Positions 1 through 64,000 of a stretch of DNA of 64,000 bases are shown here, piece by piece (positions within the stretch are counted from its first letter, which is position 1; each line of letters begins with the position of its first letter). The DNA comes from Candidatus Poribacteria bacterium. Its GTDB lineage: Bacteria; Poribacteria; WGA-4E; PCPOR2b. The notes beneath the pieces are model-generated. The model was not told the DNA's origin, ran no database searches, and saw only the letters and a program-made list of their open reading frames with translations. The DNA is taken from assembly GCA_965215015.1 (NCBI GenBank), contig OZ244042.1, positions 2,176,001-2,240,000 on the forward strand. The letters run 5' to 3'. Made by a program: the position numbers and the translations under genes.

Positions 1-1083
1 GTAAACACTCCCGATAGTGATAACTTCCGTTTGTCCGGTAAATATCCTAATGCAAAAATGGGGAAAAAGAAATAATAGGCTTCCAAGTGCAGCCATGAGC
101 ACCGTTGCCAATCCTCCGGCAAGATTGGCAGATTTTTCTGCCCTGTCAATCTGACCGGCTCCGATATTCTGGCCCGTCATTGGGGCGACAGCGTTTGCGA
201 ATCCGAAACCCAGGTGCATTACGAGGATGCGGAGACGCATACAGATGGCGTAGGCAGACACAGCGTTCGTTCCATAAATCGCTACAACTCGAATAAATCC
301 CAACCGGGAGGCGTGTCTCAGAAATCCTTGCATCGAGCTAAAAATTCCAAGGCGCAGAATTTGCCCCATTGCTGACAGGTCAATGCGACGCTTAACATGC
401 TTTAGTGAGATAGCGCTGCGCCCGATGAAGCAGAAGTAAAGAAAAATCACAACCCCAGCACTCCTGCCAATCACGCTTGCATACGCGGAGCCCGCGACTC
501 CTAGACGCGGGAATTTCCAAATGCCAAATATGAGTAAAGGATCCAGAGCGATGTTTAGGACCGTTGAAACAATCATGATCACCATCGGTGTCATTGAATC
601 CCCGCCCGCTCTGAAAAGGGAACCTAACGTCATCGACATGAACATCATGATACCACCAAGCAGTGTGATACGCAAGTAAGGTACGCCCAATCGTACCACT
701 TCTTCCTCTGCTCCGAGTAACCTTAAGCCAATTTCAGCCAGTGGAAAGCCTATACACGCAATTGCAAGGGGGCATACAACGCTCAAAATGAGTGCCTGCA
801 TCGCGATATTCTCCCCTCGCTCTCTCTGTTGTGCACCGATTGACTGAGAGACCAAAACGACCGTTCCCATGGAGATACCGAGTGAAAGCACACTAATCAA
901 CCGCTGAAGATTCGAGCTCATATCAACGGCGGCAATCGCTGCGGCTCCCAATTTCCCAACGAAGATCATATCAACTACACTGAAAGAATCCTGCAAAATA
1001 TTGCTGAGAGCAATGGGCCAAGCGAGATGTACAAGGTTCTTGAAAATACTTCCTTGGGTCAAGTCATGCTTCGATTTCTTCAT
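1..1083 (-). CDS. MATE family efflux transporter (3' end outside the window)
   Basis: Manual translation from ATG 1083: MKKSKHDLTQGSIFKNLVHLAWPIALSNILQDSFSVVDMIFVGKLGAAAIAAV..., a typical MATE N-terminus. Later RAGGDSMTPM and NIALDPLLIFG motifs. Runs off the window edge. Confidence 0.9.
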   Translation of the reverse strand, partial: MKKSKHDLTQGSIFKNLVHLAWPIALSNILQDSFSVVDMIFVGKLGAAAIAAVDMSSNLQRLISVLSLGISMGTVVLVSQSIGAQQRERGENIAMQALILSVVCPLAIACIGFPLAEIGLRLLGAEEEVVRLGVPYLRITLLGGIMMFMSMTLGSLFRAGGDSMTPMVIMIVSTVLNIALDPLLIFGIWKFPRLGVAGSAYASVIGRSAGVVIFLYFCFIGRSAISLKHVKRRIDLSAMGQILRLGIFSSMQGFLRHASRLGFIRVVAIYGTNAVSAYAICMRLRILVMHLGFGFANAVAPMTGQNIGAGQIDRAEKSANLAGGLATVLMAALGSLLFLFPHFCIRIFTGQTEVITIGSVY

Positions 1084-1535
1084 AGCTGGGGCTGTCTCTC
1101 CGGTGTGTTGATGCGCTTTCGACGACTCAAATCTCCCTTTGTTTAGCAATTTTCATCGAATACACGAAAATATCTTTCCTTCATTTTCTTAATTTCTGGG
1201 GCAATTCCACTCTCATAACTTAGATTGACAGATGCAAACTAAAACCGATACATTTGCCAATTCGTTAGAATTGTATCAATTGTTCTTGTTCTTATTGTGC
1301 CATATCTTCACAAAATTCGGCAAGAATTATCCGTTTGAAGCTCGATTGATAATTTTCAAAAAAAAACTAGGTTCTGTTGACATTCGATAAATTGAGCCGA
1401 TCTCCGTGCTTATGAGCACCCCTCCTAGAACATTGCGCTATGGAATACCAGATACTGCTGAGCCACACGATTGGATCCATCCGCCCGGAACATTGCGTTA
1501 TAGCGAAATTATATGAAAAAATCATTGAAAAACTA

Positions 1536-1564
1536 TTGACAGATTATTAATAATCGTTTATGGT
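1536..1564 (+). promoter_or_regulatory. Sigma70-type promoter of nrdR-nrdJ
   Basis: TTGACA (1536), 17-bp spacer, TATGGT (1559). Confidence 0.6.
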
Positions 1565-1574
1565 ATTAACCCCT

Positions 1575-1621
1575 ATCGCACATATTGTATGGGAAAAGAA
1601 ATTATACACAATACATTGGTG
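1575..1621 (+). promoter_or_regulatory. Tandem NrdR boxes
   Basis: ATCGCACATATTGTAT (1575) and ACACAATACATTGGTG (1606) resemble the consensus acaCwAtATaTwGtgt. They are 31 bp apart, between the promoter and the nrdR start. Confidence 0.7.
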
Positions 1622-1625
1622 TTCT

Positions 1626-2081
1626 ATGAAATGTCCATACTGCAATGGTTCAAGCATAAGAGTCATCGACAAACGGGATACTGATGGAGGGACTGCCATC
1701 CGTAGACGCCGAGTGTGTCTCAATTGCTCAAAGCGGTTTACAACCTATGAGCGGGCTGAAGTATTAGATCTTTTCATTATTAAGAAGGACCAGCGCCGCG
1801 AAGCTTTTAATCGACAAAAGCTAAGGCGCAATATCATGAAGGCGTGTGAAAAACGCTTGATTAGTCAAGAAACTATCGATCGCTTGATTGGGGAGGTCGA
1901 ACAAAAACTCATCAGTATGCACAAATCCGAAATCGAAAGCCATATTATTGGTGAAATTGTTATGGACGCTCTCAAAAATTTGGATAGTGTCGCATATATT
2001 CGATTCGCTTCTGTTTACCGTGATTTCAAGGATGCGGCAGATTTTGAAAACGAGCTCCGCCAATTGGCACCCGATGATTAG
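1626..2081 (+). CDS. nrdR: Transcriptional repressor NrdR
   Basis: MKCPYC...IRRRRVCLNCSKRFTTYE zinc ribbon, ATP-cone and AYIRFASVYRDF. Start placed at ATG 1626 rather than 1560. Confidence 0.97.
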   Translation: MKCPYCNGSSIRVIDKRDTDGGTAIRRRRVCLNCSKRFTTYERAEVLDLFIIKKDQRREAFNRQKLRRNIMKACEKRLISQETIDRLIGEVEQKLISMHKSEIESHIIGEIVMDALKNLDSVAYIRFASVYRDFKDAADFENELRQLAPDD

Positions 2082-2202
2082 ATTAATGAAACCGAGGGTT
2101 CAGAGAGAACGTCAAACTAAGGGGTGTTATAAACGAATTACAGGTAGGTCTCTTAGGTCTCTGAATCCACTATAGAAAGGAATCAAAAAGAAAGGAGTCA
2201 AA

Positions 2203-5200
2203 ATGTCCCAAACCAAAGATTTTGGTGTTAAGCAGGATTCGATCGCCACCGCGCCATCGGATGAAACTGCTGACATCAAACCCTCTTCTCTTCTTGAGGA
2301 AACTACACAAAAACGGGGCTTGAAAATCGATCGACGGTATACCACGTCCGATGTGCATCCATTCGATGCAATTGGGTGGGAACCTCGGAGTTCGGTAATC
2401 TATAATGAAAAAGGCGAAGTCATCTTCGAGAAAAAAGCGGTCGAGGTCCCGTCAAACTGGTCGCAATTAGCAGCGGATATTGCGGTGTCCAAATATTTCC
2501 GTAAAGCAGGAGTACCTAAAATGGAGAGCGAAACAAGCGTTCGTCAACTCATCCAACGCGTCGCTCATACCATCCGCCACGCAGGTGAAACACTTGGCGG
2601 TTACTTCGCTACACCAAGCGATGCCGAGTCCTTTGAAATGGAACTGACAGATCTGCTCGTCGCGCAACGCGGTGCATTTAATTCGCCAGTCTGGTTTAAC
2701 TGCGGCCTGTATCATCAGTATGGGATTGTTGGAGGAACAGGTAATTGGTATTGGGATTTTGAAAAAAACAGTGTGGCCCAGACACAAAATAACTACGACC
2801 ACCCGCAATGCAGCGCGTGCTTTATCCAATCTATTGAAGATGACCTGATGTCGCTTTTCGAGTTGGTCAAAAATGAGGCGCGTGTCTTTAAGTACGGTTC
2901 GGGGACTGGAACGAATTTTTCCAAGATTCGAGGGCGGCAAGAAAAACTCTCCGGCGGCGGCACGAGCAGTGGATTGATGTCTTTTCTCGAGGTTTTTGAC
3001 CGCGGGGCAGGGGCGACCAAATCTGGAGGGACTACCCGGCGCGCGGCAAAGATGGTATGCCTCGATATGGATCATCCAGAAATCATTGATTTCATCAACT
3101 GGAAGGTAAATGAGGAAAAAAAGGTGGCCGCGCTCGTCGCCGCTGGTTATTCCTCTGACTTCAATGGGGAGGCGTATAAGACTGTTTCCGGGCAAAACTC
3201 AAATAACTCTGTCCGACTTACGGACGAATTTATGAATGCCTATCTGCGTGGGGACAAATGGCATACGAGGTTCCGTACAACGGGCGAAATCTGTGAAACA
3301 TTTGAAACCAAAGATCTCATGCGTCAAATCTCCGAAGCCGCTTGGGCTTGCGCGGATCCAGGTGTACAGTTTGACACGACGATTAACAACTGGCATACCT
3401 GCGCGAATACCGATCGAATTTATAGTAGTAATCCATGTTCAGAATATATGTTCCTTGACGGCACCGCATGTAATCTCGCTTCTATCAATCTGCTCAAATT
3501 CGTCGATGAAGATGGAACCTTCGATGTGGACGGGTTCAAGCATGCCTGCCGAATCTTCTTCATCGGTCAGGAAATTCTTATTGATTTCTCCTCCTATCCG
3601 ACCCGCCCCATTGCTCAAAACAGCCACGACTATCGACCGATCGGATTGGGATATGCGAATCTGGGGACTTTGTTGATGATCAATGGTATCCCTTACGATA
3701 GCGAACAGGGGTATGCCATCGCCGGCGCGCTTACGGCGATTCTCTGTGGTGAGGCATATCGGACATCCGCTGAGATGGCTGCAATCAAAGGTCCCTTCCC
3801 CGGATTCGATAAGAACCGCGAGCCGATGCTGCATGTGATGAATAAACATCGTGCCGCAGCCTATGACTTGAACCTGAATGTCTGCCCACCTTACCTTTTG
3901 AAGGCGGCACAACAAACATGGGATGATGCAGTTGAGATGGGTGAACGGTATGGCTATCGGAATGCACAAGCGACAGTGTTAGCACCTACCGGGACCATAG
4001 GGCTGCTGATGGAATGCGACACGACTGGTGTTGAACCCGAATTCGCGCTTGTGAAATTCAAGAAGTTGGCGGGCGGCGGTTACTTTAAGATTATCAACCA
4101 ATCCGTGCCCCGTGCGTTGAAAAAGCTCGGTTATACGGACGAAGAGATTGACGCCATCGTGACTTATGTGCAGGGTACTTCCTCGCTGATCGGTTCCTCC
4201 TATATTAATAATATTTCACTTAAACAAAAGGGTTTGACTGACGAGGAGATCGGTCAGATTGAAGCGACGTTACCCTCCGTCTTTGAATTAACGCATGCGT
4301 TTAACGCCTACACCGTCGGAGAGGAAGGGATGGAACGTCTCGGATTTGGTCCGGAGCAATATAACGCGCAGGATTTTAATCTCTTGAGTAAATTGGGATT
4401 TACTCAACAGCAAATTGAAGAAGCAAACAACATAATTTGTGGTATGATGACCATTGAAGGTGCACCGCATCTGAAAGCGGAACATCTACCCGTCTTTGAT
4501 TGTGCCAACAAATGTGGGAAGTACGGTCAGCGTTATATTGAGCCGATGGCGCATGTTCGCATGGTCGCCGCGACGCAGCCATTCCTGAGTGGGTCGATAT
4601 CCAAAACCATCAACATGCCCCACGAAACAACAGTTGAAGAGGTCGAAAACCTTTACGTTGAGGCATGGAAACTGGGATTGAAAGCGGTAGCACTCTATCG
4701 GGATGGATCGAAATTGTCCCAACCTCTCAGCACAACAAGAGCAGAAGCGGCGGAGGAGGAATCGGAGGCTCGGCCAATCCGCCGCCGTCTGCCCAACGAA
4801 CGTAATTCCATTACCCACAAATTCAGCATTGCGGGTCATGAAGGCTACATCACCGTTGGATTTTACGAAGATGGCAGCCCCGGCGAGGTGTTTCTCAAAA
4901 TGTCGAAGGAAGGCTCAGTCATCTCCGGATTGATGGATACTATCGCGACAATGACCTCTATCTCCTTACAATACGGCGTTCCGTTGGAGTCGCTGGTCAG
5001 TAAGTTCAGCCATGTCCGATTTGAGCCTGAGGGATTCACCAATAATAAGGATATCCCGATAGCTAAATCAATCATTGACTATGTATTCCGCTGGCTGGGA
5101 CTGAAATTCTTGCCTCAAAGTGAAAGTGAAATGCTTGCCGAGGGAGACGGAAGCCTCGGTGATCAACTTGCCCAACCACAGCAGCTGCACCCTTATGGGG

Positions 5201-5367
5201 AGGACATCAATCAGGAAGAAACCGCCCAAAGACTGGAAGCACGCGAGAAACGGGTCGCAGCGATGCAGTCAGATGCCCCTCCTTGCCACGATTGCGGGAC
5301 CATCATGGTGCGAAACGGCACCTGTTATCGCTGTCTGAATTGCGGCGCGACGAGTGGGTGTTCGTAG
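2203..5367 (+). CDS. nrdJ: Class II (adenosylcobalamin-dependent) ribonucleotide reductase
   Basis: FNSPVWFN, PQCSACFI, SNPCSEY, APTGTIG motifs, a TSCPD-like C-terminal domain and a terminal CLNCGATSGCS. Confidence 0.96.
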   Translation: MSQTKDFGVKQDSIATAPSDETADIKPSSLLEETTQKRGLKIDRRYTTSDVHPFDAIGWEPRSSVIYNEKGEVIFEKKAVEVPSNWSQLAADIAVSKYFRKAGVPKMESETSVRQLIQRVAHTIRHAGETLGGYFATPSDAESFEMELTDLLVAQRGAFNSPVWFNCGLYHQYGIVGGTGNWYWDFEKNSVAQTQNNYDHPQCSACFIQSIEDDLMSLFELVKNEARVFKYGSGTGTNFSKIRGRQEKLSGGGTSSGLMSFLEVFDRGAGATKSGGTTRRAAKMVCLDMDHPEIIDFINWKVNEEKKVAALVAAGYSSDFNGEAYKTVSGQNSNNSVRLTDEFMNAYLRGDKWHTRFRTTGEICETFETKDLMRQISEAAWACADPGVQFDTTINNWHTCANTDRIYSSNPCSEYMFLDGTACNLASINLLKFVDEDGTFDVDGFKHACRIFFIGQEILIDFSSYPTRPIAQNSHDYRPIGLGYANLGTLLMINGIPYDSEQGYAIAGALTAILCGEAYRTSAEMAAIKGPFPGFDKNREPMLHVMNKHRAAAYDLNLNVCPPYLLKAAQQTWDDAVEMGERYGYRNAQATVLAPTGTIGLLMECDTTGVEPEFALVKFKKLAGGGYFKIINQSVPRALKKLGYTDEEIDAIVTYVQGTSSLIGSSYINNISLKQKGLTDEEIGQIEATLPSVFELTHAFNAYTVGEEGMERLGFGPEQYNAQDFNLLSKLGFTQQQIEEANNIICGMMTIEGAPHLKAEHLPVFDCANKCGKYGQRYIEPMAHVRMVAATQPFLSGSISKTINMPHETTVEEVENLYVEAWKLGLKAVALYRDGSKLSQPLSTTRAEAAEEESEARPIRRRLPNERNSITHKFSIAGHEGYITVGFYEDGSPGEVFLKMSKEGSVISGLMDTIATMTSISLQYGVPLESLVSKFSHVRFEPEGFTNNKDIPIAKSIIDYVFRWLGLKFLPQSESEMLAEGDGSLGDQLAQPQQLHPYGEDINQEETAQRLEAREKRVAAMQSDAPPCHDCGTIMVRNGTCYRCLNCGATSGCS

Positions 5368-5456
5368 GACTGAAACATGGAAAGGGTGAACTCAACAATC
5401 AGAAATATCGTTGAAAAAGCGTATAAAAAAGAAACCAACAAGTGCGGGACCCAAGG

Positions 5457-6209
5457 ATGAAAACTGAGACCTTCACCCGTTTTGCCTCCAAGTCCGAAAA
5501 TTACGCAAAGCACCGTCCTGATTACGCCCCCGAAGCAATTCAAGCAATAATTGAACATACAAAGCTAATACCGGCATCCGTGATTGCAGACATCGGTGCA
5601 GGAACAGGCATTGTGGCCCGGCATTTCGTCGAAAGTGGTAACTCCGTCTACGCTGTTGAACCGAATCCAGAAATGCGGCAGAGGGCAGAGATTGAACTTG
5701 GAAAGCGTCCAAATTTTCATAGCGTAAATGGGAATTCGGAGGGGACGACGCTGCAGGAGGCAAGCATTGACTTGATTACAGTCGGGCAAGCAATCCGGTG
5801 GTTTGATCCAGAGCCAAGCAAGCAGGAGTTTCTACGAATCCTGAAACCCAATGGCTGGTTTTCCATTCTCCAGCATTCACGGTGTCGTGATAACCTGACT
5901 CAAGCAATCAGCCAAGTATGTAGTGCCCAAAATGGATGGCAACGTTCCAATGCTCCTAAAGGTCCTCTTTATGAATGGTGGTTTGGTGAAGACGGTCGGT
6001 TCCTATATCTTCAATTTCCGAACCCACGCACTTTTGATCTAGAGAATTTGATCGGATTGGAATTATCCAACTCACATGCACCTGACGAAAGCCACCCTGC
6101 CCATCCTGCTTTTGTTGATGCCTTGCATAGCGTGTTTGAGAGTTTTCAGGATGGGGGCACGATTACAATGAACTTCACGACCCATCTCTATGTAGGGTTG
6201 ATAAGCTGA
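5457..6209 (+). CDS. Class I SAM-dependent methyltransferase
   Basis: YAKHRPDY, IADIGAGTG, VEPN and DLITVGQA motifs. Confidence 0.9.
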   Translation: MKTETFTRFASKSENYAKHRPDYAPEAIQAIIEHTKLIPASVIADIGAGTGIVARHFVESGNSVYAVEPNPEMRQRAEIELGKRPNFHSVNGNSEGTTLQEASIDLITVGQAIRWFDPEPSKQEFLRILKPNGWFSILQHSRCRDNLTQAISQVCSAQNGWQRSNAPKGPLYEWWFGEDGRFLYLQFPNPRTFDLENLIGLELSNSHAPDESHPAHPAFVDALHSVFESFQDGGTITMNFTTHLYVGLIS

Positions 6210-6305
6210 AGCTAGAGATTCAGATGCAATCGCTCTTGTTTTGACGGTCATTTGACTCAAACCTATACTAAATCCAAATGCTACAGAGATTGCTTCGTAG
6301 TCCAA

Positions 6306-7208
6306 TCACCCGTAGATCACGCGTAGAAGATTGAAGCCGATTACCCCCGCCACAATCAAAACGATGAACGCAAAGCAGAAGCGGACTGAATCCCCCTGTA
6401 TTCTTTGATTAACGATTGCTCCAATTTGTGCACAGATTGTGGACCCGACCAGCAAAAACACAACCAGCCATAAATTGACATTGCCCCGCATTGCATGGAT
6501 AGCAGTCCCATAAACAGCAGAAAAAAATACGATGAGCGAAACCGTGCCAACTGCTGTGTGCGTTTCAACGCCATATCCGTAGATTAGCAGCGGCACGAAG
6601 AGGACGCCGCCGCCAATCCCAAGCAACCCTGTGAAAACACCGATGACGAGTGCTGAGTAAACAACGGCCGGGAGCGAAATTTGGGGCACTCCGCTGTTGG
6701 GAAGGGAAACATAAGGTGGGATACGGAGGCCTTGAAGTAAGCCGTGCGGTTGCCTGTGATCGTTTTTCCTTCTGCGAATCAGTGATTCTATGAGAATCAA
6801 TCCTGAAACGGTGATAAGCACTCCGAAGAAGAGCCATTGTAGGTAAAATTGAAGTGCTGGAATTGATTGCTTGCTCACATTGATTGGTCCCAACCTATCC
6901 AGCCAGTCGAGCAGATATACTCCAAGCTCGATGCCGACAAAATTACCCCCCACAATCATCAATGCCAGTTTTGCATCAATGTCACCGAACTTCCAATACC
7001 GCAATACCGTAGAGAAAGTGGTGCCGGCCGTCCGAGAAAGCGTGCTCCCGATGCAGATTGGGAAGGGGATGCCAAATAAGATATTAAGGACCGGGGTGAT
7101 TAGCGGACCGCCGCCGATTCCAAAGAAACCTGACAAGAAACCGCTGATACACCCTAAACTAATCAACCCCAAGATATTAACAGGTATGCCACTGATATCG
7201 ACGTTCAT
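6306..7208 (-). CDS. Sulfite exporter TauE/SafE family membrane protein
   Basis: Duplicated GFLSGFFGIGGG / GVFTGLLGIGGG motifs; multi-pass hydrophobic protein. Confidence 0.9.
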   Translation of the reverse strand: MNVDISGIPVNILGLISLGCISGFLSGFFGIGGGPLITPVLNILFGIPFPICIGSTLSRTAGTTFSTVLRYWKFGDIDAKLALMIVGGNFVGIELGVYLLDWLDRLGPINVSKQSIPALQFYLQWLFFGVLITVSGLILIESLIRRRKNDHRQPHGLLQGLRIPPYVSLPNSGVPQISLPAVVYSALVIGVFTGLLGIGGGVLFVPLLIYGYGVETHTAVGTVSLIVFFSAVYGTAIHAMRGNVNLWLVVFLLVGSTICAQIGAIVNQRIQGDSVRFCFAFIVLIVAGVIGFNLLRVIYG

Positions 7209-7222
7209 CTAGCGTTATGGAC

Positions 7223-7363
7223 TCAAATGTGATAATCGATTCTAGGGTTGGGGGGAGTTGAACGACCAGTACGACGACCTAGAAGGACAAAGATCCAGTG
7301 AATAAGCCCGCCCCAACCAATCGGGAAGAGTAAACAGATTAGAACGTTAAAAATGACTTCCAT
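7223..7363 (-). CDS. Small 46-aa membrane peptide upstream of the TauE gene (not in ORF track)
   Basis: GGAG RBS, then MEVIFNVLICLLFPIGWGGLIHWIFVLLGRRTGRSTPPNPRIDYHI*. Ends 14 bp before the TauE start. Confidence 0.65.
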   Translation of the reverse strand: MEVIFNVLICLLFPIGWGGLIHWIFVLLGRRTGRSTPPNPRIDYHI

Positions 7364-7537
7364 GCACGACTCCAATTCGATGCAATATCAAAATCTGCTC
7401 GTAACGCCCAGTAGAAGTAGGGGTAATTTCTTGTTTGCCCCTCACGGATAGGCACCTACCCCTGACAACTTGAGAGCTCTAGACCTCTATCAGTAGAGAC
7501 ATTAGGGACTTACGCCATCGTGTACTCATACATTGCA

Positions 7538-7566
7538 AGTATAGACTAAAGTTGTGGTATTGTCAA
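7538..7566 (-). promoter_or_regulatory. Sigma70-type promoter for the small ORF/TauE operon
   Basis: Minus strand TTGACA, 17-bp spacer, TATACT. Confidence 0.65.
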
Positions 7567-7594
7567 AGGGAAAAATTGATCGAAGTCTTTTTGC

Positions 7595-7623
7595 TTGCAT
7601 TTCCCATAGGGGTGTGCTACAAT
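7595..7623 (+). promoter_or_regulatory. Sigma70-type promoter for the EF-G gene (divergent)
   Basis: TTGCAT, 17-bp spacer, TACAAT with an extended -10 TG. Confidence 0.55.
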
Positions 7624-7726
7624 CACCAACGTGAAATGTAAAGGGCGTTCCTCTCACGTTTCATACATCACGTTGCGTATTTCTATGATGTTTGTGGTTA
7701 AACTGAGACCGTAAGGAGTTTTCTTG

Positions 7727-9796
7727 ATGAAGGAATATCAGACGGAACAGATTCGGAATATCGGCATTATTGGGCATTCGGGAACAGGCAAGACTTCACT
7801 CATCGAAGCGATACTCTATAATGGGGGCGCAATCGAGCGAATGGGACAAGTTGATAATGGGAGTTCAGTTTCAGATTATGCTCCAGATGAGATTGAACGC
7901 AAAATGACCATTAACTGTTCTGTGTGTGTCGCTGAGTGGAAAGGGCACAAGTTTAACATTATTGATACGCCCGGTGCCGAGGATTTCTATGGAGATCTCG
8001 AGAGCGTACTGCGGGTAGTAGATGCCGTTATTGTAGTGATTGATGCAACAACCGGTGTTGAAGGGGGGACGGAGAAAGTATGGGAAGCGGCTGATAGATA
8101 TGGACTCCCACGGATAATCTTTATCAACAAAATGGATAAAGAGAATGCCAGTTTTGAAAATGCGCTCGCGAGCGTTGATGAGATTCTTGAAGCCCAAACA
8201 ACTGCGACACAAGTGCCAATTGGTAAAGAAACTGACTTTAAAGGCGTCATCGATCTCATCCAGATGGGAGCGTTCACAGAACCGCAGGATAATAGACCTT
8301 CAGCAAAATCAGATGTTCCTTCCGAACTTGAAGCGCAGGTGGAAGAGATGCGGGAGCAGCTTGTTGAGGTTGCAGCAGAAAGCGACGATGAGTTGATTGA
8401 AAAGTTCTTTGAAGGTGAACTCACCGACGAGGAAATTGGTACTGGACTTCGTACGGGATTATGTGCCAATCAGTTCGTACCCGTACTCTGTGGTGATGCC
8501 CTGCGAAATATTGGCGTTCAACCCCTGATGGACATAGTCACCAACTGCTGCCCATCTCCGGTTGATGCCAGACCGATTACAGCAATTGACGGCGAAACAA
8601 CCTATGAGGCCTCCCCGGACTCGCCATTGGCGGCGTTGGTGTTTAAGACGTTGGCAGATCCGTTCGCTGGACGACTGAGCTTCTTCCGGGTTTATTCTGG
8701 CGTCTTAAATAGCGATTCTCAGGTTTACAACGCGACGAAAGGTGAGAATGAACGAATCGGCAAGCTCGCATTCATGAATGGGAAAACCGCTACTAACGTG
8801 CTCCAAGTATCCGCAGGCGATATCGGAGTTGTTTCTAAACTGACGCTTGCACAAACAGACGACACATTTTGCGACGTAGGAAGTTCGTTCCAACTTCCCG
8901 GCTGCGAATTCCCTAAGCCTGTTATCTCGTTCGCCATTAAGCCTGCACGAGAAGGGGATGATGAGAAACTGAGTTCGACCCTCTCCCGGATGATGGAAGA
9001 AGACCCATCATTCCAGATCGAACGGAATAGCACAACGAAACAGTTGCTGGTCTCCGGGCTTGGCGAGATACATCTCACCGTCATACGCAATCGAATGCGC
9101 GACAAGTTTGGCATCGAAACTGAAGTCGAAATACCGAAGGTCGCCTACCAGGAAACGATTCGTGGTAGGGCGAACGGTATTCAAGCGAGGTATAAACGTC
9201 AGTCTGGCGGGCGCGGGCAATTCGGGGAGGTCTGGATAAACCTGTCCCCACTCCAACGAGGTAGCGGATTTGAATTTGTCAACAAGATTGTGGGGGGCTC
9301 GATTCCGCGTAATTATATCCCCGCGGTTGAGAAAGGCATCCGTGAGTCGATGGCTCAAGGTCTGATTGCCGGGTATCCCTTCGTTGACGCTCAAGTGGAG
9401 CTCTACGACGGTAAGCATCACCCTGTTGATTCCTCTGATATGGCTTTTCAGATTGCTGGTTCTTTTGCGTTTCGAGACGCAGCAAACCAATCCAATCCAG
9501 TGCTGCTTGAGCCAATCATGAACGTCACAATCTCTGTTCCAGAACAGTTCATGGGGGATATTATCGGCGACCTCAATAGCAAACGGGGCCGAATCATGGG
9601 GGTTGAACAGGCGGGCAAACGGCAGGTCATTCAAGCGACCGTCCCGTTGGCAGAAATGTTCCGGTATTCGATAGACCTTAAATCAATTACGAGTGCGCGG
9701 GGCAGCTTCACGATGGAGTTTTCAAATTACGAGGAGATGCCGGATGAACTAGCCCAAAAGGTAATTGCTGAAGCAAAATCAGAGGCGGAAGAGTAA
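7727..9796 (+). CDS. fusA: Elongation factor G paralog (EF-G2-like, outside the str operon)
   Basis: GHSGTGKT, DTPG, NKMD, RQSGGRGQFG and HPVDSSDMAF motifs. G2 reads RKMTI instead of RGITI. No rpsL/rpsG neighbours. AAGGAG RBS. Confidence 0.9.
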   Translation: MKEYQTEQIRNIGIIGHSGTGKTSLIEAILYNGGAIERMGQVDNGSSVSDYAPDEIERKMTINCSVCVAEWKGHKFNIIDTPGAEDFYGDLESVLRVVDAVIVVIDATTGVEGGTEKVWEAADRYGLPRIIFINKMDKENASFENALASVDEILEAQTTATQVPIGKETDFKGVIDLIQMGAFTEPQDNRPSAKSDVPSELEAQVEEMREQLVEVAAESDDELIEKFFEGELTDEEIGTGLRTGLCANQFVPVLCGDALRNIGVQPLMDIVTNCCPSPVDARPITAIDGETTYEASPDSPLAALVFKTLADPFAGRLSFFRVYSGVLNSDSQVYNATKGENERIGKLAFMNGKTATNVLQVSAGDIGVVSKLTLAQTDDTFCDVGSSFQLPGCEFPKPVISFAIKPAREGDDEKLSSTLSRMMEEDPSFQIERNSTTKQLLVSGLGEIHLTVIRNRMRDKFGIETEVEIPKVAYQETIRGRANGIQARYKRQSGGRGQFGEVWINLSPLQRGSGFEFVNKIVGGSIPRNYIPAVEKGIRESMAQGLIAGYPFVDAQVELYDGKHHPVDSSDMAFQIAGSFAFRDAANQSNPVLLEPIMNVTISVPEQFMGDIIGDLNSKRGRIMGVEQAGKRQVIQATVPLAEMFRYSIDLKSITSARGSFTMEFSNYEEMPDELAQKVIAEAKSEAEE

Positions 9797-9886
9797 AAGG
9801 TCGTAACTCAACTATCGCTCTACGAAGCATACCACTATTCCGCGGTCCACCTTAGAAGCAGGTAAGGAAAGTTAGAGGAAGCTTTT

Positions 9887-10594
9887 ATGGGCAGATATGC
9901 CTACTATTACAATCTTGCTAAAACTCATCTGGATCAAGGAGATTCTGGTCGTGCCCTCATAAACTTTACCTTAGCACAGCGACAGAATCCCAATCGTGTC
10001 GAGGCCTATTACGCTCGTGCTACGGTTCACCAGCTGAGAGGCAATCATGATCGCGCCAATGCAGATTTGACCACGGCACAGAACCTCACGAGAATTTCCT
10101 TTGCTGAGTTTGATTTAACGAAGGCCAACGAATTTGTAGAGAGCGATGCCGGATTAAGCCTTATAGAAAACCAGGACGCGAACCCTAGTGATATTCTTAT
10201 AAGGAAACTCGGCGAGATTGCCTTTGCTAAATTTCTATATGAGCATGATAAGGCATTCTTGAATGATGCCAATCAACTTCTAACATGGGATGATGTTTAT
10301 ACATCGGACAGACTGAATCTCCAGACTTGCGACGGCCAAACTGTTGATGTTAAGGCATCCAAATTCCAAAGCATAGTGGTTCCATATAATAATAAACCAA
10401 GGGATTATTACGTCGGAGTTGGAATTTCAACGGATAAGACAATAGGTACAGTGGAGGGTTTTATTCATAGAGATGGACTAAAGCCCTCTGAGTCTAACAT
10501 TCCCGATCCATGTCTTCAAAGAAAATTTGAATCACTTAAATGTATCGAAGACTTGCTTGAAATGATGCCTGAGGCAGAAAACGGTGCGAGCTAG
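9887..10594 (+). CDS. TPR repeat + PD-(D/E)XK-like domain protein; C-terminal domain paralogous to the RpoB extension
   Basis: N-terminal ~65 aa form two TPR-like repeats (AYYYNLA...NP..VEAYYARA). C-terminal [11 protein letters not shown]...[10 protein letters not shown]...DYYVGV. Confidence 0.75.
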   Translation: MGRYAYYYNLAKTHLDQGDSGRALINFTLAQRQNPNRVEAYYARATVHQLRGNHDRANADLTTAQNLTRISFAEFDLTKANEFVESDAGLSLIENQDANPSDILIRKLGEIAFAKFLYEHDKAFLNDANQLLTWDDVYTSDRLNLQTCDGQTVDVKASKFQSIVVPYNNKPRDYYVGVGISTDKTIGTVEGFIHRDGLKPSESNIPDPCLQRKFESLKCIEDLLEMMPEAENGAS

Positions 10595-10675
10595 GTCCCA
10601 CGGGAGAATAATAAACAAATGTGCCCCCTATCCCCAATACCTGCCCTTGTGATGGTGGGTATGCACCCCATTAGA
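10078..10675 (+). repeat. Copy A of a ~600-bp direct repeat (copy B at 20427-21033)
   Basis: Manual alignment from ACAG(A/G)ACC(T/C)CACGAGAATTTCC to GCACCCCATTAGA; includes ~80 bp after the stop codon. Confidence 0.97.
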
Positions 10676-10736
10676 AACGGATAAGATCTCTCTCGTTCTT
10701 ACCGAAAAAACTTTAGGTCTGTTCACGCATTACCTA

Positions 10737-13700
10737 TCACGTTCGGATCTCACTCCCAAACCTTGCCGAAACAACCTTTGACACGCCCGCCTGCTCCATC
10801 GTCACACCGTACATGACATCGGCAGTTTCCATCGTCCGTTTATTGTGGGTAATAATAATAAACTGTGTCTGCTGGGCGTATTTCCGAATGAGGTTGGTGA
10901 AGCGGAGCACGTTCGCTTCGTCAAGCGCAGCATCAACTTCATCTAGAACACAGAAGGGGCTCGGCTTAATCTTAAACACGGCGAAGAGCAGGGCAATGGC
11001 GACAAGGGACCGCTCACCGCCGGAGAGTTGCGTGATACTCTGTGGCCGCTTCCCCGGCGGACAGGCGATGATATCAATTCCCGATTCTAACACGTCAGAT
11101 GCTTCTGTCAAACGTAACTCCGTTTCCCCACCCCCAAAAAGTTCCTCAAAGACCTCTTGAAAGTTGGCGCGTATCTGCTCAAACGCACCGAGGAACGCTT
11201 CACGTGAGGTCTGGTTAATCTTTTGAATGGCTTGGTTGACCGATTCGAGCGACTTCTCGAGGTCTTGGCGCTGGGTGACGAGGAAATCTTCACGCTGCTT
11301 GTGCTCCTTATACTCCTCAATCGCCACAAGATTAACAGAGCCCATCCCTTCAATCTCGGCTTTCAGCGTATCAATCTGTCCCATCAACTCCAGGTCGTCA
11401 ACCGGATTATCCTCGACTTCAATCTGATCAATTGTGATTTGGTACTTATCGAGGATTCGGGCGGAGATTGCCTTCAATTGCATCTGCAACTGGGTCGTCG
11501 TGACCTCTAGGTGATGCCGTAGGCGATTATGCTTATCAAATTCCCTTCTGGCTTTGCGCATCAGCTTCTGCGCTTCTGCAATCTGTTTGATTAAACCTGT
11601 ATGCTCCTCCTCTAGCTGTCTCACATTTTCCGCCGCCTCAAATTTTTCCTGCTCTATCTGGAGAAATTTGCGTTGCGCTGCGTCAATTTGTGAAGAGAGC
11701 TCTTGGCGGGTTTGGTCATCTGAATCGATAACCCCCTGATGCTCGGCGATACTGTCGTGAATCTGTGCCTGATTTTTTTGAAGATTTAGGAGCTCAGAGC
11801 TCAAGCTCTGCAATTTTTCCCGTTTCCCTGCTAAAGCAATTTCAAGTTCTTGGCAGGAACCGATGACTTCATCCCGTTTATTCTTTTCGCTCTGAATCTG
11901 CTCCGACAACCGCTTGATGCGTCGTGCTAATGTGCGGCGCGCCTTGGCTGCGTCCTCCAATTCAGACTGCAGGGCGTCCTGATCGGCTTTTGCTTTTTCC
12001 GTTTCCTGATGCAGACCTACCTCTTCCTTTTCTACATCATTCAATTGTTCTTCAAGTTGGCTAATTTGCCGTTGTCCCTGTTCCAAAACTTTTGACAAAC
12101 TCGCATGCTCAATTCGGTGCGTTTGCTCCTGTGTAATGAGGGTTTGCCGGGTCTGTTGGAGTTCCACCAACTTGCCAGCAAGTTTTTTGCTTCTGCCATC
12201 CTTTGCATTGAGCTGGCTTGTCAGTTGGTTAATGCGTTCCTGTAGATCTTCTAGCTCCCTTGAGCGGCTCAGGAGTCCACTAGTTGAACCAGTGTTATGC
12301 CCACCCGTAACTGCGCCAGAAGTATTGATTAATTCTCCCTCCAGTGTGACGAGGCGCGCACGGTGACGGAAACGCCGTGTCAGGTTTATTGCTGTGTCAA
12401 GGTCTTCGACTACAACTGTATTTCCTAGCAGTTGCTGAACTGCAACCTCATATTTTGAGTCGTAGTCTAGGAGTTCAGCTGCCAGACCGATTACACCAAC
12501 CTCCTCTAGCAGACCATCGCCGTGGAACGAGCGAGTCCGCAGAATATCCAAGGGCAAGAAGGTCACTCGACCGGCTTTCGTCCGTTTGAGAAACTCAATA
12601 CCGGACTGAGCGTCTTCAGCGGTTTCTGTAACGATGTTTTGAATAGCACTCCCCAATGCTACCTCGATGGCTAACTCGTAGTCTGATTCGGTTCGGATGA
12701 GCTCGGCGATGACGCCACAAATCCCGCCAAAGCGTTCTGGCTCTATTTCGCGGACTTTAAGAATCGCGCGTACACCTGTGTAGTAACCTTCATGGACGGC
12801 TTGCAAATCCCGTAATGACTTAAACCGTGAAACGCTGGTACCGAGTGAATCCTGCATCCCACGCAGTTCGGATTCTAGCTTGCGGAGCTCCGCTTGGTGG
12901 CGTTGGATTTTTTCTTCAGCTTTCTGCCGGGCCATCTCAAGGCGAAGCAGGTCGGCGTTAAGCTGCTGTTCACGTTGGTGTGCCTTTGTATAATCCGATT
13001 TTTCTGCTTCTAGTTCAGTGTCTAAAGCGTTTGAGCGTTCCGTAATTCGATCCAGATTAGCAGCTGAATACTCCAGTTTGTTGTTAAGGGACGCAAGCTG
13101 CGTTTCCAGTTGTGAGACTTGATGGGTCGTTTCAAGCAATTTTTCCTGTGTTGTTTCTACGGAACCTTCGGCTTCCGTCACCCGCCTATTGAGTTCGGTC
13201 AAAACTCGCCGCCGCGCGGTCAGTCGGCTTTCCTCTAACTGAAGTGAAACGTCAACCTGTCTGTGTTCTTGCTCGCGGTCCTCCTTTTGCTCTTTAAGTT
13301 CTGATGACTGTCTCTCCAATGATTCGATTGCCTGAAGTGCCCGTTGGCGCTGCTGCTGAATATTTAGCTGACGTTCCTTGTAAAGTGCAATTTGCCGTTC
13401 CGTTTGTTCAATCTCACTCGCAAATTGGCTCACAACCCCTTGCCCATTACGAATTAAGTTATCTAACTCGGAGCGGCGGGCTGTCGCATCCTCAATCTGC
13501 TGCTCTGTGGAATCGATCTGCTCATTGGCTGCTGTCACCGCAAGCATCAATTCATCTAAGCTGAGTTGGGTTTGAGTCAATTCCTTGGCAAACCGCCCAT
13601 GCTCCCGACGGTTGAGGTCCAGTTCAAGGTTTTTCAGTTGACCGTGGAGTTGTTGATAACGTTCGGCTTGTTCGGCTTGCCGCCTGAGCGATTCAGTTTC

Positions 13701-14300
13701 ACGCTGCAATTCGTGGATAACATCATTAATCCGCACAAGGTTCCGCTCAGTTTCTTCTAGCTTTTTAAGGGCCGCTTTTTTGCGGTGCTTATATTTGGTG
13801 ATGCCCGCAACTTCGTCGAACAGGAAGCGGCGCTCTTCGGGACGGGTATTGAGAATGAGATCAATCTTACTCTGCTCCATGACAGAGTACGCATCGACGC
13901 CGATCCCTGTGTCCATAAAGAGCTCTGTAATATCTCGTAGCAAACACGGGGTATCGTTGATGAAATATGTGCTTTCACCGCTACGTGTCAGTTGACGGCA
14001 AACTGCAATCTCCGGGGATTCAAACGCAAGTTGTCCCTCAATGTTGGTGAAATGAAGGGAAGCCTGTGCCCGTTGTGCTGGTTTAAAGTTCGATCCACCG
14101 TTAAAAAGGAGATCTTGCATATTGGCACAACGCAGGGCGCGGGGGCTCTGTTGGCCCAAGACCCAACGAATTGCGTCTGACACATTGCTCTTACCACAGC
14201 CATTTGGTCCCACAATAGTTGTAACTCCAGGCTCTAGTATTAACTCCACATCTTCGGCGAAGCTCTTGAAACCACTGATTTTAATTTTATTGATATGCAA
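10737..14300 (-). CDS. smc: Chromosome segregation protein SMC
   Basis: GFKSF, GPNGCGKSN, hinge GRVTFLPL, LSGGE, LDEVDAALD motifs and coiled coils. Confidence 0.98.
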   Translation of the reverse strand: MHINKIKISGFKSFAEDVELILEPGVTTIVGPNGCGKSNVSDAIRWVLGQQSPRALRCANMQDLLFNGGSNFKPAQRAQASLHFTNIEGQLAFESPEIAVCRQLTRSGESTYFINDTPCLLRDITELFMDTGIGVDAYSVMEQSKIDLILNTRPEERRFLFDEVAGITKYKHRKKAALKKLEETERNLVRINDVIHELQRETESLRRQAEQAERYQQLHGQLKNLELDLNRREHGRFAKELTQTQLSLDELMLAVTAANEQIDSTEQQIEDATARRSELDNLIRNGQGVVSQFASEIEQTERQIALYKERQLNIQQQRQRALQAIESLERQSSELKEQKEDREQEHRQVDVSLQLEESRLTARRRVLTELNRRVTEAEGSVETTQEKLLETTHQVSQLETQLASLNNKLEYSAANLDRITERSNALDTELEAEKSDYTKAHQREQQLNADLLRLEMARQKAEEKIQRHQAELRKLESELRGMQDSLGTSVSRFKSLRDLQAVHEGYYTGVRAILKVREIEPERFGGICGVIAELIRTESDYELAIEVALGSAIQNIVTETAEDAQSGIEFLKRTKAGRVTFLPLDILRTRSFHGDGLLEEVGVIGLAAELLDYDSKYEVAVQQLLGNTVVVEDLDTAINLTRRFRHRARLVTLEGELINTSGAVTGGHNTGSTSGLLSRSRELEDLQERINQLTSQLNAKDGRSKKLAGKLVELQQTRQTLITQEQTHRIEHASLSKVLEQGQRQISQLEEQLNDVEKEEVGLHQETEKAKADQDALQSELEDAAKARRTLARRIKRLSEQIQSEKNKRDEVIGSCQELEIALAGKREKLQSLSSELLNLQKNQAQIHDSIAEHQGVIDSDDQTRQELSSQIDAAQRKFLQIEQEKFEAAENVRQLEEEHTGLIKQIAEAQKLMRKARREFDKHNRLRHHLEVTTTQLQMQLKAISARILDKYQITIDQIEVEDNPVDDLELMGQIDTLKAEIEGMGSVNLVAIEEYKEHKQREDFLVTQRQDLEKSLESVNQAIQKINQTSREAFLGAFEQIRANFQEVFEELFGGGETELRLTEASDVLESGIDIIACPPGKRPQSITQLSGGERSLVAIALLFAVFKIKPSPFCVLDEVDAALDEANVLRFTNLIRKYAQQTQFIIITHNKRTMETADVMYGVTMEQAGVSKVVSARFGSEIRT

Positions 14301-14432
14301 CGGATGTTCCTCCTTCGATGGGCAACTCGCAAGTTACATTTTCATTAACGCAAGTTAAGCAATACGGTTTCGGTCTTACGTTAGAAAAGTCGGTTGCATG
14401 TCAATAGAGTACACCCATGTCAATCATCTCCT

Positions 14433-15569
14433 TTAATCCTTGGAAAAGCTCTGATTCAAGGCATCTTTAATCTCTGTAATGACTTCTGTATCCGCTTCCA
14501 TGTCTAAACGTGCTTGTAACGCTTTTCTTGCAGCCTTACCCCCAATTTGCCCTAATGCCCATGCAGCATGGCCGCGGACCAAGGGCTCGCGATCGTTCAA
14601 CGCTTTTTTGAGGGCAGGCACCGCAGCTCGATTTTTCCAATTGCCAAGCGCAACTGCAACATTTCGGAGAAAACCCCGTCGCTTCGCTCGCTTGACTGGA
14701 CTGTTTCTAAAACGTCTGCTAAACTGTTCCTGCGTCATGTTAATCAATGAAAGCAGCGTAGGCGTGAAATTTCCCTGGCGTGGATAAAAGGCACGCTCTT
14801 TTGTCGGCACAGCTTTGCTGTTCCAAGGGCAAACTTCCTGACAGATGTCGCAACCGAAGATTAGGTTGTCCATCTGCGGACGGAGCCCTCGGGGGATGCT
14901 CCCCTTCAATTCAATGGTAAGGTAGGAAATACATAGCCGGGAATCGAGGATGTTCGGTGCTAGGATTGCGTCTGTAGGACATGCCTCAATACAGCGGGTG
15001 CACGTGCCGCAACTGCCACGAAGCAGCGGTGTGTCTGTGTCCAACTTGATACTGACCAAGATACCCGCGAGAAAAAACCAAGAACCGGCTCGCCAGTTAA
15101 TCACATTTGTATTTTTAGCAATCCATCCGATGCCCGCGCGTTCCGCGTACTCACGTTCAAGGACCGGGGCGGTATCTACATAAACTCTGGTTTTGACCTT
15201 TTCTTCAGCGGTTCTTTGGATAAATATCGCCAACCGATCTAATTTCGATCGGATAAGACTGTGGTAATCCGTTCCCCACGCATACCGAGAAATCTGTCCG
15301 CGCGATGGATCCGCCACAAGTGACTTAGGGGGGGCGAGCGTGTAGTAATTAATCGCCAACGCGATAATTGATTGGGCTTCGGGGAGGATTTGGCGTGGAT
15401 CCCGCTTCAGCGGTAGATGCCTTTCTAGGTAACCCATCTCTCCGGCATAACCGTCTTTCAACCACTGTTCGTAGCGATCAATCGTCTGGCTTGGTTCAAC
15501 TGGGATAATACCAGCCAATTCAAATCCAAGTTTTTGTGCCTGAACCTTTATCTGTTCTGTCAGATTCAT
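14433..15569 (-). CDS. queG: tRNA epoxyqueuosine(34) reductase QueG with C-terminal HEAT repeats
   Basis: SRYAWGTDYH, VDTAPVLER, CGTCTRCIEACPT and GCDICQEVCPWN motifs. Confidence 0.96.
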   Translation of the reverse strand: MNLTEQIKVQAQKLGFELAGIIPVEPSQTIDRYEQWLKDGYAGEMGYLERHLPLKRDPRQILPEAQSIIALAINYYTLAPPKSLVADPSRGQISRYAWGTDYHSLIRSKLDRLAIFIQRTAEEKVKTRVYVDTAPVLEREYAERAGIGWIAKNTNVINWRAGSWFFLAGILVSIKLDTDTPLLRGSCGTCTRCIEACPTDAILAPNILDSRLCISYLTIELKGSIPRGLRPQMDNLIFGCDICQEVCPWNSKAVPTKERAFYPRQGNFTPTLLSLINMTQEQFSRRFRNSPVKRAKRRGFLRNVAVALGNWKNRAAVPALKKALNDREPLVRGHAAWALGQIGGKAARKALQARLDMEADTEVITEIKDALNQSFSKD

Positions 15570-15716
15570 ACTTAGTCATGGGGGTGTCAAGCTGCCATTA
15601 GCAAAATAACACGATTTCTATAAAATATATAAAATGAAAGGGAGTTCATGAAAATCTTGCCGTTATCGTAGCAGCCATTTTTTCCAAAGTCAAAGAAATT
15701 ATTCCAAAAAAAATAC

Positions 15717-15745
15717 TTGACATAAAACAATAATTATTATACAAT
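15717..15745 (+). promoter_or_regulatory. Sigma70-type promoter of rpoBC
   Basis: TTGACA (15717), 17-bp spacer, TACAAT (15740). Confidence 0.7.
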
Positions 15746-15831
15746 ATCATGTTACGCCTGTTTTTCAGGAACAAAATTCAGAAACGCCCCTATCTTCCAA
15801 ATCTCAAGAATCTCTAAGGTCAGGTGAAAGC

Positions 15832-18800
15832 ATGCCCCATCCCGTCAAATATGGCAAGCGTGAAAGATTATCTTTTGCAAAAATTCCGGAGATTATGAAT
15901 CTCCCCGATCTCATCGAGGTTCAAAAATCCTCCTACGACGAATTTCTTCAACAAAATATCCCCCCAGAAAAGCGTAAAGATAAAGGCTTACAAGCCGTTT
16001 TCAACGAAATCTTTCCAATCCCCGATTTCAGCGAAACTTCCGAACTTCAGTTCGTTAGTTATTCACTCGGTGCCCCTAAGTACGACATTAACGAATGCCA
16101 ATCCCGTGGGTTCAATTATGCCCTGCCGGTGAAGGTTCGTGTCCAATTGGTTCTCAGAGAAAAAGATCAGGACACCGGTGAAAATCAGCTGATTGATATC
16201 AAGGAAAATGAAGTCTATATGGGCGAAATCCCCTTGATGACGGAAAACGGTACTTTCATCATCAACGGCTCTGAACGGGTGATTGTCAGCCAGCTACAAC
16301 GATCTCCCGGTGCAACGTTTGGGGAAGATACCCACACCAGTGGACAGACACTCAACACTGCGAAGATTATTCCGTATCGAGGGGCGTGGATTGAATTTGA
16401 GTGCGACATCAAAGATCTGATTTATGTCCGGCTCGATCGACGAAAAAAAATGCTCGTAACTGTTCTGCTCCGGGCACTGGGTTGGGAAACCGATGAAACC
16501 ATCCTCCATCTGTATGCCAAGACAGAGTGTGTTCAGCTCGATGATTCCCTGATTGGTCGGGTGACGGCTGCTCCTGTTGAATATTCTGTCCCTGAAGATA
16601 TCTTGCTTGAAGCAAATACAAACACAGAGCGTGTCAATCTAGCTGACGCTCCAATTGGTCGGTTGATAGCTACTCCTGTCGAATACAAGCACCCTGATAC
16701 TGGAAAAGAGGTCTTGCTTGAAGCAAATACGAAATTGACAGCAGAGCAGATTTCGGATTTGCTTCAAGCAGATATCAGCGAAGTTGTAGTTGAAGCAAAT
16801 ACAAACACAGAGCGTGTCAATCTAGCTGACGCTCCAATTGGTCGGTTGATAGCTACTCCTGTCGAATACAAACATCCTGATACTGGAAAAGAGGTCTTGC
16901 TTGAAGCAAATACGAAATTGACAGCAGAGCAGATTTCGGATTTGCTTCAAGCAGATATCAGCGAAGTTGAAGTTATTCCTGTCGAATACAAATTACTCGA
17001 AGCAAATGTGGAGTTGACAGAAGAGGCAATAGACGATTTGCTTGAGGCAGGTATCAGCGAAGTTGAAGTTTTAGACGCAGATGATGCAGAAGAAATCCGT
17101 TTTCTGCGAAATACGCTCAATCGTGATCTCCAATCGGAGTATAAACTGCCGTTAATTTTTAAAGTGCCATCAGACCTCCAAAGTGATTTGACAGATAATG
17201 CACCGGTGTCAGAGACATGGCGTCAACAGTTTAAAGACAGTGGCACCTCTCTGTCCTCTACCGCGATCATGCAGGTAAAAACAGCAGATCGCCGTTGGCG
17301 TGTATTAAACAAGAATAATAGAGAGAACTTTACCATTGAGAAAATAGGGGATACCCTCAACGTCTATCGGGGAAGTATCCAAGACTTGGCGGTGGTTGAA
17401 ATCTTTCGTAAGCTGCAACCGGGCGACCCGCCTACAATCGAGAGCGCGCACAACCGATTTGAAAAGCTATTTTTCGATTCAGTGCGCTACGATCTCGCAA
17501 AGGTAGGGCGGTATAAGCTTAATGAAAAGCTTGGCAACCTTTCCCTGTATCGGAACGAGGACGAAGTAGTAGATGAAACGATTCGTGTCCTGCGTGCGGC
17601 GGACATCGCCGCGGTTCTCCAATACCTGATACAGGTGCAGAATGGAAACGGAGAGATGGACGATATCGATCACCTCGGTAATCGTCGAGTTCGCGCTGTC
17701 GGAGAACTGTTGCAGAACCAGGTGCGGATGGGGATGCTGCGAGTTACCCGGGCGACGCGAGAGCGGTTGACAGTTCAAGACTTGGAAAGTGTAACCCCTG
17801 CCGACTTGATTAATCCTAAACCCTTGACCGCTGCGATCAAAGATTTCTTCGGATCGAGTCAACTTTCCCAATTCATGCAGCAAGCCAATCCGCTAGACGA
17901 GTTAACCCATAAACGCCGCTTGAGTGCATTGGGCCCCGGCGGACTGCATCGGGAACGTGCAACCTTTGAGGTACGGGATGTCCATCGTACTCACTACGGA
18001 CGAGTCTGCCCGATTGAGACACCTGAAGGCCCTTCGGTGGGGTTAATTGTTTCCTTAAGTACCTACGCGCGGGTCAATGCCTACGGCTTTATGGAAACAC
18101 CTTATCGCAAGGTGTCTGAGGGCAAAGCAATCAATCGGATCGATTATTTGTCCGCCGATAAAGAAGATACGTTCACCATTGCACAGGCACATGCTGTCCT
18201 CGATGAGGACGGAACGATGGAAGGCGACCTGATGGTTACACGGCAAAAGGACGATTTTCCCCGGAAGTTAGCACCAGAAATCGATTACATTGATGTCTCC
18301 CCGAAACAAATCGTTGGTGTTTCTGCCGCGCTCATTCCCTTCCTTGAGCATAACGATGCGAACCGTGCATTGATGGGGAGTAACATGCAGAGACAAGCTG
18401 TACCGCTCATCCGGCCAGAAGCTCCGTTGATTGGGACTGGTATGGAACATAAAGCTGCTCGCGATTCTGGGGCAGTTGTACTGGCAAAGCGGGATGGCAT
18501 TGCAGAAAGCGTCTCTGCATCTGAAATCATTATCCGCACGGATGATGCCTTCCGGATTGCTCATGGAGAGCAGTCGTTCAGCGAAATGGGCTACGATGTT
18601 TATCGCTTGACCACCTTCAAGCGATCCAACAGTGGGACCAGCCTCCACCAACGCCCATGTATAAATGTCGGAGAACAGATAAAAGCCGGTCAAGTGATTG
18701 CCGATGGCACCTCAACAGAGAATGGAGAGCTGGCCCTCGGCAGCAATATCCTAATCGCATTCATGTCTTGGGAAGGATATAATTATGAGGATGCTATCCT

Positions 18801-20952
18801 CCTCAACGAGTCACTCATCGCTGACGATACTTACACCTCTATTCACATCGAAGAGTTTGAGGTAGAAGCGCGTGATACGAAGATGGGATCCGAAGAGATT
18901 ACTCGAGATATTCCAAACGTTTCTGAGGAAGCTTTGGCGCAGTTAGATGAGGAGGGGATTATTCGCATCGGTTCAATTGTCCGTCCGGGAAGCATTCTTG
19001 TGGGCAAGGTGACCCCGAAGGGAGAGAGTGACCTCGGCCCCGAAGAAAAACTGCTGCGTGCAATCTTTGGTGAGAAAGTCGGCGAAGTGCGCGACGCTTC
19101 CAAGTATGTCAAGCCCGGCACCGAGGGGGTTGTTGTTGATGTCAAGGTCTTCTCTCGGAAAGAGCGGGACGGGGACCGTCAAACGGAATTACGGGAGATC
19201 GCGAAAAAGAAAGAGGTGGAGAAGGAATGGGAGGCGAAATGTGGATTAATTAACCAACGCAAGGACGACGAGATCCGCAACATACTGCTCGGTCAAAAAC
19301 TCGCTAGCAGTGTTTCTAACGACACAGAACTCATTGCTAGGCGGGGAAAGATTGTAACAGAAGAGTTGCTGGAAACGGGCGTTCCGTTGGAACAATTTCA
19401 TGTTAGGGATGCTGAGGCAATGGAGCTCATCCAACGCATTCAACAGTTGGCGCAGGGGCGTATTGATGCCCTGACGGAAGAAAAGAAAGCACAAATTGAG
19501 AAAATCGAGAAGGGCGACGAGTTGAAGCCGGGGCTTCTCAAACTGGTGAAAGTTTATGTAGCGATCCGTCGAAAGATCTCTGTCGGCGATAAAATGTCCG
19601 GGAGACACGGCAATAAGGGAGTCGTTTCAAAGATTCTCCCACAAGAGGATATGCCCTATCTGGAAGACGGTACGCCAATCCAAATCATCATGAATCCGTT
19701 GGGGGTTCCGGGGCGCATGAATGCGGGACAGATTCTGGAAACGCATTTGGGGAGGGCGGCAAAGGAACTTGGATTATATATTACCACGCCGGTCTTTGAT
19801 GGGGCGGAGGACCCGGAAATTCGTAAGCTCTTACGAGAGGCAGGGCTGCCCGAACACGGAAAAGCGAAGTTGTATGATGGTCGAACCGGGGAACCCTTTG
19901 CCCAAGAAGTGACTGTCGGATATACTTACATTCTCAAGCTCAATCACTTGGTAGATAATAAAATCCACGCCCGCAGCACAGGACCCTATTCGTTGGTGAC
20001 TCAGCAACCGCTCGGTGGCAAGGCACAGCAAGGTGGCCAACGTCTCGGTGAAATGGAGGTGTGGGCATTGGAAGCATATGGGGCTGCCTACACCCTTCAA
20101 GAATTACTCACAATTAAATCCGATGATGTCATTGGAAGGAGCAAAATCTACGAAGCGATTGTCAAAGGAGAAAATGCCCCCGCGCCCGGCACTCCAGAGT
20201 CATTTAACGTTCTCGTGAAGGAATTACAAAGCCTTTGTCTAGATGTAGACCTAGAACAGACATCTGATGCCCCAGATACTTTTGATGCCCCAGATACTTT
20301 TGATCTTACGCCTGAGAAACAGAACCTGCAGACATCTAATGCCCCAGATACTTTTGACCTTGCCCCTGAGAAACAGAACCTGCAGACATCTGATGCCCCA
20401 GATACTTTTGATCTTGCCCCTGAGAAACAGGACCCCACGAGAATTTCCTTTACTGAGATTGATTTAAAGAAGGCCAACGAATTTGCAGAGAGCGATGCCA
20501 GATCAAACCTTATAGAAAACGAGAACGCGAACCGTGAGTATATTCGTATAGGGAAACTCGGTGAGATTGCCTTTGCTAAATTTCTAGATAAGCATGATAA
20601 GGCATTCTTGAATGACGCCAATCAACTTCTAACATGGGATGATGTTTATACATTGGACAGACTGAATCTCCAGACTTGCGACGGTCAAACCGTTGATGTT
20701 AAGGCATCCACATACCAAAGCATATTGGTTCCATGTAATAATGAATCCAAAGATTATTACGTCGGGGTTAAAATTTCACTGGATAGGAATAGGAAAATAG
20801 GTACAGTGAAGGGTTTTATTGATAGAGATGGACTAAAGCCATTTACTCACCCTGACATTGATAAGCCATGTCTTCAAGGAGAATTTGGATCACTTGAATG
20901 TATCGAAGCCTTGCTTGAAATGATGCCTGAGGCAGAAAACGGCGCGAACTAG
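15832..20952 (+). CDS. rpoB: RNA polymerase beta subunit with internal insertions and a 231-aa C-terminal extension
   Basis: [55 protein letters not shown] and [13 protein letters not shown] motifs. 1706 aa, far longer than a typical RpoB. Confidence 0.98.
16607..16972 (+). repeat. 183-bp in-frame tandem duplication inside rpoB
   Basis: Copies 16607-16789 and 16790-16972 differ at about 3 positions. The unit encodes [59 protein letters not shown]. Confidence 0.97.
20257..20436 (+). repeat. 54-bp x3 tandem repeat linker (plus an 18-bp sub-duplication) after the canonical RpoB end
   Basis: Unit CAGACATCTGATGCCCCAGATACTTTTGATCTTGCCCCTGAGAAACAGAACCTG encodes [18 protein letters not shown]. Confidence 0.97.
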
Positions 20953-21033
20953 GGCCCACGAGAAAATAATAAACAAATATGCCCCCTATCCCCAATACTT
21001 GCCCTTGTGATGGTGGGTATGCACCCCATTAGA
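20427..21033 (+). repeat. Copy B of the ~600-bp direct repeat, forming the RpoB C-terminal domain and 3' flank
   Basis: Aligns to 10078-10675 and is 9 nt (3 codons) longer. Confidence 0.97.
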
Positions 21034-21144
21034 TTGGGAGTCGGAACATGATGTATGAAGTGTGGAAGAGGAGAAGTCCGAAAAAATAGAAGTGCTTCTC
21101 TTCTAATCTTCTAATCTTCTAATCGTTAATAAGGGAGAATAGCC

Positions 21145-24100
21145 ATGTCAAATCAGATCCAAGAACGAACAACACAGGCGGGAAATCTGAACAATTTTGA
21201 TGCGATTTCAATCCGAATCGCTTCGCCAGAATACATTAAGGAATGGGCAAAAAATACAGCATGTCACCAGCGGACTAGTGGATGCACGACCAGTAACTGT
21301 GCATGTGGCGAAGTCCGGAAACCTGAAACAATTAACTATCGCACATTTCGGCCCGAACGAGATGGCTTGTTCTGTGAGGCGATTTTTGGGCCACAAAAGG
21401 ACTGGGAATGTGGATGCGGTAAGTACAAACGAATTAAACACAAAGGGGTAATCTGTGATCGATGCGGTGTTGAAGTGACTCAGCAGAGGGTGCGCCGTGA
21501 ACGGATGGGGTATATCGAATTGGCAGCACCGGTATCGCATATCTGGTTTTTCAAAGGATTGCCTTCCCGGATTGGATTGTTTTTAGATCTCCCATTTCGT
21601 GATATTGAGCGGGTTATCTATTTTGAGTCGTTCATCGTATTAGAAGTCAGCGATCCAGACTGTGACCTTGGGGAAAAACAGCTCCTCACAGAGCGGGAGT
21701 ACACGCAATATCGAACTAAATTTCCCGATGGCTTCCGTGCCGACATGGGTGCCGATGCGATCCAAGAACTGTTGGAGCGAATTGATTTAGATCAGGAGAT
21801 CGCAACCCTGCGCGCCGAACTTGAGGGGACCAAGAGCGAGCAAAAAAAACGGAAGCTGCGCAAGCGGTTGGAATTGGTGAGGGGCTTCAAACAGTCAGGC
21901 AATCTGCCGCACTGGATGATTCTTACCGTGATTCCGGTAATTCCACCCGACCTACGTCCGCTCGTAGCTCTCGACGGAGGACGGTTTGCCACTAGCGATT
22001 TGAATGATCTGTACCGGCGGGTGATTAATCGGAATAACCGGCTAAAACGTCTCATGGAACTCCGGGCACCAGAAGTGATTATCCGCAATGAGAAACGAAT
22101 GCTCCAAGAAGCAGTTGATGCGCTACTCGACAATGGCCGTCATGGTCGCATGGTAAAAGGCCCGGGCAATCGTGGCCTGAAATCCCTTTCCGATATGCTC
22201 AAGGGGAAACCGGGACGTTTTCGTCAAAACTTGCTCGGCAAGCGCGTGGATTATTCGGGACGGACGGTCATTGTGGTTGGACCAGAACTCCAGTTGCACC
22301 AGTGTGGCTTGCCAAAGAAGATGGCCTTGGAGTTGTTTAAGCCGTTTATCATTCATAAGCTGCAAGCAAAAGGCTATGCCCACACTATCAAACGGGCGAA
22401 AAATATGGCAGAGCAGATCTCGCCAGAGGTGTGGGAGGTGTTGGAAGAGGTCATTGACGAGCATCCCGTGCTCCTGAACCGGGCGCCAACGCTACACCGA
22501 CTTGGGATTCAAGCGTTCCAACCCGTGCTTGTCGAAGGAAAAGCAATTCGAGTCAACCCACTCGTGTGTGAAGCATTCAATGCGGATTTTGATGGAGATC
22601 AGATGGCAGTGCATGTCCCATTAAGTGTTGAGGCACAGGTTGAAGCAAAACTACTGATGATGGCAACGCGAAATCTTCTCAAGCCGGCACATGGTGGAGC
22701 CATTGCGGTGCCGAACCGAGATGTTGCAATGGGGTGCGGCTTCCTCACAAAAGCTGTTCCAGAAAAGGAATGGGAGAGAGTATGCCAAGTGTCAACCCCG
22801 CGAATCTATCGAGATCCGGAAGAGATTATTCTCGCACACGATTGCGATGCCCTTGGACTACATGATCCGGTAAAACTCTACCTCGATGGGGCTACGCAGC
22901 CAATCGAAACAACCGTGGGACGAGTCATCTTTAACCAGGTTGTTCCTAATGAGTTGTTGTTCACAGATGTCAAGACGCAACAAACGCTGCCATTTGCCAA
23001 CCAAGAGATGGGTTCGCGCGATCTCTCAAATTTAGTGTCTCGTGCTTTTGAGGAGTTGGGAAATCGCCAAACTGTGGGGTTTATAGATGACTTGAAGCGG
23101 CTGGGTTTTCATTACGCAACCCTTGCCGGACTCTCTATTGCTATGCAGGATATGATCATCCCACACCAAAAGGGGGAGTTGATAAGGGAAGCACGGAAGC
23201 AGGTCGAACAGATCGAAGAGGACTTCCAAAGAGGCGACATGGACATGAGTGAGGGTGAACGCTACAACAAAGTGATTGATGTTTGGCATCAACTGATCGA
23301 ACAAATCGAAACCGCCTTGTTTGATGGGTTGGAACAGGGACGGGAGGATGAGGTTGAAGGATTTAATCCTGTTCATATCATGGTGGACTCAGGCGCGATT
23401 TCTCGAAGCAAGCGGGATTCAATTCGCCAACTGGCAGGCTTGCGCGGATTGATGGCAAAGCCTTCCGGAGAGATTATCGAACAACCAATTGAGTCTTGCT
23501 TCCACGAAGGGTTGTCGGTGCTTGAATACTTCATCTCGACCCACGGGGCGCGGAAGGGACTTGCCGACACCGCGATTAAGACTGCTAGTAGTGGTTACCT
23601 GACGCGGAAGTTGGTTGATGTTGCACAAGACGTAATGATAACAACCGTGGACTGCGAAACGCTTGGCGGTGTTACTAAAACGACGGATGAAGAAGAGGAG
23701 AGTCCGTTCTCAGAACGGATTTTCGGGCGCACAGCAGCCGACGACATCGTCGACTTGAGCACAAATGAGGTGCTAGTGCCAAAGGACGAGTTGATTACCC
23801 AACACGCAGCAAAGAAAATTGAGGCAGTTGGTATCCCTGAAGTCCGCGTCCGATCTGTTTTGACCTGCGAAGCCCCCAAAGGCGCGTGCGCCAAATGTTA
23901 CGGCACCGATTTGACAAGCGGCCATTTGGTCGATGTCGGGGAGGCAATCGGTATTATTGCAGCACAATCAATTGGGGAGCCGGGGACCCAGTTAACTATG
24001 CGAACGTTCCACACAGGTGGCACCGTCAGTGGTGGTGGGTCCCAATCAAGGATTGAAGCTCGGCATGATGGGAAGGTTCAATATCACAATGTCAGGTTTA

Positions 24101-25389
24101 TTGAACGTCCTGTTGAAGAGGGGCAGCAGTCCGATGTGGAGACAGAAAAGATTGTCCTTTCCCGAAATGCACAGATCCAGATTATTGATGTGCATGGATA
24201 TGCAGTCGAGCGGCACGCTGCTGATGTCGGCGCACGATTATACGTCGAAGATGGGCAAAAAGTGACTAAAGGAAATTCCCAAAATGGGAAACAGGCAACA
24301 TTGTTGCTTGAGTGGGATCCATATCAAGTGCCGATTCTGACAGAACATGCCGGACGCGTCGTGTTCAAGAATATTGTTGAAGGCAAAACGATGCGTGAGG
24401 ACAAAGCCACCGGTTCAGCAGAACGGGTTATTATCGAACACAGAGGCGAGGATCAGCCGCAAATTGAGATTCAGGATGAGGCCGGGGAAGTCCTGATTAG
24501 CTATCAGATGCCAACAGGAGCCCACCTTTCAGTTACAGATGAGGAGCAGGTGGAACAGGGAGCTGTCTTAGCGCGGTTGCCGCGTGAAAAAGGGCAGAGC
24601 CGAGATATTGTAACAGGGTTGCCACGAGTCACTGAGCTCTTTGAGGCACGGCGACCGAAAGACGCCGCTGTGATCTCCGAGATTGAGGGATATGTCGAAC
24701 TAGAGGGGGCTAGCCGTGGGGTGCGCACCCTACGGGTGGTGAATGGAGACCTCCAGAAGAGCCGTCGCATTCCACAGGGCAAGCACCTAATTGTGCAGAA
24801 TAATGATAGGGTCGCTGCCGGAGAGCGGTTGACAGATGGGCCAATCAATCCGCACGATATCCTGGAAGTAAAAGGGAAGGAAGCGGTACAGAACTACCTG
24901 GTCAATGAAGTCCAAGATGTTTACAGAACACAAGGCGAGCGCATCAACGATAAGCACATTGAGGTCATTGTGCGGCAGATGCTGAGTAAGGTAAGAATTG
25001 AGAGTCCAGGTGATACAGAGTTTCTCGAAGAAGAAGAAATAGAACGGGCAAGGTTCCATCGAGCGAACCAAGTTGTTGAACATAACGGCGGGCAGCCTGC
25101 AACGGCTGACTCAATCTTACAAGGAATCACGAAGGCATCCCTATCCACGGAAAGCTTCATCTCTGCTGCTTCGTTCCAGCAAACAACCAATGTGCTAACG
25201 ACAGCTTCGGTTGCCGGTAAACAGGATCGGCTCGTTGGTCTGAAGGAAAATGTTATTATGGGACATCTTATCCCCGCAGGAACCGGGTTATCTAAGTTCC
25301 GGAAGATTCGCACTTTCCCCACAACGGAAGCACAGCCTGAGTTTACTGATTCTTTATCATCCCCGGTTGATGAACCGGCAGCGGATTGA
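21145..25389 (+). CDS. rpoC: RNA polymerase beta' subunit
   Basis: KPETINYRT, Zn finger CGCGKYK...[16 protein letters not shown], catalytic [20 protein letters not shown] and LKENVIMG motifs. Confidence 0.99.
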
Positions 25390-25582
25390 GCCTGAGTAGT
25401 CTAATATCTTAGTACTTACGCAGTTGACCTCTCGACGCCAACACCAGAAAAGGGCGCGCGATGTTCATCGTTGGCTGAGCCAAACTGGTGTGCTAGAGTC
25501 ATGGTATCCTCAGCGATTGATCGCCGGTGAAGATGCCTCTCAACGCCCGATAAATCAGGCAACTCCAGTTCGTCCGACAATA

Positions 25583-25720
25583 GTAGGGATACGCCGCTGT
25601 GCTGTACCCTGCTTGCGCTCCTCCCTCCGCTTGCGGGGGGCTTACCGGAGGAAGGGGAGTGACAGTATACGCCGTATGCCGACTCCCTTAAAGCCGCGGG
25701 TTGAACCGCACTGCTACAAA
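25583..25720. repeat. Cluster of REP-like palindromes downstream of rpoC
   Basis: Hairpins GTAGGGATAC...GTACCCTGC, CCCTCCGCTTGCGGGGGG and AGGGGAGT...ACTCCCCT between convergent genes. Confidence 0.5.
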
Positions 25721-25742
25721 CTCAAGTGCGTAACTCCTATAT

Positions 25743-26582
25743 CTACTCGGCAGTTGACAGAAAATTGCCCAATGTTTTCCACGAGTTGACGAGCAGAATG
25801 GTTCCCCGATAAGACAGTGATGAATCAAATCGCGTTCCCTCTTGGAGCCGCAGGGTTGGGACACGAAATCGTTCAATCGTTTGTATCGCTGTGCGGTTCT
25901 GCCCAATCAGTACCCCTAAATCTGCGTCGAGGATAGCGAGAAAATCTGAGATCGAATCTCCAATATACAGTGTCCGTGTTACTCCCCCGTCCCCGATTTC
26001 ATCAGGATTCGGGGGATTTTTCTTTTGTTCCCTGAACTTTCTTAACTTATCCCGTGCCGAAACCACATTCAGGTGGATATCACCGGTCGAACGTCCTGCC
26101 GCATTATACATCAAACTGTTGGCGATTACCCGATTGCATAGCTCTTCCGTCGCACCTTGAATCAAAGCCTCCGACCAATTAGCGGATAAGATCTCAACCT
26201 CAACGCCATTCGCTCGCATAGCGGATAGCACCCAGCCAACCCCCGGTTTCTTGACGACATTCCGTCCAACTGCTCTTAACCCTTCCCTTGTAAGCCCTTC
26301 CAGAAAGCGTTTCGCCATCACCTTTTGTATAGATGCTGTTTCCAGTTCCTCAAAGGCTTTCAGGAAATCCACGATTGAATGACAACGGTTCAGCCACCCA
26401 TCGGCTATCTGACGATACCGCACCCAATACCATTCCACCATCTCTCGCCAAGCTGTGAGGAACTGTGCTTTTTCATGCTTACGGTTTTCAGCCGCTGTAT
26501 GCACAAGGATGCTGATGGTATCTCGTTCCGATATCGTTTCGTCAAAATCGGTGATGAGTTTATCTATTGGATATTTTGGCAT
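25743..26582 (-). CDS. HAD-superfamily phosphatase
   Basis: Motif I DFDETI, ILSANW, and YIGDSISD motif IV. Confidence 0.85.
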   Translation of the reverse strand: MPKYPIDKLITDFDETISERDTISILVHTAAENRKHEKAQFLTAWREMVEWYWVRYRQIADGWLNRCHSIVDFLKAFEELETASIQKVMAKRFLEGLTREGLRAVGRNVVKKPGVGWVLSAMRANGVEVEILSANWSEALIQGATEELCNRVIANSLMYNAAGRSTGDIHLNVVSARDKLRKFREQKKNPPNPDEIGDGGVTRTLYIGDSISDFLAILDADLGVLIGQNRTAIQTIERFRVPTLRLQEGTRFDSSLSYRGTILLVNSWKTLGNFLSTAE

Positions 26583-27026
26583 ACTTCAATCCCGCTTTGA
26601 GTTTTTCCTATACCTCTCAGAGAGGTGTCTGGAGCGGGTGAACCGATCTTGTCGTTTCTGAAAAGAGGGAGGGTTTGTTTGCGCCAGACACAGTATCCAA
26701 AAGCTTTACCATTAATTGTCTGTTTTCTCCCTTAGGGAAACTGGATTATCATATCGAAATCCGGTTGAGTCCCCAATCAAACAGTAAGCGCACGGTTTTG
26801 TCCTATAACCTTGGTCAGGGTGAGTGCTAAAATTGATTGAAATCGGACACCTCGCAATGAAAAGGCTGAACTGATGAGACTTCTCAAGCAAAAACACGGG
26901 CTTACTACCCCCACAAGCCCCGCCTAACCTGTATCTGAGTCAGGTGGGCCTAGCCCCGGTTCATAATGCAACATGGCAGGTGTAGTTAGGAGAGAGCACC
27001 CCCTTTAGCCTTGTATTTACAATGTA

Positions 27027-28049
27027 TTACTGCGGCTTAAATTGTACTACTAATTTCTCCGCCCATGTTTGGTTGGCGTCAATGGTCCGTCCGGCATTAT
27101 GTGGTGTATGGACGACATTATGCCGTCCCAGGAGGGGGTCGTCTAACGGAAGCGGCTCGACATCCCAGACATCAGCGGCAAGACTCAATTCGTCAGTAAG
27201 AACCCGCCTTCGCAACGCCTCCATATCACAAATCCCTGCACGCGTTGCCAAAACCACTAGACAACCTTTCGGCAGCGCGTTGATATGCTCTGCGGTGACA
27301 ATGCCCCGCGTTGATTCTAACAAAGGCACCATCGGTGCGAAGATTTCAGCGTCTTTAACGAGTTCAGAGAGGTACCATTCCTTCCGAGAACCCGCGCGGT
27401 GAAAACAGGGCTCACTGGCATACGGATCCCAAACCGCTACATCTGCACCCAGCATGTTCACAAAGCTGGCGTAGCGACTGCTAATGTTTCCGGCACCGAC
27501 AATACGCACCCGTTTTCCGGCAATCGTGCCACTGGTAAAGTTTGAATCATCACCAAATTGATGTCCACGCCCCCCGGGACGACCCATGCCGTTGGGTGCT
27601 TCGTAGTCCCAAGGTTCTAGGCTGCTAAGGATTGCACGATGTAGTTGTGGGATGCGCCGTAAGCCGCACAGCGTCAGTGCAAGACCGTACTCCGCCACAG
27701 TTTGTCCCCAAAAGCCCTCGGTCGGATGATTATAAACCGTGATTCCTACCTGCTGGATATGTTCCTGAATCGGTCCCTCTGATATACTACTACCGTAGCT
27801 CCCTTGGAAGGTCGCCTCCTCTAGCACGGTAAAACGCTGCAGACACTCCAACGTTACAGGTACACTAAGACATGCAAGTCGTTTAACTTCAGTGGGCTGT
27901 GAAGCAATCTCACCGAAGTGTCGCTGGTCACCGGGTTCAAGACGTATAAACTCAACTTTTCCCTGCGCCTGCCACAGTGTGTGAAAGTGATCGGCTGCAA
28001 AGGGCCAAACGCCATCAAATCTGGGATGGACCACAATTAAGCTGCTCAT
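27027..28049 (-). CDS. D-isomer-specific 2-hydroxyacid dehydrogenase
   Basis: VRIVGAGNI, DVWDVEP and TPHNAG motifs. Confidence 0.88.
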   Translation of the reverse strand: MSSLIVVHPRFDGVWPFAADHFHTLWQAQGKVEFIRLEPGDQRHFGEIASQPTEVKRLACLSVPVTLECLQRFTVLEEATFQGSYGSSISEGPIQEHIQQVGITVYNHPTEGFWGQTVAEYGLALTLCGLRRIPQLHRAILSSLEPWDYEAPNGMGRPGGRGHQFGDDSNFTSGTIAGKRVRIVGAGNISSRYASFVNMLGADVAVWDPYASEPCFHRAGSRKEWYLSELVKDAEIFAPMVPLLESTRGIVTAEHINALPKGCLVVLATRAGICDMEALRRRVLTDELSLAADVWDVEPLPLDDPLLGRHNVVHTPHNAGRTIDANQTWAEKLVVQFKPQ

Positions 28050-28198
28050 TGTTAATGCTCCTTTCTGATAATAATTTCAATCAATGCCTTCCGCATTATA
28101 ATTAGCCATGTATTCTCGTAAGGAGATTTAGTGACTTTGTCGTCACGAAAAGAAACAAATCTTTCGATCTGGATCTGGTATGAGCCACACGTTGGAAA

Positions 28199-29257
28199 TT
28201 AAACGCCTGTAAGTAGTTGAATGTATGCCCGAGCGACTTTCAAATCTTCCAACGCCTCCTCCGAAGTGCAAGGGGGATTCGCCTCTCCCTTGATAGCAGT
28301 CACGAAGTTGATTGCTTGTTGCCGCATGGCGTGTACCAAAGGGAGTTGTGGCCCGATGGTCTCTGGAGTAATGCCGTTACCGGGATCTCGTAGTATCTCA
28401 ACACGACCGGGACGGTTACTCGCTAGCGGTGCTGGTAATTCAATTTTTATATAACCCTGTTCAAAACATACGAGCGCAGATTCCTGCCAATCAATTGTTG
28501 TGCTGTAAGGAGACATTTCAATGGCACAGGCGATACCGCTCTCACTCTGCCCTGCCAATAGTACACCAGAAGGATCCGCATACGCGACCGTGTAGGGTTC
28601 TCCAAGCAGGTAGCGTATTAGATTAATCTGATGGATGTAATAGTTGACGAAGCCGTTATATTGGTTGCGAACTTCATCAGTCATATCAGCGGCAGGTGCG
28701 TCCCATTCCAATGCAGGAGGTGAGGAATCGTCTCGAATCAGGTCATTGAAACCACCTGCCACCCAGTCCCCGGAAGGCATTAGAATGCGAACGTACGTCA
28801 TTTTTCCAAGTTCACCCGATGCTTTGAGACGTTCGATTTCTGACCTGGCGTACATCGTTGCTAAGTCGCTGCGTTTGTGGTAGCCGACCATGTGCCACGT
28901 CCCACTCCTCCTCATGGCCTCCACAATTTTTTCACCCGCTTCGATGGAAGCGGCAAGCGGTTTCTCTGTAAAGACTGGAACCCCCGCCTTGAGAAGTTCA
29001 GGCACAAGTATCCCATATCGACCAAAAGGTTGGGCAGCCACAATACCATCCAGTGTTTCATTTTGCAGCATCTCTTCGTGCGTGGGATAGGTATTTGGGA
29101 TACCGTAGCGGGGAGCGACCTTTCGGCGCAGCGATTCACGTATCTCAGCGATCGCAACAACCTGACAAATATCCAGATTCGCATAATTCTTCAGGTGGGC
29201 GCATTGTCCCATGTTGCCAACACCGACGAATCCAATTTTAACTTTCTGCTCCGGCAT
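28199..29257 (-). CDS. Gfo/Idh/MocA family oxidoreductase
   Basis: IGFVGVGNMG, FTEKPLA and VGYHKR motifs. Probable start MPEQK at 29257. Confidence 0.9.
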   Translation of the reverse strand: MPEQKVKIGFVGVGNMGQCAHLKNYANLDICQVVAIAEIRESLRRKVAPRYGIPNTYPTHEEMLQNETLDGIVAAQPFGRYGILVPELLKAGVPVFTEKPLAASIEAGEKIVEAMRRSGTWHMVGYHKRSDLATMYARSEIERLKASGELGKMTYVRILMPSGDWVAGGFNDLIRDDSSPPALEWDAPAADMTDEVRNQYNGFVNYYIHQINLIRYLLGEPYTVAYADPSGVLLAGQSESGIACAIEMSPYSTTIDWQESALVCFEQGYIKIELPAPLASNRPGRVEILRDPGNGITPETIGPQLPLVHAMRQQAINFVTAIKGEANPPCTSEEALEDLKVARAYIQLLTGV

Positions 29258-29554
29258 ATTATGATTCCTTCCTGAAACATATCTTATCAAATTTCCCGGA
29301 CACGGTCAATCTCAAAATCGCAGCTGTCCGTAGGGGAATTGTATGGAAATAGTATGCAGGACTTTGGCATACACCGATGGAAATGTACTCATAGCCACGG
29401 GTTTCCCAACCTGTGATCCCCCTCGGATTAGAAAATCCCTATTTCATCGAGGACCGCCACTCCGCCACGACAGCGGTTAGCTCTAGTTTCTGATTGGTCA
29501 CTTGCTTAATTCCTATAACAGATGGAATTCTCCTACATCTGTCCACTGCTGATA

Positions 29555-29583
29555 TTGACAAAGTTTCTCAGTACCCTTATAAT
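29555..29583 (+). promoter_or_regulatory. Perfect consensus sigma70 promoter
   Basis: TTGACA, 17-bp spacer, TATAAT upstream of the Ldh_2 gene. Confidence 0.75.
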
Positions 29584-29666
29584 GAACACCTACCTAACGA
29601 AATAGACACATGGAATCATCTGAAAATCCTTAATTCACAATCGATAATAGCCGGAGGAGATCGATA

Positions 29667-30725
29667 ATGCCAGTTTTCACAGCGGAGGTATTGGCACAAA
29701 CAGGCCTGAAGGTGTTCCGTGCCATGGGTATCTCTGATGCAGAGTCTGAAGTCGTGACACGCTCAATGGTTGACGCCAATCTGGTCGGCCATGACTCACA
29801 CGGGATCATTCACTTACCAAAGTATGTTCGCGAAATCGAGGAAGCCCTGATTCAGCCGGGGGCGACGATTAAAGTTAAACGAGAATCTCCTTCGATGGCA
29901 GCACTAGATGGAAATTGGGGATTTGGGCCCGTAATTGCGACACATGGGATGAAATTAGCGATTGAAAAGGCAAAGGCGACCGACGTTAGTACGGTTACCA
30001 TCTCCCGTTCTAATGAAACCGGTAGGTTGGGAGGATACGTGCTGATCGCGGCGGCGGAGATGATGATCGGGATTTTGACAGTGAATGACCATGGCGGTGG
30101 TCAAAATGTCGCGCCTTATGGGGGAATCGAAGGACGGCTTTCGACCAATCCGCTGGCTTGTGCCATCCCGGTTGAGGGACGGGAGCCTATTTTGTTGGAT
30201 ATGTCCACCAGTGTCGTTGCAGCAGGAAAAGTGCGTGTGCAACGACATCGAAAGGAACCTGCTCCGGAGGGATGGCTTATTGATGCTTCGGGAAATCCGA
30301 CAACCAACGTCGAGGATTTTTATGGATCTCCCCCCGGTGCGCTGCTTCCTTTTGGAGGAATCGCCGCGCAAAAAGGATTTGGACTCGGTGTCGTCGTCGA
30401 TATTCTCTCTGGAGCGTTGAGTGGCGCAGGCTGCACTTGTAAAGAGGGTTCAAGGGTGGGCAATGGTGTGTTCATCACAGTCATCAACATCTCCAGTTTT
30501 GTAGACCTTTCGGAGTTCAACGCGGAGGTCAATCGCTTCATCGACTACATCAAGTCTGCGAAACGTTCTCCCGGTGTCGAGGCAATTCGTATCCCGGGCG
30601 AGCGCGGTAGGAGTGAACAAGAGAGACGGAGGCGGGAGGGAATCTTTATCGAAGAAAACACATGGGAGCAAATTCAAGCGGTTATGCGAAAATATCAACT
30701 TCCAATTCCTGATTCGTTGACATAG
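29667..30725 (+). CDS. Ldh_2 family (malate/L-lactate/ureidoglycolate) dehydrogenase
   Basis: GHDSHG, DGNWGFG, STNPLA, LDMSTS, KGFGL and IPGE motifs. Confidence 0.92.
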   Translation: MPVFTAEVLAQTGLKVFRAMGISDAESEVVTRSMVDANLVGHDSHGIIHLPKYVREIEEALIQPGATIKVKRESPSMAALDGNWGFGPVIATHGMKLAIEKAKATDVSTVTISRSNETGRLGGYVLIAAAEMMIGILTVNDHGGGQNVAPYGGIEGRLSTNPLACAIPVEGREPILLDMSTSVVAAGKVRVQRHRKEPAPEGWLIDASGNPTTNVEDFYGSPPGALLPFGGIAAQKGFGLGVVVDILSGALSGAGCTCKEGSRVGNGVFITVINISSFVDLSEFNAEVNRFIDYIKSAKRSPGVEAIRIPGERGRSEQERRRREGIFIEENTWEQIQAVMRKYQLPIPDSLT

Positions 30726-31003
30726 CCGGTTTCGATTGCAAATCTATCGGATTTTGTTCGCGCTTCCGTCTCCAGTAAAGCCTCTAAGCGTCAATCCATA
30801 AACGCTTTAGGTAGGGAGAACTCTTGCTTTTTTTCACCAACTGTGCTACTTTAGGGTTTATTGATGCTATTGTCCTAATGCAAAGGTCAGTCGACAGACA
30901 TTTCATTCCTCCAGTCGAGATTTCTATACTGTAATAGGAGTTACGCACTTGAGTTTGCTGGACGTATCCCGAACTTGGGGCGCAAAGTATACAGGGAGAT
31001 CTT

Positions 31004-32764
31004 ATGAAAACCGGACAAGCTGCTATAAAGCTCCTTCGTTACCGCCCAGGACTGTTTCTGCTCACGATACTGTTTCGGGGTGCAGATGACCTTGTTCCAT
31101 TTCTGACTGGGTTGGTCATGAAAGCGTTCTTCGATGCACTCACAGGTGAAGCTCAAGCGGGATTCACCCCATGGACGCTTGTCGCACTGTTTATCGCTGT
31201 CGAGATTGGGGACCGGATCGTCCTGTTTGGATCTGCTGTCGTTTGGCCCCGTTGGTGGTACGCAGTAGAATCGCTTCTTCGTAAAAACCTGATGGCTGCC
31301 CTGCTTGACGTGCGGACGCCACGCCGAATTTCAAGCACTTCTGGTGAAGTAACCAACCGTTTCCGCGATGATGTGGGAACAGTTGTTAGATACTTGGAGC
31401 GATACATTCATCTATGGGGCAACCTCATTTTTGCCGCGCTCGCTATTGTCTGGATGGCGCGGATAAACGTGATGATTACATTTGTTACGGTCATTCCGTC
31501 TATACTCGTTGTAATTATTATTGATGCAGCAAGGAAATATATCCATAAATATCGAACAGCACAGCGGGTCGCCACGGCACAGTCGACAAACTTCATCAAT
31601 GAAATGTTCCAAGCAGTATTGGCAATCAAGGTCGCAACGATGGAGTCAAATATCATCTCGCACTTTCGCCGGCTTAACGATGCACGGCGGAAGTCCACCC
31701 TGATAGATAACCTATTTGAACAACTGCTGCGATCGATTAATCAAAATCTTGGTAACGTGGCAACGGGAGTGATTCTCATACTGGTTGCGGAGAGGATGAA
31801 ATCGGGCGACTTTACCGTTGGAGATATTGCTCTTTTCATGACCTACGTGGGCGAAGTCGCTAGAAGTGGTTCATTACTGGGTACGGTGATGACACACCAT
31901 GCACGCGCACAAATTTCCTTTGGTCGAATGGAGCGAATCATTGATGAAACATCGCCAAGCGTACTCGCCCAACATAGTCCGGTCTACCTCCGGGGCGATC
32001 TGCCCGCCATTCCGGTCCCCGTCAAGACGGACACAGATCAACTCCACGAACTAACGATTAAAGGACTGACCTACCGCTACGAAGAGTCGGAGAATGGGAT
32101 TCACGGAATCGATCTACAAATCCCCTCCAGTTCATTCATCGTTATCACTGGACGAATTGGATCTGGCAAATCAACCCTGCTGCGAACCATCCTCGGAGTA
32201 CTGCCGAAGGAGTCCGGGGAGATTCGCTGGAATGGGGAGGAGGTGAACGATCCCAAATCGTTCTTCGTGCCACCCCGTTGTGCCTATACCCCACAAGTCC
32301 CACGACTTTTTAGCGAGCCGCTCAAGGACAATATTCTCATGGGGTTGCCAGATGATCCGGAGGCACTTAGCCGAGCGATTCACTTAGGTGTGATGGAGCA
32401 GGACCTCCCGACGCTCGAAAATGGGCTAGATACAGTAGTGGGGCCCCGGGGCGTCAAGCTATCGGGGGGACAGATACAACGTGCCGCTGCGACGCGGATG
32501 TTTATCCGTCCTGCGGAGCTCTTTGTTTTTGACGATCTATCTTCTGCGCTGGACGTAGAAACAGAACGGTTACTGTGGGATCGCGTCTTTGAAACACAGC
32601 GTTCTACCTGTCTTGTTGTTTCCCATCGTCGCCCAGCACTCCGTCGTGCCGATAAGATTATCGTCCTGAAGGACGGACGGATTGAAGGGGCGGGCACACT
32701 GGACGACCTCTTGGTTTCCTGTGAAGAGATGCAACAGTTGTGGAAGGGGGATGTAGACATGTAG
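31004..32764 (+). CDS. ABC exporter, fused permease/ATP-binding
   Basis: Transmembrane N-terminus; GRIGSGKS, LSGGQ, FVFDDLSSALD and VSHR motifs. Confidence 0.92.
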   Translation: MKTGQAAIKLLRYRPGLFLLTILFRGADDLVPFLTGLVMKAFFDALTGEAQAGFTPWTLVALFIAVEIGDRIVLFGSAVVWPRWWYAVESLLRKNLMAALLDVRTPRRISSTSGEVTNRFRDDVGTVVRYLERYIHLWGNLIFAALAIVWMARINVMITFVTVIPSILVVIIIDAARKYIHKYRTAQRVATAQSTNFINEMFQAVLAIKVATMESNIISHFRRLNDARRKSTLIDNLFEQLLRSINQNLGNVATGVILILVAERMKSGDFTVGDIALFMTYVGEVARSGSLLGTVMTHHARAQISFGRMERIIDETSPSVLAQHSPVYLRGDLPAIPVPVKTDTDQLHELTIKGLTYRYEESENGIHGIDLQIPSSSFIVITGRIGSGKSTLLRTILGVLPKESGEIRWNGEEVNDPKSFFVPPRCAYTPQVPRLFSEPLKDNILMGLPDDPEALSRAIHLGVMEQDLPTLENGLDTVVGPRGVKLSGGQIQRAAATRMFIRPAELFVFDDLSSALDVETERLLWDRVFETQRSTCLVVSHRRPALRRADKIIVLKDGRIEGAGTLDDLLVSCEEMQQLWKGDVDM

Positions 32765-32767
32765 TTG

Positions 32768-34219
32768 TCAATAAGGATTCTCCGCTGTTGTTATGGGACA
32801 CCAGCGAGAGGTCAATAGGTTGTCCCATAAAGTGTTTTGTGCTTGAGACGTTCCAATCTGTTGTAATACTGATGCTGCATAGTAACGAACATACCGGTCC
32901 TCATCATTTAACCTGCCCGCCAATGCCGGGACAATTCCGTCTGCGGATTGACCAATCTTTGCCAGTGCCATCACCGCATTAAGTCGGACAAGCATCTCCG
33001 AGTCGCTTAAGACCTGCGTCAATGCCGGAACAATCTCTGCAGCAGGTGCCGCAATTATTCCCAACGCCTCCGCTGCATTGCGGCGAACCCACGAACTCTC
33101 ATCACGTAGTTTCTGAATCAATGTTGGCACGGCTTCTTTTGCAAGCGAGCCCAGATTGCCCAACGTGTCTGCTGCTGCTGCACGAGCGTGCCAAGACGCC
33201 TCGCCTAGCACCGAAATTAATGCCGGTACACTGGGTTGTCCCACTTCGGTCAGTGCTTGGGCGGAATAGAGATCTGCTGGATTGCCCCCTTGTGGATTCG
33301 CTGCAGTTTTTGCGATGTTTATCTCTGCCCAAGCCTCGGCCTCATCTCGTAATGTTTGAATAAGTGCCGGCACGACAGCTTCCCCTTTCCTACCCAGTGC
33401 ATACGCCGAAGTCAGGCGAACGCTTTCATCGGTATCTCGTAGCCCCGCTATCAGCTGGGACACAGAGCCATTTTCGACAGGCGCGACGTGTATTGAATCT
33501 GCAATATTACTTTGAGAGATCCAGTTCCAAACATGCCTTGATAACGCCGGATGATCATCGTTAGCCGCGGGTTGCCACGTATACCCGTTACTCTGTAAAG
33601 GTTGAGAAGGTTCTTTCATCCGTGTGAACTGAAACTTCAGCATGTAACGCTTTTTGTCACTACGATTCGCTGTCGCCCGATGCCATGAATCGAAATTGAC
33701 GATTGTCACCGTGCCCGCCTTTCCACAAAGTGTCTTCGCCTGCTCAGCGCTTTGCGTCGGATCCGTGTCGGAAACCGTGTTGTAATACTGCTTTCCAGGC
33801 AAAACACCTGTTGGTCCCATGTCTTCGGTGACATCTTGCGGATAGTAGAAAGCCATTACCCATCGGAAGCGGTGATGACGCACCTTTTGGTCAAACACAT
33901 AGTCGTCTTTATGCCAAGTTTGTTCGTCACTCCCCGGTGAGTTGAGATGACAGTAACGATGCGGATGCATAAGGTAATCCGGCCCCAACAGACTCGTCAG
34001 TGCGCCACAAACCTTTGGATGCTCAAAAACCCGCTGAATCTCAGGGATCCGGGGCAGCAGATTGTTTCCCGGATTGCCTTCCTTCGCAAGTACCTCTTCA
34101 ATTTGCTGATAGATGTGGTCGTGAAGGTTAATCGGAAAATCAGCTTGAATTTGAATATACCCGTTGACAATAAAATCTCGCATTTCTCCCTCATTAAGGA
34201 GATAAGCTTTGTCCACCAT
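32768..34219 (-). CDS. PhyH (2OG-Fe(II) dioxygenase) domain fused to HEAT repeats
   Basis: FIVNGY, WHKD, GPTGVLPG and WHRA motifs; repeated AVPxLIxxLxD...VRxxAAxALG units. Confidence 0.9.
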   Translation of the reverse strand: MVDKAYLLNEGEMRDFIVNGYIQIQADFPINLHDHIYQQIEEVLAKEGNPGNNLLPRIPEIQRVFEHPKVCGALTSLLGPDYLMHPHRYCHLNSPGSDEQTWHKDDYVFDQKVRHHRFRWVMAFYYPQDVTEDMGPTGVLPGKQYYNTVSDTDPTQSAEQAKTLCGKAGTVTIVNFDSWHRATANRSDKKRYMLKFQFTRMKEPSQPLQSNGYTWQPAANDDHPALSRHVWNWISQSNIADSIHVAPVENGSVSQLIAGLRDTDESVRLTSAYALGRKGEAVVPALIQTLRDEAEAWAEINIAKTAANPQGGNPADLYSAQALTEVGQPSVPALISVLGEASWHARAAAADTLGNLGSLAKEAVPTLIQKLRDESSWVRRNAAEALGIIAAPAAEIVPALTQVLSDSEMLVRLNAVMALAKIGQSADGIVPALAGRLNDEDRYVRYYAASVLQQIGTSQAQNTLWDNLLTSRWCPITTAENPY

Positions 34220-34248
34220 TTCCTTTTTTCCTTTCGATGTGGCTCCTC

Positions 34249-34923
34249 CTACTTCCTGTGTGAAGGCAAAAGTCTCATGAGTTCGGACTCGCTCAAGTAC
34301 GGCTGAATTTTTTCCGAAAATTCAGCGACTGTTTCGTCAACCGTTGCAGTGGAGGTGTCTAGCATTATCTTAGATTTAATTGACGAATTTTGGTACGCCT
34401 CCTCGAATTTTTGCAGCACATCTGCAATGTCCCGTTCAGGCACAACGGGGTATTTATGGGGATTTTCTTTCATCCGCTTGGCAATAACTTCGGGCGACGC
34501 CTTCACTAGGATAAGCACGGTTTCAGGTGCGAATTTGAGGATACGCTGCTCAAGGTTTTTTGCAATCGTTTGCCGATCACCCATCTCGCCCGGCCCTCCG
34601 TAACCGTAGTATAGGGGCCCGTATATTGCGTCTTCGATGTGGATGCCTATTCCGAGAAAGTCCTCTCCCCCCGCAGATTCAGCAGGCGTGTGGTAGTAAA
34701 GATTGTGCCGCTGTATAACCTCTGTCATTCGCGGACTAAGTGCATCGAACTGAGCAATTTCTTCCTCAGTGAGTTCTGGTCCATGGGGTTTGGTATCCGG
34801 CAGCTTGAAGTGGTCGTGGATAAGAGTAAATTCCTTGCCCAGCCTTTCTTTAGTCCATTCGTTGATTGCATTGGCTAATGTCGTTGTACCACTGTATTCA
34901 CAGCCGATCAGAATAAGTCTCAT
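34249..34923 (-). CDS. P-loop nucleotide-kinase-like protein
   Basis: MRLILIGCEYSGTTTLA (degenerate Walker A), LVKASPEVIAKR and LDTS motifs. GGAGG RBS before ATG 34923. Confidence 0.7.
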   Translation of the reverse strand: MRLILIGCEYSGTTTLANAINEWTKERLGKEFTLIHDHFKLPDTKPHGPELTEEEIAQFDALSPRMTEVIQRHNLYYHTPAESAGGEDFLGIGIHIEDAIYGPLYYGYGGPGEMGDRQTIAKNLEQRILKFAPETVLILVKASPEVIAKRMKENPHKYPVVPERDIADVLQKFEEAYQNSSIKSKIMLDTSTATVDETVAEFSEKIQPYLSESELMRLLPSHRK

Positions 34924-35087
34924 TTTTTCCTCCGTTACTTTTGGGTAGGTAGGGGTTGTGCTTGAGAAATGTGGGGACTCTACTTCATCTTGTCCTTCCA
35001 ATCATTAACATAACCCAAGCTGCTATGTATCGAAAATCTACTGTTTTTTTTCTCCGAATGGAGTTTCCTCGCCCGTCAATTACTTTC

Positions 35088-35218
35088 GCTCCAACGGAGC
35101 GATATGTCTATAGAATACTGACACCTCTAATGTCTGAGCCCCAGAGAAGCGCAATGTGTATAGCAGGGCATGTCTAACCCAAATATACCAAAGCACCAGT
35201 GGGGCGACATGTGTGTCG
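35088..35218 (+). repeat. Three degenerate ~26-bp direct repeats
   Basis: GCTCCAACGGAGCGATATGTCTATAG (35088), GCCCCAGAGAAGCGCAATGTGTATAG (35138), GCACCAGTGGGGCGACATGTGTGTCG (35193). Confidence 0.65.
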
Positions 35219-35349
35219 CATTGAATTAATGCGAGATGGATCGAGTCAATCATTGCTTGTTGCCCCCTAACCCTAAGATTTCTAGTAGATGTCGAGTATG
35301 GAAACTCAACCTACGGGCTATATAGCAGCTTGCGTTAGAATGACATAGG

Positions 35350-36345
35350 TCAAGACAAATTTTGTGCCTGCTGCTTTCTGTAGGCTGCACTGGCAGCGTT
35401 CAGAATCTCAATATCTGCGTCGGGCAGTACCACCTCTGTACCAGCGAAATTGTCCTTGACATGTTCAGGACGTTCAGCACCAGCCAGCACGCTCGTCACC
35501 TCTGGATGGGTCAGCACCCAAGCGACGCAAACCGTGGCACGGCTCACACCCAAATTGTGAGCGACCAGATCCAGCAGGCCTATCAAAGTTCCTAACGGCG
35601 TATCCAAGTCGATATTACGCCTCGGCACAAGGTGACCCGTGTCCAAAGGGCTAAAGGCGAGGAGCCCCAGCCCTGATTGCCGCAACACGGGAAACATCTC
35701 CTCCTCTAGTTGGCATACACGGGAATGGCCTGTATCAGTCAATGATTCTCCAGCGATGTTATAGTAATCTTCAGTGCCCGCAATGGGGGCTTTGCCCGTT
35801 CTTTGACCCAGTTCAACGTACTCGCTCACCTGTTCCGTACTATGGTTGGAGACACCCCAGTATCGAATCATTCCCGACTGCACCAGCGCATCCATTGAAT
35901 CGACAATCTCTGCTGCTGGGGTAACCTTGTCCGGCTGATGGAGCAGATAGAGATCGATATAGTCGGTCTGTAGGCGTCTGAGGCTGCCTTCTGCCTGTTG
36001 GAAGAGAAAACCTCTGGTAAAACGCGCAGGTTTCCCCGGACTATCCTCTTTTTTTGGCGTGTATGATGCAGCAACTTTGGTGCAAATAACCACCTGATCG
36101 CGCCGCCCTGCGATAGCTTTTCCCAAGGTTTCTTCTGCCCCGCCCCAGCCGTAGGCGTTCGATGAATCAAAGAAGTTTACGCCCACCTCAAGACAATGTT
36201 GCAGCACACGCAGGCCCATTGGGTTATCCGCTGCTCGTGGCATATTCCGAAATGCTGTCCCCTGACAGAGACGGGAGACGTACAAATCTGTCTGTCCAAA
36301 ACGCACCAGATGCGCGGGGTACTGTTCATTTGACTTTTTTGCCAT
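35350..36345 (-). CDS. Aldo/keto reductase
   Basis: FDSSNAYG, ICTKV, SLRRLQTDYIDLYLLH and GVSN motifs. Confidence 0.93.
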   Translation of the reverse strand: MAKKSNEQYPAHLVRFGQTDLYVSRLCQGTAFRNMPRAADNPMGLRVLQHCLEVGVNFFDSSNAYGWGGAEETLGKAIAGRRDQVVICTKVAASYTPKKEDSPGKPARFTRGFLFQQAEGSLRRLQTDYIDLYLLHQPDKVTPAAEIVDSMDALVQSGMIRYWGVSNHSTEQVSEYVELGQRTGKAPIAGTEDYYNIAGESLTDTGHSRVCQLEEEMFPVLRQSGLGLLAFSPLDTGHLVPRRNIDLDTPLGTLIGLLDLVAHNLGVSRATVCVAWVLTHPEVTSVLAGAERPEHVKDNFAGTEVVLPDADIEILNAASAAYRKQQAQNLS

Positions 36346-36676
36346 TTATCCATCCCTTTCGTGCAAATTCCGTTACAAGTTTCATCCTTTTTCAGATCCA
36401 TCACCATGCCATTAGAACGTTCAAAACGATGCCGCTTATAAACTTTCAGTCTCCTTTTCGTTGGGACAGGGGTTGAAGCGCAGGCAAGCAGGTTAGATGT
36501 TGAGTTCTACTCATGTTTGATTAAAAAGGGAACGCCCTTTGGAGTGAGCAGGTGTAAATCGAAGATTTACCAATTCTACTAAAAAAACAAAGGGAAAAAC
36601 AACGGTTACACGCCTTAGCCCTTGCTCGCTTTCTCACCCTTGCAATTGCACACTTGCTGCTTTTAGCTCACCCTTA

Positions 36677-37978
36677 TTACGCTGCCAGTTGCCGGAGCAT
36701 ACGGATGCATTCATCGACCATCCGCTCGCCGGTGCCTTCCTCCGCGTAGCTGTGTAGCCCCATCCAAGTTTGATAGCCGCCGAGTGTGTGCGCTTCCCGA
36801 TCGGGCAGGTAGCCCATCCAGTCATTGGCGAGCGAGGCGATGTAGGTATACTGAAAAGGTGAGTGTTCCTTGAGGTCAACACCTAAGCCTGTAAACAATT
36901 CACCCGGCACACCGACGATGGCAACTTCACCAATAACCATCGCTTGGAGTATAGTTTGACGGGCCTGTCCTTGTTGGGACGCAAGGATCTGACGCATGTT
37001 TCGGAAGACGTTGATGGTACTATCTGCGCCATCCGGCACCCGCTTACGACAGTACGAGGATACCTTTTCGTCCTCCACAGCTTCGTCAAACGTCCGAACC
37101 TTGAACGTAAAGGGGCACTGAATGGACGCCAATTTTTCAACGGGCATCAGCTTTGCCTGCCCCATAGCGTCAGTGATCGCCTCTTTGAGCCGCTTAACCG
37201 CTTCGGGAGGTGGCACCTCGGTGACATTGTGTGTCGAGCCAAACGCGCCCGGCAGAAAGCACACGCTGCCACCCAACTTGGCTTCTAATTCCTGTGCTGT
37301 TAAGCCGTAGAAACTGGGAGAGCGGACATCCCCGTTGCAAGTGCCGATCGTATGGGTGGAGTGGTTATATATCAGGGCCTGAAGATGATTATCCGCATCG
37401 CGGAAAGCGAAAACCGGCAGTTGTGGGTCAAAAGGTCCGGTTGGTCGCATCGCGTCCGTTCGCGGTCCCACCCACCAGATTGTGCCATCAGCAAGCAACA
37501 GACGGCTGTTCCCACCAATGGTATTTTCTTCACCTTGATGAAAATAAAAATAGGATTCGTCGTCGCTTAAGTGTGCATCTGCCTGTTGGACACCCCGGAT
37601 AATCCCTTCGCGTAAATATTGGCAAAACACTTCGTCGCGACCGTAGCCGTGCACAACGATGGTACTCGGTGCGTGATGTGTGTGCGTGGCACTGATCAGG
37701 ATGTTGGCAGGGGGAATGCCGGTCGTCCTTTCGATCTCGGAGACCGCGGCATCAACATCATCGCGAGTCAAAGCGATAACATCACAAACGACAATGGCGA
37801 GTTTAAGGCTCGATGGTTTTTCAATCACAATGGCAACTGCTCTCAGTTCCCCTTCTTGACCCGTGACATGCCTCGGCAGGATGCTGCCGGCGACGACCAT
37901 TGAATCATCGACGGAAAGATGAATTTTACCTGTGCCGACGCGCAAACCAGCACTATGCACGACAGGGGCTGATTTCAT
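36677..37978 (-). CDS. Neutral/alkaline ceramidase-like hydrolase
   Basis: ATHTHHAP, PGELF and LANDWMGYLP...GGY motifs. GGAGG RBS before MKSAP. Confidence 0.7.
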   Translation of the reverse strand: MKSAPVVHSAGLRVGTGKIHLSVDDSMVVAGSILPRHVTGQEGELRAVAIVIEKPSSLKLAIVVCDVIALTRDDVDAAVSEIERTTGIPPANILISATHTHHAPSTIVVHGYGRDEVFCQYLREGIIRGVQQADAHLSDDESYFYFHQGEENTIGGNSRLLLADGTIWWVGPRTDAMRPTGPFDPQLPVFAFRDADNHLQALIYNHSTHTIGTCNGDVRSPSFYGLTAQELEAKLGGSVCFLPGAFGSTHNVTEVPPPEAVKRLKEAITDAMGQAKLMPVEKLASIQCPFTFKVRTFDEAVEDEKVSSYCRKRVPDGADSTINVFRNMRQILASQQGQARQTILQAMVIGEVAIVGVPGELFTGLGVDLKEHSPFQYTYIASLANDWMGYLPDREAHTLGGYQTWMGLHSYAEEGTGERMVDECIRMLRQLAA

Positions 37979-38037
37979 CAAGTTACCTCCAAGAGAGAAA
38001 TATGTAATCAAGTAGAGCTCATGTTAAGAAATCGTGC

Positions 38038-38078
38038 AATAGAGCCCGAGTTTTCAAGAAAAAAACTCGGGCTCTATT
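38038..38078. terminator. Perfect 17-bp stem hairpin (terminator or REP-like)
   Basis: AATAGAGCCCGAGTTTT-CAAGAAA-AAAACTCGGGCTCTATT. Confidence 0.6.
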
Positions 38079-38195
38079 TGCGTTTTGCACTTTCTTTTTA
38101 TATAATTCAAAAAGAAAGCCCGGAAAAACACCTTTTCTGAACTGGACTATTCCTCAACTTTGTTCACCTCGGTAAAACTTTAGTGGGATAACTCC

Positions 38196-39812
38196 CTAAT
38201 AGTCAATCGGTTCTCGCCCGAAGTGACGGTGGAGACGGTATCGGATGGCACAATCGACATCGTAAACCTCAAAAGGATTCTCAATATTCGGATCGCGCTT
38301 CATCAGCGTGATTCGCACCGCGTTATGCCCCGGCTTCGGATAATATTCAGGGGACAGTTGGTATTTATACACCTGTCCGTAGGGACCTACAGCCCCAGTG
38401 CTTATCAGGCGATAGTTCAGATCTTCTATATCTAGAATAGAATCCGGTAACCGTTGACCGTTAAGTTCAATTCGGATCGCGTTCAACAAAGGTTCAATCC
38501 CGGTCATGCGTATTCGTAGCTGAACCGATTCGACCCTTCCTAGCGCGCCCCATTTTTCGAGTTCGTCGCTTATCCGCAGGCGTACCTCGACCGGTTTTCC
38601 CTCAACCAACGTCTGTGGGAGGGAAGGTGCCACACCGGGTGCCCAACCTACACCTTTGGTCACGCCCCGTGTCTCGGAGCGGACGCGGTAAAGCTTATTA
38701 GCTGTGGCTAACATTTCAGGGTGCCCCAGTAGGCGCAAGGTCTGGTACTCGTCGTGCGTCCAGGGCCAACCGTTGGGTGTCCAATGGGCGTCCCCTATCC
38801 CGAAACCGTCCGCGCCTTGGGCATAGGCGTTCGCAGCGGCAGCCCAAATCATCGGCGGGGTGGCGTACTGTTTCAGCTGCCTGCCGAGCACGTTTTGGAA
38901 GGACGCAAGTACCCTGCATTGGGTGCCATTAGTCAACGCTACCGCCCCTGAGAGATCGGGATCCTGATCCACAGGTCCCTGCGTGAGCCCAGGTTGACAG
39001 ATTAAGCCATCCACCAATCTCTCCGAAACCCAACGCGGAACATCGTATCCAAGGGCACGCCAAGCGTCTGGATGTGCTGGGATACGGACATAAATGCGTT
39101 TACGACGCCCCTGATTCCCTTCAGCTTTCCGAGCAACTTCGCGCAGGTCGTGTATCCATTGGGTCATAATCGGCGCGAGCTCCTCCACCTCGTCAAATCT
39201 ACAGAACGGAACAAAATCGGTCATGTTTAGTTCGATCCCATCGGTTTCGTAGCGCGCGAGTAGTTCCTCAGACACCTGAAAGCGTTCCTCTCGAACCTCC
39301 GGGTGCAAGAAACTGAACCGAGTTGTTGATGCGTCCGATGCCCGTGGATCTGCCTCTTCCCCCACCTGAAACTCTGGATGTGCGTACACAAAGTCAGACT
39401 TGCGACCCAATCCGCCCTCGGTCGCTCGATCCCCCCCAGAGAGGGTGACCGGGTTGCTGGGAATGAACCAAATCCCTTTTTCGTGGCAGCGATCACAGAG
39501 CAGCGTCAGCAGGTCATAGCCATCGGCGACCAGTTGATGGATGTTTCGACCGGCACGATACCAGACCGTATGCGTCCATTTGACGACATTATCCCCCCAC
39601 TTCTGCGCCACGCGGCTATCATACATGGTCACGCCTCCCTCAAGCACCGCGAAGTATATGAGGGTATCTACACCGCTGTCCGCCAGTTGGTCCACGTTGA
39701 AGGTGAAGTCCGAAGGTTCAAGGGGTGGTTCAAATTGATACAGACTGGCGGCGTGCCGCCCGTCATCGAACATGCAAACACGGGGTTCGTCCAAGGAATG
39801 TCTACGCTTCAT
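38196..39812 (-). CDS. Glycoside-hydrolase-like TIM-barrel protein (GHL10-like)
   Basis: CHEKGIWF, HPEF, FLHPEVRE, RYETDGIELN and WVSERLVD motifs. Confidence 0.65.
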   Translation of the reverse strand: MKRRHSLDEPRVCMFDDGRHAASLYQFEPPLEPSDFTFNVDQLADSGVDTLIYFAVLEGGVTMYDSRVAQKWGDNVVKWTHTVWYRAGRNIHQLVADGYDLLTLLCDRCHEKGIWFIPSNPVTLSGGDRATEGGLGRKSDFVYAHPEFQVGEEADPRASDASTTRFSFLHPEVREERFQVSEELLARYETDGIELNMTDFVPFCRFDEVEELAPIMTQWIHDLREVARKAEGNQGRRKRIYVRIPAHPDAWRALGYDVPRWVSERLVDGLICQPGLTQGPVDQDPDLSGAVALTNGTQCRVLASFQNVLGRQLKQYATPPMIWAAAANAYAQGADGFGIGDAHWTPNGWPWTHDEYQTLRLLGHPEMLATANKLYRVRSETRGVTKGVGWAPGVAPSLPQTLVEGKPVEVRLRISDELEKWGALGRVESVQLRIRMTGIEPLLNAIRIELNGQRLPDSILDIEDLNYRLISTGAVGPYGQVYKYQLSPEYYPKPGHNAVRITLMKRDPNIENPFEVYDVDCAIRYRLHRHFGREPIDY

Positions 39813-39846
39813 AGCGGTTTACCTTTCCGATAGGAAAATTCAAGAT

Positions 39847-40623
39847 TCACGCAGATACTGGATCAAAGGCTGCTAGAAAAGCCCGCGTCGTATTATTAAG
39901 GTTGCCATAAAACGCTCGTACCTCCGGATTCGGATCGTGACGCCAGAATCGCGGCGGTATCACAGAGCAGTCACTCAGGAAAGGACGAGAACGATGACCA
40001 TAATACGCTTGAACCGTTTTCCGCTCTCGTTGTGTGACGCGAACCGTTGCCGTATGCGGAACGGCGATATTGAAAAGCACGACGGTCCCTGCCGGTCCGT
40101 GAATGTCTACACTTCCATTGCGCTCGACGTTTGCTGCTACGTCCCAGATTGGCTCATCAACGGACTCGGGTGAAATGGAGAAGCAGTGCGTTCCCTCATC
40201 GACGTCGGTGAGGTAGACCATCAGTTGTATGTAGTCCATGCGAAGCGGATGCTCCTCCCAATGCGGACGGTCCCGATGGAAGCCTTGGCGGGGTTCGCCA
40301 TCATAAGGTGCCATGTGGCGTAGGCAAATCTCGGAGAAGCAGACGGGTCCCCCCATGAAAAACTCAATCGCCGGCAGAATATTGGGATGGCGGAGGAGTC
40401 GGTCAAATTCCGGCGAGGTAACTAACGCATTGCAGTTTCGCATCTGGTTAGCGAAGGGGTGCCAGCAGTTTGGGCTGCCAAACTTCTCGCGGTCACAATC
40501 GTAAATTTCACGGAAGTACGACACTTCATCAGGTGTGAGAGCGTCCTTGAGAATGACATAACCGTGCTCACGGAAATGTGGGAGAAGTGTTTGGAGGACA
40601 TCTGTTGTTTGGGAGTCCGTCAT
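39847..40623 (-). CDS. Phytanoyl-CoA dioxygenase (PhyH) family protein
   Basis: FREHGY, FHRD, VYLTD and GPAGTVVLF...PH motifs. Confidence 0.9.
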   Translation of the reverse strand: MTDSQTTDVLQTLLPHFREHGYVILKDALTPDEVSYFREIYDCDREKFGSPNCWHPFANQMRNCNALVTSPEFDRLLRHPNILPAIEFFMGGPVCFSEICLRHMAPYDGEPRQGFHRDRPHWEEHPLRMDYIQLMVYLTDVDEGTHCFSISPESVDEPIWDVAANVERNGSVDIHGPAGTVVLFNIAVPHTATVRVTQRERKTVQAYYGHRSRPFLSDCSVIPPRFWRHDPNPEVRAFYGNLNNTTRAFLAAFDPVSA

Positions 40624-40675
40624 TCGTTCTTCCTTTCTGAAATGGTGTGTGGAGAACCGCCTTTTGCGAATCGAA

Positions 40676-41764
40676 TCACTCGTACATCATCACTTGCGCC
40701 GGATTGATAGCCCCGTATTTACCCTTGTTTGCGGTAATCTCAAAGGCTTTGGGGACAGACTCGATGCCGGGTAAAACGTGCTTGATGGTCGGTTTCAGTC
40801 GAATCCGTCCGGAGGCGACCAACCGAACCGTGTGTTCTAAGTGTGCCAGTGTGCTGATGTCTGGGAACAAACATCTGAGACTGCGCTCCCGGAGCGAATC
40901 GACATCAAGCTCCATCGGATGACCGAACCACGAAACGATAGCCAACTTCCCTCCCGACCGGACAGCTGCAATGGCTTGTGTAAGCGTTTTCGTTCCCGAT
41001 AACCCCTGCTTTGGGCTGCCGCCCGCGCATTCAAAAACGACATCGGCACCGTTGCCATCGGTCAACTCCTGAATGACCTCAACCGGATCGTCACGACTCG
41101 CGTCGATGCTGTGATCAGCACCCAACTTCCTAGAGACTTGGCACGCTTCCTCTCGGACATCTACGGTGATCAAGCGTCCCGCGCCACTCGCACGAGCGAC
41201 CTGCATACACTCAAGCCCCATGCTGCCCTGGCCAAAGATAGCGACGGTGTCCCCAATACCTATCTCCGCTGTATCCACCGCTGCAAGGCTGTCGGAGAGC
41301 GATTGCAAGCACGCTGCCTCGCTGTTGGAAATGCGGTCGTCCACTTTCGTCAAAGCGATTTCGGGCAGAACAGCAAACTCGGAGAAGCAACCGGGCAACT
41401 GAAAGCCGATAATCGGCCCCCGGCGGCAGTCATTTCCACGCTCTGATCGGCAGAGGGAGCATTCACCGCAGGGTAGCTTGGCGCGCGCTGCCACACGGTC
41501 TCCCGAACGGAACTGTGAATCCTCATCCACTTCGACGATTCGGGCGCAGAACTCGTGTCCGAATAACCGTATCGGTGCCTCCGTCTCCAATCGGTGTTTG
41601 ATCTGCTCGTAAGCAAGGGTCGGAATACCGGAAGCCAGTTGTGCTTCGGTGACGGAGGGTTGCACACAGAGAATCTCTGCGATCACATGTCCCTCACGAC
41701 GAACCGGGTCAGGTACCTCGTCCAACCGCATATCGTTAAATCCATAAAAACGCCACGCTTTCAT
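40676..41764 (-). CDS. Zinc-binding alcohol/threonine dehydrogenase family protein
   Basis: GHEF, CGECSLC...C, GQGSMG and DVVFECAG motifs. Start MKAWRF. Confidence 0.9.
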   Translation of the reverse strand: MKAWRFYGFNDMRLDEVPDPVRREGHVIAEILCVQPSVTEAQLASGIPTLAYEQIKHRLETEAPIRLFGHEFCARIVEVDEDSQFRSGDRVAARAKLPCGECSLCRSERGNDCRRGPIIGFQLPGCFSEFAVLPEIALTKVDDRISNSEAACLQSLSDSLAAVDTAEIGIGDTVAIFGQGSMGLECMQVARASGAGRLITVDVREEACQVSRKLGADHSIDASRDDPVEVIQELTDGNGADVVFECAGGSPKQGLSGTKTLTQAIAAVRSGGKLAIVSWFGHPMELDVDSLRERSLRCLFPDISTLAHLEHTVRLVASGRIRLKPTIKHVLPGIESVPKAFEITANKGKYGAINPAQVMMYE

Positions 41765-41921
41765 CTGAGATTTCTCCCATTCCATTAGTTTGCAGCTGTC
41801 TATACGCTCCCCGATCAAAGACCGGAAACGTATTTGATTCATTAGTTCATTAATGAACCAATTCACCAATGAACACTTGAATGATGTGGAAATGACCTCC
41901 TAACCCAACCGCACTATAAGG

Positions 41922-42569
41922 TTAATATGTTTCAGGTCCAAGAGCCTCTATCCGCTGTGCCCCACACTGAAAAAGCGATCTGTTTGCCGAGGTGTCAAAG
42001 GTGAAAAGAGGTTTGCCCCATTCCGATACCTGCTGTGCGAATTGCAGCGTCTTGCTCCCCGCCGGGGCATGGGCGATACATATCTTGTCCGCGAGTGCCG
42101 CAACAAATGCGTTGCGCCGGCTCGCCAATACTGCGGTCGATCGCCGATGTTTGCTATCAAAAATAGACAAAATTAGCAGACGCCCCTCCGCTAATGCCCC
42201 TTTCCATGCTGGACTCAACCGCATGTTTTCGATGTTCCGAGCGGGGCATAAGATAATCGGTTGTGAGCCGCGCAGCAGGACACGAAGACATTCCTTTTCA
42301 ACCGGGGAATGATACCCCCCGATGGTGGGCACCCCTGATTCCCGAAATTGCTGAGCCAATTCATGCGCGTTCAAGATAATCTGGGCGGGACATCTGCTGG
42401 AACAGAAAAATGCCCAGAGGTTTCCATTTAAGGGGGTGTCTCGATCCGTCAACAGGGCGAAATTCCCCCACGCCCAGATACTTTCTGGGGCTTCTGTTTT
42501 CAAATACCCTTTCAACTGCGCCGGGTAATTGGAATCTATTTGTGTAATACGTTCAATTAGATGCGTCAC
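41922..42569 (-). CDS. DprA/SMF-like (SLOG) protein
   Basis: YPAQL...APESIWAWGN, FCSSRCP, GGYHSPVEKE and RRNAFVAALAD motifs. Confidence 0.8.
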   Translation of the reverse strand: MTHLIERITQIDSNYPAQLKGYLKTEAPESIWAWGNFALLTDRDTPLNGNLWAFFCSSRCPAQIILNAHELAQQFRESGVPTIGGYHSPVEKECLRVLLRGSQPIILCPARNIENMRLSPAWKGALAEGRLLILSIFDSKHRRSTAVLASRRNAFVAALADKICIAHAPAGSKTLQFAQQVSEWGKPLFTFDTSANRSLFQCGAQRIEALGPETY

Positions 42570-42599
42570 TTCCGATTCTCATACGGCTGCTGCGCCGAT

Positions 42600-42950
42600 C
42601 TAAACAACCCCCAGGCGCGAAGTTTACAATGACTTTCCGGCAGTGCGCCGTTTTGGAGCTAAACGAGCGGTTCTTCTTCTGTATGGTCGGAATTTACCCA
42701 AACAATGTCTTGGATTTCACCAACCCGCTGGGTAGCACGGGCGAAAAATCACCGGATAGTTTCATCAAGCGAAATGATAATCTCATCGGTTTCCAGTGCT
42801 GCTCCAAGGAGGTGAAAATCTTTCCGCATCTCTTCAAGTTTGGCGCGAAGCTTCTCATCTACCGGGGGATTGATACGATACACTTTTTTGCGCGCGTCCA
42901 TTGACACACTCCACTGACGCGCAAAGCCAGATCATGTCTTTTCCAATCGG
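42600..42950 (-). pseudogene. Remnant of a PIN-like domain gene
   Basis: FARQWSVSMDARKK...MRKDFHLLGAALETDEIIISLDETIR*FFARATQRVGEIQDIVWVN...LV*LQNGA. Two in-frame stops; N-terminus missing. Confidence 0.6.
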
Positions 42951-42978
42951 TAAAGGATAATATGTCACCTCGTTTTAA

Positions 42979-44268
42979 CTATCGTTGTCTCCAGTGGGCG
43001 CGCACAGGCTGCTTCTGAGCCCTTGAATACAGATCCTTCCACTCATTGGATCCATCGTTTTCCCAAATCTCCAAACGCACCCCTTCCACATAAGCGGGAC
43101 CGTTACCTGCATTAAAGTATCCAAGTCCCTGATCTATCATGTGTATGCAGCATCCGTCTGGATAGACAACTGTCTTGATAGCTTCCGGCTGCGGGTGGAT
43201 CGGTTGTCCATGTTTCTCAAAACCATCCAACCTTTCTTGAGAAACCCGGTATTTTTCGATGGCGGCCTCATCCACCTCAACCCCCAGTCCGGGCCCATCA
43301 GGAACGTGCTGATATCCACCCACTACCTCGATCGGCTTTTTCAGGAGATGATCGCTGTAGATATTGATGCAGCTAATCGTGGGCCAAGTCGCATGGGTCA
43401 GGACCGCGCCCAAGTGAGCAGCCCACGTTGTTGTTAAGCCATTGCCTACCAACTGCAACCAGAAGGGCATCTGCGCTTCTGCACTCAAGGCACCTTGACG
43501 CACAACTTCGGATTTTCCGCCGCCGATGACATATCCATCGCACACTTGCTCACGGATGCTAGTGATGTAAGGTGGATTTCCGAAGTGCATGGCAATCGGT
43601 CGATTGACGGATTGACGGATTTGCTTGTTGCCCAATATATCATCTTGTGGGATGGGCGTTTCAAACATGGCGACGTTATGGTACTGTTCCAGTTCCTTCA
43701 TGACCGGAATAGCAGCGGATGCATTCTGGAGCGAGCCGTTTGGATCGAGATCCAGCTTGAAATGTGGCGGCACCCCCTCGGAAACGGACTCAACCTGGGC
43801 AACGATGTCCCACCACGGACGCGGCTTATTCTTGAGACTGGTGTAGCCGTTTTTTACAGCGTCCTTTGCTTCGGCTGCCCAATCGTCGGGTGAGGCGTCA
43901 ACACACCACCAAGAGATCGGTGTCCAATCCCGCACCTTCGTGCCGATCAGTTGATAGACCGGCATCTCAAGGATCTTACCGACGACGTCAAAGAGTGCCA
44001 TCTGCAAACCGGCACCGAGGGAATCGTCGTTCATCAGTTCGGCTGGACGTTGACCCAAGACCCTGTCCACCGTCTGGTCAGTTACTCTGCCGTAGGTGTA
44101 ACGGATTACAGTCTCGCCCCAACCGACGTGCCCGGTATCCGTCGTGACTTTGCACAATTCCAGAATCGACCAATTGTAAACCGACGAAATACTGTTGCGG
44201 GTAATTTTTTGCTGCCGGGGGGTAAACGGCACATCAACGACAATACGTTCGACATCTGTCACTTTCAT
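42979..44268 (-). CDS. Mandelate racemase/muconate lactonizing enzyme family (enolase superfamily)
   Basis: GWGE, MALFDVVGK, KNK, LDPN, FETP and PGLGVEVDE motifs. Confidence 0.9.
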   Translation of the reverse strand: MKVTDVERIVVDVPFTPRQQKITRNSISSVYNWSILELCKVTTDTGHVGWGETVIRYTYGRVTDQTVDRVLGQRPAELMNDDSLGAGLQMALFDVVGKILEMPVYQLIGTKVRDWTPISWWCVDASPDDWAAEAKDAVKNGYTSLKNKPRPWWDIVAQVESVSEGVPPHFKLDLDPNGSLQNASAAIPVMKELEQYHNVAMFETPIPQDDILGNKQIRQSVNRPIAMHFGNPPYITSIREQVCDGYVIGGGKSEVVRQGALSAEAQMPFWLQLVGNGLTTTWAAHLGAVLTHATWPTISCINIYSDHLLKKPIEVVGGYQHVPDGPGLGVEVDEAAIEKYRVSQERLDGFEKHGQPIHPQPEAIKTVVYPDGCCIHMIDQGLGYFNAGNGPAYVEGVRLEIWENDGSNEWKDLYSRAQKQPVRAHWRQR

Positions 44269-44360
44269 TGGATTATCCTTTCTAATTTCTGTCCAAAAAT
44301 CACCGAATCGCAGGTTAGGAGACCCCAATTTTATCGAGGGCAGGCTCTACGCCACAGTGG

Positions 44361-46121
44361 TCAATCCCTATCCCAAGGGAATACAAACGTTGGTTGATTT
44401 GCATAACGTTTCATTTTGAGAACAATACGGCTACCCGCTCCGGGAGCCAGGCGAACGCTAAAAGAAGGTTTATCTATTGACATGGTTTTGTCATCAATGG
44501 CGGCACTGACGAGCTGGTGCTCAGCGTAAGCTCCTCCCTGAACAATGACCGTCCGCTCCTCGACAGGGTTGATATTGACAAGTGAGAGCGTCGTTTCGTC
44601 ATCGGTCAGCTCTTCGACAAGTGCGGCGACATCTTCCGGTATTCCAGCGCGATGGTTCGCGGAATCGAAATAGCGTACCCGACAGTGTAGAGGCTCGCCG
44701 AACCGCGGTGTGATACCACCAAGCATCAGTTCAATCAAACTGCTGACTACCGCAGGGTTAAACCCTAAAGTATCGTCTGACAGTCGTGTATCCAGTGTCG
44801 TAGTATCTTCATGCATCCCCTGTATTTTCCGGCGCACCGTGCTAAAGTCACGTCGTAGTGCCTCTGTTGGGTAGTCCGGGTTGTTCCCTTCCAAGAATCC
44901 GATCCAGCCGTCTGTGGGCAGCCACTTGAGGACTTCACGGTTCATTGACCAATAGTAGACATCCAAGGCACCTTGATTATATGGCTGTGGTGTGTAGCTA
45001 TACCAGCCGTCATCGCCGTACATGTGGGGGTACATCACCTGACCATTGATTGTCTTCTGGTTTGAATTGATCGTTTCAATCATCTTCCGCCAGACATCCA
45101 CATAGCTTTGATCGCCGGTGGCAAGTAGGGCATTCCCGAACCCGGCAATCCCTCGAACATGTGCGTTGCGGTCTGCCAAGGCACCTGTTTGCGGAACGAC
45201 GACTGTGAACCCCCAACCGTAACAGCCCCCGTACCATTTACCATCGCACTCCCCTCCTATTGTGCCGTCCAGGCCGATATTAGATGGGATAATGCCGCCG
45301 TTGGTAGCTGTTCGCTCTGCCCACGCATCAACGTACTCAAGAAGCCACGCCTTGTATTTCTCTTCACCGGTGAGCATGTAGGCATTGATGGCAAGGGTTG
45401 TCGCAGCAAGATTTAGCGGATGGTCACCGACGATGTCAGTATAATCCTTGAAATGTGCTAACATCTCCTCGAAGTCGCGCTCTCCGTGTTTTGCATCGAA
45501 ACGTCCCTCGACTTCGATAGGGTCTCCTGCCCAATCCAACGCTGTCGCTTTGCGTAGGAGGGGCCCTCGACTGCCATTGAACATACTGCGAATAATCTTA
45601 TGCTCTGAATCGTAGTTCGGAGCCTGCGGATCTTCGTTCATGTAGAGACCGGCATAACGCCTCACCCGATTCTGAAAGACGCGGTTGTAGGGATCCGACA
45701 GTCCCTGCAAGTTAAAAACTGCAAGCCCCTCGCCGTGATGAAACCAGTCAAACATGACGGAAAATTCTTTATAATACATTCCCTCGCGAGCAATGGGAAC
45801 CTCCACCGTTTTCGCTTCTGTATATTGTAGCAGATGCCCTTCCCACGCTTTCTTATACATCTGCAAGATGCTATCTGAGGCACCAAGCGCATGTAAGATG
45901 GGCCAACCCGTGAGATTTTCGATGGCATCGTCGGGACCGTCGTTCCCGCCCCAGCGCGGAATACAGATTAGATAGCCCCGCTCATCAAAATAGCGATCAA
46001 AAAACGCTTCACAAGCAAGGGTCTGGGCGCGGATGAGCTCCCGCTCCAGAAGTGCCCACGCTGGCGGTGGAACGGGGGTATTCACCGAAAGGGTGTTCCT
46101 ATTCACGTTTGGTATCGGCAT
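44361..46121 (-). CDS. Conserved hypothetical protein (586 aa, probable helical-barrel enzyme)
   Basis: Long ORF with AAGGAG RBS. RWGGNDGPDDAIEN and DWFHHGEG motifs. Function not assignable. Confidence 0.75.
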   Translation of the reverse strand: MPIPNVNRNTLSVNTPVPPPAWALLERELIRAQTLACEAFFDRYFDERGYLICIPRWGGNDGPDDAIENLTGWPILHALGASDSILQMYKKAWEGHLLQYTEAKTVEVPIAREGMYYKEFSVMFDWFHHGEGLAVFNLQGLSDPYNRVFQNRVRRYAGLYMNEDPQAPNYDSEHKIIRSMFNGSRGPLLRKATALDWAGDPIEVEGRFDAKHGERDFEEMLAHFKDYTDIVGDHPLNLAATTLAINAYMLTGEEKYKAWLLEYVDAWAERTATNGGIIPSNIGLDGTIGGECDGKWYGGCYGWGFTVVVPQTGALADRNAHVRGIAGFGNALLATGDQSYVDVWRKMIETINSNQKTINGQVMYPHMYGDDGWYSYTPQPYNQGALDVYYWSMNREVLKWLPTDGWIGFLEGNNPDYPTEALRRDFSTVRRKIQGMHEDTTTLDTRLSDDTLGFNPAVVSSLIELMLGGITPRFGEPLHCRVRYFDSANHRAGIPEDVAALVEELTDDETTLSLVNINPVEERTVIVQGGAYAEHQLVSAAIDDKTMSIDKPSFSVRLAPGAGSRIVLKMKRYANQPTFVFPWDRD

Positions 46122-46168
46122 AATTTATCTCCTTAATTATTGTCGTTGAAAAGAAGGGAGAGGACAAC

Positions 46169-46534
46169 TTAGGTATACTGAATCTGGGGAATGATTGAAA
46201 GGTCAAATTCCCTTTTCTGTCCACGCTGAACCATCGCTAGCATTTCTTGACAACACAGAATTTGTTCGACGAGTGATTTGAGTTCAACCCCCAAATGCTG
46301 GTTCCCAAAATCTTTTAGCTTGGCATATGCTTTCGACCATTGGCTTTCCGCACCTACATAATTTCGATTCAAGAGATGAAAGCACCCAACGCTGAGTTGG
46401 AGCAGCCCTTGATAAAAAGGGCGATCTGTGCCCACTTCGATCATCCATACATCCTCCAAAGTTTCGTGGCACTCAAAGTAATCACCATCGTTAAACTCTT
46501 GAATTCCTTTTTTGAGGACTGCTTGTTTGTTCAT
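46169..46534 (-). CDS. DUF309 domain protein
   Basis: FNDGDYFECHETLEDVW...YQGLLQLSVG motif. Confidence 0.9.
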   Translation of the reverse strand: MNKQAVLKKGIQEFNDGDYFECHETLEDVWMIEVGTDRPFYQGLLQLSVGCFHLLNRNYVGAESQWSKAYAKLKDFGNQHLGVELKSLVEQILCCQEMLAMVQRGQKREFDLSIIPQIQYT

Positions 46535-46548
46535 TGGTTCATTAGTAC

Positions 46549-46702
46549 GTAGGTTGGGTTGAACGCAATCAGTAAGAAATATCAAGCATTACCCGTGAAT
46601 TGTAGAATGATTCTGGTTGATCTCTCCCGAATAAAGTGAAACCTACCACAGTTAATAAGTTGGACATCAGTTGGATTGAGCTGGGTTTTACCTCGAACCT
46701 AC
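46549..46702. repeat. Degenerate GTAG-type REP/MITE-like element
   Basis: Starts GTAGGTTGGGTTGAACG and ends ...GAACCTAC (inverted GTAGGTT). A related small hairpin lies at 35285-35314. Confidence 0.55.
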
Positions 46703-46829
46703 AAGATTTTCGGGGGTTGAGCGTAGTAAAATCCCTATTTCGTTGAGGGCAGGCCCTGTGCCACATTGGAGCTATGTTGAGGGTTCATAGGTACGATTAA
46801 CAAACTATTGAACTCATTACCGATAGAAT

Positions 46830-48143
46830 CTACCTGAACTCTTCATCATGGTAAACCTCTTCTAAATGGGTTGATGTAAGGAATGCAAAAAATCCCACCC
46901 CCAAGGCAATCGCAAAAGTATACTCATAGCCGATCCAACGGATGAGTTGCCCCGCAATCACCGGCATAAAACCGAAGGGGAATACCAGCGTATTCATGAA
47001 ACCGATATAGGTAGGACGATTCAGCGGGGGAGCTATATTAATCATATATGTCATAAAACCGACCATCATGCCGCTCATTGATGCACCGCCGAGGACGAAG
47101 GTTAGAAAATAGCACGGCAACTGCCACACCGGTGGAATGTACTGGACACAAATTGCCACCAACGGTGCCGTGCAAGCGAGTAGTGCTGTGCAGATCAGTA
47201 TCCATCTAACACCGTACCGCCCACTCATATAGCCCCATAGAATGTTCGACAGGACCCCACTGACAGCACCAACCGCAAGGAACAGTCCAATGGTTGCATC
47301 TGAAATGCTCAATTTGTCCAAAGCATAAGGTACGTAGAAAGGCATGCACATCCGGCCAACATTGACGAATATTCGGTACACGATGAAATCTCGATAATTC
47401 CGGTCCGTTTGAAGGAAGTGTGGGCCCTGTTTAATATGCTGCCAAAACGTTTTGCGTTCGGTTTGAACGGGACGGATTGGCTCGCGGATTTTAAGAAAAA
47501 CGATGAGCGAAATTATCGCCATAACGGCAACACCAAAGAACAAAAGCGCGTAATTATTCGGGAAGATGAATCCAGAGGCATCACTCAAAATGTAGCGAAC
47601 CAGAAAACCGATGAATATGGTGAAAAAGCCGCCGATGAAATTGCCCAAACTAAAAAATCGTGCGCGCTGTCGCGGTTCAATCGTTTTGGAGATAATGTCC
47701 ATATATGCAACGGAGGACGCTCCCATTGACGAGGTGCCTGCGAAATAGAGGAAGATAAAACCCGCAGCGAGCAAACCGTAATTGCGCGCACCGACCCACA
47801 CCGTGCACACGGTAATTGCGAGCCACACAGCGGTGTGCACACTCATGCCGAGTATATAAAATGGCATCTTGCGGGATTTGTGTTCCAGCAGATTTGAAAT
47901 CAATAGTTGGGGCCACATCCATCCTACAGACATCAGTGAGCCGGTCAAGCCGACGAGGGTGTTGGAGGCAGTCAGCTTATAAACAAAAGCAGAAAGAACA
48001 GTTGTGCTATCCGATAGGGAGAAAGAAATTCGCCCAAATATACCTTGAAATACAGCGATCCAAAAGTTGCGGTCCTGTTCTCGCGTTTTGTTTTTTTCCG
48101 CTTGGGGCTGTGGTTCTGGCATCTCCGTCGAAGCAGTTTTCAT
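46830..48143 (-). CDS. MFS transporter (tandem paralog 2)
   Basis: 12-TM-like hydrophobic pattern; WMWPQLLISNLLEH and RPTYIGFMNT motifs. Confidence 0.9.
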   Translation of the reverse strand: MKTASTEMPEPQPQAEKNKTREQDRNFWIAVFQGIFGRISFSLSDSTTVLSAFVYKLTASNTLVGLTGSLMSVGWMWPQLLISNLLEHKSRKMPFYILGMSVHTAVWLAITVCTVWVGARNYGLLAAGFIFLYFAGTSSMGASSVAYMDIISKTIEPRQRARFFSLGNFIGGFFTIFIGFLVRYILSDASGFIFPNNYALLFFGVAVMAIISLIVFLKIREPIRPVQTERKTFWQHIKQGPHFLQTDRNYRDFIVYRIFVNVGRMCMPFYVPYALDKLSISDATIGLFLAVGAVSGVLSNILWGYMSGRYGVRWILICTALLACTAPLVAICVQYIPPVWQLPCYFLTFVLGGASMSGMMVGFMTYMINIAPPLNRPTYIGFMNTLVFPFGFMPVIAGQLIRWIGYEYTFAIALGVGFFAFLTSTHLEEVYHDEEFR

Positions 48144-48163
48144 AGCTGGTTTCGGCTTCTTTA

Positions 48164-49477
48164 TTAAGCGGTATCCTCCTCATGATACACATCCTTTAGC
48201 CGGGTTGCTATTAAAAATCCAAATATTCCCATCCCCATAGACATCAAAAAGACCCCTTCGTAGCTCAGTAGCCCAACCAGTTTACCTGCTAGCACTGGCA
48301 TGAAACCACAGGGAAATAGTATCGTGTTCATAAAACCGAGATAGGTCGGACGCACTCTAGGTGGTGCGATATTAATCATATACGTCATAAAGCCCACCAT
48401 CATACCGCTCATCGCTGCGCCATTGAGGGCGAAAATCGACAGGTAGATTGGCACCCGCCAAACCGGCGGCGGGTACTGCACAAACATAACGACCATCGGG
48501 GACGCGCAAGCCATTGCTGATGTGAGAATCAGTATCCACCGTTCACCATATTTTTCTGCAGCGTAGATCCATAAAAAGTTTGAAATGACACCGCTGGCTG
48601 CGCTAACGGCAATGAACAGTCCAATAGTTGATTCCGGAATTGCTAATTTGTTCAGTGCATACGGCACGTAGAAAGGACCACACATTCCTGCGGTATGCTC
48701 GAAGATCCGAAAATACAGGAATAATCGATAATTTCGATCTGTCCGCAGAAATTGAGGCCCCTGCTTCAGGTGTTGTCGAAGGGTGCGACGCTTGGACTTG
48801 ACCGAGCTAATAGGTTCGCGAATTTTTAGAAAAATGGTGCACGCAATTCCAACGGAGATAGCACCACAGCCAAATAGGAGTGCGTAGTTATGTGGAAACG
48901 CTAATCCGAAATCATCGCCTAAAACATATAAAACGAAAAAACCGATGAAGAAGCTACAAATCCCGCCCGTGATATTACGCAGACTGAAAAATCGTGCGCG
49001 CCGATGGGGTCCAATTGCCTTAGAAATAATGTCCATGTACGGAAGTGTCGAAACACCCATTGATGAAGAACCGACAAAATAAAAACAGAGAAAACAGGCG
49101 GCAAGCAGCCCATAGTTGTGCGGACCGATTAGAAACGCAGACAGAAAGATTGCGACCCATGCGAAAGTGCGGAGCCCCATACCGAGGGCGTAGAAGGGCA
49201 TCTTACGGGAGCGGTGTTCCAAAAGATTTGAGATGAGTAGCTGGGGCCACATCCAACCGGCCATGCCGATTGAGCCGGTCAAACCAACGAGGGTATTTGA
49301 GGTAGTGAGTCTATAAATGAAAGCGGAGAGAACAGTGGTGGAATCAGCAAAAGCGAAGGAAATGCGTATAAATGTGCCTTGAGCAACAGCTAGCAAAAAG
49401 GTGCGTCTTTGTTCTTTGACTTTTTCTTCTTCACCCTGAGACGCTGTCTCTAGTGTGTCGGTTGAAGCAATTTTCAT
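48164..49477 (-). CDS. MFS transporter (tandem paralog 1)
   Basis: Same length (437 aa) and motifs as its neighbour. Confidence 0.9.
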   Translation of the reverse strand: MKIASTDTLETASQGEEEKVKEQRRTFLLAVAQGTFIRISFAFADSTTVLSAFIYRLTTSNTLVGLTGSIGMAGWMWPQLLISNLLEHRSRKMPFYALGMGLRTFAWVAIFLSAFLIGPHNYGLLAACFLCFYFVGSSSMGVSTLPYMDIISKAIGPHRRARFFSLRNITGGICSFFIGFFVLYVLGDDFGLAFPHNYALLFGCGAISVGIACTIFLKIREPISSVKSKRRTLRQHLKQGPQFLRTDRNYRLFLYFRIFEHTAGMCGPFYVPYALNKLAIPESTIGLFIAVSAASGVISNFLWIYAAEKYGERWILILTSAMACASPMVVMFVQYPPPVWRVPIYLSIFALNGAAMSGMMVGFMTYMINIAPPRVRPTYLGFMNTILFPCGFMPVLAGKLVGLLSYEGVFLMSMGMGIFGFLIATRLKDVYHEEDTA

Positions 49478-49740
49478 AGTGGGCTTGGCTTACCTTAAAC
49501 CTCGAAATATGGAGGATACAGTTTAAATAATTCTTAACGCCACCGTTTGACTAAATTTAGGTCTTGTGGGTTGATTCAAAGTGAACGGAATCTCTTGATT
49601 TTCAGAAACAGATTTGAAACAATCCTGATAAAATAGATGATTGTCATCGATAATCAATCTATGATATTATACACCATGTTAGGTCATTCACGCATTATGT
49701 ATTATGCCACATTTCACAAAATTTGCGAAAGGAAATTACA

Positions 49741-50688
49741 ATGTCCAAACCAAAAGTCTTAATTGCACACCGACCGGGGCCAGAAATTGAAGCTATGCTC
49801 GAAGACGCTCCATCAGAACTCGAAATCTGCTTCTTGCCCGCAGGAGAAAAACTCGGAGATCATATCTCAGATATCGAAGTTCTCTACGGTTCTATCAATG
49901 AGGAAGATTTCTCCAAGGCGAAAGCGTTGCGTTGGATACAACAACCCTTTGTCGGGGTTGAATGGGCAAGGTTTCCTGCCTTTAGGGACAGCAACGTAAG
50001 CTTGGTCAACAGCCGCATATTGTATGGGCCCCAGATTGCCGAGCACGCCTTCGCGCTCCTGCTCTCCCTTACGCGAGGCATTATCACCCAACTCGATTTC
50101 ATGAGACGAAAGCACTGGGAGTGGGCACCAACCATCGAAATTGCAGGCATGACCATGGGAATCCTTGGGCTTGGCGGGATTGGTCGTGCTGTTGCCGTGA
50201 GGGCGAAGGCATTTGACTGCAAAGTAATCGCCGTTGATAAAGAGCCTGTCGAAAAGCCCGATACGGTGGATCAGCTGGGTCAGATGGATTCGCTGTTGGA
50301 TTTTCTATCCCAAACCGACATCCTGATGGTCTGCTGTCCAATCACCCCGGAGACGCATAAACTTCTATCGCACGACCAGTTTAATACGATGCCGGATGGA
50401 AGTTACATTGTCAATGTCAGCCGTGGCAAAGTGGTTGACGAAGAGGCCCTAATCGTTGCACTCGATAGTGGTAAGTTAGCGGGAGCAGGTTTAGATGTTA
50501 CTTACACCGAACCGTATCCGGAAGATGGACCGTTATGGATGAGACCAAATGTGATTTTGGCATCCCACACTGCCGGTGGATCACAGAACATTGGCAAGCG
50601 GGCGATGGGGCTCTTTATTGAGAACTTGCACCACGACGTTAAGGGCGAAGCGTTGGTCAATGTCGTAGACAAACAGAAGGGGTACTAG
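49741..50688 (+). CDS. D-2-hydroxyacid dehydrogenase
   Basis: IAEHA, GLGGIG, NVSRG, LDVT..EP and HTAG motifs. Confidence 0.92.
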   Translation: MSKPKVLIAHRPGPEIEAMLEDAPSELEICFLPAGEKLGDHISDIEVLYGSINEEDFSKAKALRWIQQPFVGVEWARFPAFRDSNVSLVNSRILYGPQIAEHAFALLLSLTRGIITQLDFMRRKHWEWAPTIEIAGMTMGILGLGGIGRAVAVRAKAFDCKVIAVDKEPVEKPDTVDQLGQMDSLLDFLSQTDILMVCCPITPETHKLLSHDQFNTMPDGSYIVNVSRGKVVDEEALIVALDSGKLAGAGLDVTYTEPYPEDGPLWMRPNVILASHTAGGSQNIGKRAMGLFIENLHHDVKGEALVNVVDKQKGY

Positions 50689-50795
50689 ATGGTGTGCCAT
50701 CGCTATTGAGAAAATCTATTCATTTGCCACCGCCACGCCAAACGATAGCAGCGCGTATCGGGAAACTGTTTACGAAGTTTAGAGTGAACGAGGCA

Positions 50796-50858
50796 TAAAA
50801 AAGGGGTATCAAGGCAAATCGTTAGCCAAACGGCTGACAAAGCCCAAGATACCCCAGT
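50796..50858. terminator. Long hairpin between convergent genes
   Basis: GGGGTATC...GATACCCC outer stem, inner GTTAGCC-AAAC-GGCTGAC, and a T-run on the minus strand. Confidence 0.5.
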
Positions 50859-50957
50859 TTCGTTTTATCAGGATTGACGATTACGGTGAACTAACCGCTC
50901 GGATTTTGTTTTTGCTCCTACTGTGTATCGGACGCAGCAACGGCTTGGGCTTTACGC

Positions 50958-51182
50958 TCACGCTCCCACCGTTCCCTCGCCTCTTTGAGACGTTTTCAGG
51001 TTCTCCTCACATGGCGAACACTCTGCCTCCGCTTCCAACTTAACCTGTCCCGATTTATCGGTTGACTCGGAACGGGATTGGGGAGCGGGGACACCGGGAA
51101 AGTTGTCTGTTGCATAGGCAATGAACAACCCCACAATGACCAGAAAACAGAATAACCCCCACGTTATCATAAACACTTTCAT
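50958..51182 (-). CDS. Small secreted/membrane protein with CxxC
   Basis: Signal-like N-terminus and ECSPCEE. Overlaps the upstream stop codon (ATGA). Confidence 0.6.
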   Translation of the reverse strand: MKVFMITWGLFCFLVIVGLFIAYATDNFPGVPAPQSRSESTDKSGQVKLEAEAECSPCEENLKTSQRGEGTVGA

Positions 51183-52402
51183 CTGGAAACCTCCTCTCTG
51201 TTTCTGTTGCGGTGCCGTTCCACTTGCTTAGCAACCTCTGGGTCGTTTTCTTTCAAACGGCGTAGCCCCTCCTCCGGTCCATACCGATCCAAAGTATCCA
51301 TCGCCCGGTCGAAACGTTCTGATGAAAACTGTGATTTCAAGGCGTTTTCAAGGTTGCCTTGAATCTCGCCCGGTGTATTGGAGGGTTGATTCATAGGCAT
51401 ATCGGACGGTTGAGGTGTCAACGACTTTTCGATTGCTGCTTCAATCTCGGCGTCAGGCATTCGCACACGGGCCGAAGAGGCAGACGTGTCAGACACTTCT
51501 ATTTCACGATCAGATGCAGCAGAACTTTCCATGATAGACGACATGTCCCACGAAGAATCAGACGTATCCGTGTCGGTTCCCGGATCCCCTGCTCCCTCCG
51601 CGGCTGCGACAATACTCTCTGCGTTTCGTTGCACGTCAGTCACCCATTTAAGAGCCGGGTTACCGTCTCTTCGGGTAAGGCCGCCCGAGTCGGTATCAAA
51701 ACGACCCGCAAGCCATGCCATTTTTTCGTTCGATTGCCTCGTAAACTGAGCGTATACCTTCAAACGTTGTCTATGTGCTGCGATTGAGTCTGACAGGTCC
51801 ACCGGTTCGGCTGCTAAAAATAATTTCGCCATTTCCAAACGCATCTCTGGCTCATAATCCTCCGGTTCTCCGGTGGGGAAAACTTTACGGAATAATTGGG
51901 TATATATTCCCCGGTCTACCGGAACCCCCTGTGATTCCAAAACGTCCCAAAACTTTCGTCGGGAAATCGGCACACCACTTTCCAACGATTCTTTCACCAT
52001 TTCACGGAACTCCAGTGAATCATAGGCATCCATCCTTTTTTGAATATCGGGTCTTGCTAGTTCTTCTTCGCTCAACGTAGACATGAAATTCTTTTTTACT
52101 GTCTGTACAACCTTTTCAACTAAAATTATATGTTCATGTCGAGGATCTATAACCCCGATCTGCCTGGTCTCGGAACGGACATCGGGATTTGAAGACCTTT
52201 TATGATTTTCATCAGTATTTTTTGTCGTCTGCCAGGTGTTTCTCCTTTCGGCTACCAACTCGTTACTAGCAAGAAAATTCCTAGTCTTATGCTCCCGAGC
52301 GGTCTTAAACTGCAGAAAAAGCCAAAACGACATACAAACCGCTATCCCTAACAAGACCGCACTACACATAAGCACGACTTTTCTGGGCACCTTAGTTTTC
52401 AT
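51179..52402 (-). CDS. Hypothetical membrane-anchored protein
   Basis: AGGAGG RBS before MKTKVPRK; one N-terminal TM helix; C-terminal FDRAMDTLDRYGPEEGLRRLKENDP. Confidence 0.75.
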   Translation of the reverse strand: MKTKVPRKVVLMCSAVLLGIAVCMSFWLFLQFKTAREHKTRNFLASNELVAERRNTWQTTKNTDENHKRSSNPDVRSETRQIGVIDPRHEHIILVEKVVQTVKKNFMSTLSEEELARPDIQKRMDAYDSLEFREMVKESLESGVPISRRKFWDVLESQGVPVDRGIYTQLFRKVFPTGEPEDYEPEMRLEMAKLFLAAEPVDLSDSIAAHRQRLKVYAQFTRQSNEKMAWLAGRFDTDSGGLTRRDGNPALKWVTDVQRNAESIVAAAEGAGDPGTDTDTSDSSWDMSSIMESSAASDREIEVSDTSASSARVRMPDAEIEAAIEKSLTPQPSDMPMNQPSNTPGEIQGNLENALKSQFSSERFDRAMDTLDRYGPEEGLRRLKENDPEVAKQVERHRNRNREEVSR

Positions 52403-52501
52403 TGTGCTCTGCCTCCTATAGGTGATTGCAGCTCGCCCCCTTGTTAGGAAGAGAGCTAGCTGCAATCGAAAAACAAAGACATTCAAGTAGAAAAAGCGGA
52501 A

Positions 52502-52785
52502 TTAGCCTCCCCAGTCACTGCAACTAAAAGTGGTACACTCTGCCGCCGCTCTAGAACATACACGATTAGCCTCGTGGTACTAGAACTCACACCAACCACT
52601 GTACGGAAACATAGCACAAACTTGCTGTGCCACCCAGATAGCGTAGCAACAAGCGTTTCTTGCAGATGGACAATCGTGATGTGCCTCCGCATCTTGTACC
52701 TGAAAAGCCCCATACATCCCAAAACCAACTACCAATATCCCACAACCAACAACGAAACTTTCAACCGTCCTTTTGTTGCAAACAT
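52502..52785 (-). pseudogene. Disrupted Cys-rich secreted peptide gene
   Basis: AAGGAG RBS. MFATKGRLKVSLLVVG, frameshift, then ILVVGFGMYGAFQVQDAEA-HHDCPSARNACCYAIWVAQQVCAMFPYSGWCEF*YHEANRVCSRAAAECTTFSCSDWGG*. Confidence 0.65.
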
Positions 52786-53103
52786 TGAAAATCTCCTTAT
52801 TACCATCGTTTGTCCCAAAAACAAAAAAGGGCTGCATCATCGATATTCTCGAATCGCGCAGCCCTTTGTTTTAGGTAGAAACAGGGGACGAAAAAGGATT
52901 ATATTATTGGCGATTGTAATCCCAACCCATTTCGAGGCACACTCTCATTTCGTTTCGGGAGCTCCGAGAAGAGCCCTTGAGGCTCCCACAATCTCCGCAA
53001 TCGCATCATCCTAAAGGAGTTGGCGAATCTAGCAGAAGAGTTGAAGATTGACATTCGTTGCGAATGGTGAGAAGAACGTTGCTCACTTGCTCTTGACTAC
53101 GCC

Positions 53104-53874
53104 CTACCACCGCCATTCTTTGGGACGCCACAGATGCTCTTCCTGTACCCCCAATTCCTTCAAAATCGGCTCAAGTTCCGATAATCCTCTTAGCTCATCA
53201 GTCTTATGGGCGTCGCTACCAACAAGCAGTTTCACTTCCCGCTCTAGACACAACTGGTAAAACTCAATTAAGTGCCTCTGATTGTATCGGACAAACTTGG
53301 GACTGATTTCAATGGCAATTTCGCGCTGGGAGGCGAGGTCTAACTGGTGAATCAGTCGTTTCTGATCGATGTGCCGCATCATCTCACTTCCAAATGCCGA
53401 TACCTCCTCATTGGACAAGCGGAAGACATTCGGCGTCAGAACAAATGGATGGGCGACAGCATCGGTTAGCGGACAAGCAATAGCGGCTTCAAACATATAG
53501 AGTTCATGGTTCGCAACTCTTCTGGGATTGCCGAGATCTGACGGGAGCGCAACTCCACGCAGATGATAATGGTTTGGTGCCATCAAAACATAATCAAAGT
53601 ATGATGCCAGCTGAATATTGATGGAAGCAACTCGGTATTCCAAGATGTGTGATTCAACGCCAAAGTGAACAGGAATTGGCGGCTCACACTTCTGGATAAT
53701 TTTTCTGACCGCTTCAATGTTCTTGGCTTTATAGCCATACGCATAATCGTGATCGGTGATGCCGATTTCCTTCATGCCGCGTTCTTGTTGGATTTTAATA
53801 ACTTTTTCTATATCAAAATCTCTAGCAGCACAAGGGGAAAGTCTCGTATGTATATGATAATCACAATTGAACAT
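53104..53874 (-). CDS. PHP domain protein (phosphoesterase)
   Basis: DYHIHT, ITDH, AHP and GSDAH motifs. Confidence 0.92.
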   Translation of the reverse strand: MFNCDYHIHTRLSPCAARDFDIEKVIKIQQERGMKEIGITDHDYAYGYKAKNIEAVRKIIQKCEPPIPVHFGVESHILEYRVASINIQLASYFDYVLMAPNHYHLRGVALPSDLGNPRRVANHELYMFEAAIACPLTDAVAHPFVLTPNVFRLSNEEVSAFGSEMMRHIDQKRLIHQLDLASQREIAIEISPKFVRYNQRHLIEFYQLCLEREVKLLVGSDAHKTDELRGLSELEPILKELGVQEEHLWRPKEWRW

Positions 53875-54127
53875 GCTTTGGACTCCTTCAGTAAAGACAA
53901 CCCCAACACGCTGGCTGATTAATATATGATTGCAAATAGTTATTTATTGAATCTAACGTTGGAATTATCATATCGTTCCGATATTATGACAGATACTGAA
54001 AACGATTGCAAGCAAAAAAGATAGAAGAAACAAATTCCCTAAGAATCTCTCCCATCTCTTCCCTTTTTCCCTACCTTATTTTTACACCTTTTTTCTTATC
54101 AAAAAATCCTTTAGGTTTGGGGGCATG

Positions 54128-55123
54128 TCACAGGGGCAGATCTATTGAGCAGCCCTGATCCGCGGACATATAAAACGCCTGCATCAGTTCAGTGAGGTTG
54201 CGACCATCTTGAATTGTGATGTGCATCGGCTCATCACGCAGGATGCTATTAACCCACTGCTGCATCGCCGAAGGTGGTGGTTCAGGACGACTAACGATGT
54301 AGTCCGCTTTTTCTTCGTCCGAGAGCTTGCGCGTTTCAAAGTGCATATCACCGTAATCGATAACAATCGAACCTTCCGTTCCGTAGAGTTCGAGCATGTT
54401 CGGGCCAGAACGGTGTGTCCATGAAACATCAATGATTCCAAGTGCCTTGTTCGCAAACTCAACTACCGAGACGCTGTTGTCATCAATTGGGTAGTTACTT
54501 GTGAAGTTATTAATCTTGGAGATGGCACTCTTCGGCTCACCCATAAACCAACGGATGACGTCCACCCGGTGGCAACCCAGATCGAACAATGCACCGCCGC
54601 CCGCCCGCTTTGTGTCGCCGAACCAGAGACTGGTACCTTTGAACCATTTATCCAATCCCGCCGAATGTGCAATACGTCCACGGCCAAAAGTAAGGTCCCC
54701 CAAGAGCCCGTCCTCAAGAGCTTTCTTCGCGAGCACAAGATCGGGGTTACAACGCGATGGTAGCGAGATCATGAACTTCACCCCTGCCTTCTCCACAACT
54801 TCGATAATCTGGTCGCATTCATCAACGGTAATGGCAAGGGCTTTTTCGGTGAAGATATGTTTACCCGCTTCCGCCGCCGCAATCATTACTTTAGGGTGAT
54901 CCGAAGTTATTGCATTAACGACAACGGCGTCGATGTCAGCCCGAGCGAGGATTTGGTCCAAATCCGAATAGAATGGGACATTGTATTCTTCAGCGGCCTG
55001 TTTGCCTCCGTATTCCTCTTCGTCCCAAACAGCCGCTAATTCGGTTTCTGGGCTTTCCCGAATCTGGTTAGCATATCCTCTTGCGTGGACGTGAGCAAAA
55101 CTGAGTTTGGCGATTTTAATCAT
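54128..55123 (-). CDS. Gfo/Idh/MocA family oxidoreductase
   Basis: GKHIFTEK and GGGALFDLGCH motifs. AAGGAG RBS before MIKIAK. Confidence 0.92.
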   Translation of the reverse strand: MIKIAKLSFAHVHARGYANQIRESPETELAAVWDEEEYGGKQAAEEYNVPFYSDLDQILARADIDAVVVNAITSDHPKVMIAAAEAGKHIFTEKALAITVDECDQIIEVVEKAGVKFMISLPSRCNPDLVLAKKALEDGLLGDLTFGRGRIAHSAGLDKWFKGTSLWFGDTKRAGGGALFDLGCHRVDVIRWFMGEPKSAISKINNFTSNYPIDDNSVSVVEFANKALGIIDVSWTHRSGPNMLELYGTEGSIVIDYGDMHFETRKLSDEEKADYIVSRPEPPPSAMQQWVNSILRDEPMHITIQDGRNLTELMQAFYMSADQGCSIDLPL

Positions 55124-55199
55124 ATTATGACTCCTTAGTGATTCTGAATCTGGGGGTATCACTGCTTTATAATAAAGGTTGTGCTGCATCCCGTGGTCT

Positions 55200-55407
55200 T
55201 TTCAATATGGATTCACTATTTAATGCTTCTGCCCAATCCGCTAGATAATCCAGATCCAGTTTTTCATATTCGACTTCATAGATTCGCAATGAAGAATTTC
55301 TTGCTAAACTTGGATAATTCAAATGCTTTCATCAACTGTTGTTCAGGCGACAGGTGCCGAAGGACTTCAATATATTGTTTATGATTTGGACGTTCTTTGA
55401 TATCCAT
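55200..55407 (-). pseudogene. Internally deleted two-gene remnant (small antitoxin-like gene plus nucleotidyltransferase-like tail)
   Basis: MDIKERPNHKQYIEVLRHLSPEQQLMKAFELSKFSKKFFIANL* (55407-55276) overlaps IYEVEYEKLDLDYLADWAEAL in another frame. Confidence 0.5.
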
Positions 55408-55421
55408 ATTCTGTCACACCT

Positions 55422-56369
55422 TTATTTTTTTGATGTTCCTTCGTCAGAAATTGTAGAACTCGTAATCTCTAAAAATAGATCCGCCAATCCGTATTCAGTT
55501 CTCTGAAAACGTGAAACTGTGACATCTCCGCGAATCAAATCTTTTAGTAAGCTGGTAATTTCTACCTCCGTCATTTGTGATTCAATCTGGATTAGCGTGT
55601 CTGTAATTTGTAGAGAAACCACCCCCGACCTTTCATTGAGAATGGCTTGAGCGGCCTCCATACCTGATGTGACTTCGATTTCCAGTCGATGCTGCCCCCC
55701 ATACCGATTGGAAATGTCGCGCATCTCTCCGTAAAACGCAAAACGTCCCTCATTCAGAATGCCAATACGGTTGCATGGGGTTATCACATCAGCCAGACAG
55801 TTTGTCGCCAGAATCGCTATTTTACCCATCGCGCCCAGTTCTTGGATTAATACCCCCATTTCGGCTTGCCCTTGCAGATCTAAGAGTGAAATCGGTGCGT
55901 CAAACAACCAAACCAACGGATCGTGCAGGAAGGTTTTGGCTAAACACAATCGTTGTTTCTGCCCCAGCGACAAGTGTTGAATTTTTTGGTCTCGCAGCGT
56001 TGCCAGATCCATTAAATCCAGAACGTCTTGGATGCCCATCGCACGCTGTCCTTTTTCCAATTTATAGGCGGCAGCGAAAAACTCAAGATATTCCTGAATA
56101 GAGAGGGTTGGATAGCCCTCAAAGGTTTGGGGAACATAGCCGATGAGGGGGCGCACAATACGAACATCCTTCATTGCATCATATCCAGCGATTTCTATAG
56201 AACCAGAGGTCGGCTTAATCAGCGTTGCGATGATCTTTATGAGAAGCGTTTTGCCTGAACCATTTGGTCCTAACAGTGCCAGACGATCCCCAGCTTCTAA
56301 ACGAAAATTTAGATCGGTGAGAATCGGTTTCTCCTGAAAAGATTTGCACAATTCTTGGACGCGAATCAC
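55422..56369 (-). CDS. ABC transporter ATP-binding protein (CcmA/DrrA-like)
   Basis: GPNGSGKT, GYVPQ and LSLGQKQR motifs. GTG start with GGAG RBS. Confidence 0.88.
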   Translation of the reverse strand: MIRVQELCKSFQEKPILTDLNFRLEAGDRLALLGPNGSGKTLLIKIIATLIKPTSGSIEIAGYDAMKDVRIVRPLIGYVPQTFEGYPTLSIQEYLEFFAAAYKLEKGQRAMGIQDVLDLMDLATLRDQKIQHLSLGQKQRLCLAKTFLHDPLVWLFDAPISLLDLQGQAEMGVLIQELGAMGKIAILATNCLADVITPCNRIGILNEGRFAFYGEMRDISNRYGGQHRLEIEVTSGMEAAQAILNERSGVVSLQITDTLIQIESQMTEVEITSLLKDLIRGDVTVSRFQRTEYGLADLFLEITSSTISDEGTSKK

Positions 56370-56624
56370 AACTTGAAAATCTCCGAAGTTGGGGAAAAGT
56401 TCCAAAAGTAACGTGTATTGTTTTGTTTTCGGTAGGGAATAACGGTTGTGGCTCTCTGCTTTAACCGCAGCGACTCTCCTTCCCAACGCACAGTAGTAGG
56501 CGCGTTCCGATGTGCGATAATTTGCACGACGGTTACAGCATACCGAGTATACCCAACCATTACACATTATAGCACGTGAATCTCGATTTGGAAATGGTAA
56601 TTCTGTAAAAGGGGCGAAATCATT

Positions 56625-57961
56625 TCATTTACCCCCATTTTTTTTTGGTTATAGATTTGAGATATTTTTATGATTTAGGATAGTGAGAATACCTGTCATT
56701 AAGGGTGTTTGCATGTATCTCCCCTGCACAGTGGGAGTGTGAACCATGGATTGAGACACCACCCGCTCCACGCCTCAGCCACCACTCGCTTTATCACGGT
56801 AATGAGTGAGTATATTTTAGTCCGTGTGTTGAATGTTTTTGCCCATCGATCGCCTGACTTTTGATAGGTGATAAACAGTAAGCCATAACTGATACAAGCT
56901 AAGAGCCATAACAGGTTGATGCGGGCTTTTGACGGTTTTTTGAGTCTCAAGCTGCCAAAGCCAAAACCGGTCTTGATGTCCCGAAAGCCGTGTTCAATCT
57001 GCATTCTTCGCTTATAATAGTGGTATATTTGACGCCCCGTCAGATGACTTGAAATCAGATACATCGGTTCAGCCAACCGCGCCTCTCTGACGACATACAG
57101 GTTGAGTCGAATCGGCTCGGTTAAGTGATAGAGAATCTGTGGATAGAACCCCGTTTCCTGCAACTGTTCTGCCTTTTTAACAGTGCCCCAGACGGTCATG
57201 CGCGCGTTACGACACACGCGGATGATAAACGGAATCCGTTGTGTCTTGAGAAACTTTATCACATATTTAGCACGCGCGAAGCCTCTATCGAATATCAACG
57301 TGGCTTCACACGGGGGCGGTAAAATCGCTTCTGTCTTTTGATACAGTGTGAGACAAAAGCGTTGGATAATCTCATTATGGCTGGTATAGGTCAACTGTTG
57401 AATCTCAGCATCGGTGTAGAGGTGCCAGTAGATAGGAACCGCCCGGCGGCGGAACGGCACCGCGGCAACAATCGCTTTGAAATGGCCAAACACCTGGGTT
57501 TCATCCACTAAAATCAACCGGCGTCCGGCGTGACGTTCACAGACCCGGCGGAGCACAAAGCCCAACCAGCACCCCATCACCGCGTCAATAGGAAAGCGAC
57601 GAGCTAAGAATCGAAGCAGGCGTTTCTGTTTCGTCTTTTGATGTTTGACGGCTACTGGCAAGCGTAAAGCAATTTCGTTTATCCGAAACTTCTGGGCCAA
57701 CACAATGGCTAGGATCGTGAGTATCAGGTTTTTTAACGCCGGTTTTTTCAATACGGGGTTGAAAATCTCGGTCAGAGTGGTTATCATAGAACTGGGATTC
57801 ACCCGCTTATGGCGGTGGGTGCCTTTCATAATACCTCCTTGTTTAAAACAATGGTTATTTTATACAGGGAGGTATTTTACCATATTTGATAACCCTTTCT
57901 CACATCTAGACCTCGCAAAAACAACCAACATTACAACTCTAAAAAAAATGGGGGTAAGTGA
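56625..57961 (-). mobile_element. IS4-like insertion sequence
   Basis: Terminal IRs TCA(T/C)TTACCCCCATTTTTTTT. Flanking 11-bp direct repeat GGCGAAATCAT at 56613-56623 and 57962-57972. Confidence 0.9.
56699..57829 (-). CDS. IS4-family DDE transposase
   Basis: ILVDET, FDRGF and YKRRMQIEHGFRDIK (YREK motif). Confidence 0.93.
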   Translation of the reverse strand: MKGTHRHKRVNPSSMITTLTEIFNPVLKKPALKNLILTILAIVLAQKFRINEIALRLPVAVKHQKTKQKRLLRFLARRFPIDAVMGCWLGFVLRRVCERHAGRRLILVDETQVFGHFKAIVAAVPFRRRAVPIYWHLYTDAEIQQLTYTSHNEIIQRFCLTLYQKTEAILPPPCEATLIFDRGFARAKYVIKFLKTQRIPFIIRVCRNARMTVWGTVKKAEQLQETGFYPQILYHLTEPIRLNLYVVREARLAEPMYLISSHLTGRQIYHYYKRRMQIEHGFRDIKTGFGFGSLRLKKPSKARINLLWLLACISYGLLFITYQKSGDRWAKTFNTRTKIYSLITVIKRVVAEAWSGWCLNPWFTLPLCRGDTCKHP

Positions 57962-57975
57962 GGCGAAATCATCGG

Positions 57976-58005
57976 TTGACTCTATCCTTCAATTTGTAGT
58001 ATAAT
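57976..58005 (+). promoter_or_regulatory. Sigma70-type promoter of tyrS
   Basis: TTGACT, 18-bp spacer, TATAAT. Confidence 0.55.
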
Positions 58006-58095
58006 TAGCCAACGCATTATTCAATTCATACGACTTCTAAACATCAAATTTCTTAGTCCCGATCTTTTATCGGAGGAGGCATTGAGGAATACAAG

Positions 58096-59325
58096 GTGCA
58101 TGTAGAATTAAACATTGACGAACAGGTGGCACTTATTCGCAGAGGTGCCGCAGAGATTATCTCTGAGGCAGAACTCGCTCAAAAATTAGAGACTGCGAGA
58201 ACAGAAAAACGTCCCCTTCGTATCAAACTTGGATTAGATCCAACAGCACCGGATATCCACCTTGGTATTGCAGTTGTCTTGCGCAAACTGCGCCAGTTTC
58301 AGGATCTCGGGCACGAGGTTATCCTTATTATCGGTGACTTTACGGCAACGATTGGGGATCCAAGTGGCAAATCGAAAACGCGACCGCAACTAACAGCAGA
58401 AGAGGTCAAGCGTCACGCTAGAACCTATGCAGACCAATATTGCATGATCTTGGACGAAGCCAAGACCCGCGTTGTGTTCAACGGTGAATGGCTTGATGAG
58501 ATGTCTTTTGGGGATGTCATTAGACTTAGTGCCCAAACAACGGTGGCACGCATTTTGGAACGAGATGACTTTACCAATAGGCTCCAAGCCGGTGCTTCGG
58601 TTGGGATGCATGAACTCCTTTATCCGATTTGTCAGGGCTACGATTCTGTCGTCTTGGAAGCAGATGTAGAGATGGGGGGGACGGATCAGAAATTCAATAT
58701 CCTGATGGGACGTGACCTCCAACGCGCTTATGGACAAGAACCCCAAGTAATCCTGTTAATGCCGTTACTTGTCGGTCTCGATGGGATTGAGAAAATGAGC
58801 AAATCGTTAGGGAACTCTGTTGGAATCTATGAACCGCCCTCCGAAATGTATGCCAAGTTGATGTCCATCCCCGATAAACTCATGTCTACCTATTTCGAGT
58901 TGGCGACAGATATACCGCTCGACGAAATTCGTACGTTTGAAACGCAATTAGTAAATGGAAGCCTCCATCCCAAGACCGTCAAACAGCGGCTTGCCCGTGA
59001 GATTGTGACAATCTACCATAGTTCAGATGCGGCGCAGACAGCGGAAGCTGAATTTGATCGGGTACATCGCGATCGACAACTTCCCGATAATCTCCCCGAA
59101 GTTGTTATTCCAGCGTCTTCCCTCACTGATGGCAAGATCTGGATTGCTCATCTGATGCAGCAAGCCGGTTTTGCCAAGAGTTCTAGTGATGCTAGACGCT
59201 TGGTGCAACAAGGTGGGGTGCGCCTCGATGGCCACAGAATCACGGATCCAGCGTTGGAGGTCTCTTTACAGGGAGAAGCCATCCTGCAAGTCGGGAAGCG
59301 GCGGTTTGCGAAGTTAATCATTTAG
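58096..59325 (+). CDS. tyrS: Tyrosine--tRNA ligase
   Basis: KLGLDPTAPDIHLG, QGYDS, GGTDQKFN, KMSKS and a C-terminal S4 domain. Confidence 0.98.
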   Translation: MHVELNIDEQVALIRRGAAEIISEAELAQKLETARTEKRPLRIKLGLDPTAPDIHLGIAVVLRKLRQFQDLGHEVILIIGDFTATIGDPSGKSKTRPQLTAEEVKRHARTYADQYCMILDEAKTRVVFNGEWLDEMSFGDVIRLSAQTTVARILERDDFTNRLQAGASVGMHELLYPICQGYDSVVLEADVEMGGTDQKFNILMGRDLQRAYGQEPQVILLMPLLVGLDGIEKMSKSLGNSVGIYEPPSEMYAKLMSIPDKLMSTYFELATDIPLDEIRTFETQLVNGSLHPKTVKQRLAREIVTIYHSSDAAQTAEAEFDRVHRDRQLPDNLPEVVIPASSLTDGKIWIAHLMQQAGFAKSSSDARRLVQQGGVRLDGHRITDPALEVSLQGEAILQVGKRRFAKLII

Positions 59326-59511
59326 CATTTGGTGTCCGATTGGGTGGAGGAGGTGTATCGGTCGAGGTCTGAATCTCCACCGACAACGCTTCGAGAGGGC
59401 AACGGCGTAAGTCCTATCTGCATTAAAATAGGTTTGCCGAATCTGATTTTATCGCAAAGGATCTCAGGTTGGCAGGTGGAGATTAGGGGTAAGTCCAATG
59501 GGTATTAAAAT

Positions 59512-60282
59512 ATGATTTTTGTGACCAACGATGATGGGATTGACGCACCGGGGCTGGAAGCCCTCGCGGAGGCACTTGAAACTCTCGATGAGGTTTATGT
59601 TGTGGCACCAGATCGGGAACGAAGTGCTGTCGGTATGGCGATTACGCTTTATCAACCGCTTAGAGCCAAGCAGGTTCGGACGCGCGCCTACGCGGTTGAT
59701 GGGACACCGGTTGATTGCGTGGACCTTGCACTCGGTACCCTGCTCCCCGAACCACCAAAATTGCTGGTCTCTGGCATCAATCGGGGGCAGAATCTCGGGG
59801 CTGATATTCACTTTTCAGGCACAGTTGGGGCGGCGAAAAAAGGAACGCTATCAGGGATTCCGTCAGTTGCGGTTTCCCTCGCTTTAGAGGGGGTAGGAGA
59901 ACAATCTGACTTCCACTACAAAACAGCAGCAACGGTTGCGTGTCGCATTGCCAAGCAGGTAATCGAGAAGGGAATGCCAAGCCATATCCTGCTTAATGTC
60001 AACGTGCCGAATTGTCGGTTTTCGGAGGTTAAAGGCATTAAGATAACACGACAAGACCGTGGAAATTATAGTATAAATGCTCTCACGCGACTAGATCGGG
60101 GAGGACGCCCCTACTACTGGATTGGTGGAGAACGCACCCAAATTGACTTTGGAGGAGATACAGACCTCCATGCGATTCACAATCGACGTGTTTCAATTAC
60201 GCCCGTGCAGCTTGACTTTACAGACCACACCCTCATCACACCACTAAAGGCTTGGCTGGATGATGAAAATATGCAACTATAG
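59512..60282 (+). CDS. surE: 5'/3'-nucleotidase SurE
   Basis: TNDDG, GTPVDCV, SGINRGQN and SGTV motifs. Confidence 0.97.
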   Translation: MIFVTNDDGIDAPGLEALAEALETLDEVYVVAPDRERSAVGMAITLYQPLRAKQVRTRAYAVDGTPVDCVDLALGTLLPEPPKLLVSGINRGQNLGADIHFSGTVGAAKKGTLSGIPSVAVSLALEGVGEQSDFHYKTAATVACRIAKQVIEKGMPSHILLNVNVPNCRFSEVKGIKITRQDRGNYSINALTRLDRGGRPYYWIGGERTQIDFGGDTDLHAIHNRRVSITPVQLDFTDHTLITPLKAWLDDENMQL

Positions 60283-60302
60283 TCTGAAAACGGAGAGGAG
60301 AC

Positions 60303-61331
60303 TTGCTTTATTTGACTCTTGTTCTCAAAGGATGTTGTATCGGCGTGGCGAATATTATTCCCGGTGTGAGCGGCGGCACAATGGCGGTTATGCTTGGCAT
60401 CTATGAACGATTAATTCGCGCCTTGCACCACATCGGATTTTCAACAGTTAGAAAACTTTTGGCAATTTTTACCTTAAAAAAGGGTACAATATCTGAAGCG
60501 CGTGCAGAGCTGCGTCGTATCGATTTCCGATTTTTGATAGCCATTGCCTTCGGTGCACTGTTTTCTGTCGTTGTGTCAGCCAGACTGATTATTTATCTGC
60601 TGAAAGAGCAGCATGATCCGACTTATGGTTTCTTTTGTGGACTGGTGCTGACCTCTGTTATCATTCCATTCAAAATGCTGAAACACTTCACCGTTAAAGA
60701 GTGTGTTTCCCTTCTTCTTGCTGCAGGGTTAACGGTGGCATTGACACTTAGCATGAGTGGAGAGAAAAGACTGGAAAGTGAGCGACGAAAACATGAACTG
60801 AAGGAGAGTCACTTCAGCAGAAGTATAATTACAGAGACGGATACCTCTACAACCACTCCAGGAGAAATATCAAAAGACACAAATCACACGATTGGCAAAC
60901 TACTTTATTTGTCCCTTTGTAGTGTTATTGCGGTTTCCGCGATGGTTCTTCCCGGTATCAGCGGTTCATTCGTCTTTCTCTTGTTGGGCGTTTATTTCGA
61001 CATACTAGCGTCGGTGAATAATCGGGACTGGATTGTGATAGGGTTTGTTGCTTTAGGTGGCATTGTCGGGTTGTTAGCGTTCACCCGGTTGTTAAATTAT
61101 GTCCTTGAACGTCATTACGATTCGACAGTATCTTTCTTAATTGGATTGATGGTTGCTTCACTCTACGGGCTTTGGCCCTTCCGAAGTTATGAAATGGTTG
61201 GTGAGGAACGTATCGACATCGCTCATATTCTACCACAAGCTGACATGAATCTGATTATCACAATTTTAGCCTCTCTGATTGGTTGTGGAGTGGTTCTACT
61301 GTTTTATCGTTTGGAAAGTCAAAGAAACTGA
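60303..61331 (+). CDS. DUF368 family membrane protein
   Basis: ANIIPGVSGGTMA and AMVLPGISGS motifs. Confidence 0.92.
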   Translation: MLYLTLVLKGCCIGVANIIPGVSGGTMAVMLGIYERLIRALHHIGFSTVRKLLAIFTLKKGTISEARAELRRIDFRFLIAIAFGALFSVVVSARLIIYLLKEQHDPTYGFFCGLVLTSVIIPFKMLKHFTVKECVSLLLAAGLTVALTLSMSGEKRLESERRKHELKESHFSRSIITETDTSTTTPGEISKDTNHTIGKLLYLSLCSVIAVSAMVLPGISGSFVFLLLGVYFDILASVNNRDWIVIGFVALGGIVGLLAFTRLLNYVLERHYDSTVSFLIGLMVASLYGLWPFRSYEMVGEERIDIAHILPQADMNLIITILASLIGCGVVLLFYRLESQRN

Positions 61332-61522
61332 TGCTAATCGGGTAGGTTCTATTGAAATTTGAAAATTAAACTAATCTCAATCTGCCTTGAGGCCATTTTG
61401 GACGACTATCTATTTTTTTAGAGGTAGGGCGATGATTACAGCATTTCCTAAATTCGTGCAGCGAAATGTCAATACCCGCTAGTGAGTCTTACTATACACC
61501 TGCCCTGATAGGAATGAACAAC

Positions 61523-62578
61523 ATGAGCAATTTTAGGTTTATCGATTTATTTGCAGGAATTGGAGGCCTGCGTATTCCATTTGAAAGGTTGGGTGGAGAG
61601 TGTGTTTTCAGCTCGGAGTGGGACGAACATGCCCAGCGGACCTATTATCATAACTTCGGGGAAATGCCAAAAGGAGACCTCACCAAAATTGATGGGCAGA
61701 ACATTCCAGACCACGACATTTTACTTGCAGGTTTTCCTTGTCAGCCATTTAGCATTATAGGTGAGAAACAAGGCTTTGCAGACACGCGGGGAACACTATT
61801 TTTTGACATAGAGCGAATTCTTGCAGAAAAAAAACCGGGGGCATTCCTTCTTGAAAATGTGAAGCAACTTGCATCCCACGACAGAGGAAGAACATTCGCC
61901 GTGATTCAATCCCATCTTCTCAATCTTGGTTACACAGTTTACCACGAAACTCTAAACGCTCTTGATTTCGGTTTGCCTCAAAAGAGAGAACGGGTGTTTA
62001 TCGTTGGTTTTCGTGAACCAATAGCATTTGCTTTTCCTAGAGGAAACGGGGAGTATAAGTCTCTTTCAGAGATTCTTGAGCCAGATGACAAGGTAGACCC
62101 TAGTTTATTTGCGTCGAAAAAAATCCAAAAATCCCGTCTGGAAAAATGCAAGGTCAATCCGTTTTATCCCTCTATCTGGCATGAGAATAAGGGGGGTAAT
62201 ATATCGGTATTGCCTTTTTCATGTGCTTTACGGGCAGGCGCATCTTATAACTATCTTTTAGTAAATGGCATTAGACGTCCATCAGGGCGAGAGTTATTGC
62301 GTTTACAGGGTTTTCCAGAAAATTTTAAGATTGTTGTAAACATTACGCAGCTTCGGAAGCAGACAGGGAATAGTGTTGCGATTCCCGTTGTTACCTCAAT
62401 TGCAGAAAAAATGCTGGCAGCACTCAAGGAACGGGAACCGGTGTGGTGGGCAACCGAACAACTGGCTCTTTTTGAAAAAAGCAAGGAGTTTATACCTAAT
62501 GAACAACCGATGTTGATATTTGGCTCCCTTGAACTTTTTCGGATTAGGTATCAACCTAATGAGGCTAGCGATATTTAA
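61523..62578 (+). CDS. DNA (cytosine-5)-methyltransferase
   Basis: DLFAGIGG, GFPCQPFS, LLENVK, PQKRERVF, LRLQGFP and KQTGNSV motifs. Start position uncertain. Confidence 0.96.
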   Translation: MSNFRFIDLFAGIGGLRIPFERLGGECVFSSEWDEHAQRTYYHNFGEMPKGDLTKIDGQNIPDHDILLAGFPCQPFSIIGEKQGFADTRGTLFFDIERILAEKKPGAFLLENVKQLASHDRGRTFAVIQSHLLNLGYTVYHETLNALDFGLPQKRERVFIVGFREPIAFAFPRGNGEYKSLSEILEPDDKVDPSLFASKKIQKSRLEKCKVNPFYPSIWHENKGGNISVLPFSCALRAGASYNYLLVNGIRRPSGRELLRLQGFPENFKIVVNITQLRKQTGNSVAIPVVTSIAEKMLAALKEREPVWWATEQLALFEKSKEFIPNEQPMLIFGSLELFRIRYQPNEASDI

Positions 62579-62766
62579 TGTCCCCTAAAAATAGAAAAAA
62601 GAATTTAACTGAACTTCAAGCCGCTGCGGTTGAGGCCTACCGTCAACGGTTAGCTGAAACTGTACCGGAGGTTGAGATTCTCAACGCTTTTGCGACAGAT
62701 GGCATTATCGAAGTGAAATTGAAGATGCCTCAGCACGAAATTTTGCTATGGGAAAGCGCGTTGTGA
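62578..62766 (+). CDS. Small hypothetical protein, possibly truncated
   Basis: Overlaps the methyltransferase stop (TAATG); 62 aa. Confidence 0.4.
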   Translation: MSPKNRKKNLTELQAAAVEAYRQRLAETVPEVEILNAFATDGIIEVKLKMPQHEILLWESAL

Positions 62767-62872
62767 AACTCTCGGTTGAAGTGGAAAATTAGTTTAACGT
62801 GACGCTGCTGCCCTATGTTGTCCCACATGAAAACAGATTGAAAGGATTTTTTTTCGGAGCAAATTACCCTTT

Positions 62873-63742
62873 ATGAAAACAGTTGGTTTCTTCGTTAATA
62901 CTGCTAAACCCCACGCGTTACAAGTCGCCACGGAGGCTTGTGATTGGCTCCGAAAACACGGGGCAAAACCGCTGGTTCCTGACCCGGAGGCTGCGCTGCT
63001 TGGTCTGGCAGGTGCAGGTTGTAATCGGCGTGAAGTGGCATCACAATCTGACCTGTTATTGGTCCTCGGCGGCGATGGTACGCTACTTGACGCTGCGCAT
63101 ATACCCGAAATCGAGAAGGTCCCAATCCTCGCTGTGAATCTCGGGAGCCTCGGTTTCCTCACTGATGTTCCCCGGGACCAGCTTTATGCTGCCTTGACCA
63201 ATGTTTTTAACGGTGACTACAAAATTGATCAGCGGATGATGTTGGAGGTCAGTGTCGATAATCACGAGCAAGAGTTTTCTAACTCTTTTGCTCTCAATGA
63301 TGTTGTGATTCGGCACTATACGCAACTCATCGAATTGGAGACCTACATTGATGGCGAACCGTTCGTCACCTACAACGCTGATGGACTTATTATTGCCACA
63401 TCAAGCGGCTCAACTGCCTATTCCTTGGCGTGTGGGGGACCAATCGTTGAACCGCATCTCAACGCAATTCTCCTGACACCGATTTCGCCCCATTCATTGA
63501 CCATGCGCCCTTTTATCGCCCACGGGGATTCAGAAATTACGGTGGTTATGCAATCCCATTATAGCAGCGTCAACCTGCTTGTTGATGGTCCCCGTGAGAC
63601 ACACGCGGTTGCCCCAAATTCCCTAATTCGTGTGCGTAAAGCGGATAAGACAATTCAACTGATTCGTTCTCAACACCATAGCAATTACGAAGTTTTACAA
63701 ACGAAATTAATGTTGGGAGAAGGAACGAAGCGAAAAACATGA
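62873..63742 (+). CDS. nadK: NAD kinase
   Basis: LGGDGTLL, NLGSLGFL, ALND and DGLIIAT..GSTAYSL motifs. Confidence 0.96.
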   Translation: MKTVGFFVNTAKPHALQVATEACDWLRKHGAKPLVPDPEAALLGLAGAGCNRREVASQSDLLLVLGGDGTLLDAAHIPEIEKVPILAVNLGSLGFLTDVPRDQLYAALTNVFNGDYKIDQRMMLEVSVDNHEQEFSNSFALNDVVIRHYTQLIELETYIDGEPFVTYNADGLIIATSSGSTAYSLACGGPIVEPHLNAILLTPISPHSLTMRPFIAHGDSEITVVMQSHYSSVNLLVDGPRETHAVAPNSLIRVRKADKTIQLIRSQHHSNYEVLQTKLMLGEGTKRKT

Positions 63743-63820
63743 TTGGTTCATTAATTCACTAGTGCATTAATGAATCAATGTAATGAACTAACGGTGTTGA
63801 GTCGTTAATTCAATATTGCC

Positions 63821-64000
63821 ATGATTGAAGAACTTTACATAAGCAATGTTGCCCTTATTGATGAGCTTCAGCTGGAGTTTTCCTCCGGGCTCAATATCTT
63901 CACCGGGGAAACGGGTGCCGGTAAATCTGTAATCTTAAACGCTGTGGGGCTTGCACTCGGTGAACGCAGCACCTCTGGAATCGTAAGAGATGGGGCGACT
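63821..64000 (+). CDS. recN: DNA repair protein RecN (5' part only)
   Basis: MIEELYISNVALIDELQLEFSSGLNIFTGETGAGKS; follows nadK. Confidence 0.93.
   Translation, partial: MIEELYISNVALIDELQLEFSSGLNIFTGETGAGKSVILNAVGLALGERSTSGIVRDGAT

Follow-up and report, generated by a model that had tools for sequence, protein, structure and literature searches.

In-frame capture of a nuclease-like domain copy by rpoB in a Poribacteria genome

We describe an rpoB gene fused in frame to a copied nuclease-like domain, whose source is a gene lying 10 kb upstream; the fusion is real and young. The gene lies in a window (the whole stretch of DNA that was analysed) of 64,000 nucleotides of a Candidatus Poribacteria bacterium genome (assembly GCA_965215015.1, contig OZ244042.1, positions 2,176,001 to 2,240,000 of the forward strand). 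The host is an uncultivated, sponge-associated member of the Poribacteria. The anatomy of the fusion, its origin, its youth and its presence in nature are documented below. The best explanation as a whole, a young real fusion that arose by copying and carries a constrained, nuclease-fold-like module on a tether, has in our estimate an even chance of holding in all its parts. As the sequence-only reading of this DNA had supposed, no RpoB-nuclease fusion was found in the open-access literature that we searched.

Results

Anatomy of the fused gene

The features on which the argument rests are the following, with coordinates of the window.

9887 to 10594, + strand: standalone paralogue of 235 aa, an N-terminal TPR part followed by the domain of the fused tail (75% amino-acid identity)
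15832 to 20952, + strand: fused rpoB ORF, 1706 aa, without internal stop
15832 to 20256, + strand: canonical beta core to ...LDVDLE (aa 1-1475), with Pfam Rpb2 domains 1, 2, 3, 45, 6 and 7
20257 to 20426, + strand: native acidic C-terminal tail (a stretch of 12 protein letters), grown by tandem duplication
20265 to 20304, + strand: 18-bp tandem repeat, 2.2 copies, 100% matches
20285 to 20434, + strand: 54-bp tandem repeat, 2.8 copies, 93% matches, whose unit (18 protein letters) includes the left junction
20427 to 21033, + strand: inserted segment, a copy of window positions 10078-10675 (88% nucleotide identity over 608 aligned columns)
20437 to 20949, + strand: 171-aa DUF1822-N-like / YraN-like domain (E43, N77, D87-V-K89, Y108)
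20950 to 20952, + strand: TAG stop of the fused ORF, which aligns to the stop of the paralogue and came with the copied segment
20953 to 21033, + strand: 3' flank copied along with the domain, 76 of its 81 nt matching the flank of the donor-like gene
21032 to 21058, + strand: remnant of the native rpoB terminus, (GA)T TGG GAG TCG GAA CAT GAT GTA TGA, i.e. (D)WESEHDV*, untranslated and out of frame
21145 to 25389, + strand: 1414-aa ORF in the rpoC position, placed by position

Pfam places Rpb2_1, _2, _3, _45, _6 (2.6e-131) and _7 in order along the fused protein, which is the full domain set of a bacterial RpoB. The last of them ends at aa 1475, and the frame then continues for 231 aa (20257-20949). 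A C-terminal fusion on RpoB, first proposed from the letters alone, is thus borne out: a stop after ...LDVDLE was looked for and is absent, the motifs quoted earlier (30 protein letters, and DYYVGV) are all present in the translation, and the repeat linker is real, being built of the 18-bp and 54-bp units. This linker is 60 aa long and rich in Asp, Pro and Thr (20257-20426 plus 20427-20436). The fused gene is the sole canonical rpoB of the genome. The other rpoB match in the genome is a divergent 1039-aa beta/beta'-like protein. The fused rpoB also has a variable internal region that carries a 183-bp tandem duplication, and RpoB sizes in the genus run from 1379 to 1797 aa.

It had been assumed that RpoB normally ends right after ...LDV, and this does not hold in the genus. 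In 18/18 congeners, the canonical rpoB 3' end extends about 26 aa further (25 protein letters) and terminates in ...APEDWESEHEI* or a near variant; therefore, the first part of the extension is native tail. The conserved terminal motif DWESEHEI is no longer in the fused protein, and the displaced, stop-bearing end WESEHDV* is still found at 21035-21058. Between 20200 and 21300, no terminator-like site was detected on the + strand and promoter-like sites were not in excess; the copied 3' flank did not fold better than its shuffles (z 0.73).

Origin of the inserted segment

The segment at 20427-21033 corresponds to the 3' part of the gene at 9887-10594 together with 81 nt past its stop. It entered within the acidic tail, between '...FDLAPE' and 'DWESEH..*', and its last 2 nt are in microhomology with the native tail. 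The junctions show microhomology of 1-2 nt, with no target-site duplication and no terminal repeat. The copied unit begins inside the donor ORF, without the TPR part, the start codon or a promoter. Genome-wide, there are two copies of the domain (the fused tail and the standalone paralogue, matching each other as proteins at E 3.1e-75) and two copies of the 3' flank. What had been called a repeat linker consists of native tail plus left junction, tandemly duplicated. The fused tail bears no signature of an intein, an intron or a transposable element (Rfam gave no match, intron or other, and Pfam no match in the tail, intein and transposase domains included).

These observations give the following course of events. 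A copy of about 600 bp from the 3' part of a TPR-plus-domain gene, including the 81 nt past its stop, entered the acidic RpoB tail. Since the left junction is in frame, beta continues into the domain; it would read the 60-aa acidic, Pro-rich linker, then the 171-aa domain, and terminate at the donor's stop. The native tail and the junction would later have been triplicated by slippage at the microhomology 'ACAGA', and the linker would be the product.

The junction in independent sequence data

A chimeric join or a missed stop codon would make the fusion an artefact of assembly or sequencing. A tandem repeat does span the junction, in a genome that is a single contig assembled from a metagenome. 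We compared the junction with contigs from four of the 14 listed runs, X2 and X3 (study P1), X5 (study P2) and X6 (study P3). Contigs of X2 and X3 span 19900-20646, a contig of X5 spans 20177-20653 and one of X6 spans 20376-20526, each with 0 differences. The left junction (20427), singled out from the start as a possible misassembly, is thus confirmed by contigs of three studies. At the right junction (21033), record 20 of X5 (20745-21049) reaches 17 letters beyond and record 8 of X2 (21004-21300) begins 29 letters before, both under the 31-letter rule. No uninserted allele was seen among the contig joints of the examined runs; a contig of its own carries the paralogue, its loose ends falling at 20427 and 21033.

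Thus, the rpoB core, the repeats and the domain are bridged in three studies. Moreover, insert and paralogue differ at 12% of positions, which argues against a collapsed repeat, and rpoB sequence stands on both flanks, with the native end as a relic. An artefact is largely refuted already, and we regard it as extremely improbable.

Domain family and fold class

Among 1.84 billion proteins, 35 representative relatives of the domain were recovered. Together with the paralogue at 75% identity, they indicate that the tail is not a chance open frame. In the family (n=89), E43 is conserved in 85/89 members, D77 in 75/89, D87 in 83/89 and K89 in 84/89. The window copy retains E43 and D87-V-K89 and has Asn at position 77 in place of the motif-II Asp, as does the Poribacteria clade (12/89). 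The Asn had been noticed correctly at the outset; as it is common to the whole Poribacteria clade, it does not reflect decay of the fused copy.

When the family profile was aligned to UPF0102/YraN with hhalign, a probability of 67.5% and a score of 37.4 were obtained, with E, D and (D/E)xK in register; in the column-shuffle control, 0/80 scored above 21.4, and the reversed alignment scored 16.6. The close Poribacteria clade alone gave 4.8% against YraN. The family gave 0.3% against Mrr_cat and 0.6% against PDDEXK_3, in a setting where known families reach only 0.1-0.8% with each other and YraN with Mrr_cat 41%. The Pfam UPF0102 model (PF02021), which we take to be a member of the PD-(D/E)XK clan, did not match the domain, and the likeness is seen at the profile-profile level alone. 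DUF1822, presumably placed in the same clan, was matched by 17/30 family members (best 3e-08) over profile positions 18-158 of 370. The relative P0006 reached 33.5 bits over the N-terminal 140 positions only, the paralogue 12.5 bits, below the Pfam cut-off of 25 bits, and the window copy did not match DUF1822 (PF08852) at E up to 10. In the PDB sequence search, profile A1 had 0 matches at E up to 10 and profile A4 had two (E 0.1 and 1.2) that are not meaningful. NCBIfam held no match for the domain, and PHROGs gave weak matches only, to families without assigned function. PADLOC matched one of 30 family members, at E 0.033, and did not match the window copy, which is thus not recognized as a defence protein.

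The PD-(D/E)XK assignment made from the letters therefore stands as plausible, on the motif counts and the register match to YraN; in this copy, Asn stands for the Asp of motif II. Plausibly, the domain is a restriction-endonuclease-fold-like module of an E...D...DxK family, DUF1822-N-like and similar to YraN. Because the motif-II Asp is Asn throughout the Poribacteria clade, a weak or inactive nuclease, i.e. a module binding nucleic acid or a partner, is a likelier reading than a canonical Mg-dependent cutter.

Gene contexts of the family were also inspected. The Poribacteria member L030 (5995-6534) shares an overlap with the 3' end of a gene for an N6_N4 DNA methylase (PF01555, 2.8e-41), and another family member, L031, lies in an Mrr/T5orf172/HTH island. 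A methylase adjoins a member in one of the four contexts scanned among 7 loci and is missing from the other three; neither window copy has one beside it. Look-alikes of the domain in the protein atlas belong mostly to phage clusters, which is a lead only. The scan of viral contigs did not detect the domain, and tblastn against phages returned nothing for the window domain and matches of E 1e-3 only for P0114.

Distribution, age and selection

The fusion is carried by one of 19 genus genomes with a canonical rpoB end; thus, what related genomes share at the RpoB C-terminus is the acidic tail (18/18), and the domain is peculiar to this one. The domain itself was found in two of 41 genomes searched, G000 and G014, and the G014 copy is a standalone 190-aa frame. 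The standalone TPR-plus-domain paralogue is missing from the EF-G/smc interval of congeners. Close orthologues of it with the TPR-plus-domain layout, such as the proteins P0085 and P0087, share 81-87% identity with it. The protein search gave no longer homologue carrying the domain. When RpoB region 1476-1706 was searched among proteins of 938-2986 aa, no match was obtained and the fused protein of the window was absent as well, perhaps owing to single-representative clusters. Likewise, none of the 35 representative relatives is RpoB-sized, one representative perhaps being shown per cluster.

Synonymous divergence between the fused copy and the paralogue (dS 0.108) is low compared with that of rpoB to the 18 congeners (0.58-0.96), and on this measure the fusion is evolutionarily young. 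Overall dN/dS between the copies is about 1.25, with a bootstrap 95% interval of 0.71-2.88 that does not distinguish them from neutrality. Omega is 0.60 in the core (aa 35-100) and at least 1.1 outside it. In the 35 N-terminal residues beside the linker, 13.8 nonsynonymous and 0.17 synonymous changes were counted (rough binomial P about 0.05). All 17 residues conserved in at least 90% of the family are kept in the fused copy, and 15/17 in the paralogue. In neutral simulations, the probability of no stop together with no hit at the 17 sites was 0.032 with 30 substitutions and 0.007 with 42, and that of no stop 0.23-0.35. The 41 differing residues comprise 24 derived in the fused copy, 9 derived in the paralogue and 8 ambiguous ones, i.e. 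an about 2.7-fold faster change in the fused copy; G22R, P104S, S137T and R148G are fused-derived changes at sites invariant in all 13 clade outgroups. Outgroup DNA in the metagenome contigs came from only three loci (37-42% identity), too distant to polarise synonymous changes. Each of the five length changes that the fused lineage has undergone preserves the reading frame (the left junction, duplications of 54 and 18 bp, and indels of +6 and +3 nt). Altogether, the domain still looks folded and partly constrained.

Discussion

The C-terminus of beta adjoins the N-terminus of beta', as established knowledge and the natural rpoB-rpoC fusions indicate. The domain would therefore be an appendage that hangs by a flexible tether from the end of beta, next to where beta' begins. 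At most, it would offer RNAP an extra local surface for binding nucleic acid. To our knowledge, the birth of a lineage-specific RNAP module has almost never been observed, and here every step can still be read from the DNA, from the donor gene and the in-frame breakpoint to the native stop left stranded and the growth of the linker. The event affects the sole canonical rpoB, and samples taken from nature in three studies contain the allele. A useless module would still show that the beta C-terminus in a free-living-sized genome tolerates a foreign tail of 231 aa; a functional one would be a new way to tether a nuclease-like activity to transcription.

Other explanations were weighed against our preferred one. 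The tail may be a neutral passenger in decay, too young to be broken and with no role, which may not fold and which persists as a low-cost addition to the exposed beta C-terminus in a symbiont population. The overall omega of 1.25 (at least 1.1 outside the core), the faster amino-acid change in the fused copy (24 vs 9), the loss of clade-invariant residues, the restriction to a single species and the still appreciable chance of escaping a stop (0.23-0.35) all agree with it. However, the 17/17 conserved residues kept (joint neutral P 0.007-0.03), the in-frame length changes, the core omega of 0.60 and the identical allele in samples of three studies speak for constraint, and we consider a mere passenger unlikely, if far from negligible. 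The insertion might also be selfish, a mobile homing-type PD-(D/E)XK endonuclease cassette having copied itself into rpoB. In the EF-G/smc interval, the donor-like gene is itself an insertion confined to this genome, the non-coding 3' flank was copied too, and the phage clusters among the atlas look-alikes are a lead in that direction. Against this, the genome holds two copies only, the copied unit starts within the donor ORF and lacks TPR, start codon and promoter, the junctions show 1-2 nt of microhomology instead of a target-site duplication or terminal repeat, and neither an Rfam intron nor a Pfam intein or transposase was matched, making selfish insertion very unlikely.

The sequence-only reading had proposed a dedicated effector borne by RNAP, acting in defence or RNA processing. 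Such an active nuclease or sensor would have nascent RNA, R-loops or transcribed foreign DNA as its target and would have been selected for that role. E43 and D87-x-K89 are kept, the linker grew in three steps after the fusion, nonsynonymous changes are concentrated beside it (13.8 vs 0.17 in 35 residues), L030 resembles a restriction enzyme in its overlap with a methylase gene and L031 lies in its Mrr/T5orf172/HTH island. Yet the motif-II Asp is Asn, PADLOC gave nothing beyond the single member at E 0.033, gene contexts are inconsistent (one of four methylase-adjacent) and no RpoB-sized protein with the tail was found, which is weak evidence. A recent copy, confined to a single species (1/19 genomes) and evolving at a dN/dS of about 1.25, does not support a dedicated effector, and we think it rather improbable. 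A slightly smaller chance is given to a working restriction-endonuclease-fold module that would be tethered near the RNA exit and upstream DNA, selected and re-tuned, and would couple transcription to nucleic-acid cleavage or sensing; re-tuning after capture is suggested by the growth of the linker and by the surplus of amino-acid change beside it. If true, this would make it the first fusion of RpoB with a nuclease and would catch RNAP in the act of gaining a module.

The young fusion with its tethered, partly constrained domain can be set beside known systems. RNAP large subunits accrete lineage-specific insertions, and the known ones are internal and belong to few recurrent folds. Like them, the tail is a non-essential module added to a conserved core; unlike them, it is terminal and comes from an identifiable donor gene. 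Natural rpoB-rpoC (beta-beta') fusions are mentioned for Helicobacteraceae and Wolbachia in a passage of PMC7483510 (citing Lane & Darst 2010 and Zakharova et al. 1999). They too are a covalent extension on the beta C-terminus of the cell's only RNAP, which shows this end to be exposed and extendable, but the partner there is the obligate beta' and the fusion is ancient and clade-wide. In the present case, confined to one species, the 60-aa linker leads to an unrelated nuclease-like domain and rpoC is separate. Judging from these natural fusions, the exposed C-terminus of beta would be the reason why an appendage is tolerated.

DUF1822 (PF08852) appears in a passage of PMC8195603 as 'a TPR protein' encoded beside ECF sigma factor genes. 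The paralogue likewise joins the domain to TPR, and 17 of 30 family members match DUF1822 at about positions 18-158 of 370; in contrast, TPR comes first here, which reverses the domain order, and the proteins have half the length. The overlap of L030 with an N6_N4 methylase gene recalls a Type II restriction endonuclease with its methyltransferase, unlike the window copies and the three other contexts, where no methylase is adjacent. Finally, the helix GxxGE, the Asp strand and (D/E)VK align profile-to-profile with UPF0102/YraN, whereas the domain adds a helical region of about 35 aa at the N-terminus and a region of about 60 aa at the C-terminus, and carries Asn in place of the Asp. A separate YraN is encoded elsewhere in the genome.

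Anatomy of the fused rpoB gene

The rpoB gene of this genome (G000) is a single open reading frame in which Pfam detected a complete bacterial beta architecture (Rpb2 domains 1, 2, 3, 45, 6, and 7), the last domain ending at aa 1475. As the sequence-only reading had described, the frame continued from there for 231 aa without a stop, up to a TAG at 20950-20952, and this tail started with a repeat linker; no Pfam match at E up to 1 was obtained after aa 1475. The features of this region are:

15832..20952, + strand, fused rpoB, one long ORF of 1706 aa
20265-20304, 18-bp repeat, 2.2 copies, start of the tail
20285-20434, 54-bp repeat, 2.8 copies, start of the tail
21099-21124, 8-bp repeat TCTTCTAA, 3.2 copies, just 5' of the ORF in the rpoC position
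from 21145, ORF of 1414 aa in the rpoC position, after the fused rpoB

The assembly is a single 5.94-Mb contig with only one canonical rpoB, the second match being a divergent 1039-aa protein. The variable N-terminal insertion of rpoB contains, at 16607-16974, a tandem duplication of 183 bp (61 aa) with 98% identity. No ribosomal protein genes were seen upstream of rpoB (14433-15832); the neighbor on that side, an ORF of 378 aa (14433..15569), runs on the opposite strand.

The junction was checked in contigs from four of the 14 listed sequencing runs. Contigs of X2 and X3, from one study, spanned 19900-20646, that of X5, from a second study, 20177-20653, and that of X6, from a third, 20376-20526. 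None of these contigs showed a difference, so that independent data link the rpoB core to the repeats and the domain. The best-matching run may be the assembly's own source sample; X5 and X6 come from different studies. Reads across 20200-21100 had been proposed as a check: the left junction is bridged in all three studies, and the right one is crossed by short overhangs only, of 17 nt (X5 record 20) and 29 nt (X2 record 8), for a threshold of 31 letters. A standalone gene carrying a second copy of the domain was recovered on a contig of its own, with 18 differences, 2 gaps, and loose ends that fell precisely at 20427 and 21033, and no joint in the contigs of the four runs pointed to an uninserted rpoB allele.

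Native RpoB end and origin of the insert

We took rpoB 3' ends from 19 other species of the genus and obtained a canonical match in 18, G017 having a divergent paralogue as its sole rpoB match. In all 18, RpoB ended with an acidic tail 41-45 aa past PESFNVL, and none carried an extra domain there. The RpoB end of these relatives is therefore not bare, contrary to what had been supposed. Among 41 genomes searched, the domain was present in two, G000 and the congener G014, in which it forms a standalone 190-aa frame distant from rpoB. The acidic tail is a conserved short motif throughout the genus (20257-20300 here; L005-L022 in the congeners), the last 8 residues of which were lost from the protein through the fusion. 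Across the genus, RpoB open frames span 1379-1797 aa with tails that stay at 41-45 aa, meaning that the variation is internal, as module copy number.

Three further features bear on the origin of the insert:

9887..10594, paralogue, 235-aa gene with an N-terminal TPR, containing the second domain copy
10088-10588, second domain copy, 75% aa identity to the fused copy (E 3.1e-75)
21032-21058, relic of the native rpoB end, out of frame, (GA)T TGG GAG TCG GAA CAT GAT GTA TGA = (D)WESEHDV*

At the DNA level, 20427-21033 aligned with 10078-10675 at 88% identity, a match that takes in the stop codon and 81 nt past it (76/81 identical). Homology to the congeners' rpoB extended up to ~20285, came back twice within the repeats, where the native tail segment is copied, and resumed at 21032/21033, where the native rpoB end is recognizable, stranded behind the insert. 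The insert site lies between '...CCT GAG (A/G)A' and 'T TGG GAG', with a microhomology of 1-2 nt and no target-site duplication at the junctions, and at the left junction the donor frame is the rpoB frame. The tandem duplications, bounded by two 'ACAGA' microhomologies, are later than the insertion, since the 54-bp unit combines the native tail with the first codons of the donor (QNL). The EF-G/smc interval, which houses the paralogue, measures ~930 bp in G000 (9797-10737) against ~50-330 bp in 14 of the 18 congeners; among the other four, three gave no clear interval and G018 has another gene there. From this comparison, the donor-like gene is itself peculiar to G000, and the interval resembles a variable site of insertion. 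In G018, the 911-bp interval contains an ORF resembling, by eye, a cation-efflux membrane protein.

Age and selection

Over 168 codons, the fused copy and the paralogue differed with a dS of 0.108 and a dN of 0.135, whereas rpoB of G000 compared with that of the 18 congeners gave a dS of 0.58-0.96 (dN 0.04-0.07), placing the capture after the split from every sampled species. The omega between the two copies was 1.25 (bootstrap interval 0.71-2.88), with 0.60 for aa 35-100 of the domain and 1.11 for aa 100-171, and the first 35 aa showed 13.8 nonsynonymous vs 0.17 synonymous changes. When the 41 differences were polarised with 13 protein outgroups, the derived state lay with the fused copy in 24 and with the paralogue in 9, the remaining 8 being ambiguous; several of the fused-copy changes fell on residues common to all 13 outgroups. 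Of the 17 sites at which 90% or more of the wider family agree, the fused copy kept all 17 and the paralogue 15. In a neutral simulation, the probability of having no stop and those 17 sites unchanged was 0.032 for 30 substitutions and 0.007 for 42 substitutions. The two indels relative to the paralogue (+6 nt and +3 nt) both occurred on the fused lineage and in frame, and the 54-bp and 18-bp duplications likewise belong to that lineage and are in frame. In our reading, the periphery of the domain would be free or adapting and its core still constrained, and this constraint could simply reflect selection against misfolding of a tail that is attached to an essential and abundant protein.

Identity of the domain

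Relatives of the domain are few: a search of 1.84 billion proteins gave 35 representatives, of which 11 had an E-value no higher than 1e-10, and a profile search gave 182 clusters. Nearly all are standalone proteins of ~170-260 aa without functional annotation. Pfam DUF1822 was matched by 17/30 family members (best E 3e-08), at positions ~18-158 of 370 only; the fused copy did not match it and the paralogue scored 12.5 bits for a cut-off of 25. In an alignment of 89 sequences, near-invariant residues include G39, K40, E43, T80, D87, K89, K105, D106, Y108, V109, G110, and G126. The motif order, helix-Glu ... Asp ... Asp-x-Lys, is that of proteins with the restriction-endonuclease (PD-(D/E)XK) fold. 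The family profile was compared with one of UPF0102/YraN, a family that we take to be a member of the PD-(D/E)XK clan, built on 27 sequences of related genomes; the probability was 67.5% and the score 37.4, with GKLGE facing GKIGE, position 77 facing the Asp of GEIDL, and DVK facing EVK. As controls, 80 column shuffles scored 21.4 at most (mean 13.4, sd 2.3), and reversing the alignment gave 16.6. On the other side, the close Poribacteria clade alone reached only 4.8% against YraN, and the family profile did not match Mrr_cat (0.3%) or PDDEXK_3 (0.6%), comparisons of little power, as YraN vs Mrr_cat gave 41% and other known family pairs 0.1-0.8%. The nuclease-like assignment gains from the motif order and the YraN match, and is weakened by the Mrr_cat and PDDEXK_3 results and by the low value of the close clade; we hold the PD-(D/E)XK fold to be likely, though short of established. 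The ambiguity noticed at the first Asp is real in that the fused copy has this Asn, but it is no peculiarity of the fusion: 75 sequences of the alignment have Asp at position 77, and the 12 that have Asn form the Poribacteria clade, both window copies included.

Four contexts were scanned among seven loci of family members, and no consistent partner gene emerged. One member lies downstream of a 1283-aa WD40 protein (L029), another beside Mrr_cat, T5orf172, and HTH genes (L031), and a third amid metabolic genes (L033). In another Poribacteria MAG (L030, 5054-6534), the gene of a 179-aa member overlaps that of an N6_N4 DNA methylase (PF01555, 2.8e-41) at the latter's 3' end, an arrangement resembling a type II restriction-modification pair; nearby is a Schlafen/AlbA_2 gene.

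Nature of the fusion

The anatomy of the insertion, its relationship to the donor, its youth, and its presence in nature are observed. An assembly artefact is scarcely credible: the left junction is found in contigs of three studies. A selfish insertion is very improbable; the EF-G/smc interval, resembling an insertion site, would speak for it, and the absence of a target-site duplication at the rpoB junctions speaks against it. Our preferred reading, at about even odds, is that the RpoB tail is a young, tolerated, still-folded appendage with a binding role at most. The beta C-terminus is expected to adjoin the beta' N-terminus and to tolerate extension, as established knowledge and the natural rpoB-rpoC fusions (PMC7483510) suggest. 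The 60-aa Asp/Pro/Thr-rich linker should be flexible. Given the Asn at a metal-binding Asp position, the domain would more probably bind its target or be weakly active than act as a canonical nuclease.

Pure decay of the appendage would suit the overall omega and the changes at residues common to all outgroups, the 17 kept sites and in-frame indels speaking for a maintained core; we regard it as a less probable outcome. A dedicated effector, as the sequence-only reading had envisaged, would agree with the conserved motifs and seems unlikely. No RpoB-nuclease fusion was found in the open-access literature searched. The nearest known counterparts are beta-beta' fusions and lineage-specific RNAP insertions, and the fusion is a case of module accretion on RNAP, already known in kind; its chief interest is that module capture is caught in the act.

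A divergent RNAP-like protein

The second RpoB match of G000 lies outside the window. This 1039-aa protein (G000:C1:848737-851856; L123:2238-5357, - strand) has both beta-type (Rpb2 domains 3 and 6) and beta'-type (Rpb1 domain 2) Pfam matches, and its gene is directly downstream of that of a 204-aa ECF-type sigma factor (L123:5424-6038, - strand). A counterpart was listed in 15 genomes of the genus, with a frame of 1024-1067 aa in 14 and of 610 aa in G017. It resembles a compact RNAP paralogue in which the two barrels are fused and which has a sigma factor of its own.
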